Part shown: one piece after another, positions 1-64,000 of the stretch | How positions within the stretch are numbered: position 1 is the first letter of the stretch | Layout: every line of letters starts with the position of its first letter | NCBI GenBank assembly: GCA_904063045.1 | Contig: CAJFCJ010000002.1 | Coordinates: 310,001 to 374,000 of the forward strand | Direction of reading: 5' to 3' | DNA: 64,000 nt | Source of the DNA: Dimorphilus gyrociliatus | Taxonomy: Eukaryota; Animalia; Annelida | Notes under the pieces: generated by a model | Database searches by the model: none | The model's input: the letters and a program-made list of their open reading frames with translations, nothing else | Told to the model about the DNA's origin: nothing | Translations under genes and position numbers: made by a program

Positions 1-1744
1 GGCTACAAACTCAAAACTATGCCTTCTTCCCGATTTTTTCTTATATAAGTAGCTGATAGCTGATACTAGAAGTAATGTTATAAGACTTATCAGCATCGAT
101 AATGTTTTATAAGGGAAGTTTTGAGTTCCTGCATCGTAATAGGGATATTCAATAAGTGCAGGAATATCCAAGTCTTTATCACCTCCGGATAATCTGAAGA
201 AAATACCGACAAGAAAACCTGCAATTGAACCCCATTTTTCTGTGTATGGAACATGTACAGCACAAATTAACTGAGGTAAAATGATTACGTAGCACAGATC
301 AGAGCTGAGGTACCAAAGAGTATAAACTGAATCTATCTGGATAGCTAATGCACAGGCGGCTGCTGCTATAAAGAAAATAGCCAATCTAACAATCCAGATT
401 AATTCTCGATCTTTTACGTTTCGACGAAAGCAAACAGACATCAAAGGATCATAGATATTTTTTGCAAACATGGAAGAAGCCGAGAGAATAGAAGAATCAG
501 CCGAAGACATCACTGCAGCACTAATAGCTCCTAGGCCTATGACCGCTACTGGAACTGGCGTTAAATATTCTAGGACATAAGGCAAAATCAAAGAAGAACT
601 AGCATCTGGCATTGCTTGCTGTTGACCAGCAACCATTTCCATTTTTAGCTTCCCGTAATATTTATAATCTGTTTCATTCCATTTAGTTGATTTTGCTATT
701 GCACCAACTAAAATGGCAGGAATGGCCATAATTAAACAACCGAGTGCACCGAAAAATGACAATAACTGAGCTACCCGTTCATTTTTTGCTGATAAAACTC
801 TTTGAAAATATACTTGCCAAGGTATACCTCCAAATATTAATAATAAGGCATTCTCGGACCACAAAGACCATCCTTCTTTTTCTGGAAGTTGGTCTGCATC
901 CCACCAAGTTGTAAATGTATCACTTATGCTTCTAGTTGCAGAATTTGTAAGTGCAAAAGGTATGGCCAGCCATAAGCCAATTAATATGCAAAATAATTGA
1001 ATAACGTCTGTGAATGCAACTGAAAATAACCCTCCGAACAACACATATGTGATGGCTACTCCAGCTGATATAATTATGGACCATTTATGATCCAAGGCTA
1101 TTATAACTGACAAACTAGCTCCAAGAGCATTTAAAATAGCTGCAGACCAAAATATTTCGCCCATAAGTGCTGGTATATAGAGTAAAGCAGCCATTATTCG
1201 TCCAAACCGAGCTTCAAAAGCATCTAACATAGTTACATATCCTGCTTTTCTCATTGACTTCGCAAAGATTAGACCCCCTAAACACAGGCTTATTGAATAT
1301 CCAATGGGCGCTTGGGCCCATATTAACCCACTCGTATAAACACTTTCCGCTGTGCCGTTAATATAACCTCCACCAACCCATGTGGCAGTCATGGTGAAAG
1401 TTCCTAATAATAGTCCAATGTTTCTTCCTGCCAGCATCAAATCCTCTTTATTGGTACCCGATACCTTACGTCTTCTACAGCAGCTAGCAATTATCCCTAT
1501 AACAACGATAAGAGCGTAGAATAAAACAAGGGCGACAAGACCCCATGTTTTAAGACTTTTCTCTCTTAAACCTGGACTGAGAGAGAGAAAAATAATGGAT
1601 TTTAGTTCTTATCCTGTAAAATTCTTATTTAAAAATAATATCTCAAACAGGATTCAATATGAATAACATTCACCTGGAATTATTTGTATAGTTGTTGATC
1701 TGAGTTACTTGAGTTATTTGAGTGATTTGAGTTGTTTTCTCCAT
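1..1744 (-). CDS. SLC5A7: High-affinity choline transporter (SLC5/SSS family), 3' end truncated by the window edge. Exon 1 1744-1674, intron 1673-1577, exon 2 1576-<1
   Basis: Manual translation is open to base 1 and gives FTMTATWVGGGYINGTAE, GGIPWQVYFQRVLS, VMSSADSSILSASSMF and LWYLSSDL, all CHT1 hallmark motifs. Missing from the ORF track because the stop lies outside the window. Confidence 0.93.
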
Positions 1745-2967
1745 TGTTTGTTGATTATTTTATAACTATTGAAAAAATAGCGAATCTTTAAATCAATAAT
1801 CTTCTATTTTAAATCTTTGTCAGCAGCAAAATAGCACGATATCAAGGCTTTAAATCTTTAAAGTCGTCCGCTCTTTCATCTATATTTCAAAAAAGTGTTG
1901 TTGCTTCCCTTTTGAACAGTATATGGCCAGTTAAACCAACATATTGAGGAATTTTATTGGCTTGACTTCTTTGCTACTATAACTCAATACGGAAATATTG
2001 AAAGTGAAAAGGAATTAAACGTGAATCAGATTAACTTTTTTTCATTATACAGCCAACGAGAATTATTCTCTACGCTAAAATGCTAATATAGGATTTATGT
2101 AAGCAGTATTTAAGCTTAGAAAATACAAGGTTATAAATAAAATTCATTCTATAATTGATCTTATTCTCTCTTCTTCTTCCTACTCTCTTTTCTCATTAGC
2201 CTTATTGATGTAATTTTTTTTTATCTATTATTCTTTTCATTTACACTTTTTTCAATTGTTGAGACTAGTTTATTATCACTGGAATATTTTCATACGCCTA
2301 GACAAGAAATAATATTGGTATTCTAAATAAACTACCAAGATTTTCCCCCTTCCTACGTAACTGAAATAACGTCTTTATTCACTAGTAAGCCTATAGAGGT
2401 GATCTTAAATTGCTGCCCTACGATAATATGTACATAATTAATAATTTATTTTTCTTAAATGCGCAATGTTAATAAAATAGAAAGAATAAGAAGAAAATCT
2501 GAATTGAAAGAGAAAAGGGACAAAAAAAAATAAAATTTGATCGAGTATTAGAATAAATGGAATAAAGAAATAAAATAAGACTATTCCCCAACCTCCAGGC
2601 CAAGTATTCCTTGATGATATTATAGAAACATTAAAAGGCTAAGTAGGGAACTGGTATATTCGATTAAAGCTCATCTACCCTTGAATTATATAATTTTACG
2701 ACATTCTTTTATCTCTTTTTAAAGCTAAATCTAGTAAGGAATATATAATACATAAACATGTCTTCATTTAACGAAAAACTCTAAAAGTGTACAGGAGCTG
2801 TAGTGTTTTTTATGTGTTGTATAAATATACAACTACATATATAAAAGATATGTTCGTACTTTTAAGTGACAATAAACCATTATTGTGGCACTCTTATGTA
2901 TTATTAAATATTTGCATTTGGTACTATTATCATAGTGTTGAAAATATTTTACTAAGTGCTTTATAAA

Positions 2968-2982
2968 CCATTAGATGGCGCT
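2968..2982 (+). promoter_or_regulatory. CTCF-like motif CCATTAGATGGCGCT
   Basis: Close match to the CTCF core CCACYAGRKGGCGC; intergenic; the same AGATGGCGCT core recurs at 10007, 11247 and 22241. Confidence 0.5.
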
Positions 2983-3012
2983 TATGAAGAATTTATATCT
3001 CAACATTCAAGT

Positions 3013-3503
3013 TTAGTGGTAACGATTTGGACTGTTGAATGAACTATTCAAGTCTTTTTTTGGTAGATTTAATAGAGATGGAAATGACTTTGGTCTGCTC
3101 AAAGAAGTCAATGGTTTGTTGTTCAATTCCATTTCTAGTCGTAATCTAACAGTTTTACACCTGTTGATTTGAATAGTACTGTCTTAATAAGGGTCTTATA
3201 AGATGTAGCCTTAAATTATTGTTTTTACCTATTTTTCTTAATAGGAGTACTCAAACGTTCCCAGTTCGACATATGACATTCTCTCGATTGAACAACATCC
3301 TCTGCTTCCGAATAGTCCGTGTTTGAACGCTTAAATTCGTGTCCGCAAAAAGCTTGAACTTTCTCAGTAGTCTGTTGTTGTCTTTCGTATTCTAGTTTCT
3401 TTGCAATAACACTTAAAAAGTTGCATTTATTTGTCTTAGGTAGAACTCTTTGCATCTCACTTTTAAAGGTTCTTTTCTCCGAATCTAAAACACTACAGCA
3501 CAT
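3013..3503 (-). CDS. Uncharacterised ~140-aa protein, 2 coding exons (3503-3229, 3160-3013)
   Basis: The 92-aa track ORF ends at AG|gtaaaa. A 68-nt GT-AG intron (3228-3161) keeps the frame into CKTVRLRLEMELNNKPL...NRYH*. A further acceptor lies upstream near 3524. No family recognised. Confidence 0.5.
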
Positions 3504-4715
3504 CTTTTTCTCTTTTTCAACACCTATAAAAAAAGCGAAATGATTAAGGAGAACTCTATCTATGATAGAAATTTACAAGAAAATTTTTTCTGAAGTAGAA
3601 TATCCTGGCGATATCTATCTTTTGAAGCATCGTCAGAGAGTTCCCACCATCTAAGCTTCTTATCATTAGTCGACATGATAAATGGCGTTAAAGTGGAAAA
3701 TCTAAATCAATGTACTGTTTATTAGTTACTATGGACATCAACATAGGTGTTAATCAGTTGCTATGGTATGTTATTGAAATGCGTTAAATCTAATTTCTAT
3801 ATGAATATGCATGCCCAAATATTTCTTAGGATTATTTAAGGAGGAAGACCAATTCGTCTAATTAAATGTATAAGAGGAAACTAGATATCAATGATTAATC
3901 TAATTCCTTTCTCTTCCTTACCCTCGAAGAACAAGTTTCTAAATAAATAGAAAGAGATGAGAAAATAATATTAAAAAAACACCTATACAGACTGAAGTTG
4001 TGCTAGTTTGCTTTTAGCAATATAGCAAACATTTTAGGCCTATTTGACATCTAATAAGGTATAAAAGAGAGAAAAAAAACATAATTATTTCCTGTGCAAT
4101 TGATTATTTTATGTTAGTACAACATGTTCTAATAATTTTTTTTAATATTAAATTATAATCATTAATTAATAAGGGGAAATTTTTTTACATGTGTGAAAGT
4201 TAATTAGCGTAATTATAATACCGTTCGTTTATATTTAGAGCGAATGAATAATCGATTCTAGCACTGTTACCTAAAAAAATTCCAAGTAACGCGTACATAT
4301 GAGATCGGTAACCCCCTAACTAATCAGTTCCGTAAGCTGTAATTTATAATATTGATCCTTTTGGATTGTTTTATGTATATCTCATGTATTTTCGTCTAAA
4401 TTCCCTACACGTAGTTATTTTCTTACGTATAGTTAATGAATATATTAATTATAATATTCATGATATCTTCGCATCCGTATTTAATGTTTACAGTGTTTAT
4501 TTATCCCCTAAAAGTTTTAATAAAATGATTCGATAATTTATTAATATATCTATATATGTATATTACTCATTTGTTTCAATTATTTTCAATGATTGTATAG
4601 GATTGAAATGTATAGGGTAACATTCTATCTGCTACTAACAAACACAATACAATTTCCACTAGACATTACGATGTGGTGCTGGAACATTTATGATCCTACT
4701 TCAATTCCAGTATAT

Positions 4716-5953
4716 CTACTTTTTTTTCGGGTACCAAAGAAGACTTTCGTCCGCTTGGCTCAAACTAGATATGCCGCAAAGTCCCATAGCGATATCTAAT
4801 TCCTTTTTCAAAATTTTTAACATTTCTCGAAGAGCGTCATCTCCCTTTAAGAGAAATAAATATTATTAGCTATATTGAATACTTATAATAAAACATTCGA
4901 AAAAATGATTCTTACAGCGCAAGCCAAGGCACTAAGAACGGGTCTGCCTAGGAAGACAACATCAGCACCGAGAGCAATAGCCTTTAAAATATCAGATCCT
5001 GTTCTGAAACCTCCATCGATGTATAACTCAACTCCTGTTCCTTTAACAACAGGAGCTATCTTCTTCAACAGATCAATAGTGGCTGGACAATCAGATAATT
5101 GTCTACCTCCATGATTAGATATCCAAATAGCGTCAACTCCTGCATTTATGGCCTCTTGGGCGTCGGAGGCTCTAGCAATTCCCTTAATGATCAATGGTAA
5201 TTTGGAGTTTGCTTTCCACCATTTAACTTGTTCCCATGTGTCACATCCATCGCCGAATACAGTTCTATCAACATTTTCATTCTTGATATAAGCTTGGAAT
5301 AAATCTTTCGGCAAATTAGGCAATCCAATCTTTTTCATGATTGCTGACTTGATGGGTCCACCAGCTTCAGATCTAAGACGGCCAGGAACAGCTCTGTCCA
5401 GGTTAAGAACGATTCCGTCCAAACCGGCTTTTTCCACTCTTTCCATAACTTCCAATTGATGTTCCTCTGTACCCAAAAATCCAGTGCAAATTAGCTTAAC
5501 ACCTTCATTTTCGGGGATTCCTTTTACCACTTCTTCCATTTTTGAGGCACTGAAGATCGTTAAACAGTTTGAAGCGCCTTCCTCACAGGCAAGTTCCATA
5601 CAACATTTTTCAGCTCCTCTGTAGAGCCATCCACGGGCTGGAGTTGGAGCAAATCCAATTGGGCATGACAAGGTTTTTCCTAACATTTTCTTTGATAAAT
5701 CTCTCTTAGTGATTCCAGCACAAGCTCTTGGCGCCAAGAGTATTCTAAGAATTAAGAACAGAAATATATTTAAATCGTATACTATAATGCTACCATAAGT
5801 TCGAACTTACTTCTTAAGGGAATCTATATTTCTCTGATGGCATTCTCCCTCGCCTGAACCACCGTACAGATAATCCTGAAACGTCTCGTCTTGGATTCCA
5901 CCTCTTGCTAGCCTTTCAAAGTCATCAATGCAGAAGATTGTTTCATCAGTCAT
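4716..5953 (-). CDS. HAO-like: FMN-dependent alpha-hydroxy acid oxidase (HAO/glycolate oxidase family), divergent; exons 5953-5811, 5744-4916, 4844-4716
   Basis: MTDETIFCIDDFE start, IKGI, SNHGGRQL, DGGFRTGSDILKAIALGA and FLGRP motifs; canonical splice sites give a complete ~365-aa protein. Confidence 0.9.
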
Positions 5954-7102
5954 TTTCTCTTTTGTTTAAGTTAAGAGACAACGGAAAATAGAAAAATGTA
6001 TAATCGCAACCGAATTTCAGAATGAAATGAACAGATAAAATATTATTTCACTATTTTATAGGGAACGTAGGAGAGTATTATAAAGAGGGATACTGGTTCA
6101 TTGTTCAGTACCGAGATGTTACAATGACGGCTGTCGAATTTATCGTCAAAATTAGAAGGAGGGGCTATTTAACTTTTCAATAGATCAATCTAGATAAAAT
6201 TTTGGGACAGATGTTTCATTTTTTGTTTCCAACTAAATGCCGGTCGCACTGCGGTATTTCTACAATACAAATGTATTCAATTGTAGGCTTTTCATCAGGA
6301 CTATTTTTGTGAACTAAGACAAGCTTATAATCCAGCTTAGTTATCACAGAGGAGAAATCTCGCTTCACTTGATATTTACGTTTGATGATATGTCTGTTCT
6401 ATAATAGTTAAAAGAATAGCTGATCACCAATCATTAGAAGAGGACCTGCTTTATCAAGCATTTGAAATATAGGTGGACGTGATTTCGCTTTCAACAAGAA
6501 TCAGAGATAATTTATGATTATTCACTAACCAATCATATATGCTCTCCGCTTAAAAGTACAAACGTAAGCGCCAATTCTCAATGATAAATCAAGGTTAATC
6601 ATAAAGTAATGATATCTGGTAGCTTTTAGCTTTTTTTATTTTAACTATATACAAATAGCATATGAAAATTTCATAGATATAAACTAACATTTTCTGACAA
6701 ACAACTTCCGTTTGTCACATATTCAGAACAATAAAACTGTTACGAAAAAAACTTTTAGCTGTCTATTTCAAAAGTATATCAAACATAAATTAAGGCAAAT
6801 TAAATTTGCTTACAAATTAAAAATAACTAATACTCTATCTAGATGACATCATACAATTATTGTATCCAACAGTTTAACAAATTAAGTATATGATTCTATA
6901 ATAGAAAAAACGGTAGCCTTGACCATTCTAGAGAAAACTAGAAAACAATTGTAAGATGCATCGAGTACATGTAAAATTAAAACCATAGTGGAGGTGAAAC
7001 AGTAAACCACTCCATAAAAATTTGGCAAATGGTCAACTTTTTTATGAATTGTTTTATAAAAAAAAAAAAACAATTTGAAAAATATATTTTTTAATTTTTT
7101 CT

Positions 7103-8839
7103 TTACATGAATCCATAGGCATTTCCTGGTGGAGCCATTGGACCTGTTGGTTTTTTTCCGGGCCATGCCTCCTTTGCATATTTCTTCTTTTTTGGTTCCA
7201 TTGGGTCCGTTGGTGATTGTGGGATCATGTTAGAGTGTTTAATTGGTGATGGTTCAAATGTCTCTACTGGTATATCGTCGACATCTGGTGCCAAATTAGG
7301 GGCTCGAAGGTTGAAATTTTTAGCAATACCTATAGATTGGGGACCTGAAAAATACTCATTAATATATATAGTTCAATTTAGGATAATGTTGATAAATACC
7401 TAACACTCCGGCTAGATCATATTCGTCGAATACAGCTGCAGCAGCAGGTGAGGGCAGCACGCTGGCAGCCATTGAGCTCTTCGACCGTCCATCGATTAAA
7501 TTAGAATCTAATCGAACTTTCTATTATAAAATTAAAAATATATATCTATATATACTGTATGTATATAGTTTAACAAAACTAAACAACTAGAATAATCGGC
7601 AAACCTTCGTTGGAACAACCACTGTGTGAACAAGATTTCTGAATCTTCCGACCGCTGGATCAATATCCTCTGCAAAATAAACGAAAGTTTATGATAGGAT
7701 GCATATCAAGTAATCTGCTTACCTGGATTAATAACTTCTTCACTATCGTTGAATGATACATGAAGACTCTTTCTTTTTCGTTTGACATTTTGGTCCGATC
7801 CATCGGTTATAGCTGCAATTCGACGATTAGTCGCCGTATTAAACTCTGTTAAATTCTAAAGAAAAGTATATATAATTAGACAAAGACATTTCAGATATGA
7901 AAAATTATTACGTCCAACTCAGTTTCAGTTTCTGGTAGGCCCATTAAACCTCCCTCTAATTCTTCAGATTTTTGGTCAGATGACCTTAATATTTGTTGTA
8001 CTGACGTAGGCTTTTCCCTAATAATATAGCTATGGAGAAATAAATTATCATTATTACATTAGTGAAAAATGTACATAACTATTTAAATTGAGAAGAGCTT
8101 TAAAGCTTTCTTAAAATATTTAATTAAAAAGGCTTAGGCTATTCGTTTGAAAATTTTCAAAAAGTTTTAAGTTAAGAACGTTTGTATATTTTCTGCTTAC
8201 ATTCTAGTTGAGGCCCCAAAGTGTAGCTCACTGTCCATTTGAACAGCTTGCGGTTTCCTTGTCTCCAATCTGATAGATCCTATATACGTTCCATGAGCTT
8301 GGAAAACAAACGGTATTATGATAAAAACGTTGTAATCATAAAATTATGTAAACTCACTGCTGCCAAGATCGATTATAAATGGTCTATTCAGCTGTTTATG
8401 CCAAACCAATACAGCATGTACTCTAGAGCAGGATGCGTGATCTATACAAAAATCGCACATTTGCCGATTCCGACCGAAAAAGTATACTCTCTTCTCATCA
8501 ATCATGAGTTTCTGAAAATGTTTTTAAAAGTAGATTTCTGAGTAGTCTTATGTATAAAAAATATTACCTGTATCATTTTTGAATCTTTTTTCACATCCAA
8601 GTGAAGACCGGGTGGGGGTTTGCCAGCCCTAAAGAGAAAAACGAAAGCAAAATAAAAAAACGATTATAATGAACCAAACGAAAAATTATAAATTTATTAA
8701 TATTTTTGCACAAAGACACTGATAAAATTGATTTAACGATCTGTAAACACGAAATCTCTTTAATAAATATATAACTGTAAACTCACCATGAAGGTATTTC
8801 AAAGTTATTAATTATCTGAGGTTGGTTTTGAGACGTCAT
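7103..8839 (-). CDS. PPP1R8: Nuclear inhibitor of protein phosphatase 1 (NIPP1), multi-exon, FHA domain
   Basis: Spliced peptides PSW|AGKPPPGLHLDV, NLTEFNTATNRRI, EEVINPEDIDPAVGRFRNL and C-terminal EPKKKKYAKEAWPGKKPT match NIPP1. Confidence 0.95.
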
Positions 8840-8936
8840 TTTGGCATTGATACGCTTTTGGAGTACAACAAAACGGGTTACCTCTAAAAGTTAATTCGTG
8901 TATTTAACTTGGTTCCTTCATTTTGATTCCCAAGAT

Positions 8937-9461
8937 ATGGATTTATTTAGCTATGCTTATGCCGCCCTGGTTACAGTTGGTGGTGTTATTGGTTATGTAA
9001 AAGCAGGTTAGAGTCTTGTATATCAACTGTCATTAAAAGTAACTTGCACTTTATTTTTTTACAGGTAGCACAGTCTCTTTAGGTATGGGACTCCTTTTCG
9101 GCTCTCTTTCGGCATTTGGGGCCTATAAAGTGTCAGCAAACCCTAAAGATGCTCTTTTTCTATTGTGTAAGTTTTTACTTATGTGTGTCATTTAGCTGAA
9201 CAGTTAATAACGTAGCTATCCAATAACATAAACTTAAAGGCTAAGTCTATCTATTGTTTGCCATAGGCGTTAGCGGTACCCTCGGAGCAGTGATGGGATA
9301 TAGATCATTAAATTCTGGAAAGTTTATGCCAGCGGGACTTGTTGCTAGTTTGAGGTTTGTATAAATTAAACAATTGCATGCATACTGCTACTATAATTCT
9401 TTTTATGTTTTGCAGTGCTATAACATTCCTAAGAATGGGATATAATTTATATCTATCCTAA
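8937..9461 (+). CDS. TMEM14: Transmembrane protein 14 family, 4 exons
   Basis: MDLFSYAYAALVTVGGVIGYVKAG|STVSLGMGLLFGSL...SGKFMPAGLVASL, with GT-AG introns; stop at 9459-9461. Confidence 0.92.
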
Positions 9462-9990
9462 ACCTTGAATATGTTAAATTTTCAGAAATGTGAAATATAT
9501 TTCCAAATTCTTGCTATTTACATTATGACTGCCGCAAACTTAACATATTTCTTTTTATAAAAGATACTGTTTATCTTCATTAGAAATAGAGAAATAGCGA
9601 CAAAATCCAGGTCTTTTATGATACATAATTTTAACATATGTACAGAATATGCTGTTTATACTAGTAAAATAATTCAACATCATACTCTATTAGCACTTTA
9701 ATTAATAATGATGCAACAGCAAGAGTCACTTAGTTTAATATGTAAATGTAATGGACCGTAGCTACCAGGACATTGGTTTCTCTCGGGGAAATAAACAGCT
9801 GTCCAAGTTTTCAAAAGAGTAAGGGAAGCCGCCAAATAATGCACCACTCGGAAATGTGTGTTAATAAATTGTGTCAGTTGAAGACTTAAAATTAAATGTC
9901 AATACTTTGTAAAACGAAATACTATAGCATCTTAACCTTAGTAACAAATTGTCTTTCGCATCATAAGAAATGTGTTTGAAATGATCACTT

Positions 9991-10016
9991 TCAAATTTCC
10001 GGAAGTAGATGGCGCT
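9991..10016 (+). promoter_or_regulatory. 26-bp composite element copy 1, TCAAATTTCCGGAAGTAGATGGCGCT (ETS CCGGAAGT plus CTCF/YY1-like AGATGGCGCT)
   Basis: 24/26 identical to 11231-11256; the flanks are not similar. Confidence 0.55.
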
Positions 10017-10361
10017 TTTACAATAATCCTATAATCTGTTAAGATTTAGCGTTTTGCTGTTACTTTAAAATAAGTAAAAAAGTAGACTTATATAAAAGAC
10101 TATAGAATACTCTTCAAAAACTCTAAAATATTGAGTTATAATTCTTGTCTTTAATAAACAACAATTAAATAATCATAATATAAAAAATACTCCTTTGTGT
10201 TATATAAAATCAACACTATATTAATTTAAGATGCTATTTTTACTTTATTAAAAAAAAATGGCAAGATATAATAATCGTTTAATCATATAAAAAAAGTAGC
10301 CTGCTAATTGTGTTTCTTTGTTAGGAAGTATCGCTGCTTTTTATGATCGGAAATTCGTCAT

Positions 10362-10748
10362 CTAGAAAGGAAGTTTTAGAACATAATCTAGATAATAGAT
10401 AATAACGCAGGTGAATATAATTTTCATCAAATCGTATCCTTGTTCAATAAACCAAGAAATAATATGCTTTCCTCCGTATAAATGATGTGGTATCTGCGTC
10501 ATTATAACAATTCCACTTAGAGCTCCGATTAAGCATATCAAGGTAGATAGGGAGCCTAAATGCAGCATCCTGAAAAATATAAAAGATATATAGTCTATGT
10601 CATTTTTACTGTTTATACGAGGAAAGATATTGGAAGAATTGATAATCATGGAGGGGGATAAAATATTGCCATGTCGGTTATATCGTAATTACCAGGTGGT
10701 ATTGCGAAATTGACATTTTTTTTTTGTAGCACTTGTATACTATGAATT

Positions 10749-10798
<50 letters not shown>

Positions 10799-11055
10799 AT
10801 AAACAAGAATGGCTTATAAAATGTAAGAATTAAAAAAACATACGCCATTAAGAGCTGAATAAGCAACGCTACGGCAGCATGGGCAATTCCGGCTGAGAGA
10901 TGAACGTATGGGGAGCAATCTTTTCCAATTTCGTCAAACGACTTTCCTGGATAGCAACATTCAGCCCAAATTTTTCCAAATAATCCGGGAGACCACCAAA
11001 GAAAGCCCAAACCATTTGAAACGAAAACGGATACCAAGATAGAAGCTAATCCCAT
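10362..11055 (-). CDS. DUF1761-like 4-TM membrane protein, 139 aa, exons 11055-10844 and 10569-10362
   Basis: LGFLWWSPGLFGKIW resembles the DUF1761 GALWYGPLFGKAW motif. A phase-2 intron joins LLMA|MLHLG, and the C-terminal HHLYGGKHIISWFIEQGYDL fits the family pattern. Exon lengths 212+208 = 420 nt. Confidence 0.7.
10753..10794. repeat. (TA)n microsatellite in the DUF1761-like intron
   Basis: About 20 TA units. Confidence 0.95.
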
Positions 11056-11230
11056 AGCTGTTATTTACTGTATAACTTTAAATTTAACTGAAATTAAACT
11101 TCGATTTAGTCTAATAATAGAAAAACAAAGAGTTTCACAAGGGCTTAGCATCTCACCTTTGATAGAAGTTGTTTTTCAAACCGTTAAGTTTTTTTGTTTA
11201 TTTGGAAATTTGATTTGGCAATATGCAATA

Positions 11231-11256
11231 TCAAATTTCCGGAAACAGATGGCGCT
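11231..11256 (+). promoter_or_regulatory. 26-bp composite element copy 2, TCAAATTTCCGGAAACAGATGGCGCT
   Basis: Direct repeat of 9991-10016; lies 176-201 bp upstream of the DUF1761-like ATG. Confidence 0.55.
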
Positions 11257-12187
11257 AGTATAATTCAAATCAAAATCTTACTCAATTTTTAAGAAAAGGA
11301 CTCATTATATTGGGAACAATTCTTTGTTTCGAATAAGAAACACCTAACCTACAAGAATACGTATTGACTTATTTTTATAAAACAATGCTTACTTTACCAT
11401 CACTTTTTGCTCTCTTTCACTCTGTTCTCTTTAACAAAAGATAAAACGTTTCATTTTGAATTGAAAGCTTGAAGATTATAGCTTTTCGAAGAAATAATCA
11501 AATAACATAGAAAATAGAACCTCTAGTTATTATAGATGGCTAAAGAAAGGCGCGTAAATACCTTATTTATCTTATTAATATAGTTATGTTTATTATCTTT
11601 TGAACAGAAGAACTATTTCTTAAAATATTCATCAAAGGAATATTTCATAAAAGCCGAAAAAAAGACTGTTTATCCACTCTTAAAAGTTTTTTAAACATTT
11701 CACTGCATTGATGTATTCTACGTTTTTAACTTATCTCTTTGTTTGTCTACTAATTTAATCAGTAAAAGCTTTAAAAAAAATGTATAAAAGAAAATCAAAA
11801 AAATCTATAGGTTTCTCTTAAATCAGTTCAGAATTTCCATTTATTCATTTATTCTATCAACAAAAAAAAAAAGAGTTTTAATCAAGTATTCCATTCGTTC
11901 CATAATGAATTTCCTTTATTGAAATGATAAATAAAAAGTAAAATACCTTTTTATGTTCAGAAGCATTTCGTAAAACTCTGATATTGACTTTAATATTGTT
12001 TATTGCTTGAAAAATATCTATCTTTTTATAGAGAAATTGATTAATACTCCCCTTACAATGAATAAATTAATTTAGTGAAAAGTAAAATTGTGGGTTAAGT
12101 ATCAACATCGGTGAGAGGATTAAAGAGTGTGATGATAGTATAAACTCTAACCAGGTTATGTGAACTTTAGATTTTTTTTAACGAGCT

Positions 12188-12894
12188 ATGTATCGTTGTT
12201 TAACTGCTCTATTCATAATTGGTATAAGTCGAGTTGCTGTACCTTTATCCATTGAGCTTCTTAAGCCTACTATTTATTCGGATTTAAGATACGAGAGTAC
12301 TGTCTATCCATTTCTGACTGGAAAAGCACGAAGTTTTCTCGAATGTAACGTCATTTGCGGTAACGAAGAAAGGTGTTCGAAAGGTAGTTTTCACTACGGA
12401 ACAAATGATTGCTTATTATACGAAACTGATCCAACGAAAGTTCCAGATCAGCTATTTAATAATTGGAAAAGCTTCGTTTCGAATAAAGCTGATTGGGGTT
12501 TTATCAGACGTAAGTATTTTATTTTGAAATCTCTTAGATTAAAACATTTTTAAAGAGAATCTTAAAATCAGATGGTTTTCGACTAGCATCACACACTGAA
12601 CTTTTCGGAAGAGCCGAAATAAAGATAAATAATAAATGGGGAACAATATGCGACGATAGTGTTGTACCTTCTGGATGGCCAACGGCCTTTTGTCGTCTTA
12701 TGGGATACTCTCATTCAAATGAATCTTTTTTTGCGGAAAATTATTACGTTATCAACAACAAACCGATTCATTTACATAATTTAGCATGTTTCGGTAGTTT
12801 AATTAATTTAGATAAATTTACTGAAGAGTGCTCAGTAAGTCCTACAGTACCTTGTACCCATGCCAAAGATATATTTATACGTTGTGTCAAATAA
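12188..12894 (+). CDS. Small secreted PAN/apple + SRCR (group A-like) protein; exons 12188-12509 and 12572-12894
   Basis: Hydrophobic N-terminus; PAN-type ECNVICGNEERC...NDCLLY; after a 62-nt intron, GRAEIKINNKWGTICDD...FCRLMGY...CTHAKDIFIRC (SRCR, 6 Cys). Confidence 0.8.
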
Positions 12895-12901
12895 AATGAA
12901 G

Positions 12902-13473
12902 CTACCGGAAATTGCTTTTGTTTAACGCTGAATTGTTCCCTTTCTCTTTTATTTTCTGCAAATTTTCCTGCTTCATCATACTTCTAGATTTACTTTTCAT
13001 ATCTCCACCTGGTCCTTGTTAATAAATGAAGCTTTATTTGCAAGTGTAAAAAACATTGAATGATTTTATTTCTAACCTGTTGGTCGACCATGCTTATATT
13101 CGTAGATCGGAGATTTTTTATATTCAGAATCTAAAGCAAGTTTCATACGAGACTTTGGAGTTTTCCTCAAAATTGGACTTTCCATAGGATTCGGAAATTT
13201 TATATGTTTAAAATTCGCATCCTTTTCTAATCGACCGTTGAATGGTGGCGTTTTTTCATTCTAACAAAAAGATATTTTCTAATATTTTAATATTTATAAA
13301 TTTAAATTTATGCATACATCCGACCATTTATTAAGGGTTTTTTCGGTAAGAATTAAATCGAATTGGCTATTATCCACCAATTCCGACCATTCGCAATTAT
13401 TTCTTTCTGTTGAATTTTCTACGAAATCGTAAAAGTTAGGTAATGGTCGCCCTTTAAGAGACATCGAACTCAT
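12902..13473 (-). CDS. Uncharacterised ~150-aa Lys/Ser-rich protein; exons 13473-13318, 13260-13077, 13014-12902
   Basis: ATG at 13473; two 57-62 nt GT-AG introns keep the frame open (MSSMSLKGRPLPNFYDF...SALNKSNFR*). An alternative acceptor at 13032 would give a shorter C-terminus. Confidence 0.55.
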
Positions 13474-13898
13474 TTGTAAATAAAACGTAAAGTCAAAATG
13501 TTCGAAGATTAACTTAAAGTTTATGACGTATTCTCGAAAATTTCAGCCTATTTGTATTAGAATAAATATTTTCAAATTCTAAACTATTTAATAAGAAAAC
13601 AGTTGATTAACTAAATTCATTTTATGAATAGGGTTTTTTAACTTTATCTATAATTTGTAAGCTGAAAGTATAGAATAACAGTTTTTTAAAACTGAAATAC
13701 TGAAAATTAGGGGCCGAACGAAAGATTCTTTTAAGTATTTTTGACGGGTACTGAATTCCTAATCGATACTTGATTATACTAAATAGTAACTCAATATTAA
13801 CCTTTGCGGAAGTTATCTAATTTTGGCACGTTCAAGTAAATTGAGTATTACAGTATTGTTTGAAGACATACTATTATAGTCTAGGTTAATTATCAACA

Positions 13899-15575
13899 AT
13901 GTCAATGATACTAAACGAATGCTTTTTTAGTGCTTTTGTGTACGTGTCCAAGAGAAAACAGGAAATCTGGAATATCGGTATGAAGAAGAGATTTTTAACG
14001 TTGAACAATAATTCAGTGAATCTTATCCTTTGGAATTCGGAGCTAAAGGATACTATTGTAGATAGTATCAATATTATTAGTTCTGTTTTTGTGATTGAAT
14101 ACGAGGACCTTCAGCCAATATTACGTATTAGGTTATTGTTACATTTTCTACATTATTGATGGTCATTATTTCTGTTCAATCTTTAAGGTTGCCGAATAAT
14201 ACAACGTACTTCCTAAAATCAGTTTGTGACGAACAACATCAAATGCTAAATATTTTAATAGAAATTTTACATATACAAAGGAAACTGTTTCTAAATTGCG
14301 ATTCAGTTAGTATACATTTTTTCAATCAAACAATAGGCGTATCATAAATTATTAACTCATCGTTCAGAGTCTTCAACGACAACTTAGACCATTTAAGGGA
14401 TATTTGGAATGGGGTAACGTAATAACTTATAGAGAATTCTTTTAATTATAAAAATGAATTCATTTAGCTGACAGTTCGACTAAAAACGAAGGGTTTGCGT
14501 ATAATAATACTGCAGAAGATAAAATTTTATTGGAATTAAACAAAAACCCGACGAGAACAAAACAAATAGAAGATAATCAAATTAATTGCAATACATTTGG
14601 TATTTATTTATTTATTTCTAGTTGCAATTACGTAATTAGCCTCTTTATTATGGATGAATAGTTGATAGACGTTTGAGTCAGAGTTTATCCGATCTACGAT
14701 TATTGGATTATGATTATTGCCGAATGAAAAGTATTTCGGAGAATGATTTGAGTAGAGATATTGAAGAAGTTGAAAGTTTATTTAGAGCGCTTGAGGAGAA
14801 AATTCGCAAAAGAGAAGATAATCATTTTATAAATAGGACAAAATCGCTAAGAATGTATCTGGAGAAATCGGCCGAAGCTGAAAAAGATAAATCAAAGAAA
14901 TCAATATTTTACGTTGCCGTAAATACGAATTGCGACGATTCCAAGTATTCAAAGTCGGAAAAGTTGGAAAGGATTCTTAATTATCAAACAAGATATATAC
15001 AATTATTAGTTGAGGCAGTTAAAGAAAAGGATAACAGATTCAGGCAGCATATAGAAAAAGAGCACGAAAGCTTTAAATTTTTACAGAAAGTTGTTAAAGA
15101 TTTGTCACAAGAATGTAATGATCTTAAGGTATGTTGTAATATAGATTGGGATAAAACTAACCGTAATTTTTCCCAATTTTCAAAATAATAACAGGATATC
15201 AATGCTGCTTTTAAGAAACAAATCAATTTATTGAATGAAGAGATAATTTCTATTCAAAATTTACGAGAGCACGAATCAAAATCGAATGAGAATTTTAGAA
15301 AGTAATTCTTTTTTATAGATATTAAAATAGATAAATGAAGGATAAAAGTGAATTATTTGTAATTTTTAGAGCTCAATTACAAATGGAACCTAGAATAGAA
15401 AAGCTAAAAAGTCTCTATATTGAAATGATGAGAAATATCGGAAATGCTAATGATAGGAGTAAGTTTTTATTCTTTATCTTTTTTTTTCTTATCTATTTCA
15501 TCAATTGTCACAATTTTTTTGTTTTTCTTTTTGTGTGTTAAAAAATTGATTGTCCCTTTATTAGATCATTATTAA
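13899..15575 (+). CDS. PH-like domain + coiled-coil protein, about 8 exons
   Basis: KKRFLTLNNNSV ... IR|LPNNTTYFLKSVCDEQHQMLNIL has PH beta2 and beta7-helix features. In-frame splicing via 14306, 14600 and 14661 links it to the coiled-coil ORF at 14673 and the downstream exons. The final exon is uncertain. Confidence 0.55.
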
Positions 15576-15698
15576 TCTCGTTCTTTCTCATAATTTTTTT
15601 TATTATTCGTATGTACAAACCATTCAAATTACTCAGGAAATAAGTTATCAGAGTCAACAGATACTCTCATAAATAAATCAAAGGTCAATATTAATTAG

Positions 15699-16442
15699 TT
15701 ATATGATTGCAAGAACGAAAAAAGACAAGAATATGGCTGAAATGATAAAAAGTACCGTTAGATAATTCACGGCTGCTAACAATAAAGGAATTAGTCGAAA
15801 TATCGCAATTTTCAACGCAAAATTGCATGCCGCTATGGCAACACAGGCGACAAGGAGAGTAAAAAGTACAGCTGTTAATCGCTTTAAGTTGTTACTTGTC
15901 ACTAAATTATCCAAAATTCGGTGTATGAAAAAAGTAAATCTCAGGAAGGTTATCAATATAGATAAGGAGAAATACTGCTGTAGTGAAGCGGCCTTCTCCC
16001 TTTGTTCTTCCTCTCTCTCTAAAATTTTGTACAATTTCGGTGATAGACCAGTGTAAGAGATTTGACGAGAGCTTTTCCGATTTAATTTCTTTCTATTCCT
16101 GTATTTAACTTTTTTATGACTTGAGTTGGACTCGGAAGAGGATGTTTCTAAATTTGATGTATCGGAAGAGCTTTCAACGGAACAATTGCAGGAACATGAA
16201 GGACATTTTTCGGAATATTTAAATTTTTCATAACGAGTATATTCTACAAATCCACGATAATTTCGATGAGAAGAAAATTGTTCATCCTCGTAGAATTGTT
16301 GTTTTGAATATTGAAATTTAGGAGATTGTATAGATGATATATCCGATGAAGATTTAGGTTTAAGTAGATGTTTTATACTGTATTTAGGTATCAGTTGAGT
16401 TTCTTGTTCAAATACATATTTCTTATTTTCCTTATCCATCAT
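15699..16442 (-). CDS. Uncharacterised protein with a Ser/Lys-rich N-terminal region and 2-3 C-terminal TM helices
   Basis: 247-aa ORF with long hydrophobic stretches at the C-terminus. An upstream acceptor near 16489 suggests further 5' exons. Confidence 0.55.
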   Translation of the reverse strand: MMDKENKKYVFEQETQLIPKYSIKHLLKPKSSSDISSIQSPKFQYSKQQFYEDEQFSSHRNYRGFVEYTRYEKFKYSEKCPSCSCNCSVESSSDTSNLETSSSESNSSHKKVKYRNRKKLNRKSSRQISYTGLSPKLYKILEREEEQREKAASLQQYFSLSILITFLRFTFFIHRILDNLVTSNNLKRLTAVLFTLLVACVAIAACNFALKIAIFRLIPLLLAAVNYLTVLFIISAIFLSFFVLAII

Positions 16443-17515
16443 TGATAATCCATGGATTCTCTTAAATGTCTCTTCTATTATTCCAAATCTATCCCGAAAG
16501 AAAACGATTAACGTGCATTTAATCTAGAACAAACATGTGTCAAATAAATACTTTTTGTTTGTTAATTCTCAAATTACATCAGTTCTTTTGTGAGTTTAGA
16601 AATCAGATGTGAAATTTACTGTTTATGGGAAATAATAAGACAATACCTTTATCCCTTGAAATGATCCTTTAAAAGCCGTTGCTTTTTCTCTACTGTTCGA
16701 AGTCAACGTGTTTACTGATAAAAAAATCAAAATGGTTTTGCTAACTATATTTATCAAGGTACAGTGGATTTTTGCACTTTTGAACCTATCAAAGTGCACA
16801 TTTTAAGTGCTTACTGCGTCACAATTAACTCGACTTAGAAACTGTTTATCAACTCTAATCATATATTTTAAATCGTATTATACAAGGCCATTGTTTACGT
16901 AATGAGGATAGTGTAATACAATAACCATCTAATACACTCCTCCGTCGGAGATTGTGCATTTTATTTGCAAACTAGATTGAATAGAAATTATAAATAAACG
17001 TAAAATACATCTAGCACGAAAAAAAATCTTAGTTATTGTTCAATTGTATTAGCATAAGATAGTGTTTTGATTGATCTGTAATTTATATTTGATATCCATT
17101 TGATAGAAAACGTAAATTTAGAATTTTTTCAATATAATTATAGTTTCCATTTTAAAAATCGTAAAAAATAGAATTATGCAATTTGTGAAAAACATTTTAG
17201 TAAGACTTGTTTGTCTTAAATAACGAATAGTAAAACTTGTAAATTTATCGGGCTAGTAATATTATCAATACTGTATGTGTTTATGTACTAAACGCAGAAT
17301 AATTGCTAAATAAGAAAAAGATCAGTAAATAATTTTCGCAGAAGTTGAACATTCTATTATTAGTAAATATAAAGAAAATATCTGATCGGGAAACCAGTAA
17401 ATGCGAGAATATTGATTAATAGAAAAGATAATTGAAAAAAAGTACAGTCTCTTTGCAATCCATATTCAGTCCTGTAGATGACTTTGTAGCACTCGTAGAA
17501 AAATAATCGTAAGAA

Positions 17516-18863
17516 ATGAATCTGAAGATTTTCATTTTCATCTTTCTCAGCTCTGTTGGAATTTGGGTTATGTGTACAAATGATGCTATACGTAAAACTC
17601 GTTTTCATCTTCTATTCGATAATAATTTTACAATATCTGAATATGCAACGATGAAGTTAGATACTTTGGAAGATTGCTTAATTCTTTGCGTGGAAAATAT
17701 TCCAAGGTAATAAAACTTTACTCCCTTTAGAATAATAATAATAATAACAATAAGAAAGTTGAGTTTGAATTCCTGATTCATGGGTATTTTTAGATGTATG
17801 TCAATTAAGTATCGTTCGGAGCAGAGAGTATGTCACTTTTTGAATTTCGAGCTTTCTATTCTTCCAGAAGATTTAAAAGGGTTATTTGACAAAAAGCAAC
17901 TGCTGGCAGTTGTAGAGAAAGTAGGAATGATATTTTTAAACAAAAATACTGTAGAAATTTAATAAGAGAAATTTCAAAACAGCCTGAATTTGAAACAACA
18001 GTTAATATACCTAGTACTGTTACAATTCCTACCACAATTAAGGAAACAACTACTTCCGAAATAACCACTACAGTTGAACAAACCACAACTAAAATATTAA
18101 CAACACTTGATGTGACAACTTCCAAGATGACGACCCCTGAAGCAACTACAACACCAGACGAAACAACAACAGCTGAAGTAACTACTACAGCGCGAGTCAC
18201 AACGCCTAAGGAAACTACTACTATGGAAATAACTACAACAGAAAAGCAAACAACCACAGCCGAAGAAACTACAACTCCTGAAGCAACTACAACCCCTGAA
18301 GTTACAACAACCCCGGAAGTTACTACAACCCCTGAAGTTACAACAACGCCTGAAGTTACAACAACCCCGGAAGTTACTACAACCCCGGAGATCACAACTA
18401 CGGTTGAAGAGACAACGACACCATTAGCTACGACTACTGTTCAAGTCACAACAGTTAGGTCAACCGAATATGTTGTTTATATGAATTCTTTTTCTCATTC
18501 TCCAATTTGTACTATTGATGAAAACATATATCTGGACAGTCTACCCACGATAGCCCAATCTAGTACTGGCAATAATTTACCAACTGTTATAGCTTATTCG
18601 AATGGAAAGCAGAGTAAGATTTATAAGAACTTTGAAAATTTGACATGTACATTTATTTTCAGAACTCTGTGCCAAATCGAAAAGCAAATGCAAATCGTAT
18701 CCATGGCCCTGCTGTACTGTAGGAAAACCAAACCCATGTTTTAAGAGTAAATCCAAAAAAGGCAAAAAAGGATGTCGATGTCGAAGAAAAAACACTCATT
18801 CAAACAAATTACTATGCTCCAAGTATTCAATCTAGTGGTAACAGTAATATTATCTCGCAATAA
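17516..18863 (+). CDS. Secreted PAN/apple + Thr-rich mucin + Lys/Cys-rich tail protein, 4 exons
   Basis: Signal peptide; PAN-type LEDCLILCVENIPR|CMSIKY...VCHF; TTTPEV stalk; last exon (from 18663) encodes KLCAKSKSKCKSYPWPCCTVGKPNPCFKSKSKKGKKGCRCRRK...SQ*. Confidence 0.75.
18268..18393 (+). repeat. Coding tandem repeat, 7 x 18 bp (TTTPE[AVI])
   Basis: Unit consensus ACWACAACCCCKGAAGTT, read directly from the sequence. Confidence 0.9.
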
Positions 18864-19889
18864 TAATAAAATAAACCTAAGACGAATGAGATGACTTCAG
18901 CACTAAATATTGATTTGAAATATTAATTGTTGGTCTATGTCAACCCATATTTTTTGTTAATCGACCTAAATTTACAGTCTTTGACAGTTTCCACTTTAAG
19001 AATGTTTACTTTCAGAATTGTTATAAGTATGAAAATAGTAATGAAACTTGAGAAAATAACGAAAAGTGAAATAGTTCATAGACAAACCAGAGATGGCGTT
19101 GACGTTTAACACTTAATATCTTAAAATACAATTTCGTAATAGTGTACTAAAAAGTTGAAAAAGCTCTATTGTTATCTGCCTTCCTTTTCATCAAGTGTCC
19201 GTACCCTATTTAGTTATTTAATACTGTCGATAGAAAGCCAGATAATTATAATAGGTCGCTAATGACAAAATCAATTTGGTATCAGTTTAAAAGATAAATT
19301 AGTATCTTATATGATAAAACTCTTTAAATGTTGAAAATATACGACAAATTTTCAAAAACGTTTAAGATAAACCGCAACAAAATATATAAAATATGAATTA
19401 AATATGTAGAAAAGTGATAAAAAACGAATCGGTTACAAAATATCGATCTACTGAATAGAACTTTTCTTTTTCTATATTATTCACAGGTGACGCTAACAGT
19501 CGTAAAAAATATTTTATCATTGAATTTTATGGAAAAAAAAAGAAAATTTCATTTCTATTTAAATAATATAAATAATAAAATCTGTAACATATAATGTGTA
19601 TAGTACATATACATATATACATATATACAGTATATAGTATATATTGTATACTGTATAAGCTGTTGACCTGAGTTTACTGTAGTGAAAAAAACATTATGAT
19701 AATTTATTTTTTGTTTTGATACTTTTCACGAGTTTTAGCAAAGCCAACATGTGTTTAAAAATATTGATCCTGTAGTTTTTTTTTTGCGTCTTTATATAAT
19801 TTGTGATCCGAAACGTGACTGCTGCTATGTCGTGATTAGCGTCTCTTCACATGTCTCAGTTCTAAAATGTCAATTGATAAACAGCAGCG

Positions 19890-22233
19890 ATGAATAGCAA
19901 TTCAGAATTTGAGTTTTTACGTAAAAGTTTTGGAGTTTTACAAAGAATTGCTTCTATTGAATTTGATCAGGCAAAGTCTAAATGGTCTACATTGCAGTAT
20001 GCCGAAAGAGCTTTTGAATCTGTGCATATAGGTAGAAGTAGAACGAATGAGAATAAAAGGAGAAAAAGATCAAAATCTGAACATGGCAGATCTAAATATA
20101 GAAGGAAAAATTTGAGCACTTCTGATTTACTTGTATACTCCGTATCGTCTGGTAAAGACTATTTCTTTATGTTTCATGTTCAATACTAATTGATTGTTAA
20201 AATATCGTATCGCTCAGTCATGATTACGCGATATGCACTTCTCGTTTATAAATGTTATAATTTCTATTTAAAATTTTCTGAACTCTTTATCAGGTGGAGA
20301 AGTTGTTGAAGCAATTAAGTGTGCTGTTGCAGAAGCCCAATGCTCCTTAACTCAAATACGCGAAGGGTAATTATTACTTATTAACATTCTCTCCACTGTA
20401 AATTTAGATACACGTATCCACTTTTTAATAAAAATGTAGGCTGCAAAGCAGTAAAATATCAAGTTAGATAAAAAATTTAATAGGTAATTCTATTAAAACT
20501 GATCCTTTCGTTGTAATCTAATTGCAGTTTATATCTATAACAAGTAGCTTAAGTATTAGAGTATTATTTTTTCAGTCCTTGAAAATTATATCTAACTGTA
20601 ATTTCTATAAATAGAAAACATCCAAATTTTCGGGATTGTTACGGCTTCTATAGGATTGATGATGATATCGACTTTACTTTCGAAGATATTCCAGATTCTT
20701 TAAGAAAGACAATTAAAAATTGCGAAAAGGAGAAACAACGTTTTATAGATAAGAAATTGCATAAAGCTAATGAATTTGAGAAAGATTGGGAATTCTTTAT
20801 GGAATCTTGGAACAATAACCTGATGGAGGATAGGGATTTAAAAAAACAAGTCCGAAAAGGGATTACACCCATTTACAGACAAAAAATATGGACGTAGTAC
20901 GTACAGTTGCATAAGCTATTTTTTTTTTTACATCTCTTTTATGCATTAAAACTAATACTTTTATAAATTCTGGTAATCAGCTGTATAAACAAACGAGTTG
21001 GCCTAAAAAGGAATAAAAATAAAGACTATTACCGAAATTTACTAAAAAGGAACGAAGGTCGATCAAATCCAAATATCAAGCAGGTTTGTATTAAACTAAA
21101 TATACACGTGTACCGCAAAATTTTAAGCCTATACGACATACATTCTAACATTCTTTTTTAATATTAGTTATCGTAATAAAAGATACATTTTCATTTTGCA
21201 GATTGAATTGGATTTATTAAGGAGCCTTCCGAATAATAGCAAATTTCAAACTTTTATGTCAGACAGCGTTATTAAGTTGAGAAATGTACTTGTTGCCTTT
21301 TCATGGCATTGTGAACAGATTGGTTATTGTCAGGTAACTATATCTTCAACGTTCAACATATAATACATTAAAACGTTTTATAGTTTTTTTTCTAATAGTA
21401 TATATAGTATATATAATTTATTTAGGGCTTGAATCGAATCGCTGCTATTGCTTTATTGGTTTTACCAGAAGAGGATGCATTTTGGTGCTTGGTTGCTATA
21501 GTTGAGCATATTCTTCCAAAAGATTATTATACAAACGTTTTGCTTGGAGCACAAACAGACCAGAAAGTCCTAAGGGATTTCATAATGAAACTGGTACCCA
21601 AGGTCTATAACAAGCTGGAAGAAAAAAGAGTTGATCTCTCGCTTTTCACTTTAAGCTGGTTCTTAGCAGTTTTTGTAGAGAATCTTCCCGTTGAGACGTA
21701 TTTTCGCATATGGGATTCATTTCTATTGGAGGGTGACAAGGTTATTTTTCTCTATTATTTTATAGTCAATAGCTTGCAAGAAAATTGACTAGATTTTTTA
21801 ATTTTCTCATTTAATAGATTCTCTTTCGATTTGCTATTGCAATTTTCAAGAAAATCGAAGAAGATATTTGTAAACTAAATGAAAATCCAGAAATTCATGC
21901 CTTTATGCGAATTATACAGCGTAGTTTGTACGATCATCATACTTTAGCTGATGTAAGTAATATCTTATTCAAGATAATACATAGTTAAAAAAAACTGTAA
22001 ACTTCTTTACAGATAGCCTTCAAGTTAGGTCCTTTTTCCAAGAAATCATTAGCTAATAAAAGAGAATTATATCTTGAAGAAACAAAGGTAGCAACATTTT
22101 CAATAGTTTAATATACTGTACAGTATATATATTTATATTTATATTAATATATAATATGCCTTTTTAATAATCTTCTTAGAAAGAATTAGAAGAATGGAAG
22201 AAAAGAGAATCTCGAAATAAAACTATTGAATGA
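19890..22233 (+). CDS. TBC1D2-like: TBC-domain Rab GTPase-activating protein, TBC1D2/2B-like, multi-exon
   Basis: RDCYGF, VRKGITPIYRQKIW, IELDLLRSLP (Arg finger), IGYCQ|GLNRIAA (Gln finger), FRIWDSFLLEGDK|ILFRFAIAIF. Confidence 0.85.
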
Positions 22234-22240
22234 AAAAAAC

Positions 22241-22250
22241 AGATGGCGCT
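22241..22250 (+). promoter_or_regulatory. AGATGGCGCT CTCF/YY1-like core just after the TBC stop codon
   Basis: Exact 10-mer shared with 2973, 10007 and 11247. Confidence 0.4.
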
Positions 22251-23457
22251 TTCACAGTATTCACTATGGATGACCTCTGTTAGTACCAAACAAAAGATGA
22301 ACTACCCAAAAAAAAGATACGACTTACTCGATAGCAAAACTTTAAATCTTAATAATAATATTGATAATAATGATAAATAATAATAACAATTGTTTATTTT
22401 TTTTTTACATTTATTCATTTGTTCTCATTAATTTTCAATTGTAGGAAAGAATAATAAATATATATATTTCAATTGAATATCTTTTAAAACAGAGTCGGTT
22501 TTAAAAGTAAAGGAAAGTTACTGTGTATTTATAGAAAATAGATCGTTTGATAGGGAATACGTATACAGTATATAGAGATACGGTATATAGAAAGAGAGAG
22601 AAAGAAGCTAAACAATAGAAGTAAGTGTACTTAACAATTAAATAGAATCATGTAGGCGGTATTTTAGAAAATTAAATAAATATTGTACGGAAAATATATA
22701 TTAACTATAGTTTGTCTTAAAAGTAAGACGGCTTACTAGGTGTAAACTTCGTAGCATGAATTTGCAATTTTTGTAAGAGAATGTAGCAGTGCTGTATATT
22801 GCAGTTGATTCAAGCACTTAAGAATACTTATATACACACATTATCGTTTTACAGCTACGGAATTAATCATTTTGTAAATACCCTATAGGGGAAATATATA
22901 AGATGATTTAGAAGAATGCCGTTTTTCGTTTTTGATGGAATATTCAGTCTACTTCAAAGGTCATAAAGCGAGTTCGTTAATCATTTTATCTTTCAAATCA
23001 ATCGAGCTGTTGCGTAGACTGTTCATTGTCTGATCATGTGTTTTTGTTTATGAAATTGATCTCTCACACAAATTGATTTATGCCGAGCTAACAATAAATA
23101 AGAAAAAAATTATGCAGAAGAGATGAGACGAAGGAGCTAGAAAGAACAATCGAATAAAAAATATAGCATTCCTACGCATTGGAGCGTTAGTCGTTCCGGC
23201 TATTTACTCAATCTCTATACAAATTGACCTCTTTGTTTGAGTAATAAAACCCTGCTTTTCCCATTTTACAACGTTCAGGCGTTACTAAAAATATATTTTG
23301 ATATATATTATGTGTAAGTAAATAATTCAAATATTATAGTGCACTAACCGCCATTTGTATTGTGGCGCCAATACGGATATTGCAGTCTATATTGCAGTTG
23401 ATTGTTGCGTCTCGTCTTATTCAACTAGAGGTCATCGGCTAGTTGGCTTTCATTTCA

Positions 23458-23787
23458 ATGCCGTCGCTCGTTAATTTTACCAGCTGCAATTCAACAGACA
23501 ACGATATAACAACAAAAGTTCCGTCTTGCCATACGATTCCTAAGAGCCGTAACGAGTTAGATGCTTTTCTATATATCGTAGTCGTTCTACTTTTCTATGC
23601 AGCCGTAATGTTACTCCTCATGATTAAATACATAAAGAGAGAAAAACAGGATGCCATATTGGAAAGATACTATGAAGATTTTGTTAAAAGAGACAGTTTT
23701 CGAAGAAATCTTCATACTATACCAGCACACGATCAAATAAGGATATCGAATGAAAGAAGACTGGAAGAAGAGCCTCGGAATGTTTAG
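23458..23787 (+). CDS. Single-pass type III membrane protein, KCNE/MinK-like, 109 aa, one coding exon
   Basis: ATG at 23458; no signal peptide; N-terminal sequons NFT and NST; TM DAFLYIVVVLLFYAAVMLLLMIKYIKREK. Confidence 0.7.
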   Translation: MPSLVNFTSCNSTDNDITTKVPSCHTIPKSRNELDAFLYIVVVLLFYAAVMLLLMIKYIKREKQDAILERYYEDFVKRDSFRRNLHTIPAHDQIRISNERRLEEEPRNV

Positions 23788-24136
23788 TATGTAAAATCAA
23801 ATATAATCATGGCTTTGCGAGGAATCGTGCGTAGTGTTGAATATAAAATGTACGATAAAAGTACAAGTATCATAATAGTACCTGTTGACTTTTAGAAAGA
23901 AAAAAAAAAGAAAAAAAAACATGCTGACAGATAGACGCCCACACTGTAACGGTCATTTTACTATCGAGACATTTTGCTATTCAAGTTTATTTCCATTCTT
24001 TTATTGAATTTATTGAATTCTTTTTTACAATTGGAATAAAGATTCTATTAAACATACATAATTAAACTGATATATGAATTTTTCGAATATTAGCTCTGTA
24101 TTAAAAATACTTATATTCTTATCCAAATAGTATCTT

Positions 24137-24141
<5 letters not shown>

Positions 24142-24173
<32 letters not shown>
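24142..24173. repeat. (CT)n microsatellite upstream of the giant LRR gene
   Basis: About 16 CT units. Confidence 0.9.
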
Positions 24174-24177
<4 letters not shown>

Positions 24178-24363
24178 ACTGTATAATACATTTTCATAAT
24201 ATTGGTACGGTATTTTAAAAAGTCTACAAAATTCTTTTCAATATAGGCTGTCTATAGTTGAAATACAGGTAATAATCGTTCTCTTTGGCCAGAAGAGAAA
24301 GGGCCTTTCTTTTGATAGAAACTTTAAAAATCATAGAAGAGTAGAATTCGTGTCATTTCAATA

Positions 24364-27300
24364 ATGAAAATGAACTGGAAGTTAAGGTTTTTAGTACTTT
24401 CTCTATTCGTCTCTTCTCTTACTTCTTGTCCTGTTAATTTCAATTGGAATTGCGAGTGTCGTGAAGATTTCTTTTATGGTACAAAAATCTATTGCAAAGA
24501 TATTGGGAAACAGTATAACGTATCTCCCTTTCAATCCTCGTCAAGCTCTTATCAACAACTGACTATACAAGGAAATTCTATTGTTGAAACGATCCAAAAA
24601 GATGCTTTTGCTAATGTAATCGTAAAATCATTAATACTGGATAAAATAAGAATACGCACAATAGAAGCAGGAGCTTTTAATAAGTTAGAAGCAGAGTTAA
24701 CTTGGTTGAATTTGAATGATAATAACATTGAGGATATAAGGAATGGTACATTTAACAAACTATCTTTTGTAGAGGTTTTAAGCATTAATAGTAATTTCTT
24801 ATCGGAAATTAAAAAGGATACATTTCGAGGAATGTTTAAATTATACGATTTAAACTTATATGGAAACCAAATACAGGAAATTAACGTCGAATCTTTTAGG
24901 ACACTTTCAAACTTAGAAACATTAGTTTTAAAAGCTAATAATTTGCGACATCTGCCGGATAAATTGTTTTCTCAAACAGCAAAGTTAAGAACACTCTATT
25001 TAGAGGAAAACTATTTAACTAAATTACCATCAGATTTATTCAAAAATTTAACAAAATTATCAAGATTACATTTATCTTCAAATTATCTTACGGCAATTGA
25101 TGATGAAATTTTCAATGATCTAAGCGATTTAGTTTATTTGAATCTAGCGAAGAATGATATAAATAAAATTCATAGTGAAGCATTTTCATCAACAAGGAAA
25201 TTAAGAGTTTTGAACTTAAGTAACAATCTAATTAAATTTCTGCCGAAAGGTCTATTTACGTCTTTATCTTCATTAAGAACCCTAAACCTTCATTATAATA
25301 AATTAAGGATATTGGAATCAAATACCTTTAATGGATTAAAGTTCCTATCAACATTATATTTATATTCAAATAGGCTTGTTAATATAACAAAAAACTCATT
25401 CTCTTCTTTGGATAATCTTCGAAATTTAAATCTGAATGATAATGAAATTAAAGAATTAAGCGTTGATCTATTCACCTTATGCCCCAAGCTATCTACATTA
25501 GAATTATCTAACAATTTTATAAACGATTTACCAAGTCAAATATTTAACAATTCAAAGGATTTATCAAAGGTTAAGCTCAGTGGGAATTTTTTAAGAAAAA
25601 TCAAATCCAGGACATTTTCAAATTTACCTTATTTAAATGATATTTACTTAGAAGACAATCGATTAGAGTTTCTCGATGTTCACAGCTTTGAAAACCTAGG
25701 AACTATTTACCTATTAGATCTGACGAACAATCTCTTAGAGGACATTCCTCGAAAAGCCTTTAACAAAATTAAGCGAATAGGTCAAGTTATTTTAAATAAA
25801 AATCGCTTTTTAATGGTTCCGGATGAGTTTGTAAAATCTTTTCAAGTATCCCAGTTATACATGGATGAGAATAGATTAAGAAAAATTGAAAGAAACACAT
25901 TTAAAAATGTAAACTTAATACATCTATCTCTAAAGCGTAATGAAATATCTCAACTGGAAGATGGTTGTTTCTCTTCGACAAACAAATTAAAGTATTTGTA
26001 TTTAAACTATAATAAAATAAAGACCTTTACAAATAAGATATTCGGAGAGAACTATAGGAATTTACGATTTTTTGATATCTCCTCCAATTTGCTTGAGAGA
26101 CTAGTTGATTCTATTATTTTGGACAATCTGTTTCTGTTAAATTTATCAAATAACAAGATTACTTTTATTGATAGGAATTATTTTAGAAATACCAGAAACA
26201 TTTATGAATTGAACCTGAGTCGGAACCGTCTAGAGAATCTTGACAGTAATCTATTGGCTAGTACATCAATTACGGTTCTGGATTTGAGCTTCAACGCCCT
26301 ACACAGTTCTAGTATATCAAATTTTAAAACGAATTCATTTGACGTCATACTAACTGGAAATGACTTAAAAAAATTTCCAACTTTGATATCAATGTTCAAG
26401 CTGAAAAGGTTACATTTGGAGAATACAATGTTAAATGTATTTAATGCAACTCTATTACCGGCGAGCGTTAACGATGTTTTCATAAATGACAACGAAATAA
26501 TTCAAGTTGATAATTGGGAAAAGATCTCATCTAGGATACAAAATTTCGCATTTGGAAAAAACGAAAAGGAGAGTAATTTTAATCATTTCGATATATGTCA
26601 AAATCAGAATAATCAATTAAATAGTTTAATAATTATCAATACGAAAAATGTGGATATATCTAAAATAACAAAATGCCAATCGTTAAAATACTTAAGTTTA
26701 TCTAATACTCTTGGAATAAGTGAAGAACAGCTTTACTTTCCTACCGACCTCATTAAATTAAGTTTAACTAGCAATAACTTAACGGATACTTTCTCTATTA
26801 ATAATTTAACAGAGCTTGAGGAATTAAATTTAGCCGATAACTTGATCGAAAATGTGGAAAAGCTACTAATTAAACTTTATAAAGTAAGAAAATTGAATCT
26901 AAGCCAGAATAATATTAAAAAAATTGGAAAAAATCTATTTAATGGACTTGGAATGTATCTGGAAGAGTTAACTCTTGATTCTAATAAAATAGTCAAAATA
27001 GAAGAGAGATCTTTTGAAAGACTACATAATTTAAGACTGTTATCGTTAAATAATAACAAACTATTGGATCTTAACTTTTTCCATAATCGAATTAATCTAC
27101 AACAAATCTTTCTGGAAAACAATAATATTGAAGTTTTCAATGCAAACATTCAAACTTTTAAGAAATTACAAAAATTATCCTTAAGAGGTAATCATATTAA
27201 GAATGTTGACGAAATAAAGGTTAATGGTATTGTGAGTGTCTTTTCAATAGACCTGTCGAAAAATAGACTTAAGCAACTTCCTAAAATAGACTCTCACAGA

Positions 27301-30300
27301 GCTGGCGAAATAGAGATAATTAATTTTAATGGAAATCTTATAAGTAATATTTCTAAAATAAGCAGTGATGCTCGTGTTAGAAATATTGACCTGTCTGACA
27401 ATCAGCTAACAGATCTACCTACATTTCAAACTAAAATTGATACAATAAATGTCAAAGGTAATCATATTGGTCTAATTAATTGCGGAAGTCTAGACTATAT
27501 TAAAAATGTCAATCTTGAGGAAAATTGTATTGAAACAATTAAAGATAATGGTAATAGTTCAATTTTCTTGGGAATATCTTTGAATTTACGTAATAATCTT
27601 TTATCGTTGGTACCAAGTTGTCTAGATAAGTACGATTCAATAGATATTCGAGGAAACCCTTTGGAATGTAATTGTCACTTATTGAACTATGAGAATTCGA
27701 CTTGCATTTATGAGGGAAAGTTTATACCAACAAATTGCCATACTTCAGTTTACTGCTCTCAACCGAAATTAATAGATAACTGTACAATTGAAAATACAGC
27801 AAAACTAAACGCAGAACGGTGTAAATTACAATCAGAAAGGACAACTCAGATGGAATATTTAAGTACTACTGGTTCTGCCTCCACTGCTTCAAAATCCACT
27901 GCTAAAATTGAAACATCAACCCAACAGAGAATAACAACAGAACCTACAATTATGGAAAGTAGTCATTCCACCATTAAAACTGTAACAACAGCTACTCCGA
28001 CAACAATGAAAGATTACAAAAGCACAACTCCTAATTTACTAAAATGGGAAAGTACTAAAGAAACGGAAGCTATTGAGAAACTTACCGATACTATAAAGTA
28101 TAAAACAACTGAAGGATTAACAAGCACACAAGATATAAAAACTTTATCAATCACCAAAGGAAAAATAACAACGGAAGGAAAACGTATATTGTCCTCAAGC
28201 CCAAGTTCCAGTACTCCTGAATTGACTAGTACCAAAGGAAAAATTGATGGAACTACTTCAGATGAATTTTCTGATAAAACTTTTACAGCAGAATCTTCAA
28301 GTTCCAATTATCCAACTTCTATGTCAGCAAAGTTCACCACCAACGAGGACAATTTAAAGACTTCTACCTTGGCCTTGACGTCACAAGAATCGACTTCAAT
28401 AGGCTCTACTGAAACATTATCACGGTGTCCGATCACGATTAATTCTTGTAAGTGCCAAGAGACACAATTAGAGCGCAATATAATATGCAAAGATATAGGT
28501 TTATATGAAAAAGTACCGACATTTTTGCCATCTAGCATCATTTACGATGAAATACGCTTTTTGGGCAATTCCAGCATTCGTACAATTCAAAGAGGTGCTT
28601 TTAGAAATATTAAGGTGAAATCTATATATCTACAACAAAATGAATGCGAAAACATTGAAGAAAAAGCGTTCGAGGGAGTCGGGAAATACTTATTAAACTT
28701 AACAATAACTATGAATGCCATTAAGAATATTAGAGCGGATGCCTTGAAGGATTTGAAAAAGCTGTATTATTTGGATCTCAGTAACAACTCCATTGATCAT
28801 ATTGAGAAGGAAGCTTTTAATCATGCTTTGAGCGTACGTAAAATAGATTTAAGTCATAACTCTATTAATTCAATAGAAGAGACACTGTTCAACAACTCAA
28901 CATTCTTGAATTCTATCGATTTATCTTACAATAATATTCAAAATGTTACCATGAGATTCAAAAAATTAATTCTTCTTACAACACTGAAATTATCCAACAA
29001 TCTACTTACCGACTTAAGAGACGAAATGATACCAACTTCCGTTAAGGATGTTGATCTGAGTGGAAATAAAATTACATCTATTAATTCAGCGGGTTTCTCT
29101 TCCTCCTTTTTTTTAAAGAAGTTGAACTTGAGCAGCAATGGACTGAAAATGATCTTACCGGGAGCATTTGACTATTTATCCTACTTAACATTACTGGATC
29201 TGTCAAACAATCGAATCGAAAACATTCCCTTGTCCGTCTTTAGTAGTTCTGGATTAGGCAAACTACAAACATTAATACTAAGGAACAATTCACTCGCGAA
29301 TTTAAAGAGCAATATGTTCAATGGCCTGAAGCGTTTGGAAAATTTGGCTCTAAGCTATAATGGAATTAAAAGGATAACAAGTCAAGCTTTCAATGGATTA
29401 GACAATTTGTTAACAATAGATTTGTCTCATAATTTATTAGAAATTGTAAGCAGCACATCTCTTAGATCAGTTAGTATATTGAAAGTTTTGGATTTATCTC
29501 ACAACCGACTTACAGATATTAATGGCATATCAAGAAATACTTATCTTGAAAGGATATTTCTAAGTTACAATAACATAACAAAATTGAATAGCCTGGCTTT
29601 TGATAGTATGATGTATTTAAAAGAAATAACTTTAGACCATAATCAATTACAAACTATCGTTGAAAAGACATTCTATTTACTTTTATTCTTGGAAAGAATT
29701 GATTTAAGCTCAAATCGAATAAGCACAATAGAGTATAGAGCTATCGATTTTTGCGATAAATTGATGTACGCTAATTTTTCTCACAATAAAATAAGCAGTT
29801 TAATCGATGAAAATGATAAATTTGTATTGGAATCATTGCAACGATCTTTGACCACTTTGGATTTATCTAACAACAAATTAGGAACAATTCCGGATTTTCG
29901 AAGGGATTTTACTAAGCTAACAGATCTGAAATTATTGAATAATCAGTGGATTTGCGACTGTAAACTAGGATGGATTAGATCAATTGTTGACAGAATAAAT
30001 CTCGACATGCCTCATTGCGAATTTCCTACTAAAAAGAGAAATTTTCTTTTAATTTGTTATGAAGCGATAGATGAAGAAAGCTGCTTAATAAAAACAAATC
30101 CAAGTACAATCTGTCTAGAAACAACTGTTAAAGCATATACCGAATTCGAAACCACAAGGATGACCACCCCTAAGATGGAAACTACAAAACTTGAAACTAC
30201 CATAACGGAAACAGCCAAAAAAGAAACTACCGAATTAGAAACCACAAGGATGACCACCCCTAAGATGGAAACTACAAAAATTGAAACTACCATAACGGAA

Positions 30301-33300
30301 GCAGCCAAAATAGAAACTACCAGTCTAGAAACCACCAGAGAGGAAACTACAAAAATGAAGACTGGCAATACGGTAATGACTACATTGGAAATCACCAATA
30401 GAGGCACTACCAAAATGAAAACAGGAAAAATGAAAACCACAGAAATACCATTAGCTACAACAGACTCTGTTTACACAGAATTTTTTACGAGTAAAGCATC
30501 TAAATTACATATCTCCTCGAATTCAATAGATCAAATTACAACTAACTTGACAACGTCTTCATTAGAACAGTCTCCTAAAAATACTTTAAATAATGATTCT
30601 TATACATTTTCAACTGAGTCAAGTTATGCAACAACACATGTTAAAGACAATAATAATTCATCAGAGAGTAAAGATACAATTATACCAACTAAATCAGCAA
30701 GTAGTTTTGTATCTTTTCCGCAAACTAGTCATGATACTAATATATCTTCAAAAAGTCCAAGGGAAATTACTTTCAAGCAAGGAGAGTCTGAAACATTCAA
30801 TTATAACGTTGAAATGTCTTCCTCATCTCCGGTAACAAAACCAACGAAATTCAAAGAGACATTAATGACTGAAAAACATACCACAGACAAAACAACCTAC
30901 CTACAAACTAATTCTATAGATCATCAGAGTTCTTCTTCCAGTTTAAAAACTGTAAAACAACAAGTTCAAACGACAGAGGAATTGACAACAACAAAAGCAA
31001 GCACTCAAACATCAGAGCCTCCGATCTGTAGAAAACGATTTGTTTGTCCACCTCAACATTTAAAGTGTTCATGTCCGTATGGATACCGATATAGAAAAAT
31101 TTTATGCGAATCACTGGGAGATATAACCATTCTGCCATATTTTTGCCAATCCGATACGTTCTATACAGAATTAAATATCTTTGGAGATACTTGTGTTAAG
31201 AAACTGGGCCAGGAATCGTTTAACAGTCTAATTCTAGAGCAGATACGGTTAGAAAATATTTGCATTGAGGAAATCGAAGATTTCGCATTCAAAGGATCTC
31301 ATTCCTTCCTCCAAGAGCTTCGTCTTAGGAATAATAAAATAAGATCGTGTACGAAAAATACTTTCGGTAAATTACACAATTTAAATTATTTAGATTTAAA
31401 TAATAACAGAATGGATAAATTGGATTCTGATTGTTTCAAGTATCTAGGAAATTTGGAAAAACTAAAATTAGGGTATAATTTTCTTCAAGATTTGCCCACT
31501 AATATATTTAAATGGAACAAGAACCTAAAAGAGATAGATCTATCCCATAACTTACTAACTACTATATCGGAGGGAACGTTTAATGGATCTTGTAGCCTCT
31601 CAACTTTAGATTTAAGCATGAATAATTTGGAAACTCTAAGTAGGATTTCTTTTACTGTTTTGGCCGATACTCTGGAAAGTCTTCAATTAGGTCGTAACAA
31701 TCTGAAAAGTCTACCAAAGGAGATATTCAATGGTCTTACAAAATTAAACTATCTAGATTTATCTGATAATTTTTTAAGTGAAATCGACGATTCTCATTTT
31801 AGTCAGATTATTAATTTAAATACTCTTAACATTCAATATAATCTACTGGAGGAGATCAGACCAGCTCAATTCGAATCTACCAACCAATTACAAATTCTCA
31901 ATTTGGAAAGAAATAAAATTTCAACCATTATTCCTAGGACCTTTATCAAATTAAACAAGTTAAGAACTTTAAACCTAAAAGGAAATATGATTGAACATTT
32001 GAGAACGGAAAGTTTTATAGGTCTAAAACGATTAAACACTTTAGACCTCTCTTTTAACAGACTTCGTTCGCTTCCATTAGACTTTTTTAGTGAACTTCAT
32101 AATTTGGAGTTATTAACGTTATCCAATAACAAATTAAAAGAGATATCTAACCTAACTATACCAGGAAACCTAAGTCAAATATGGCTTGAAGGAAATCTAT
32201 TTGATGATGTTCCAAGTCTATTTAAAGATCATAAAATACTGACACAAATTCATTTGGCAAAAAATAATATTAAAACAATACCATATAACGGATTTTCACG
32301 ACTGCCTTCACTCTATTCCTTAAATTTGGCGAACAATAAAATCGAGCAGATTGATTCATTATCTTTCAACTCTTTGAACTCATTAAGGATTCTTAATCTA
32401 TCAGATAATAATTTAGGTGAAGTACCCACCAAAGCAATAGAGAATCTGACATCTCTAACATCTCTCTTCCTCGAAAGAAATAATATTACATTTTTAAAAA
32501 ATGAAAGTTTTAAGACTTTAAAGAATTTAAAAGTACTACAACTAGGTGATAATCGCTTAGAGCTCATTCGAAAATCTTATTTTGTTGGATTAGACCAGCT
32601 AACTGTTTTAGATGTAAGTGATAATTTAATTGCAAGATTGGATGAGAAGATCTTTCATAATTTAAAAAATGTCATGTTCTTTAACGCCAGCGGAAACAAT
32701 TTGAAAAATATTACATTTAATGGGCAAGTGAAATTCTACAACATTTATACTATGGATCTATCTCGAAACAAGCTTCGAACAATTCCTTACAAATGTTTCA
32801 TTTCCTTAGTTTCTTTAAAGAAATTGTATCTGGATTTTAATGAATTGGAAAAATTGGACAAAGACGCTTTCCTAGGCTTAACTTACCTGGATAGTTTATC
32901 ATTGTCGTCAAATTATTTAAATCACGAGATGTTGAGTTCATTTCATCCCTTACGCAGCTTATCTAATCTTAATTTAAATAGAAATTCGTTAAAAGTATTA
33001 AATGACAATTCCCTACCTTTATCGTTAATCAGTCTACAAACTTTAACGATGAGATCGGCTGATTTACAATTGTTAAGCAACGAATCAATATCAAAATTAA
33101 AACTCCTACGTACGTTAGACTTAGGACAAAACAACTTAACAGATGATTCGATAAAAGCAATATCTTCTCTTGCATCACTTCGTAATCTACACCTGGACAA
33201 TAATCTATTCAGAAAAATCGAATTTAATATTGGGTTTCAACGACTTATGGTGTTAAATTTGTCGAATAATCATCTAGAATCAGATAAATTGGAAGCTATC

Positions 33301-34047
33301 TCTAAAATGAGACAGCTACAGTCTCTAACTTTAAGCTATAATGATCTAACGTACATTCCTCTAAATTCATTCGTACAGCTAATTACTCTACGCTACTTAT
33401 ATCTTCAGGGAAATGATCTATCATCAAACTTAGACGAGTCCTTAAAAAATCTTAAGGAATTGAAAAACCTTGAAGAGTTAAATATTGGCCATTGCTCTCT
33501 GGAACGATTTAATATATTCAATAGTTTTGCACGGTTGAAAAAAATCATACTGGAGAACAATCCAATTGGCGTCATTGAAGATTCCAGTATAAATAATAGT
33601 CATTTAGAGTACATTAATATGAGAAATATTAATTTGAGAAAAACTCCAAAAGCAATGGCGGATTTGGAGAAGTTAAGATTCTTAGATATTTCTTCTAATT
33701 TGCTAAACAGTACTATATATCTACCGAATAAATTATACGAACTAAAATATTTAAACATCAGTTCGAATCAAGCAGAGTTTGTGAAGTCCAAAAATTTTAA
33801 ATTGTCATCTTTTAATGTATTCGATGGTTCATTTAACAAATTTACATTCGAGAATGAAGTTATCCAGCTATTCTGTCCAAATACTTTAAAATGTGATGCT
33901 AACTTCAGAAATAACCGGATAAATACCACAAAAAATATACAAATACGAGGTAGATTCTCTCATCTGCAATTTCAGAATAATATGATAAAGAATATTTCAC
34001 GAATGTTATTGGCTAAAGTTACCTCTATTGACAATGTAGTTCTTTAA
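24364..34047 (+). CDS. Giant intronless leucine-rich repeat protein, 3227 aa: signal peptide, three LRRNT-capped LRR modules, two Ser/Thr-rich linkers
   Basis: 9.7-kb uninterrupted ORF with many LxxLxLxxNxL repeats. Caps are CPVNFNWNCEC, CPITINSCKC and CPPQHLKCSC; LRRCT motifs are GNPLECNC and NNQWICDC. Confidence 0.92.
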   Translation: MKMNWKLRFLVLSLFVSSLTSCPVNFNWNCECREDFFYGTKIYCKDIGKQYNVSPFQSSSSSYQQLTIQGNSIVETIQKDAFANVIVKSLILDKIRIRTIEAGAFNKLEAELTWLNLNDNNIEDIRNGTFNKLSFVEVLSINSNFLSEIKKDTFRGMFKLYDLNLYGNQIQEINVESFRTLSNLETLVLKANNLRHLPDKLFSQTAKLRTLYLEENYLTKLPSDLFKNLTKLSRLHLSSNYLTAIDDEIFNDLSDLVYLNLAKNDINKIHSEAFSSTRKLRVLNLSNNLIKFLPKGLFTSLSSLRTLNLHYNKLRILESNTFNGLKFLSTLYLYSNRLVNITKNSFSSLDNLRNLNLNDNEIKELSVDLFTLCPKLSTLELSNNFINDLPSQIFNNSKDLSKVKLSGNFLRKIKSRTFSNLPYLNDIYLEDNRLEFLDVHSFENLGTIYLLDLTNNLLEDIPRKAFNKIKRIGQVILNKNRFLMVPDEFVKSFQVSQLYMDENRLRKIERNTFKNVNLIHLSLKRNEISQLEDGCFSSTNKLKYLYLNYNKIKTFTNKIFGENYRNLRFFDISSNLLERLVDSIILDNLFLLNLSNNKITFIDRNYFRNTRNIYELNLSRNRLENLDSNLLASTSITVLDLSFNALHSSSISNFKTNSFDVILTGNDLKKFPTLISMFKLKRLHLENTMLNVFNATLLPASVNDVFINDNEIIQVDNWEKISSRIQNFAFGKNEKESNFNHFDICQNQNNQLNSLIIINTKNVDISKITKCQSLKYLSLSNTLGISEEQLYFPTDLIKLSLTSNNLTDTFSINNLTELEELNLADNLIENVEKLLIKLYKVRKLNLSQNNIKKIGKNLFNGLGMYLEELTLDSNKIVKIEERSFERLHNLRLLSLNNNKLLDLNFFHNRINLQQIFLENNNIEVFNANIQTFKKLQKLSLRGNHIKNVDEIKVNGIVSVFSIDLSKNRLKQLPKIDSHRAGEIEIINFNGNLISNISKISSDARVRNIDLSDNQLTDLPTFQTKIDTINVKGNHIGLINCGSLDYIKNVNLEENCIETIKDNGNSSIFLGISLNLRNNLLSLVPSCLDKYDSIDIRGNPLECNCHLLNYENSTCIYEGKFIPTNCHTSVYCSQPKLIDNCTIENTAKLNAERCKLQSERTTQMEYLSTTGSASTASKSTAKIETSTQQRITTEPTIMESSHSTIKTVTTATPTTMKDYKSTTPNLLKWESTKETEAIEKLTDTIKYKTTEGLTSTQDIKTLSITKGKITTEGKRILSSSPSSSTPELTSTKGKIDGTTSDEFSDKTFTAESSSSNYPTSMSAKFTTNEDNLKTSTLALTSQESTSIGSTETLSRCPITINSCKCQETQLERNIICKDIGLYEKVPTFLPSSIIYDEIRFLGNSSIRTIQRGAFRNIKVKSIYLQQNECENIEEKAFEGVGKYLLNLTITMNAIKNIRADALKDLKKLYYLDLSNNSIDHIEKEAFNHALSVRKIDLSHNSINSIEETLFNNSTFLNSIDLSYNNIQNVTMRFKKLILLTTLKLSNNLLTDLRDEMIPTSVKDVDLSGNKITSINSAGFSSSFFLKKLNLSSNGLKMILPGAFDYLSYLTLLDLSNNRIENIPLSVFSSSGLGKLQTLILRNNSLANLKSNMFNGLKRLENLALSYNGIKRITSQAFNGLDNLLTIDLSHNLLEIVSSTSLRSVSILKVLDLSHNRLTDINGISRNTYLERIFLSYNNITKLNSLAFDSMMYLKEITLDHNQLQTIVEKTFYLLLFLERIDLSSNRISTIEYRAIDFCDKLMYANFSHNKISSLIDENDKFVLESLQRSLTTLDLSNNKLGTIPDFRRDFTKLTDLKLLNNQWICDCKLGWIRSIVDRINLDMPHCEFPTKKRNFLLICYEAIDEESCLIKTNPSTICLETTVKAYTEFETTRMTTPKMETTKLETTITETAKKETTELETTRMTTPKMETTKIETTITEAAKIETTSLETTREETTKMKTGNTVMTTLEITNRGTTKMKTGKMKTTEIPLATTDSVYTEFFTSKASKLHISSNSIDQITTNLTTSSLEQSPKNTLNNDSYTFSTESSYATTHVKDNNNSSESKDTIIPTKSASSFVSFPQTSHDTNISSKSPREITFKQGESETFNYNVEMSSSSPVTKPTKFKETLMTEKHTTDKTTYLQTNSIDHQSSSSSLKTVKQQVQTTEELTTTKASTQTSEPPICRKRFVCPPQHLKCSCPYGYRYRKILCESLGDITILPYFCQSDTFYTELNIFGDTCVKKLGQESFNSLILEQIRLENICIEEIEDFAFKGSHSFLQELRLRNNKIRSCTKNTFGKLHNLNYLDLNNNRMDKLDSDCFKYLGNLEKLKLGYNFLQDLPTNIFKWNKNLKEIDLSHNLLTTISEGTFNGSCSLSTLDLSMNNLETLSRISFTVLADTLESLQLGRNNLKSLPKEIFNGLTKLNYLDLSDNFLSEIDDSHFSQIINLNTLNIQYNLLEEIRPAQFESTNQLQILNLERNKISTIIPRTFIKLNKLRTLNLKGNMIEHLRTESFIGLKRLNTLDLSFNRLRSLPLDFFSELHNLELLTLSNNKLKEISNLTIPGNLSQIWLEGNLFDDVPSLFKDHKILTQIHLAKNNIKTIPYNGFSRLPSLYSLNLANNKIEQIDSLSFNSLNSLRILNLSDNNLGEVPTKAIENLTSLTSLFLERNNITFLKNESFKTLKNLKVLQLGDNRLELIRKSYFVGLDQLTVLDVSDNLIARLDEKIFHNLKNVMFFNASGNNLKNITFNGQVKFYNIYTMDLSRNKLRTIPYKCFISLVSLKKLYLDFNELEKLDKDAFLGLTYLDSLSLSSNYLNHEMLSSFHPLRSLSNLNLNRNSLKVLNDNSLPLSLISLQTLTMRSADLQLLSNESISKLKLLRTLDLGQNNLTDDSIKAISSLASLRNLHLDNNLFRKIEFNIGFQRLMVLNLSNNHLESDKLEAISKMRQLQSLTLSYNDLTYIPLNSFVQLITLRYLYLQGNDLSSNLDESLKNLKELKNLEELNIGHCSLERFNIFNSFARLKKIILENNPIGVIEDSSINNSHLEYINMRNINLRKTPKAMADLEKLRFLDISSNLLNSTIYLPNKLYELKYLNISSNQAEFVKSKNFKLSSFNVFDGSFNKFTFENEVIQLFCPNTLKCDANFRNNRINTTKNIQIRGRFSHLQFQNNMIKNISRMLLAKVTSIDNVVL
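30148..30327 (+). repeat. Coding tandem duplication, 2 x 90 bp (ETTRMTTPKMETTK...), in the second LRR linker
   Basis: Copies start at 30148 and 30238. Confidence 0.85.
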
Positions 34048-34417
34048 GTACTTTCTGTTGTATTACCTGCCTTATTCTATTTTATCTCCTCTTTTAATGA
34101 ATATAAATAAAAAAAAATTGTCATTCTACTCTTTGTATTGAATAGAAAGATAGTCTAAAATCTCTTCTTCATCAAGTGTCTTTGAAATTTCGTCTTGTGA
34201 TGATAAAAAATAACTGTTATAATATTTCATTATAAACAGTCTCCTCTCCAATTTTCAATTTCACATAACTTAATTGAAAAGATGTACAAAAAATATGCAT
34301 TAAGACCAGTTGAGCTTTTTGGTATACGATGACGTTTCAATGCTCTTTGTGGCGACATTATGTTTCCGTTAGGAGACTCTACCTTGGCAGTCTAAGGTCT
34401 GGACAGATACGGAATCC

Positions 34418-37400
34418 ATGGGTAAGTTACCTCGTGCTTTCTTTTCAAATGCAAAATTAACTTTCTCCTTAATGTAGAATTAGCTAATATATTTTGCATT
34501 ATTTTTAAACTCATATTTAAGGGTCTAAATGGTTTACTAAGTAGGGTATCTTTCTATTTGAAGAGGCTAATTGTTAAAGATCAAACCATACTTTTAATCA
34601 AAAATTTTTCTCTTGTCTTTAGTGTGTGTGGAAATATAGTAATATTAATTTATAATCTATTTAAAACAAATGCGCTTGTATTCTTAAAATTTTACTCTTT
34701 AGAAGAATTAGACTGCAATAGAGTTTGTCATTTGTTTTTTATACTGAAAGATGATATTTATATTTTTAGAGAAAACAACTCAATTCTATAATTTAAATCA
34801 AAGGCATCTTGCATGCAGTAGATATTGATCTAAGCTACATACAATTATCTACTGTTCCCGATTCGGTCGAATCTTCAAAGATATGTCAATTTCATGATAC
34901 ATGATATTGATGAAAAAAACAAAGGCTGTTTGATTGGATATTTGTTTGAAATTAAAATTGTTAAGCACTCTCTCTCTCTCTCTATTTGCCCCAAAGAAGA
35001 GTATAATTCTTAAGTCGGGTGAATAGCTCGAAGTATAATAATTCTCCACTCTTCTCAGTAATATCTGTAGTTTCTTTAGTCCATGAGAAGATCAATGAAG
35101 CGCTTAACATTGGTACAAAAATTATTATTTCTGTAATTAGAAAACATCAAAACTGTTACCAAGTGTTCAATTAGGCATTGTAAAATACTCTAGGGGCTTT
35201 AATTAATGGAATATAAATAATTATAGATTTTTTTGGGTTTAAATTTTCTTGTTCCTTTATTACAGAAAGCTAGGTATACTTTCAGTTCACTTCTATCAAA
35301 ATTATAGAAGAGTTAATGAGGGGATAAGTTTCCTTGAGTAAGAATTTTATACTAATTAATTATTACTCTTTGATGAATGAAGATTCAATTTCCGATTATA
35401 GTAATTCTAAATTTTTATACTATATTCGCTAATTAGTAACTTCTAAGAGGACTTGTCACTTACAGAATCCGACTCAAAAGAAAAGCCGTCAGGTGGAACT
35501 CCTGAGACTATGGACAAGTTAAATAATTTGTCCTCTCCTTGTAAGACTTCTATAAATTCCTCAAGAACTTCGACCATGTATAGCACTCAATCTTTAACGG
35601 AAAGCAACGAGTTGGATGATTACAAAACATTACTAGACACGGGAATGAGACAGAGGATAAAGCAAATTGCAAAGCTATTGATGGTTCTCATCCTACCTGT
35701 TGCAACTTTGATAGTTTTTGCCGGTATACAAACAGCTTCAGCAATTCGAGAAGAGTCAAGAGCATCGCGAGCAGCATCCGATCTACAGCAATATTTTCTC
35801 ATCGATCAGTTAATAACCAACCTGCAAGTTGAGCGTGGTATTACAGCAACATATTTGAGTTCAAATGAAACAAATAAAGATGCTTATGAAAAAATGCTTC
35901 ATATACAAAATGCTACCACCAAGATATTTTACAGTGTAGAAACTTGGCCATCTGGAGGATTAAAGGTTAGAGAAGAAATATATGAAACAAAAGAAGATCT
36001 TCTTAATAAAATTATTGAATTTCGAAAAAAACCTCAAAAAAATGTGAATGGCACAATGTTTTATTATACTTATATAATCAACGAACTGATGTCATGGACA
36101 GCACGTTTCATAGATTTACCAATCGGTTTAAAAAATTTCGATCTAGTTGCAATAGTGGCTCTCTTAGCTTCTGGAAACGAAATTGGAATTCAAAGAGGCT
36201 TTGTATGTTGGAAACCTGACAAGTTATCATATTGTAAAATGTAATTTCAGTAATTCGCTTTGTTAAACTAAATGTTTCACAAAAAGAAAACATTAACCTA
36301 TCAGATTAAATTATTTAAATAATACTTGTCAGGGTTCCTCCTGGATAACTAGCTGTAATATGTCTCCAAATGATTTGGCATATTTGACAAAAGCAACTAA
36401 TCAAAATGATCTATGGTTGAGATTATCATTCATGTATAGCTCATATGTTGAAAAGACACACAAGTTGAAAATCAAGGAAATATCAAATATTTTTACTTCC
36501 ATCTTAACAATAAAAGAGTTTTTAATGGGCTCGAATTTCGTAAATGACTGTTTAAAATTTAGCTCTGCAGAAAGAAATGAATTGGCTAATAAATGGTTTG
36601 AACACAACACTATATACTTGGATAAAATACAAGAACTTCGAGTAGAATTATCCGTTAAGATTAAAGAAGAAATTGAAGATATTGTGAATAGTACTAAAAG
36701 AATTCAAATAATTTATACAACAGTATTGACAGCAGTCGTTTTAATTTGTATTTCTCTTTGTATTTGGTACACTCACTGCGTAAACTCGGTTTGTATTTAT
36801 GATACCAACGTGTTCAATTATATATACTCACGCTGCTCATTTCTCAGTTAACATATAAAGTAGCCTCGTATGCAGTTCATAAAGCTGAAAAGTCTAAAGA
36901 ACTAGCAAAAGAAAAAAAAAAAACAGAAGTGCTACTTTACCAGATGCTACCCAAATCCGTTGCAGAATCTCTAAAGAAAAAGAAACCAGTTAAAGCGGAA
37001 TTCTTTGAGAGTGCAACGATATTTTTCAGCGATATAGTTGGATTTACCGAGATTGCAGCAAAGAGTAGCCCTCAAGAGCTAGTTGAATTATTGAACGGTC
37101 TATACAGGTTAAACTTTGTAAAAAATTTGATTAAACAAATTTCTTGAGGAAAAAGGGCATAACTTTTACTAATTCATTTTACTTTTATCCCAATTACTGT
37201 AGCATGTTTGATAAGACTATTGGAAAATATAACTTGTATAAGGTTGAAACTATTGGTGATGCTTATATGTTTGTATAACATTATTATTATATTTGATAGT
37301 GAAACTGATAAAAATCACTAATTTAAGGGTTGCATCTGGCGTACCTGAACCATTTAAACAACACGCTCAGGAAATGTGTATTTTTGCGTTGGAGATAAGA

Positions 37401-38018
37401 GAGTCGTTGAGTCATTGCTATGTTCCCCATCTCCCAGATGAAGTACTGTATGTTCGAATAGGAATTCATTCAGGTAGACATTCTTCATTTAATCAAAATA
37501 CAAGCTGAAATCCTTAATATTTTCGTAAGGGCAATGTTGTGCTGGAATTGTTGGAATAAAAATGCCTAGATATTGCCTCTTCGGAGATACAGTTGAGATT
37601 TTCTTTATTAAATTTGTTCAAGCATAGTAGCATTTATATGATAACTCATACAGGTTAATACAGCATCAAGAATGGAGAGTCACAGTCAAGGTTTTTCACA
37701 TATAATAACAATAGAATTAACTAATAAATTATAAATTAATTCTCTCACAAACATAATCAATCATTAAAAGATTAAAATTTACAGGGCAAAAAATTCATGT
37801 CAGTGCTGCCACTTACTCTTTGGTGCAAGCGAGTAAAATATTTCACTTCCGAACTCGAGGAGAAATAGATATTAAGGTTTTGTTAAAAAACATTTGAAAT
37901 AACTATATTTCTTAGTATTTTACAGGGAAAGGGAAGAATGATTACTTATTGGCTAGAGGGTATGACGACTAATCAGAATAACATACCCAACTCTAAAAAG
38001 ATAACTTTCAGCGAATAA
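34418..38018 (+). CDS. NIT-GC: NIT-domain membrane guanylyl cyclase (TM-NIT-TM-coiled coil-cyclase), multi-exon
   Basis: NIT motifs [10 protein letters not shown] and EIGIQRG; two TMs; [41 protein letters not shown]. Micro-exons ATG G (34418-34421) and 35071-35112 splice in frame to 35466; the exact 5' end is uncertain. Confidence 0.88.
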
Positions 38019-38218
38019 TCATCTTGAAAAAAACTTGCTTATTATTTAAACGTTGTTCAGTTAGACAATAGTTGACCTATAAAACATAAAAGAACTATTC
38101 GTTATAGATTACGAAAATATAAATCTTCAATACACTATATCGAAACTGTTAATAAAGGCCTAGTTTAGAGCTTTAATAATCCGTATTAACCAAAGACTGC
38201 ATCGATTTTTCGTTCCTT

Positions 38219-39304
38219 ATGGCAACAAAAAAGAACATGACTGAATTTGAGCAATATTTGGAGGGGAATTCAAAAGATCTATCTTCCGATATGTTGAAGA
38301 TGTTGCGAAATCACGAATTTTGGTATGATAGTTCTAACAAAATGAGCAGTTTAGAAGCTTTTTCTTAGGCTATTTTCTGATTTCTTTTACCTATAGCGAC
38401 GTCAAGTTCACTTTGGGAGAGAAAAAAAACACCCAAGTTATTTTTGCTCATCGTGCCGTTTTGTCAGCAAGGTGTGAAGTATTTCGAGTAATGTTAGCAG
38501 ATTCTTCGTCATTTACCAGAACCAAGGATGGATATATTCATTTGGTCTTATCCGAAGTTTCTCCAATTTGTTTTTCTACTATGATTGAATATATCTACAC
38601 GAATGGCTGTCATCTGAATTCCAAAATAGCACGTGACCTTCTTATTTTAGCCACTGAGTATGGTCTAACTGGCTTAAAAGAATTGTGTAGTCGACATCTT
38701 GTACAGAATATCAATGAAAACACTGCATGCGAAGTTTTAACCTTAGCAGTAGTTCAGGACCAAGAAAGTTTAAAAAAAGATGTTTTACGCTATATTGAAC
38801 AAAATTCTATGGTTAAATTAATACAAGTGTTTTTTCTTTCTAATATTATTTTATTTACTTCACTAGGCTGTATTTAACAGTTCTACCTTCTTCGAGCTGT
38901 CTGAAAAAGCTTTAGCAGCTATTTTACGAAGCGACAAGCTGGAGTTGGATGAACTTGATATTATCAATCAAGTACAAGAATGGGGAAATGTTATATCGGT
39001 AATGTTATGTACAATATATGCAAAATTTCATCAAGTAAAGTTTTTCTTTCAGACTTCACTAAATAAACCAAAGTCAAAGGTATGCCAGGAAGCTGTAAAA
39101 CACATTCGTTTGCCCCTACTATCTCCTTCTGAGCTAAAAGAATTAGAGAAGAAGAATGAAAAAGACAATCTCTTCTCAGTTAAAGATTTTGCCAATGCTT
39201 GGCGAATACATGCACTTCAAGAAACAAAACCAAATGATCCTATGACAAGACGTAGGAACGGCACAAAATTCAGACAATTCTATCAAGGGCTTGAGATCTT
39301 ATAA
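38219..39304 (+). CDS. BTBD19: BTB/POZ + BACK domain protein
   Basis: DVKFTLG...FAHRAVLSARC, EYGLTGLKELC, LSEKALAAILRSDKL, IRLPLLSPSEL and AWRIHAL...RRRNGT match the BTBD19 layout. Confidence 0.85.
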
Positions 39305-39571
39305 AATTTATGGAATAACGTTTGCAAGTGTATTATACAAATAATGCAGAGAAATTTTAGGAGCGTCAAGAAATCGAAGTAACTTAAAAATTATAACACA
39401 ATCAATGTTTTCTCAAATAAGTTTACTAACACAAACCATGTCCTTTTTTCTCATTATCCATACGTAAATAGAAAATCAAAAATAAAACAAACTTATACAC
39501 GTTGGCTCAAAACGCACAAAAATATTGCGGCTGGTTCAACCTCGCAACATATCAAAGGGAACAGGAAGAAA

Positions 39572-40908
39572 TCAGGACGAAGCAGACGATGAGGAAGAAT
39601 TTCTTAGACGACGAAGAGCGTTTACGATAGCATGTTCTGATACATTATTCGTCTGACCATTTCGACTACGACTGTACAGGTTTTTACATCTCATTTCAAA
39701 TTCTTTTTTATCTTCTTCTGTTATAATATACTCTTCTCCATTTTCATCTTCAGTCCATCCCATATCTCTTAATAACCTACACGTTAAGTAAAACACCTTT
39801 TTATTATCCGAAAACAATTAATAACTCATTTGCCTACTTTTTCTCTTTTTCTAGAGAGTTCGATAATCGTGCTTCAGTAGCTTCCCGCTCGTTCTTCACA
39901 CCATTTTCTGTCGTACTCTGAATTTTTTGGAATTTTATTTAGAATAAGTTGCTTTTTTAGGAATAAAAAAACAAACCGTTGTGGGTTTTAATTTTGGAGG
40001 GATGTCTACAGTGGAAGAGTAGGGTGGAGCAATATTATCAGACTGCAGTGGTAGTCGAGCTCGGTTCTAAGAAAAAAGTTTTTATCCATCGAAAGTATTA
40101 AATTAGAACTTTAATATCTACTTTGTTACTAAGGGAAGCCTTGTACATCGTCGGTTTATTTTCAACTTCTTTAGACTTAGACGAAGACGGAGACTTATCA
40201 GTTTTCAGCGGTTTTTCTATTAATATTCAAAATATAATTCTCTCCAAAGCAGCACTAAATTAATACTCACCCCATACCCCACTCGGCTTAATTAATACCG
40301 GCAAAGTAGAAGTGACTGAAGCACCAGTTTTATCATCCAAACTTAATGATGGCTTTTATACAAAATAAAATACGATTAGTCTAGCTCAAATTGATATAAA
40401 AAAAGCATACAAATTCCTCATCCAAAGATGGTTTTTGCAAGACATCAACTTCCGGACGATCTTCTATTTCCAGAGAAGGATTTTCAATATTCTGACAAGC
40501 CGGCCTCGCAGATCTCGATCGAGTGATGCTAGTAACTGGTCTAGGGTCATATTCAATACCGTTAGTTCTTTTACTAAATTTATTCGAACGAGAGACGCTG
40601 AGTTTCCGATTTGTCTGGTTTATTGAATCATCTAATGAAGTGGAATGATGTCGTGGTTGACTGTTCTGAGAAACTTCTTTTTTGTTATCGAAAGACTTTT
40701 GTCTTCTTGCTGGTTCCCTCCATCTATTTTCAGGACTGGAAAATAACACGTTGGATGAAACAACTGTGTAGCATTCACGTTTATTATTTTCGTCCCTATT
40801 CCTAATTTCTGAAGTTGGTCGAGTACATTGAGGTAACCCATCGTGTACCTTGAGCCAAGGTGGTGCGAAGTCGTTGTGTTTTGGCGCTTTATTCGCACCA
40901 CTAGACAT
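39572..40908 (-). CDS. GPBP1: Vasculin / GC-rich promoter binding protein 1-like, multi-exon
   Basis: N-terminal NDFAPPWL, central DEEFPSL and C-terminal SNSLEKE..LLRDMGW.E......ITEEDKKEF match the three conserved vasculin blocks. Confidence 0.8.
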
Positions 40909-41749
40909 AGCTACTAGTTCATTTGTTCCTATCTTTTCAAACAATTAAAGCTAACTATTATAAATTTCACCAGGTCAAACGAAATGGCGACCAATTATAC
41001 AAATATAATTGATACTGAATATGGCGGACTATGGATCAAAACATTTTCTTTCCAGCAGATTTCATACCAAGACCAAGAGGTAGCGTCAATAAATGCTAAA
41101 TTCAAACTCTTAACAAGTTATCCGAAACTGTTTCGCCTTCTCTATTTCTCACAATTTCTTGTTCATTAATCATGTAACGGTTTTCAAAAGTATATTGTTA
41201 ATTATCACTAACGGTTTCTTTTAATCAGTGGGTGTTCCGTATGTGTTTTATTCAATCAAGTGTTAAACGTATCCTTGTCGTTTTAGAGGACGGTAAATAA
41301 AAATCTGGTATTCCGCCTAGGCACAAACAATCATTCGTTCAAGCCGTCTACGGTTGTTGAAAATAAGAGTCACTGAACCGCTTTAAAGTAGCACGTTTAT
41401 ATTGGAATATCGTTGTTATTATTACACCAACGCAAAACAGTGTCTTCTTTATTCCTTTCCGATAGTTTTAAAATCTTGTTGGCGTCACTCTCTAACTTAT
41501 TTTTATAGAATTGTATTCCACTAATTTGAGAAAACAGATCAGATATCTAAATAATCTACACAATCATCTGCAGAGAGAACAAGTTAGAACACTACCACCT
41601 CACGAAGTAGATATCTCGTACGTTCGAATGGCGGACGAGAAAATTCGAGATTTATTCTCATGCGCATTTTCGTATCAAAAAAAATAACGAGGCGCGCCAA
41701 ATTAACAACTTTTTAAATACTTGATATTGTATTTTCATTGCCTAAAGTA

Positions 41750-43068
<1,319 letters not shown>

Positions 43069-43836
43069 GACAAGTTCATACAACTACGTCGTAATGCTAA
43101 ACATTTTTCTGAACGAACGGCGGTTGTAACGATAATAAAGGTTTTATAAACAGGAAGTTGTTGTTCAACAAGGTTCGCACCTCAAAAAAATGGAGATTCA
43201 ACATTTTTTTGTTGAACAAACTCAAAATAAAATTTTTTTTTAATAATTAGATTGAGGTTATTGTTTTGAAAACAGGTCCGAAAATCACCTTTTATGTAGT
43301 CCTATTTGTTTTTAATTTCATAACCTAGTTGATAGTAAATGAACACTATGTCATTGCCATTCTGGTACTGTATTATGAATAGATACAAGTGTAAACAGTC
43401 AGAATAGACCTTCGTCTACACCAGATCACGGTGAACATTGAAATGCAAAAAGTTCTTAATGCATTTGCGGCGTATCACATTTCATAGACGAAATAAATCA
43501 AATTCAGCATATCTCAAGATTGCACATTATCATTGTACATATTAAAAAGAGAACTAAATCGGACTAAGAAAGCTATACACGTGTTTTAGCGCATCGTTTG
43601 CAGGTTTCGCTTTGAGGCCATGAAGAACTATTGTCCAAGAAACTAAAGCGAACATAAAAATAAACAAGACTTTTATATACATTCAACAAAAAATTCACAC
43701 CGCTTTGCACATATCCGACTCTGACATGTCGATCCTTAGAAAAATATAAACATATGCTTTAATTACGAAATATCATAATCACAGTCTGCTTTTTTTAACA
43801 TGATCTAATTACAGATATAGCACTGTACAAATCGAC

Positions 43837-45266
43837 TTAATCGATATCAACGTAAGGAAACAAATGTAATAGTTTATCTTCATTCGATTTCACTGAAACG
43901 ATTTGAGTCCAGTTTCTCCACTCACCTCGGTAGTCAAATTGTCCCCGATCATTTTCAAGTTCAGTAATCGGTAATGTGTCGTCACATCCGACATTATCAT
44001 CTAGAACAGAAAAATCTACAGGGGGTAACAGTGAAAAGGGATCAATCGGCTCTGGTGAGGGAACTCTCACTTCTCCCTCTTTTGGCGAAGGTGTACTCTC
44101 ATCCTCTTCCTGAGGACTGTGTACAGGCGTTTCGTCTCGTATAGAATCTGAAAAACCGGATGGAGGTCGAGAAGGCGAGGATTGTACATATTCCGCAATC
44201 ATTCTCTGCTTTTCTGCAAGAACGGCTTGTGTAGTTGCGGGTGGAGGAGTATAATGTGCGTTTCTTGGGGGTTTTCTTGGTCTAGGTCTAGCACCGGGAG
44301 GAACAATTGATATATTTTCGTCACGTTCCTTCTCTATGCAATTATTTCTAATTCGTTTGACAGTTGAATTACTAGCAGATAAATTTCTAATGCCTGCTAC
44401 TAATTCAGCTGTCGATTGAACAGTTCGTCGATTTGGAACACCATTAACAGATGACGTTTTTACGGCGGTAGATGTTCCACCTGAAGATGTAGTATCAGCA
44501 GGAGATGGGGGTTGAGAAGTTGAATTTGAAAGCAGCACTTTTTTATTGGGAACGTCATTGCTTTCCTGATCAGCAGGCCGTTTCCGAGATATCGAAATAG
44601 TCAATTTAGGAATAGGTTTAGTAATACCATTGCTGGTGGGAGTACTATTGTTACTCCGTGATGTTGGCTGTACAGCCGGGCTAGTGGGTTTTTTACTTAT
44701 CCCGTTAGCCACGGCGGATGGTTGTAATAATTTCTGCCATTCTTTAACCAATAGCTTGAGTCTCTTCGACAATTCTTTATGATTCTTCTGCGACTGCCTT
44801 CGCAACTTATTAATGTGGAAGCCCATCCTGGTTCGCTATTCAAAAAAGTTTTTATTATACCTTAGTTAATTAGCATAATTCAAATGCTACAAACCTCCAA
44901 ATCATCTCTTGTAATTGAAGTCTTTTCCAAAATCGACACGACTTCCAAGACGGTTGGTATGTCTTGAACCTTAAAACCATAAGTTGTTTGTTATGGGTAT
45001 TAAATTAAATAATTTTCAATATTTGTAGGAACCTATGTCTATAGTAATACCTATTTAAGTTTATAAAATAAGTAAGATAAAGTAAGTTGTGATATTTTTT
45101 AACCGCCACGGCTTCTACCAATTCTCGCAATTGTGTCACGCGTTAATAAACAAGGTAAAAATAGAGAAGTGGGATAATTCTTTTATTATGCGAAATTACA
45201 TACTTCGTAGTCATGATCCAACGCTCCGAGTAGTTTGCTTTGCAGTTGCTCGGGCGTTTGTTTCAT
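43837..45266 (-). CDS. MED26: Mediator subunit 26, 3 exons (45266-45204, from 44969, and the long last exon)
   Basis: MKQTPEQLQSKLLGALDHDYE|VQDIPTVLEVVSILEK and RTRMGFHINKLR form a TFIIS-N/LW domain; C-terminal GEWRNWTQ...LHLFPYVDID. Confidence 0.88.
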
Positions 45267-45330
45267 TTAGAGCTTTGATTTCGATGAAATTTCGCAATTT
45301 TTTCTTAGCGAAGGCTATATGCGAACATTC

Positions 45331-45341
45331 AAGATGGCGGC
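45331..45341 (+). promoter_or_regulatory. YY1 consensus AAGATGGCGGC in the divergent promoter between MED26 and the 45740 gene
   Basis: Exact match to the YY1 core, 65 bp upstream of the MED26 ATG. Confidence 0.55.
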
Positions 45342-45739
45342 CTTCTGACATTGTGAATTGCATTGTATTGTGGGATTGCAGCAGGCGACTGATTCGAAAA
45401 ATGTTTCCGAACCAGTGGACGAGTCTATATTTCTTGATTGAAATGTTGATATTCTGCTAGTTTCAGCTCACTATGACAAGATATTTGGTTTTAAACAGAT
45501 CTCATTAATCATAAACTTCGGGATTTATAGCAGAAAATTTGCTAAATACAAATAGTATTTTATGCTAGATGTCGCTGCCAGCACATGTTGACACCCCTTC
45601 TAGAACATTGCAATTCGTTCCAAAATTACAAAAGTTAGATTTCGTACAATTTTCTTTTTCAAAAAGCTAAAAGTAAAATTTCTGAAATTTTCTTGAACCA
45701 GATTTATTGTTAAGCAAATTGACACATCTTATCACGCTG

Positions 45740-48362
45740 ATGGAGGATCCAAAGAAAGGATTTAAGGTCTTATCCCAAGTTTCTCCAGTGTTGATTTTAG
45801 ACTACTATAATATGGTATGGTTCAGTATGTGGAAAAGCCGAAGTATGTATCTTAATTGATTTTCAGCAAAAGAAACAACGCTCAGAATTTTTAAAAAAAC
45901 GCTATCTTCGTGCAACTGAAGCTGTTATGAGGGTTGATGAAAGTATAGAAGACGCTCCTGAAATTCCTTATGAAAAGCTTACTAACTGTTAGCGTTTTAA
46001 ATAAGTATGCTAAAAGCTTTTCAAACTCATTTAAATTAATCGGTAGATCTCTCTAATACAATGGAGCTTGAAAACGAAGACGAAAATGCGATTATTGACT
46101 TTGCTCGAATTACTGATGGAAAAGTGACTTCATTCGATCAAGATCATATCCTAAACAGTAAATAAAAATGTTAGTTAGAAATAAATAAAATATTAGTAAT
46201 TTTTTCAGTTAATACTGGAGATTTTGGTCTAGTTATGGACAGTGACGATGAAAGTCAAACTGCTGAAGATGTTTTCGAACTTATTCCAATAGGTATGCGT
46301 TAAATATTTATGCTCAAACAATCGTTTTATATTTAGGTAACCAGAATATATAGCTGTGTAATCAGTAGTATCTATCTTGATCGTTTACACGGATTTATCT
46401 TTTTTTAAAGCGCCAGGCGAAATGGAATATTTTTTTTTTTTTGATGATGATGATGTAGAGCTTCCTCGAATTATGCCAAGTCAATTATGTCTTCACAACG
46501 AGTTAACTGTAGATGACCCATTGGAGTTAAATGATGAAGATATTTCCAGAGGGTATATATTATTAGTAAAGCTTCTTTCTATTCATAGTCGCAAACACTT
46601 CAAGGCCCAACTTGGAATCATTCTTGCTTTATGATACTTGTGAGAACGAGATTGTTGAAGATATTATTTTACCAGTGGATATACCTGAGAAGCCTGATGT
46701 ATGGCATCTAAGTTTTACATTTTATTATAAAGAGTTTCTTTGAAAAACAAATTCAACTTCTAGTTTAATGATTAAATTTATCTACTTTATATAATATTTC
46801 TTCGATGTAACTCTCAAACAATCTTTTTGCAAATGTGATCCTTTCAATTTTTTTTAAACTCATTCTGTAGTTAGAGAGCTTTCTATTTATCATCTGTGAC
46901 GATAGGAAAAATATGTTTAAACCTGAGGAAGAGGTGATATTACCAGGTCTGGAAAATCTGTCCAACTTTCCATTGAAAAATATTGAACTAGGGTCACTTT
47001 GGAATGGTATGGCTAAACAATAAACGAAACATATACTAATGATTTTTTCATAGATTTTGATGATAAGCTACTTTCTAATTTGTTTTCTGATACATTATAT
47101 CTTTCGGATGATGATTCAACACAAGATGACGACGCAATAGAACCTATAACTGAAATGTTTGAATATACCTCTAATGCCGATACGTATATGGGATACATTT
47201 TTACACCAGAAAATGAATCTGAATGGACGATTAATACTTCAGGGTAAGTAAAATTCCTTAAGTAATTACAAGTAACAAATATGTTTTAAACAGTGCATCA
47301 AACTTATGGAAATCAAAAACTAAAGGTTGGGCTTTAAGGTTTAGACTGTAATAAAAGACAATATAATGATTATTTTTTAGAAGCAAACGCATCAATCCAA
47401 AAGCCATGTCAGTCAGATAGTCCTCAGGACCCGACCTCCATTCCTTTCGTAGATTGTAACCTAGATGCATTTGGGAAAATTAATTTCGGTAATCAAAGAT
47501 TTTTATTTCTCTTTTTTAATCTTACCTTAAAACAGAAATCCTTCTCGAAAATGATCAAAAACTTTTCGTGAGTTTGTTATATATCTTTAGATATTTTAAA
47601 GCTATTTAAAAATATTCACAGTTGGACGTGCCACAGAAAGTACCAGAAAAAACTACATTTTTTGCAGGTAGGTGCTTAAAAACAGTTAATTTCCTATTTT
47701 ACTTCTAAAGGTTACGTTTTGATATTCTATCAGTTCCTGCCACCTAGTGGCTGTAACCGAAGTTTTTTTTATATATTGAGAGTAAATATAGCTACTGCTT
47801 TTCTTCTTCAGATGAAGATGTCTTTACAGAAATATCTTTGAATTTCTTAAACGAAAACGTTTTTGGTAGAAAAAGACAAAATGATACTACCTTAACCGAT
47901 TTACAAACAGGACAAAATAAAAAAATTCATACAAATTTTCCGCTTTCTAAACTTGGAAATATGAGGTAACTCTAATGCTTTGTTGATATTTCTTAGTATT
48001 GATAATCATGACTTTTTAGGGTAACGGAAACAGTTGAAATACCACCTCAAGAGTCTAATGCGCTTGAGAAAAAGACGCCATCAACATCAAGTCGAAGCGT
48101 AGATAAAAAGCAGACAATTGAAAACAGTTCTTCGTCTGAAGGGAAGGAAAGTACGCAAAGCGTGTTTGAATTGTCTCAAGAACTTTTGAAACTGCAAAAA
48201 ACTACTAAAATGTTGATGGAATTAAATTCAACTTTTCCGTCAAGTGCGCCGATAAAAGAACCTAATGTTCATGCAAATGTGAGAACTATGAAGAAAACAC
48301 GAAGCTCGACTGACGATGAAAATTGTTCGACAAGTAACAAAGTAGAGGGAGGAATTAGCTGA
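45740..48362 (+). CDS. Uncharacterised acidic protein with many small exons
   Basis: Series of open GT-AG-bounded segments (MEDPKKGFKVL..., MELENEDENAIIDF, FKPEEEVILPGL, DDDSTQDDDAIEP, ...NKVEGGIS*). The full frame was not verified end to end. Confidence 0.5.
47737..47750 (-). promoter_or_regulatory. CTCF consensus CCACTAGGTGGCAG, intragenic
   Basis: Reverse complement of ctgccacctagtgg; full match to the CTCF core. Confidence 0.55.
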
Positions 48363-49110
48363 TTTTTTCTCTTTAACTTCTTAGGATCATGTTTCATTTC
48401 AAAAAAATTAAATCTTGAAAGGTGACAAAAGAAGGTGTCAGTAATATATTGTTAATAACGTTGAACTTGGTTTGTTGAGGATAAGTCGCCGCTAGAGTCT
48501 TGTCTTACAAAAATGATCAATAAACAAAAACATGTTTTAAATAAAGTGACAGTTCTGTATATTGCTACTACATATAATCCCTTAGTAGATTTGTTCTGTA
48601 AAAGTAAAGATATTCACATTAACTATTAGTTGATTTGCAGATGAAAAGCTTGAAAAGTAGGTTAAATTCATCGAACAAAGAAAAAAGATAAAATGCACTT
48701 TTCTAACATTTTGTTTAAGATAGATATTTCAACTATTGATAGAATGAATGTTATAGAATTAGATGTGGCGTATAAAAAATAAAAATTATATAGTCGTCAA
48801 TCTTGGTTAGGTTTACACCTTTTTCTAAAGAAGTATTTGTCAAACAAAATTTAAACTATCTGTTAACAATTCATTGTATTCATATTTTTTTTCGATACAC
48901 TAACTCTTGGTAGATGTAACATGCATGCTACATGTACAGCACATAAAATTTAAGTTTATATGTTACTTAACGTAAATGTAAAATTTAATATTTTCAACAA
49001 AACAAAAAATAACATCTATGCCTAGTAATGAACGCTCGCGATGCAGATATAATGCAGTTATACAAATACGTGCTCTTAATTAACAGATTTACAAGTGAAA
49101 ATGAAGAAAA

Positions 49111-51397
49111 TTAACACTGTTCATTACAGGTATCAATATACTTTTCATTGCGAGTATCTAGCTTCTGCGTTAACGATAGTTCTATGTTTGCGTTGGCAGC
49201 ATTTATACCATTTCTATATTTGTAAGTTTTCTTGTATATGGTTGGTCCTGGGCCCCAATCTTTTTCAGGTCGAATTAGCTTTTTTATTCTCTGAAAAATA
49301 GAAGAAATTATTTATTTACTTTATATAAATTTATTTTAGCTTTATTTTGAGAAGGAATATAAAAGAGTTTTTGCTACAATGGTTGTAATTTTTGTCACGT
49401 CAAACCCAAGTTTCGTATATCCATCTTATAAATGGAAATATTGATGGATAACTATGTTTTTCCCTTTTTTCCCCTTATGGCTCAAGTTCATAAGGTTATT
49501 TAGTGTGACATTCAGGCACGTTAGTGGTTCGGAATTTGATTGGATCTTTACAAAATTCTGATCAAAGACAAGAATTTCTAAATTATATACAATTGGATTT
49601 AACGCATTTGTACAGAACCTAACGTAAATTTATGAATTTCTTTTTGCAATTGATCATCGCTATTTAATATATTTTATATTGAAATTTGATAAGAGAGCAG
49701 ACCTGCAATGGAGTTCCAGGGGTGATCAAAAATTTATAAATGGCAACAATTGGTATCGGTATAATGGAAACCATAGCAATACTCCATCCAAGCGATATAG
49801 CCCACTTAGGAAAGATGTATTTTCCGTACTTTGGAGGTGCATAATGAATAGCAGTAAATATTAAAATCCAGATCATTAGACTGGGAGTTATACAAAGCCA
49901 GCATATTTTCCACCAAATAGACGGCTTATAACCAATCATCATTTCTATTTCATCATATAATCTTCTAGCTTTATATATCCACGCTATAACGATACACTCT
50001 AGTAGTGCAATGACCATGACGCTGAAAGCAGCACAATACCAATCGAGGATCTGAAAGATGTACATACCACCTCTAGTGACCAATGGTAAACCGAAGAGAA
50101 ACTCGATGAGGCAAATAAAGGCTGTGAAAAACGTCTTCCGTTTTCCAAGCGTATGAGGAAACGAATCGGCGAAACCGGAGGCAAGTGTTTCCACTTGCCC
50201 AAATTGTGAATCGAGTCCGAGGGTCAGCAGCATAACGAAGAACATAACAGCCCAAGCCGGTGAAAAAGGTAATCGAGTTAAGGCTTCCGGATATGCAACG
50301 AATGCCAAACCAGGTCCTTCTGTAATTACTTTATCTACTGGAAGATTTGCTTCCTTCGCCATGAAACCAATAATCGAAAATATAACAAAACCCGCAAAAA
50401 AAGATGTACCGCAGTTGATAACAGGAACAATTAATGCATCATGATACATATTGTTCTTAAATTTGTTGTACGATGACATAGTTATTAAACCACCCCAAGC
50501 AGGTCCTAGAGAGTAGAATATTTGTAAACAGGCTTCACCCCAAACTTTCATAGATTTTAGCTTATGCCATTGTGGAGTAATGTAGAATCTAATTCCATCC
50601 CACGCTCCGTCCAGCAAAGTACCTCGAATCAACAGAATAAAAAGGAATATATATGGACAAATTGCCGTTACATAGACAACTTTACCAGACGATTTTACCC
50701 CTTTAAACAAGCAGAGGAATATTATAACCCAAGCGATTATTAAGCATATCAAAAGATGTGTGTTAAATCCGCCCAAATTTCCTATACCGTCTGTCATATT
50801 TAATACTTTTCTTTCAAAAAACTCTTGAGAGGGTGTCTTATGAGTAATATTCAGCCCGCTTGAATTGGTCACTAGTGAACTATTAGAGGAGTTGTGTGTT
50901 CTAACTAAGCAATACGGTGTATTCCACTCATTACCACATGACGCCCATGGCAAAGGATTACTAAATGAACTATATAGGTAGTAGAGTACCCAGGATATGA
51001 TCAGATTGTAGTAAATAGACAAAATGCCACTTACTAATACCATACCCCAGCCGAGCCCACGAAAAAGAGGGGATATTTTCCACACCTCTAATGGTGATAG
51101 GCAGGAAAACTGCCCAAGGGATAATTCCATAAAAAATAGAGGAACTCCACATAAAAATAGGAAACCAAAATAAGGGATAAGAAAGGCTCCTCCTCCATTT
51201 CTCATACACAAATAGGGAAATCGCCACAAATTTCCAAGCCCTACGGCGTAACCGACACAAGAAAGCATAAAATCGAGTTGTCTTGTCCAATTGCCTCTTG
51301 TTTCCGCACTACCCTCCTCCATAGGTGGTTCATCAATTTCTTGTTCCTTCGCAAGTTGGTCCGCATCGCCGTCCTGCTCTACTCGTTCAGGCGACGC
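49111..51397 (-). CDS. SLC6A9/SLC6A5-like: SLC6 Na+/Cl- dependent amino-acid transporter, glycine-transporter-like; large exon 51397-49703 plus last exon to 49111; 5' exon not located
   Basis: GYAVGLGNLWRFPY (Gly, the amino-acid class); QIFYSLGPAWGGLITMSSYN with the GlyT-type Trp; GPGLAFVAYPEA; last exon RIKKLIRPEKDWGP. Confidence 0.88.
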
Positions 51398-53946
51398 CTG
51401 TTTGAAAATTGAAAAAATAGATACAAAAAAATAGAAATACAAAGCAACTTGCAAAGTATCTTTTATAAATATTTCCATTCAATAAGGTATTGAAATATAT
51501 ATTTATGAAATAAAGAATGAATAACGCTTTATTTTCTTTATAAGTTTTCTTTAAATTCTTTGTTGCTTTTTTTCGAATGACAGTTCTGTATACTACATAT
51601 TTTTAAAAAGTAGAAGAAATTTAGAAAATTTGTTGGCAAAAGTTCACAAAGCCATTGAACTATGTCAATTGATTAACAAAATATCAGAATAATAATCATT
51701 TAATTAAAAACAAAATGAGAAAAATTAGAGAGACAGTGGAATTTATAGAAAAATGAATGGTAGTTATAATAATATATGAGCCATTCCTACAGTAAATTGT
51801 CAATATCCTGTTTTCAAAATCATCTCATGCTAAGCGCAGCAAGAAACCGTTGTCTGTGAGCTTTTTTTTCCACTGGCTAGGAGCCAATCGTAATTCCTAT
51901 ACCATATTATAAACAGATGTGTCCTATTCGAAAATAGATCCGAATAAAGGCACGGACCATAAAGAAAACACGCGCGTTAACGAAGCTACTTGGATTTGTA
52001 ATCGAAGTGCAAATTTTGCCCGCCAGCAATCAAAATCTTTCATTAGAATGCTATAGACATTTAAGTTAATAACCTTTGAAGGATATAGGGATCCCTTTCC
52101 TCTCTTAACAGTATTTTTTCCTATCATTAATTCATATCACCTTTATTTTTACATTAAAGAAAATCGGTAGGACATTAGTATAAAATCAATAGTGATTAAT
52201 CTTCCTAGCTGTTAAAATATTTCAACTAACAGTCATAAATCAAAAGAGTCAAAAGAGAGAAGTAACCAGGTGATATGATATACATTTATATATATATATA
52301 TATATATAGTTATAAATACGAACCTTAAAAAATTTCATCTTAAAATTCTTTGAAAGATTCCGTTTTCAGTCAGTTATTTCCGTCCCTATTAAAAAAAAAC
52401 AACACAAACGATTCTTATTAACAATGTGTTATCTGCTAAAAAAGAGTATCTATTAGTTTGGAGATGTGATTGTTACAATATGATAAATTTCCAAAGTTAC
52501 ATTATTTATAGTTTATTTTATTTGTTTATTTGTAATGTCTTTTATTATGTACATGCTTAGTGAAATTTTTCAAACACATTTATATACAGGTATGGGTATC
52601 GCAAATTGATTGGCACATTTTGAGGAGATCTGAGCTTAATATCGGTTCGATAGTATTAATAGACATCGTAAATCCAATTAATCTATTACAATTTTTAATG
52701 GTTTAGTCACTCAGGATAGTTTTTATTGTTGCTTTCCCATCTTTAAATGTTTATATATCAACAATTCTAGATAATTTTGATAAGAATATTCAAATTACTT
52801 ATTCTATCAACAATCAACATAGTAAAGAGCCTATCTTTCAAGTATTTAAAAATCAGATATAAATACATATATCTATATCTAAATACATCAAAGATTATAA
52901 AAAAAATGAAAAATAAAAGTTTAAAATAGAATATATTTTCTTTTTTCCTCTCAGTGAAATATCATAATCAATGAATTGATCATTCTTTCTTTGTTTTAAA
53001 CTTATCCGCTTTGATTTGTTCAACGATAATTATAAAGCGATTGTATTAACAATGCGCTTTTATTCGTTATATTACAATTTAAGTTTAAAGTAACATAGTA
53101 GTTTTATGGACATAACAAAGGTAAAATCGATCTCTTTATTCGATTATTTTATAGAAAGAGCTCTGATCTTATAGCGGTATATATTTATATCAATAGTTAT
53201 CTATTGAAAGACGTTGAAGTATTGATTGTCTTTGATTGATAAGCTAAAAATTATTTCCTGTGAAGACGCTTAAATTCCAAGCTGAGCATGCTTCTGTAAC
53301 GATCAATAAAATCAGGTGACGGTTAAGGCGTCGAAAGAAGAATGGTCTTATGGAATAATCAATAAACCTGCCGTCTATTGTTGATGAGCAGTTTCGGTGT
53401 GGAGCACCGTAAAGCAATCAATTTTGAGATGCTTTCAACTTGACAAGCGTAAAATTGCAATAGAATGCAACAAATATATACATAAATTTCAACAAGCAAC
53501 ACAACTCTATTGAAATGAAATTTTGCATAGTAAGTTCTTCGACCATATGGCTAAAATTGGAAATGAAAGTACATGACGCATACGGGTTTAGTAAATTTAA
53601 TCAATAAAATTTTATAATAAAAGCACGAACAGTAAAGAAATCACAACGCCAATTAATAGGGGCGATAATTAAATAGAGATGATTATACGTACAGTGACTT
53701 GAAAGATCAAAATTCTTGTTGACAATATTCGGGTGATGCTTTGCTAGTTCGCCTAAACACTCCGTACTTCGATTTACTTTTTTGATCTAACAAGCAACCG
53801 ATTCGTTTCTCTATTTGAATTAAAATAATCGGATTTTTCCAAACGTGTGTGCCTGCGAAATTTATTATTTAAGACGATAGATGATTGGTTTATTTCGTTA
53901 TTATTCTTGACCAATCATAGACAAGTTTAGAAGTCTGTTTTCGCGC

Positions 53947-53969
53947 AAGCCTTAGCAACTACGCGTAGT
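53947..53969 (+). promoter_or_regulatory. RFX X-box-like half site (AAGCCTTAGCAAC) overlapping a 12-bp palindrome ACTACGCGTAGT
   Basis: About 260 bp upstream of a ciliary gene; the match to GTTGCCNNRGCAAC is imperfect. Confidence 0.3.
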
Positions 53970-54222
53970 GATATATTATTAGTTGGTCATCCTGAAAGAA
54001 ATTTAATTCTAATTTTTTAAATTTTAAGGTAAATGAATTTTTAATAATGCGATTATAGCAAGGTTTTATAAATAAAATTTTACATATATTCTATTATTGT
54101 CAATGTTATTGTGGGACTATTTACTTTTGAATAGTTTACATGAAAGCAGTTACTCGGTTTGCTTAGTTACACATTTTGTTTTGAATAGTTTTCTAAGGGA
54201 AAATTTAGCGAAATCTGCAAAT

Positions 54223-55398
54223 ATGTCTCGTTCAGCGGGTACACTAATTACTACAAACCAGGCGACTTATATTCCACCTAGATTTATGCCTGGGTAAGTA
54301 TCGAAAATTAGTTTAATTTCGGAAATTAGGAATAGTAAATTAGGTCCAACTTTACAGATATCACGGGCATGTTCCCACATTAAAGTTTAGCTATGCACAG
54401 ACGTACGGAAATGCGACTGCCCAATACATGCAGGTTTTTACTTAAATTTGAATTAGAAATAACAATTCGTAATGTTGTTTTTAAATGTCAAAAGGACTAT
54501 AGGAGTAAAACTCTAGAGGAGAGTAAGAACCAGTATTGGGCTGGGGGCTACTTTCCGACAATTTACTCTCATAAGCCAGACCTTGTAATTGGGAATAGGA
54601 CTCGATCACGTGACCGCTGGTTAACCGAACCGAGATATAGGTTGAATGTACGAGATCACGACAGACAAGAAAATCTAATACATCTTGATAAGGTTTTCTT
54701 TTGTAATATAATAAAAATATTAAATTTCTAAAAAAATAATAGGAGGATAATAGTATTATTTGCATCTTTTTCTCTTTTTTTAGCTTGCATCTGCCAAGCG
54801 CGACCACTATTTGGATAAAAGTGGCACTGTACCAAAAGTTGAATATTTTCAAATACCAGTGCCAGCAGAACAACAATTTAGAAGACATGTACCTTAGTAA
54901 GTGGTAAAAAGACATTGTGCACATATACCAATGTATATATTCTAGCTTGAATAAACATATTGAATAATTACATATTACCATGTTGCTTTTAAATTGTCAC
55001 GTAATACAACAATGTTAACTGCATGGTTTCTAACAAACAATCACAGCGTGTGTGTTGCATTGGAATTCTTTTTTTTTTTACATACTCAAGGTGAGGGTAC
55101 ATATATAAGTATATATATATATCTTTTTTTTAACTCTAGCCATGAACTCTATCAATCAAATAACGTTTCAATTTATTTTTTTGTATTCGATTTCTACAGC
55201 ATTGTTAGGGGAGAACGCTACTCTTCTCAAATTGTGGTCGATAACCCTGATCATCTAGCTAGAAGGACCCCTATTCCATCTAATAAAGCAGAGGCAGTTT
55301 TACCAAAGAAAGAAGAACGGGCAATTCGAGATGTCCATTTTGAAAATCGAGGTAAACGAGGAGCAGAAAATGATACTGCAGAAGATAAAATGAAATAA
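54223..55398 (+). CDS. CIMIP2C: Ciliary microtubule inner protein 2C (FAM166C / C2orf70), 5 exons
   Basis: MSRSAGTLIT...YIPPRFMPG|YHGHVPT, GGYFPTIYS, RDRWLTEPRY, DKSGTVPKVEYF, RDVHFENR. Confidence 0.88.
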
Positions 55399-56671
55399 TT
55401 CCGATAGAATCTATATAAAAAATGCCTGTATATTTGGTATTCTTTACGTATAAACATTCCCACCTACAGTATTGGATTTTTGTGATAAAAGTTCACAAGT
55501 GAATGAATGCATACAATTTTTTTTTACTTATATTATTATTCTATTTGATTTAATCTTTAATTTTTTATTTTAATAATAAAATTAAGCCTCTTTTTTTTAC
55601 ATCTAATAAAGAGATAAACGTATAAATTGTATATATATATATATATATATATATCACTACAGCGTAACATGGGAGAAGTTAAACTTCTTTCCTTTCTTTT
55701 TTATTAGGCCAACAGTAAAATCTGTAAGCATATTTTTCTAATATCGTTTTCTGTTACCCAGCTTTCTTCTGCTTATCGACGAACAATTTATCTAGAAATT
55801 TTCCTAGATAAAGTATACTTGCCAGATGAACTCGTTATAAAATAAACAATTGTTAAAAATGTTTTTTACAATTGTTTCTATAACTAATTCTGTTGAGATC
55901 AGAGACTACGTAGATAATCTTTTAACAATATGACAAAAAATATTGTAAATATCATAAAAAGCTTAGCTCGCGTTTAAAAAAAACCGAGTACTTATTCATC
56001 GAATAAGTCTACTATAAAACAAGAGGTCACATTGTTCATTAATCTAAATTGTAGGTTGTAGATAAATTTCGCATCCTATATTGGCTTTAATATACACTAT
56101 TAGATTTAATATTTCTGTTCCCTGTCTTTCTCTCTCTCTCTCTCTATACAGTATATATAGTGTACACACTATATTTTAATGATATAGAATTACAGTAAGC
56201 CATAAGTTTAAACATCTCTTGCATAGTTTATTTTCAAATATTCATTAATTTTATAATATTGTAAACTCAACTGAATAAGTTGTACGTTAAAAGTTCTATA
56301 AAAAAGGGTTTATTAATTAAATTTTTACATTTTTATATCTTTAATCAGTTTCTGTTATTGTTAAAGCACGTATCAGATATATTGTACGGTATATCTTATT
56401 GAATATATTTAAACAATCCATTTAACTCTACAATGCCTGCCTATTTTATTTTGCTTAATTCAAATATTTATAAGTAAATCTTTAATACATGCGTTTTACG
56501 ATCATGCATACAAGAACGTCTAGAATAAATTTGGGTATTTATTGTAGGCGAACATTTAAAGCAGTTACTAAAAGTTCAAAAGATAAACGCAGACGCAGTA
56601 AAATTTCATTTTCTTGTAATTCTTCCATCTATTCAATAATACTCCATTTCATGGGAAAATATATATTAATT

Positions 56672-56804
56672 TTAGGTTAATTCAGGTGTTTTAACGGTTT
56701 GAGTTCGTCTTCTCGAGAGTTTTGATCTGAAATCGTGTCAAAAGATTTTAAAAATATATAATATATAATAAAATTTTATATATATATATAAATTTATATA
56801 TATG

Positions 56805-56849
<45 letters not shown>

Positions 56850-59800
56850 TGTTTTTTGTTGATGCTCTCTGAAGCTGACCTTATCTGACCGGCCAAGAGT
56901 GGATTGATAGCATATAACCAATCGTAAAAATCTTTATCAGAGAGAGTTTGGAAAAGAAAGCCTTTTTGAGGTGTTATTATAGAAAAGGTGTTTTGAACTC
57001 TCAATAACGCTTGGCTTTCTTCACTATATTCGACGTGAGCAGTTGCCAAATTGATTAAACTCCTTTCAATAGGATCTTTTTCAGCGTTGTGAATAAAAAC
57101 ATACGGCCGTCGAACAACCTGTTTTCGCAAAGATTTTTAGTTTAGTTAAAAAAAAAAGAAAATATTTTCTTTTCAAGCACGTACCACCCATTTCTTTTGC
57201 CATCCGTAAGCTTTTTCATGTAGAATATTGGCCCAACCCTTTCTTGCAACAATATTCGATATTCGAACCTCATCTATTTCGGCGACGTATGAATTCTGAC
57301 CTCCAATAAATGAGGGAGGTGAAACTAGCCGTTCTTCAGGGGAATTTAAATTTTCGCTCGATAACGATTTAGCTTTTGTTCCCATACTTAAAGATCTGAA
57401 AAAGTCATTCGTAATGTATACCTTTTTTGGGTTAAGAAGCCAACAACAATAACATATCAAAACGAAAAAAAAATAAATCCTAAAATATCAATAGGAAAGT
57501 GTGAAAGGATAAATTGGTGAGTGTTTATTTATTTATTTACTTATTTACTTATTACAAACAAATTTTGGAATATGAGAGACACGGGGAAGATTAAATGGGA
57601 AAAGCGCTGTACAGTATGCTTTTTGATTAAAATATACAAATAAAATTGTCAATTTTACATTGATAAATCTTATTTGAAGATGGCACCACTATAAAATGAA
57701 AAATCAAGAAATTTTGTCTTTTAATAACTTTAACACTTAGCCCATTAGAATCTTAATTAAAATATACATTTTTTCCATTCGCCATATACAGTGTCTCTCA
57801 CCTCATATTTCTAACATCAGGTGCAGAAGAAGATCGCGGTAAGCCGGATGGAACACTCAAATAAGGTCTGTGAGTGCAGTGTAGCGAAAAACTTCTATGA
57901 AAATAATAAGCAAATGATATGCAACTATGCGCTAAACTTACTCATTGTTCCCATAGTCTCCGTCTTCTGATATATTCGTTTTATATGGGTTTGCAATTGG
58001 GCATTTTTGCATCAATTTCAAATACCTAGTAATTAATTCTTTCTCTTGGGCTAAAGTGGTATTAAGATTATCTGCGCTTTCTGTTTTAGATATTCGGCAC
58101 TCTTCTGCGAAATACTGAGTGTCTAACGTTGCTATCCCATTCTCCATAATCTTAAATTCACTTAGTCCGCTATTCTTAATGATTTCTTTAAAAAGTAATA
58201 AATGTTTGTTCTTTTCAACAAATTCTAATTTTTCTAATTTTTCTAGGCAATTTTGATGTTCGAATATAAGTGAATCGGATCTTGGACGCCAACCCCCTAA
58301 ATTTTCTTCGCCTCTGACATACATTGATGACGTATCAAAGATTTTTCTCTGGGAATCTAGATTACGAAATAGAAAACAGTATTTTACAAACACAATTCTC
58401 TCCTCTAAACGTTCAAATAACCTTCAGAGTCTGTAAATTTTTTCAAGGCCATTTCGTACACTCCCGTTACCCTGTTGGAATCACGTTTCCCAAATCCACT
58501 GCCACTAAACAACATTCTCAGGGATCTAAAGTACAAAAGATAATTATTTAAGTTTAATGATTATAGAGAAAAGAGAAAGGAAAATTATAACATACAGTAT
58601 CTATAGTATAAAATAATATACATATAGAATATATATTTATATCCCTGTATTTACTGTTTTGAGGTGTATAAAGAGTACACATACGAACCTTGACGTACTT
58701 GTTGTCAAGTCCCTAGAACAAATGATCATACACAAGTCTTTTGTTATGCAAACAGGCTGAGCGCAATTTTCTAATCCATAATAAGCAGATATTGTAACAT
58801 AAACTTTTTCTCCATGTGGAGTAATGCGATTAAGAAGTGGAGAATCGTGTAAAGAGCTATCCCAAGCAGCTTCGAATCTAAAGAGCATAGTATTATCGCC
58901 GGATTTTTGTATATAACGAGCGGGTAGAAGTGAAAGGGAAAGAATAGTTGATTCACAGTCATTTTCAGTCCATTCGGGTGTGTTTCTTATTCTTCCGACA
59001 ACTAATTCGTGTACTTCCCTCCATACGATTTCATTTCCGGGATCATGATGTACAGTAATCGCGATTCTCCTCTGCAAGCCTTGCCTTAAGAGATAAACCC
59101 CACTTCCGGGAGCAGCTCCATGATGATCGACATGAACAGGAATGTACTCTCCGTTATTAGCAAGCTCTTCTATTTCGAACCACACGAGCAAATCCAATTT
59201 TTGGCATATGTCTCCAGCTCTGTTCAAGAATAATTAATTGTACAAGAAAGGAAATTTCTTGCGGTACGCTCGTATTTACAGAGAACGTCTACTTCTAAAC
59301 ATTTCATTAGGATTTAGTAGGAGACTTTTTAGTTCAAGAAGAACGAAGTACGATTGGAGATAATCCTCGTTTCTATAGTACGACGATTCAAAAAAAAAGT
59401 GATTGTCATGGGAAAAGAGACGTTTAGGTGAATGGTGCAAAGATAAAAGACTTTCATGCAAAAAATACGTTATCAAGAAGCGGATTTGTTTCGTTTATAT
59501 AAACTTACTGCAATGGACTTAAATAACCGAGTTTTGGGGATGGAACTGGCTTCGAGCTATTGGTGGACGGTAAATGAACTTCAACTTCCAAATTTCTTTA
59601 AAAAGAGAAAAGTTAATTTTATGATTAACTATAATGATTAATTCAACTGTTTTTGTTATGATTAACCTCGGAATTGACGCTTCTTGTACTGTATTCTTTT
59701 CATTGTGGCCAAATATTTCAAATGCAATTGGTTGACTTTTGACATAATTGATAAAAGCCTTTGTCACAGTAACGGAAAACTGAAAAAAAAAATGATTTTT

Positions 59801-62800
59801 AAAACATTAATTTAATATTTAAACTAATACAAAAAATATTTTCACTAATAATATAAACATTAGTTACATTTTGAGCATGTTCGAAAGTTATTCTTCCTGT
59901 TTGTGACCTCTGCACTGGTTCGGTTGAGAAAGCTTCGTTTTTTCTATTAAGAAATCTGTAAGAATGAATGAAATATTCATTTAACTTTTTATATTATTCA
60001 TTCATTTGCACGCAGTTATGATAAAATAAATGAAATATTTGAATGTTCAATTGCAATCTTCATCAAGCTTGTTAATACATCATCTGTTCCTCAAAATGTG
60101 AAGTTTTTGTTTATGAATTAGTCATTGTAATTTATTCAAATGACGAAATGAATATTAATAGGAAAAAGTAGTCCATCGTAAAAAGCGCTTAGTTGTCTTA
60201 TTGTTAAAAAGTAAAAGTTTTTAAAGATGCTGTTAAATAGATAGCACATTCGTATCTTTCTTTTGACAGAACTATAAATATTCAAAAGTTCAAGAATCTA
60301 TTTTTTTGTGTTCATCATATCAAGAGACGATTATTGATAAGGAACAAGATAAGGCAAGAAAAGTAAAGGTTATTTTTATCATAGTGAGAGATAAAAAAGA
60401 GGATATAAGCTTTTTTGGTATGAAGGCATAACAAGAGAAATAATTAAGGTTGAATGCAACAATCAAACATAACTTACAAAAAAATCGAATTTCGATGAAA
60501 CTATAAACAACATCAGCAGTGCTTGAAATTGAATCAATGATTGCTGTGGAGCTGGAAACAAACATGCTACATAAATATAAATAATAAAAAAGAAATAGCA
60601 ATAATGTCAAGATTCACTTGATGTTTTTGCTGCTTTGAAATTGAAATATGTATACTAAAAAAAAAATCTTATAGAATTTTTACAACATTAAAAAGAATTA
60701 ATAAAATAGATAACAATTATAAAAAGAGTATGTATGATAAACAAGGTATTTTGTAGTAAATCTAAAAAATGAAATGACAATAAGATAAAGCAAACTCTTA
60801 CCTGAATTCACAGAATACATCATTAAATTGGTCGGAAGAACAAGTAATTTCTTTCACGCTAATTTTAAACTTGAGTAAACTTCCAATTTCAACCGTGGCA
60901 ATATTATTCTCATTTTCAGTACTTGTACTAGCAACTTTTTGGAAATATTCATCATTATCTTCGAATGTTACTTTGGCTACCCCTGATTGCATGGAATTAC
61001 TTGGAGTATCGTCGTTAACGATCTCAACAGATATTAACATGTAGCCGTTCACTTTTCCTAATTCATCAATGATGGCAAGACTTTGTGTAAGCGATAGTGG
61101 ATATGAAAGATTTGTTAAATAAAGAAATGATCTACCAATAAGAGTAAACCAGGGAAAACGATCATAAAACGGATCATCTCTTATACTTTCTGAATCCTCA
61201 AGGAGATTTCCATCAGAAAAGCTATCATACATATCTTTCATAATTTCTAACCTATGACATAATTTAGGTAGACTCCAGAGATGAGTTGCTCCGTTTTTCT
61301 TATCGTTTACAGAAACGGCTACAATGGTTTTAACTCTTTTATCGTCTATGTCATTAGGAACAGGTGAATACAGGGTATCAGTCATTAAACGAAATTGAAA
61401 TTCTACATTTTTTCTTAATTCTACAGAAATGGCATTGGCTTCCTTCAAGTAAACAGCATTACTCCAGAGACTATCTCTTAAGGAGGTAAACTGGTACGAT
61501 TTCCACTTTGAAAATGCCCAACTTGCCAATTGAAATTCTCTTTCAGTCCAATTACATTCTTCGAATGTATCTTCGTCTTCATCCTGGACAATAGACGAAA
61601 ACATAGAAGAGACCATTGATTGTCTTTCCATTTGTTCTTGTAATTCGACAATTTTTGTTTCGTAATGCTTCCTTTGCCTTTCCAATTCAAGATCATTTTT
61701 TTCTCTGGCTTTCTTAAATTCATCTTCCAGCTCTTTCAAACGAGCTTCCATTTCACATTTTAAATCTACACCTTGTTTTTCTAATAATTCATTTTGCGCA
61801 AATGACCAGTCTACAGGCATATCAGATGACGGTGTTTCTCTCTCACGTCTAGCTTCAGAAGGACTATTAAATCGAAAAACGTGATTCTTTCCTAGAATAA
61901 CGCGGCTACCAGTTTTCAAAGTAACCTCTTCCGTTACTTCTCTACCATTTATATAAATTAAAGCTCCTACAGCCGGAACAAGAGTAACGCCTGATTCATT
62001 ATTATTAAAAAAGGAACAATGATAATCCAAAATGTGATTTCCGCTCAGCTGAATTCCATTCGAAATACTGGGTCTGCCTACTTTCGTCTCCCCTACTTTT
62101 AAATAATACAAAAGGCATTCAGACATAAAGGGGTCCTCATTTAAATTAACTAAGTGAGGTGTCTTTTTTGGAGAGAAAACGCCTACAGTTTCTCCACTTT
62201 GAACAGATGCTAAACCCATCTCTGATAGTACAGCTTCTCTTTCTTTCTTTATTGTATCAGCTTTTTGTAACTTCTCTTCCCAAGTTTCGTTTAATTCAGC
62301 CATTAATTTTTCAGACATTTGCAATCGTTCTATGGCATCTTCACCATTATCAACCGTCACAGACGCTGTACGCCCCTTCGTCGTTGTTGGTAGGCCTGTG
62401 ACTGAAAAAGAATGGGAAAATAGATTTACGTGACATGGGGATTTATTTTAAGGAAATTGTAAGCCTACCACGGTCAACTTGTATTCCTTCAGCTTTCAAT
62501 AAATCTTTTAGCCTTTGAACCTCCTCTTTCAGTTCGCGAATTAATTTTGCATTAGGATCTTCATTAACTACCGCCTTGCACACAATTTGCTTCGCCCTAT
62601 CAGCATAGCGCAGAGTAGAGAGAGTTTCGTCAAAATTTATATCCGCTGGGGATATGGCAGCGATCATTGCTGTTTTCGAATTTCCTCCAAGATTTTCTCG
62701 TAGCAGCCAAGTTAGAACAGAATCTCTATATGGAATATAATCACCTTTCCTTTTCTTTTTTTGACCAGAAGATAGCTCAGCAAGTGCTGATATTACTTTG

Positions 62801-63882
62801 CCCAAAGTTGTCAGACTCTTATTGATATTTGCTCCCTCTTTTAACCTAGTGCCTTGAGCACCCGTGCTCTCGGCTCTCTCAGAACCGGCTAGATCAACTA
62901 AACTAATTTTACTAACTTTTTCACCAGTCATACCCGACTGCTGATCGTATCTTGATTGTGTTAGAATGAGGGTGAAAACAGCATGCGAGCGAGAACTAGT
63001 CTCATTCATATTCGTTGCAGCAACAGTTCTTGACTTGTTTCCTTCATCGATTAAATTATTTACATCTCCAAAGGATGTCACGACAATCTTTGACAAATCT
63101 TCAACATATGGACCCAACAATGGATGCTCTCTAACACGTAGATTTTGCTTGTTCTTTGGATTTAATAAGTCTCTCACTCTTTCGCAATATATTTCCATAT
63201 AGCTAACTTCCACATTATATTTGACATCCTTGTCACTTTCAGACGTTAACCTCATAAAAAGATCCTCGCACAGTTGAGGTATTATTCCCTTTTCCCCTTC
63301 CTTATCTTTGCCCATCATTGTATAACTTTTGCCTATAGGGTATTTAAGTATATGTGTATATATAGATATAGATATAGACATATTTGTAATATTTGACAGC
63401 TTTTAAAAAGTCATTATCTCTTACCAGCTCCTGTTTGCCCATAGGCAAATATGCAAACGTTGTAACCCTCAAAAGCGTGTTGCAGCATTTCAACACCAAT
63501 ATCTTCGTAGACACGTTTTTGCGTTGAAAAGTTTGGGTCATTCGCCTAAAAAAAAAACAACGTAAATGTGAGTGGGCGGCTTAAACAATTCGCTCGTTAG
63601 AAAGAAAAAAAAACGCTTACACATCCATGTGACCAATAGGAATAATCAAATGTAAATGTTTTTGTTCCTTCATGTCCAATACGCAAATCTTCTATAGCTA
63701 TTATCAAAAACAGATACAATGAATTAAGAACAACTCTTTAATGATATATTATCTTAATAATAAATCAAAGTCATTAGTTTACCTGTAATCTTATCTTGCA
63801 TTTGTATGATACATCGGCTCTTCTTTAGAAGCTCTCGACTGTTAAAAGGGCGAACCCTCACCGCTACTTTGACAGATGACAT
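56672..63882 (-). CDS. KIF1A: Kinesin-3 motor KIF1A/unc-104 (motor, FHA, stalk, C-terminal PH), multi-exon
   Basis: [22 protein letters not shown]|[24 protein letters not shown] ([10 protein letters not shown]), [14 protein letters not shown] (KKWVVR...[15 protein letters not shown]); stop at 56672-56674. Confidence 0.96.
56755..56843. repeat. Compound (TA)n tract in the last KIF1A intron
   Basis: Several TA runs, read directly; smaller (TA)n tracts near 52270 and 55632. Confidence 0.9.
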
Positions 63883-64000
63883 GACACAACGTGCTCTGGA
63901 AATTTTATTGAAGATAAAAAGAAAATAATGATAAATTGTGAATAATAAAGAGTCTTAAAATATTTATCATAATATAATATTAATGTACATTTTAAATAAT

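Follow-up and report, generated by a model that had tools for sequence, protein, structure and literature searches.

The gene at 23458-23787 and its surroundings

The window analysed in this study (64,000 nucleotides of a Dimorphilus gyrociliatus contig) carries at 23458-23787, on the forward strand, a short open reading frame that is almost certainly a real gene. The frame opens at a first ATG at 23458, closes at a TAG at 23785-23787 and reads through 109 codons with no need of an intron, in agreement with the initial annotation of a 109-aa protein in one coding exon. The features of the gene and its flanks are as follows.

23201..23267 (+): conserved upstream non-coding block, 91% identical to L011:1-67 of a related species
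23343..23457 (+): conserved 5′ flank, belonging to a longer block (window 23343-23806, L011:213-675) of 80% identity
23458..23787 (+): entire coding sequence in a single exon, 109 codons and the TAG
23458..23562 (+): N-terminus, residues 1-35, predicted extracellular, read from the sequence
23563..23631 (+): transmembrane helix, residues 36-58 (A-F-L-Y-I-V-V-V-L-L-F-Y-A...K-Y), from HMMER, Pfam and AlphaFold2 (pLDDT 92-99)
23632..23712 (+): predicted cytoplasmic juxtamembrane helix, residues 59-85 (I-K-R-E-K, then ...L-E-R-Y-Y-E-D-F-V-K-R-D-S-F)
23713..23784 (+): predicted cytoplasmic tail, residues 86-109, variable, ending in P-R-N-V (dN 0.54 / dS 0.77; pLDDT 57-63)
24035..24040 (+): AATAAA, candidate polyadenylation signal, about 250 nt past the stop codon and upstream of the next gene (24364)

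The polar N-terminus of the protein leaves no signal-like segment and contains two sequons, N6-F-T (23473-23481) and N11-S-T (23488-23496), together with two cysteines (Cys10 and Cys24). The sole hydrophobic stretch is A36-I56, bounded by D35 and K57, and the basic residues K57, K60, R61 and K63 follow within K57-Y-I-K-R-E-K. The architecture first described for this protein (no signal peptide, two N-terminal sequons, one transmembrane segment and a basic juxtamembrane segment) is thus what we also read, and AlphaFold2 likewise returns a single helix. Run with the family alignment, it predicts that this helix extends unbroken from residue 29 to residue 85; pLDDT is >90 at about 31-75 and confidence is low at both ends. 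A Foldseek search of the model against the PDB gave no useful match, as expected for a single helix. Sequence and model together suggest type III topology, with the N-terminus outside, and N-glycosylation. The tail (residues 86-109) is probably disordered, and its PRNV ending has no Ser/Thr at position -2 and is not a canonical PDZ ligand.

A Logan assembly of a related species contains an orthologue of 108 aa (P0151, L011:329-655), which, like the window protein, begins with MPSLVN and ends with PRNV. It sits directly upstream of the same giant leucine-rich repeat (LRR) gene, so that synteny is conserved. Between the two species dN is 0.174 and dS 0.785 over the whole gene, and 0.26 and 0.97 over the N-terminus (residues 1-31). 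Across the core (residues 32-85), where the proteins are near-identical throughout, the values are 0.024 and 0.69 (dN/dS ~0.035). The tail evolves fast, at the rates listed above, with its last four residues unchanged. The orthologue keeps the second sequon and both cysteines; the first sequon is gone there (NFT to NET). The gene is under purifying selection.

These comparisons bear on the alternative that the frame is a chance ORF or a pseudogene rather than a functional gene. The near-identity of the orthologue in the core, together with 209 relatives in several phyla (described below), places the frame far beyond chance, and the low core dN/dS in conserved synteny and the intactness of the frame within AT-rich DNA point the same way. 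The alternative can draw on the sequencing runs, of which a single one, of unspecified kind, contains the locus and none of the RNA runs does; for this reason transcription of the gene is inferred. We regard a chance ORF or pseudogene as effectively refuted, its remaining probability being minute.

The conserved 5′ flank (23343-23457) is probably a 5′ UTR or core promoter, and the block further upstream (23201-23267) may be a promoter or else a non-coding 5′ exon, both judged from sequence conservation. At ~23380-23405 lie two TTGCAG motifs, which might act as splice acceptors if the gene has a non-coding 5′ exon, as vertebrate KCNE genes do. Downstream, the LRR ORF (24364-34047, +) is intronless, encodes 3227 aa of leucine-rich repeat modules and begins 577 nt past the small gene; its counterpart in the related species encodes 3182 aa and follows immediately after the orthologue. 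The pairing of the two genes may be only synteny.

An unnamed family across invertebrate phyla

A word-indexed search with the window protein returned no relatives, and an exhaustive search was therefore required. Exhaustive phmmer against 1.84 billion representative proteins returned 209 relatives at E<=1e-3, with 43 of these at E<=1e-10. Every named member is labelled "hypothetical" or "uncharacterized". They come from annelids (Ridgeia, Paralvinella), molluscs (Patella, Pinctada, Babylonia, Plakobranchus), chelicerates (Tachypleus, Ixodes, Dermacentor and several spiders), crustaceans (Eurytemora, Halocaridina, Penaeus) and amphioxus (Branchiostoma lanceolatum, B. belcheri), and no vertebrate was among the named relatives in the searches run. 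The spiralian scope originally proposed was too narrow, since chelicerates, crustaceans and amphioxus also have the family.

We aligned 79 family sequences (alignment A1) and a crustacean subgroup (A2, n=37). The core of A1 reads D-A-x-x-Y-I-V-V-V-L-x-F-Y-A-x-S-x-V-x-L-M-V-K-Y-I-R-R-E-x-E-E-A-x-L-x-x-Y-Y-x-E-F-V-K-R-x-x-F. Four positions are invariant across the 79 sequences (A36, Y39, V43 and E62) and five more are nearly so (I40, Y47, L54, Y58 and R78). Past the helix the family is marked by a conserved EFVKR(D/E)xF motif. Among family proteins that start with Met, 183 of 196 carry one or more sequons ahead of the helix and a signal-like N-terminus occurs in 1 of 196, while a class I PDZ ligand (such as ETSV, ETAV or ETPV) stands at the C-terminus of 95 of the 197 relatives with the core motif. 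As in the window, the coding sequence occupies a single exon in Patella (423 bp, 140 aa) and Tachypleus (384 bp, 127 aa); the amphioxus family gene has an intron that splits the membrane helix. In the tree, the window gene groups with its sister-species orthologue inside a cluster rich in molluscs and annelids, with weak resolution.

Two kinds of variant form were seen among the relatives. In Branchiostoma lanceolatum, the gene for P0059 (L022:5751-6478) carries four degenerate tandem copies upstream of the second exon that is used (5751-5840, 5891-5938, 6041-6088 and 6144-6242), 42-91% identical at the protein level, which may be alternative exons or relics of duplication. Three long mollusc forms of 647-871 aa (P0037, P0048 and P0075) join a KCNE-like N-terminal module to a tail of 500-700 aa that still terminates in K-E-T-K-V.

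The subfamily has a single member in the Dimorphilus genome, the window gene (109.5 bits with the family profile). The same profile finds seven other single-pass genes at 21-41 bits (E 7e-9 to 0.014), located in genome G000 at C2:729k, C20:1417k, C11:167k, C9:487k, C14:984k, C2:1065k and C2:1067k (loci L014-L020). These paralogues resemble the window gene in overall architecture and in their helix motif (G-A-L-Y-Y-V-V-V...I-A-S-H-I-[RK], related to that of the window gene), and differ in forming a separate subfamily on a long branch with 99% support in the tree. Several are multi-exon, and in three the first exon stops at a GTAAG donor directly after the juxtamembrane helix. The contig 14 paralogue (L002:1969 onward, G000 C14:~985k) reads for 139 codons and then enters a stretch of N.

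The paralogues raise the question of whether the window protein is a branch of a protostome MPS-like superfamily that includes them and stands apart from vertebrate KCNE. C. elegans MPS-1 to MPS-4 are comparable in being single-pass proteins from an invertebrate that have been called KCNE-like helpers for voltage-gated potassium channels (Kv channels); they differ in scope, given that the family described here spans annelids, molluscs, arthropods and amphioxus. Besides the detection of the seven genes by the family profile, the case for this placement is a weak match of the window protein to the Pfam family MPS-4 (PF17523; 14.1 bits, E 0.053). That score is far under the cut-off of 25 bits, MPS-4 is absent from the 25 families most often matched by the 79 members, and the paralogues split off on their well-supported long branch. 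We therefore consider an MPS affiliation very improbable; it would in any case be compatible with a KCNE relationship if MPS and KCNE are themselves related.

Relationship to the KCNE family

The initial annotation took the window protein for an unrecognised member of the KCNE family and noted that this family is usually treated as vertebrate. The literature still takes this position: invertebrates are said to have no identified kcne gene, and the family is held to have arisen in early vertebrates (PMC11659587, 2024; PMC13516689, 2026). For Ciona, too, the literature knows no KCNE (PMC3206303), and MPS proteins are regarded as nematode-specific (PMC13516689), with only nematode MPS being called KCNE-like. 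In the searchable literature on KCNE-like proteins and KCNE homologues, we found no report of an invertebrate family such as this one.

The top Pfam match of the window protein is the KCNE family, ISK_Channel (PF02060), with 17.7 bits and E 0.0031, profile positions 37-74 aligning with residues 29-67. The profile comparison thus favours KCNE as the best match but stays under the gathering cut-off of 22.1 bits, and for that reason its own score does not suffice to class the protein as a canonical KCNE. A sequence search of the PDB with the window protein gave three matches only, all of them KCNE1. HMMER pairs residues 28-69 with human KCNE1 35-76. The alignment to KCNE had been described as free of gaps; it is nearly so in HMMER, although one gap falls before the conserved Tyr. 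FTL of KCNE1 aligns with V50-M51-L52, which bears out the earlier remark that this gating triplet is replaced. An echo of KCNE1 VYIE had been seen in YYED, but HMMER pairs VYIE with D74-F-V-K instead. In a search by ESM features, KCNE clusters came out nearest (0.92, with 201 of 256 features in common). This Atlas search also returned, at second rank, a weak likeness to clusters of small membrane proteins, SRTM1 among them. Three further Pfam matches of the window protein (DC_STAMP, Viral_Beta_CD and DUF7952) recurred in 1, 3 and 6 of the 79 relatives and were set aside as chance. When the genome was scanned in six frames with PF02060, the window locus was missed and only one chance-level match appeared elsewhere (E 0.83).

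For the window protein alone the evidence for KCNE is weak, given its 17.7 bits; it is consistent at the level of the family. ISK_Channel is matched at E<=0.1 by 71 of the 79 members and the next family by 14. At E<=1.5e-4, which we took as roughly the Pfam gathering score of ISK_Channel, 19 of the 79 match it and no other Pfam family is reached; in the crustacean subgroup 23 of 37 do so. CrgA, matched by 14 members and never at cut-off level, was rejected. Four relatives that we checked are above the ISK_Channel cut-off (P0082, 28.4 bits; P0155, 26.6; P0119, 25.5; P0068, 24.2), and their matches span profile positions ~19-89, well past the helix. Three of them are reached by phmmer directly from the window protein (P0082 at E 4e-9, P0068 at 9e-10, P0119 at 1e-6), and P0155 came from the family-profile search. 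A query with residues 44-103 of P0068, the relative most similar to KCNE3, found at E<=10 nothing beyond the crustacean subgroup to which P0068 belongs. A PF02060 hit has already been assigned automatically to a few relatives in the protein collection, so the link to KCNE is latent in the databases but unnamed.

Profile searches of the PDB agree with Pfam. With the A1 profile against 177,635 PDB sequences, the best nine matches are KCNE3, KCNE1 and KCNE2 (E 0.018-0.6, bias 0.0), the profile pairing with KCNE3 40-91 and KCNE1 24-98. Beyond the helix, the alignment to KCNE1 sets Y72 against F78, F75 against Y81, V76 against I82, D79 against D85 and F81 against W87, and the juxtamembrane stretch (residues 59-85) is paired with KCNE1 'DPFNVYIESDAW'. 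The A2 crustacean profile finds KCNE3 at E 0.003, in an alignment that also takes in the N-terminal helix and the glycosylation site on it.

The family and vertebrate KCNE1-6/KCNE0 (MinK, MiRPs) are alike in several respects. The window protein is small and predicted to be a type III, single-pass protein whose N-terminus has sequons and lacks a signal peptide. A single exon contains all of the coding sequence in the window gene, Patella and Tachypleus, though not in amphioxus. The helix and its boundaries follow A-x-L-Y-[IV]...V...F-[YF]...Y-I-[RK], and past the helix HMMER aligns an aromatic, aliphatic and acidic pattern with KCNE1 F78...Y81-I82...D85...W87. The family differs from KCNE in the gating triplet (V-M-L in the window protein and S-x-V in the family consensus, against FTL in KCNE1), in the invariant Glu (E62) with an acidic run after the basic cluster, and in its distribution in protostomes and amphioxus. 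The EFVKR(D/E)xF motif and, in about half of the members, the C-terminal PDZ ligand are also its own.

This mixture of likeness and difference could arise if the family were independent and had converged on KCNE-like helix and juxtamembrane features, with a job unrelated to Kv channels, for example that of a PDZ-scaffolded adaptor or of a protein assisting some other receptor, channel or transporter. E62, EFVKR(D/E)xF and the PDZ ligand of 95 of the 197 members, all without a KCNE counterpart, would fit such an origin, as would the marginal KCNE scores and the weak SRTM1 likeness. Short membrane helices can converge, and the PDB E-values for KCNE are only 0.003-0.02. The amphioxus members, expected to be the closest to vertebrates, have no ISK_Channel match at E<=0.01 and carry the in-helix intron. 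Against convergence, ISK_Channel is the only family reached near its cut-off, and the HMMER matches run past the helix on both sides with a bias of 0.0. Three different methods (Pfam, PDB sequence search and ESM features) also agree on KCNE. The paralogues provide a natural negative control: five of them, of like architecture and from the same genome, give no ISK_Channel match even at E<=10. On balance we consider convergence rather unlikely, though it deserves serious weight.

Homology between the window protein and KCNE is, in our judgement from these alignments, likely. The results support KCNE as the best and only consistent known relative of the protein and its family. The initial annotation had named the lack of a KCNE profile hit, with a better match to another single-pass family, as grounds for abandoning the proposal; in the Pfam search the best hit is KCNE. 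Its assignment to the KCNE family itself stands only in part: KCNE is the one consistent relative, but the protein's own score is below the cut-off. The protein is read as belonging to an unnamed invertebrate sister family that is KCNE-like at the sequence level, and not as a canonical KCNE. What would be new here is a KCNE-related invertebrate family without a name, KCNE in vertebrates and MPS in nematodes being already known.

A possible role at Kv channels

Taken as a whole, the reading that we favour, with reasonable but by no means full confidence, is that the window gene encodes a small type III glycoprotein of an unnamed family distributed across the Bilateria, a remote sister family of KCNE, which by analogy would help Kv channels. 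For the functional part of this reading, that the protein acts as a Kv-channel accessory subunit, analogy with KCNE puts the chances slightly above even. A more specific version is tentative, and we place it a little below even chances: the family would be the ancient bilaterian counterpart of KCNE, tuning KCNQ or other Kv channels in invertebrate nerve, muscle or epithelia and having, in many members, a PDZ tail that vertebrate KCNEs would have lost.

The KCNE helix interfaces with KCNQ1 in the cleft between voltage sensor and pore, and a triplet within it (FTL in KCNE1, TVG in KCNE3) sets the gating outcome. Structures of the KCNE3-KCNQ1 and KCNE1-KCNQ1 complexes are available in the PDB (6V01, 9U7F). 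By analogy, the helix of the window protein (residues 36-58) would lodge in the lipid-facing cleft between voltage sensor and pore of a Kv tetramer. K57 and the I-K-R-E-K cluster (K60, R61 and K63), with the conserved amphipathic helix that runs up to residue 85, would be placed along the inner leaflet, next to the gate and lipid-binding region of the channel, and helix and basic cluster together would alter channel gating, surface expression or both. In the many relatives with an ETxV tail, PDZ scaffold proteins would anchor the complex; the Dimorphilus protein has PRNV in that place. The triplet position is V50-M51-L52 in the window protein and S-x-V in the family consensus, so that it cannot be predicted which way any modulation would go. 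This mechanism is proposed by analogy throughout.

Five invertebrate groups have a conserved family under purifying selection for which KCNE is the sole known relative by profile, and if the relationship is true, KCNE-type channel regulation would date back to the bilaterian ancestor and would not be a vertebrate invention. Such genes have been overlooked because their products are short (~110-170 aa), mostly labelled "uncharacterized" and, for the most part, just under the Pfam cut-off. The family offers concrete genes for co-expression with invertebrate KCNQ and other Kv channels, and these could be taken, among other sources, from Dimorphilus, from a mollusc such as oyster or limpet, from shrimp or horseshoe crab, or from amphioxus.

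There are two KCNQ genes in the Dimorphilus genome, one of them with a very KCNQ1-like S1-S6 exon, and KCNQ is a candidate partner of the window protein by analogy; other Kv types are possible as well. A complex prediction with four copies of the KCNQ1-like S1-S6 region (L024:5603-6286, minus strand) and residues 25-90 of the window protein, in which alignments were unused, scored 0.00 and speaks neither way. The KCNQ1-like gene itself (L024:5189-6439, minus strand, on C1 of G000) has an open frame of 416 aa that encodes nearly all of S1-S6 together with the first part of the C-terminus, and the acceptor of this exon, TTTAG|G, lies just before F-M-M-V-L-V-C-L-I-F of S1.
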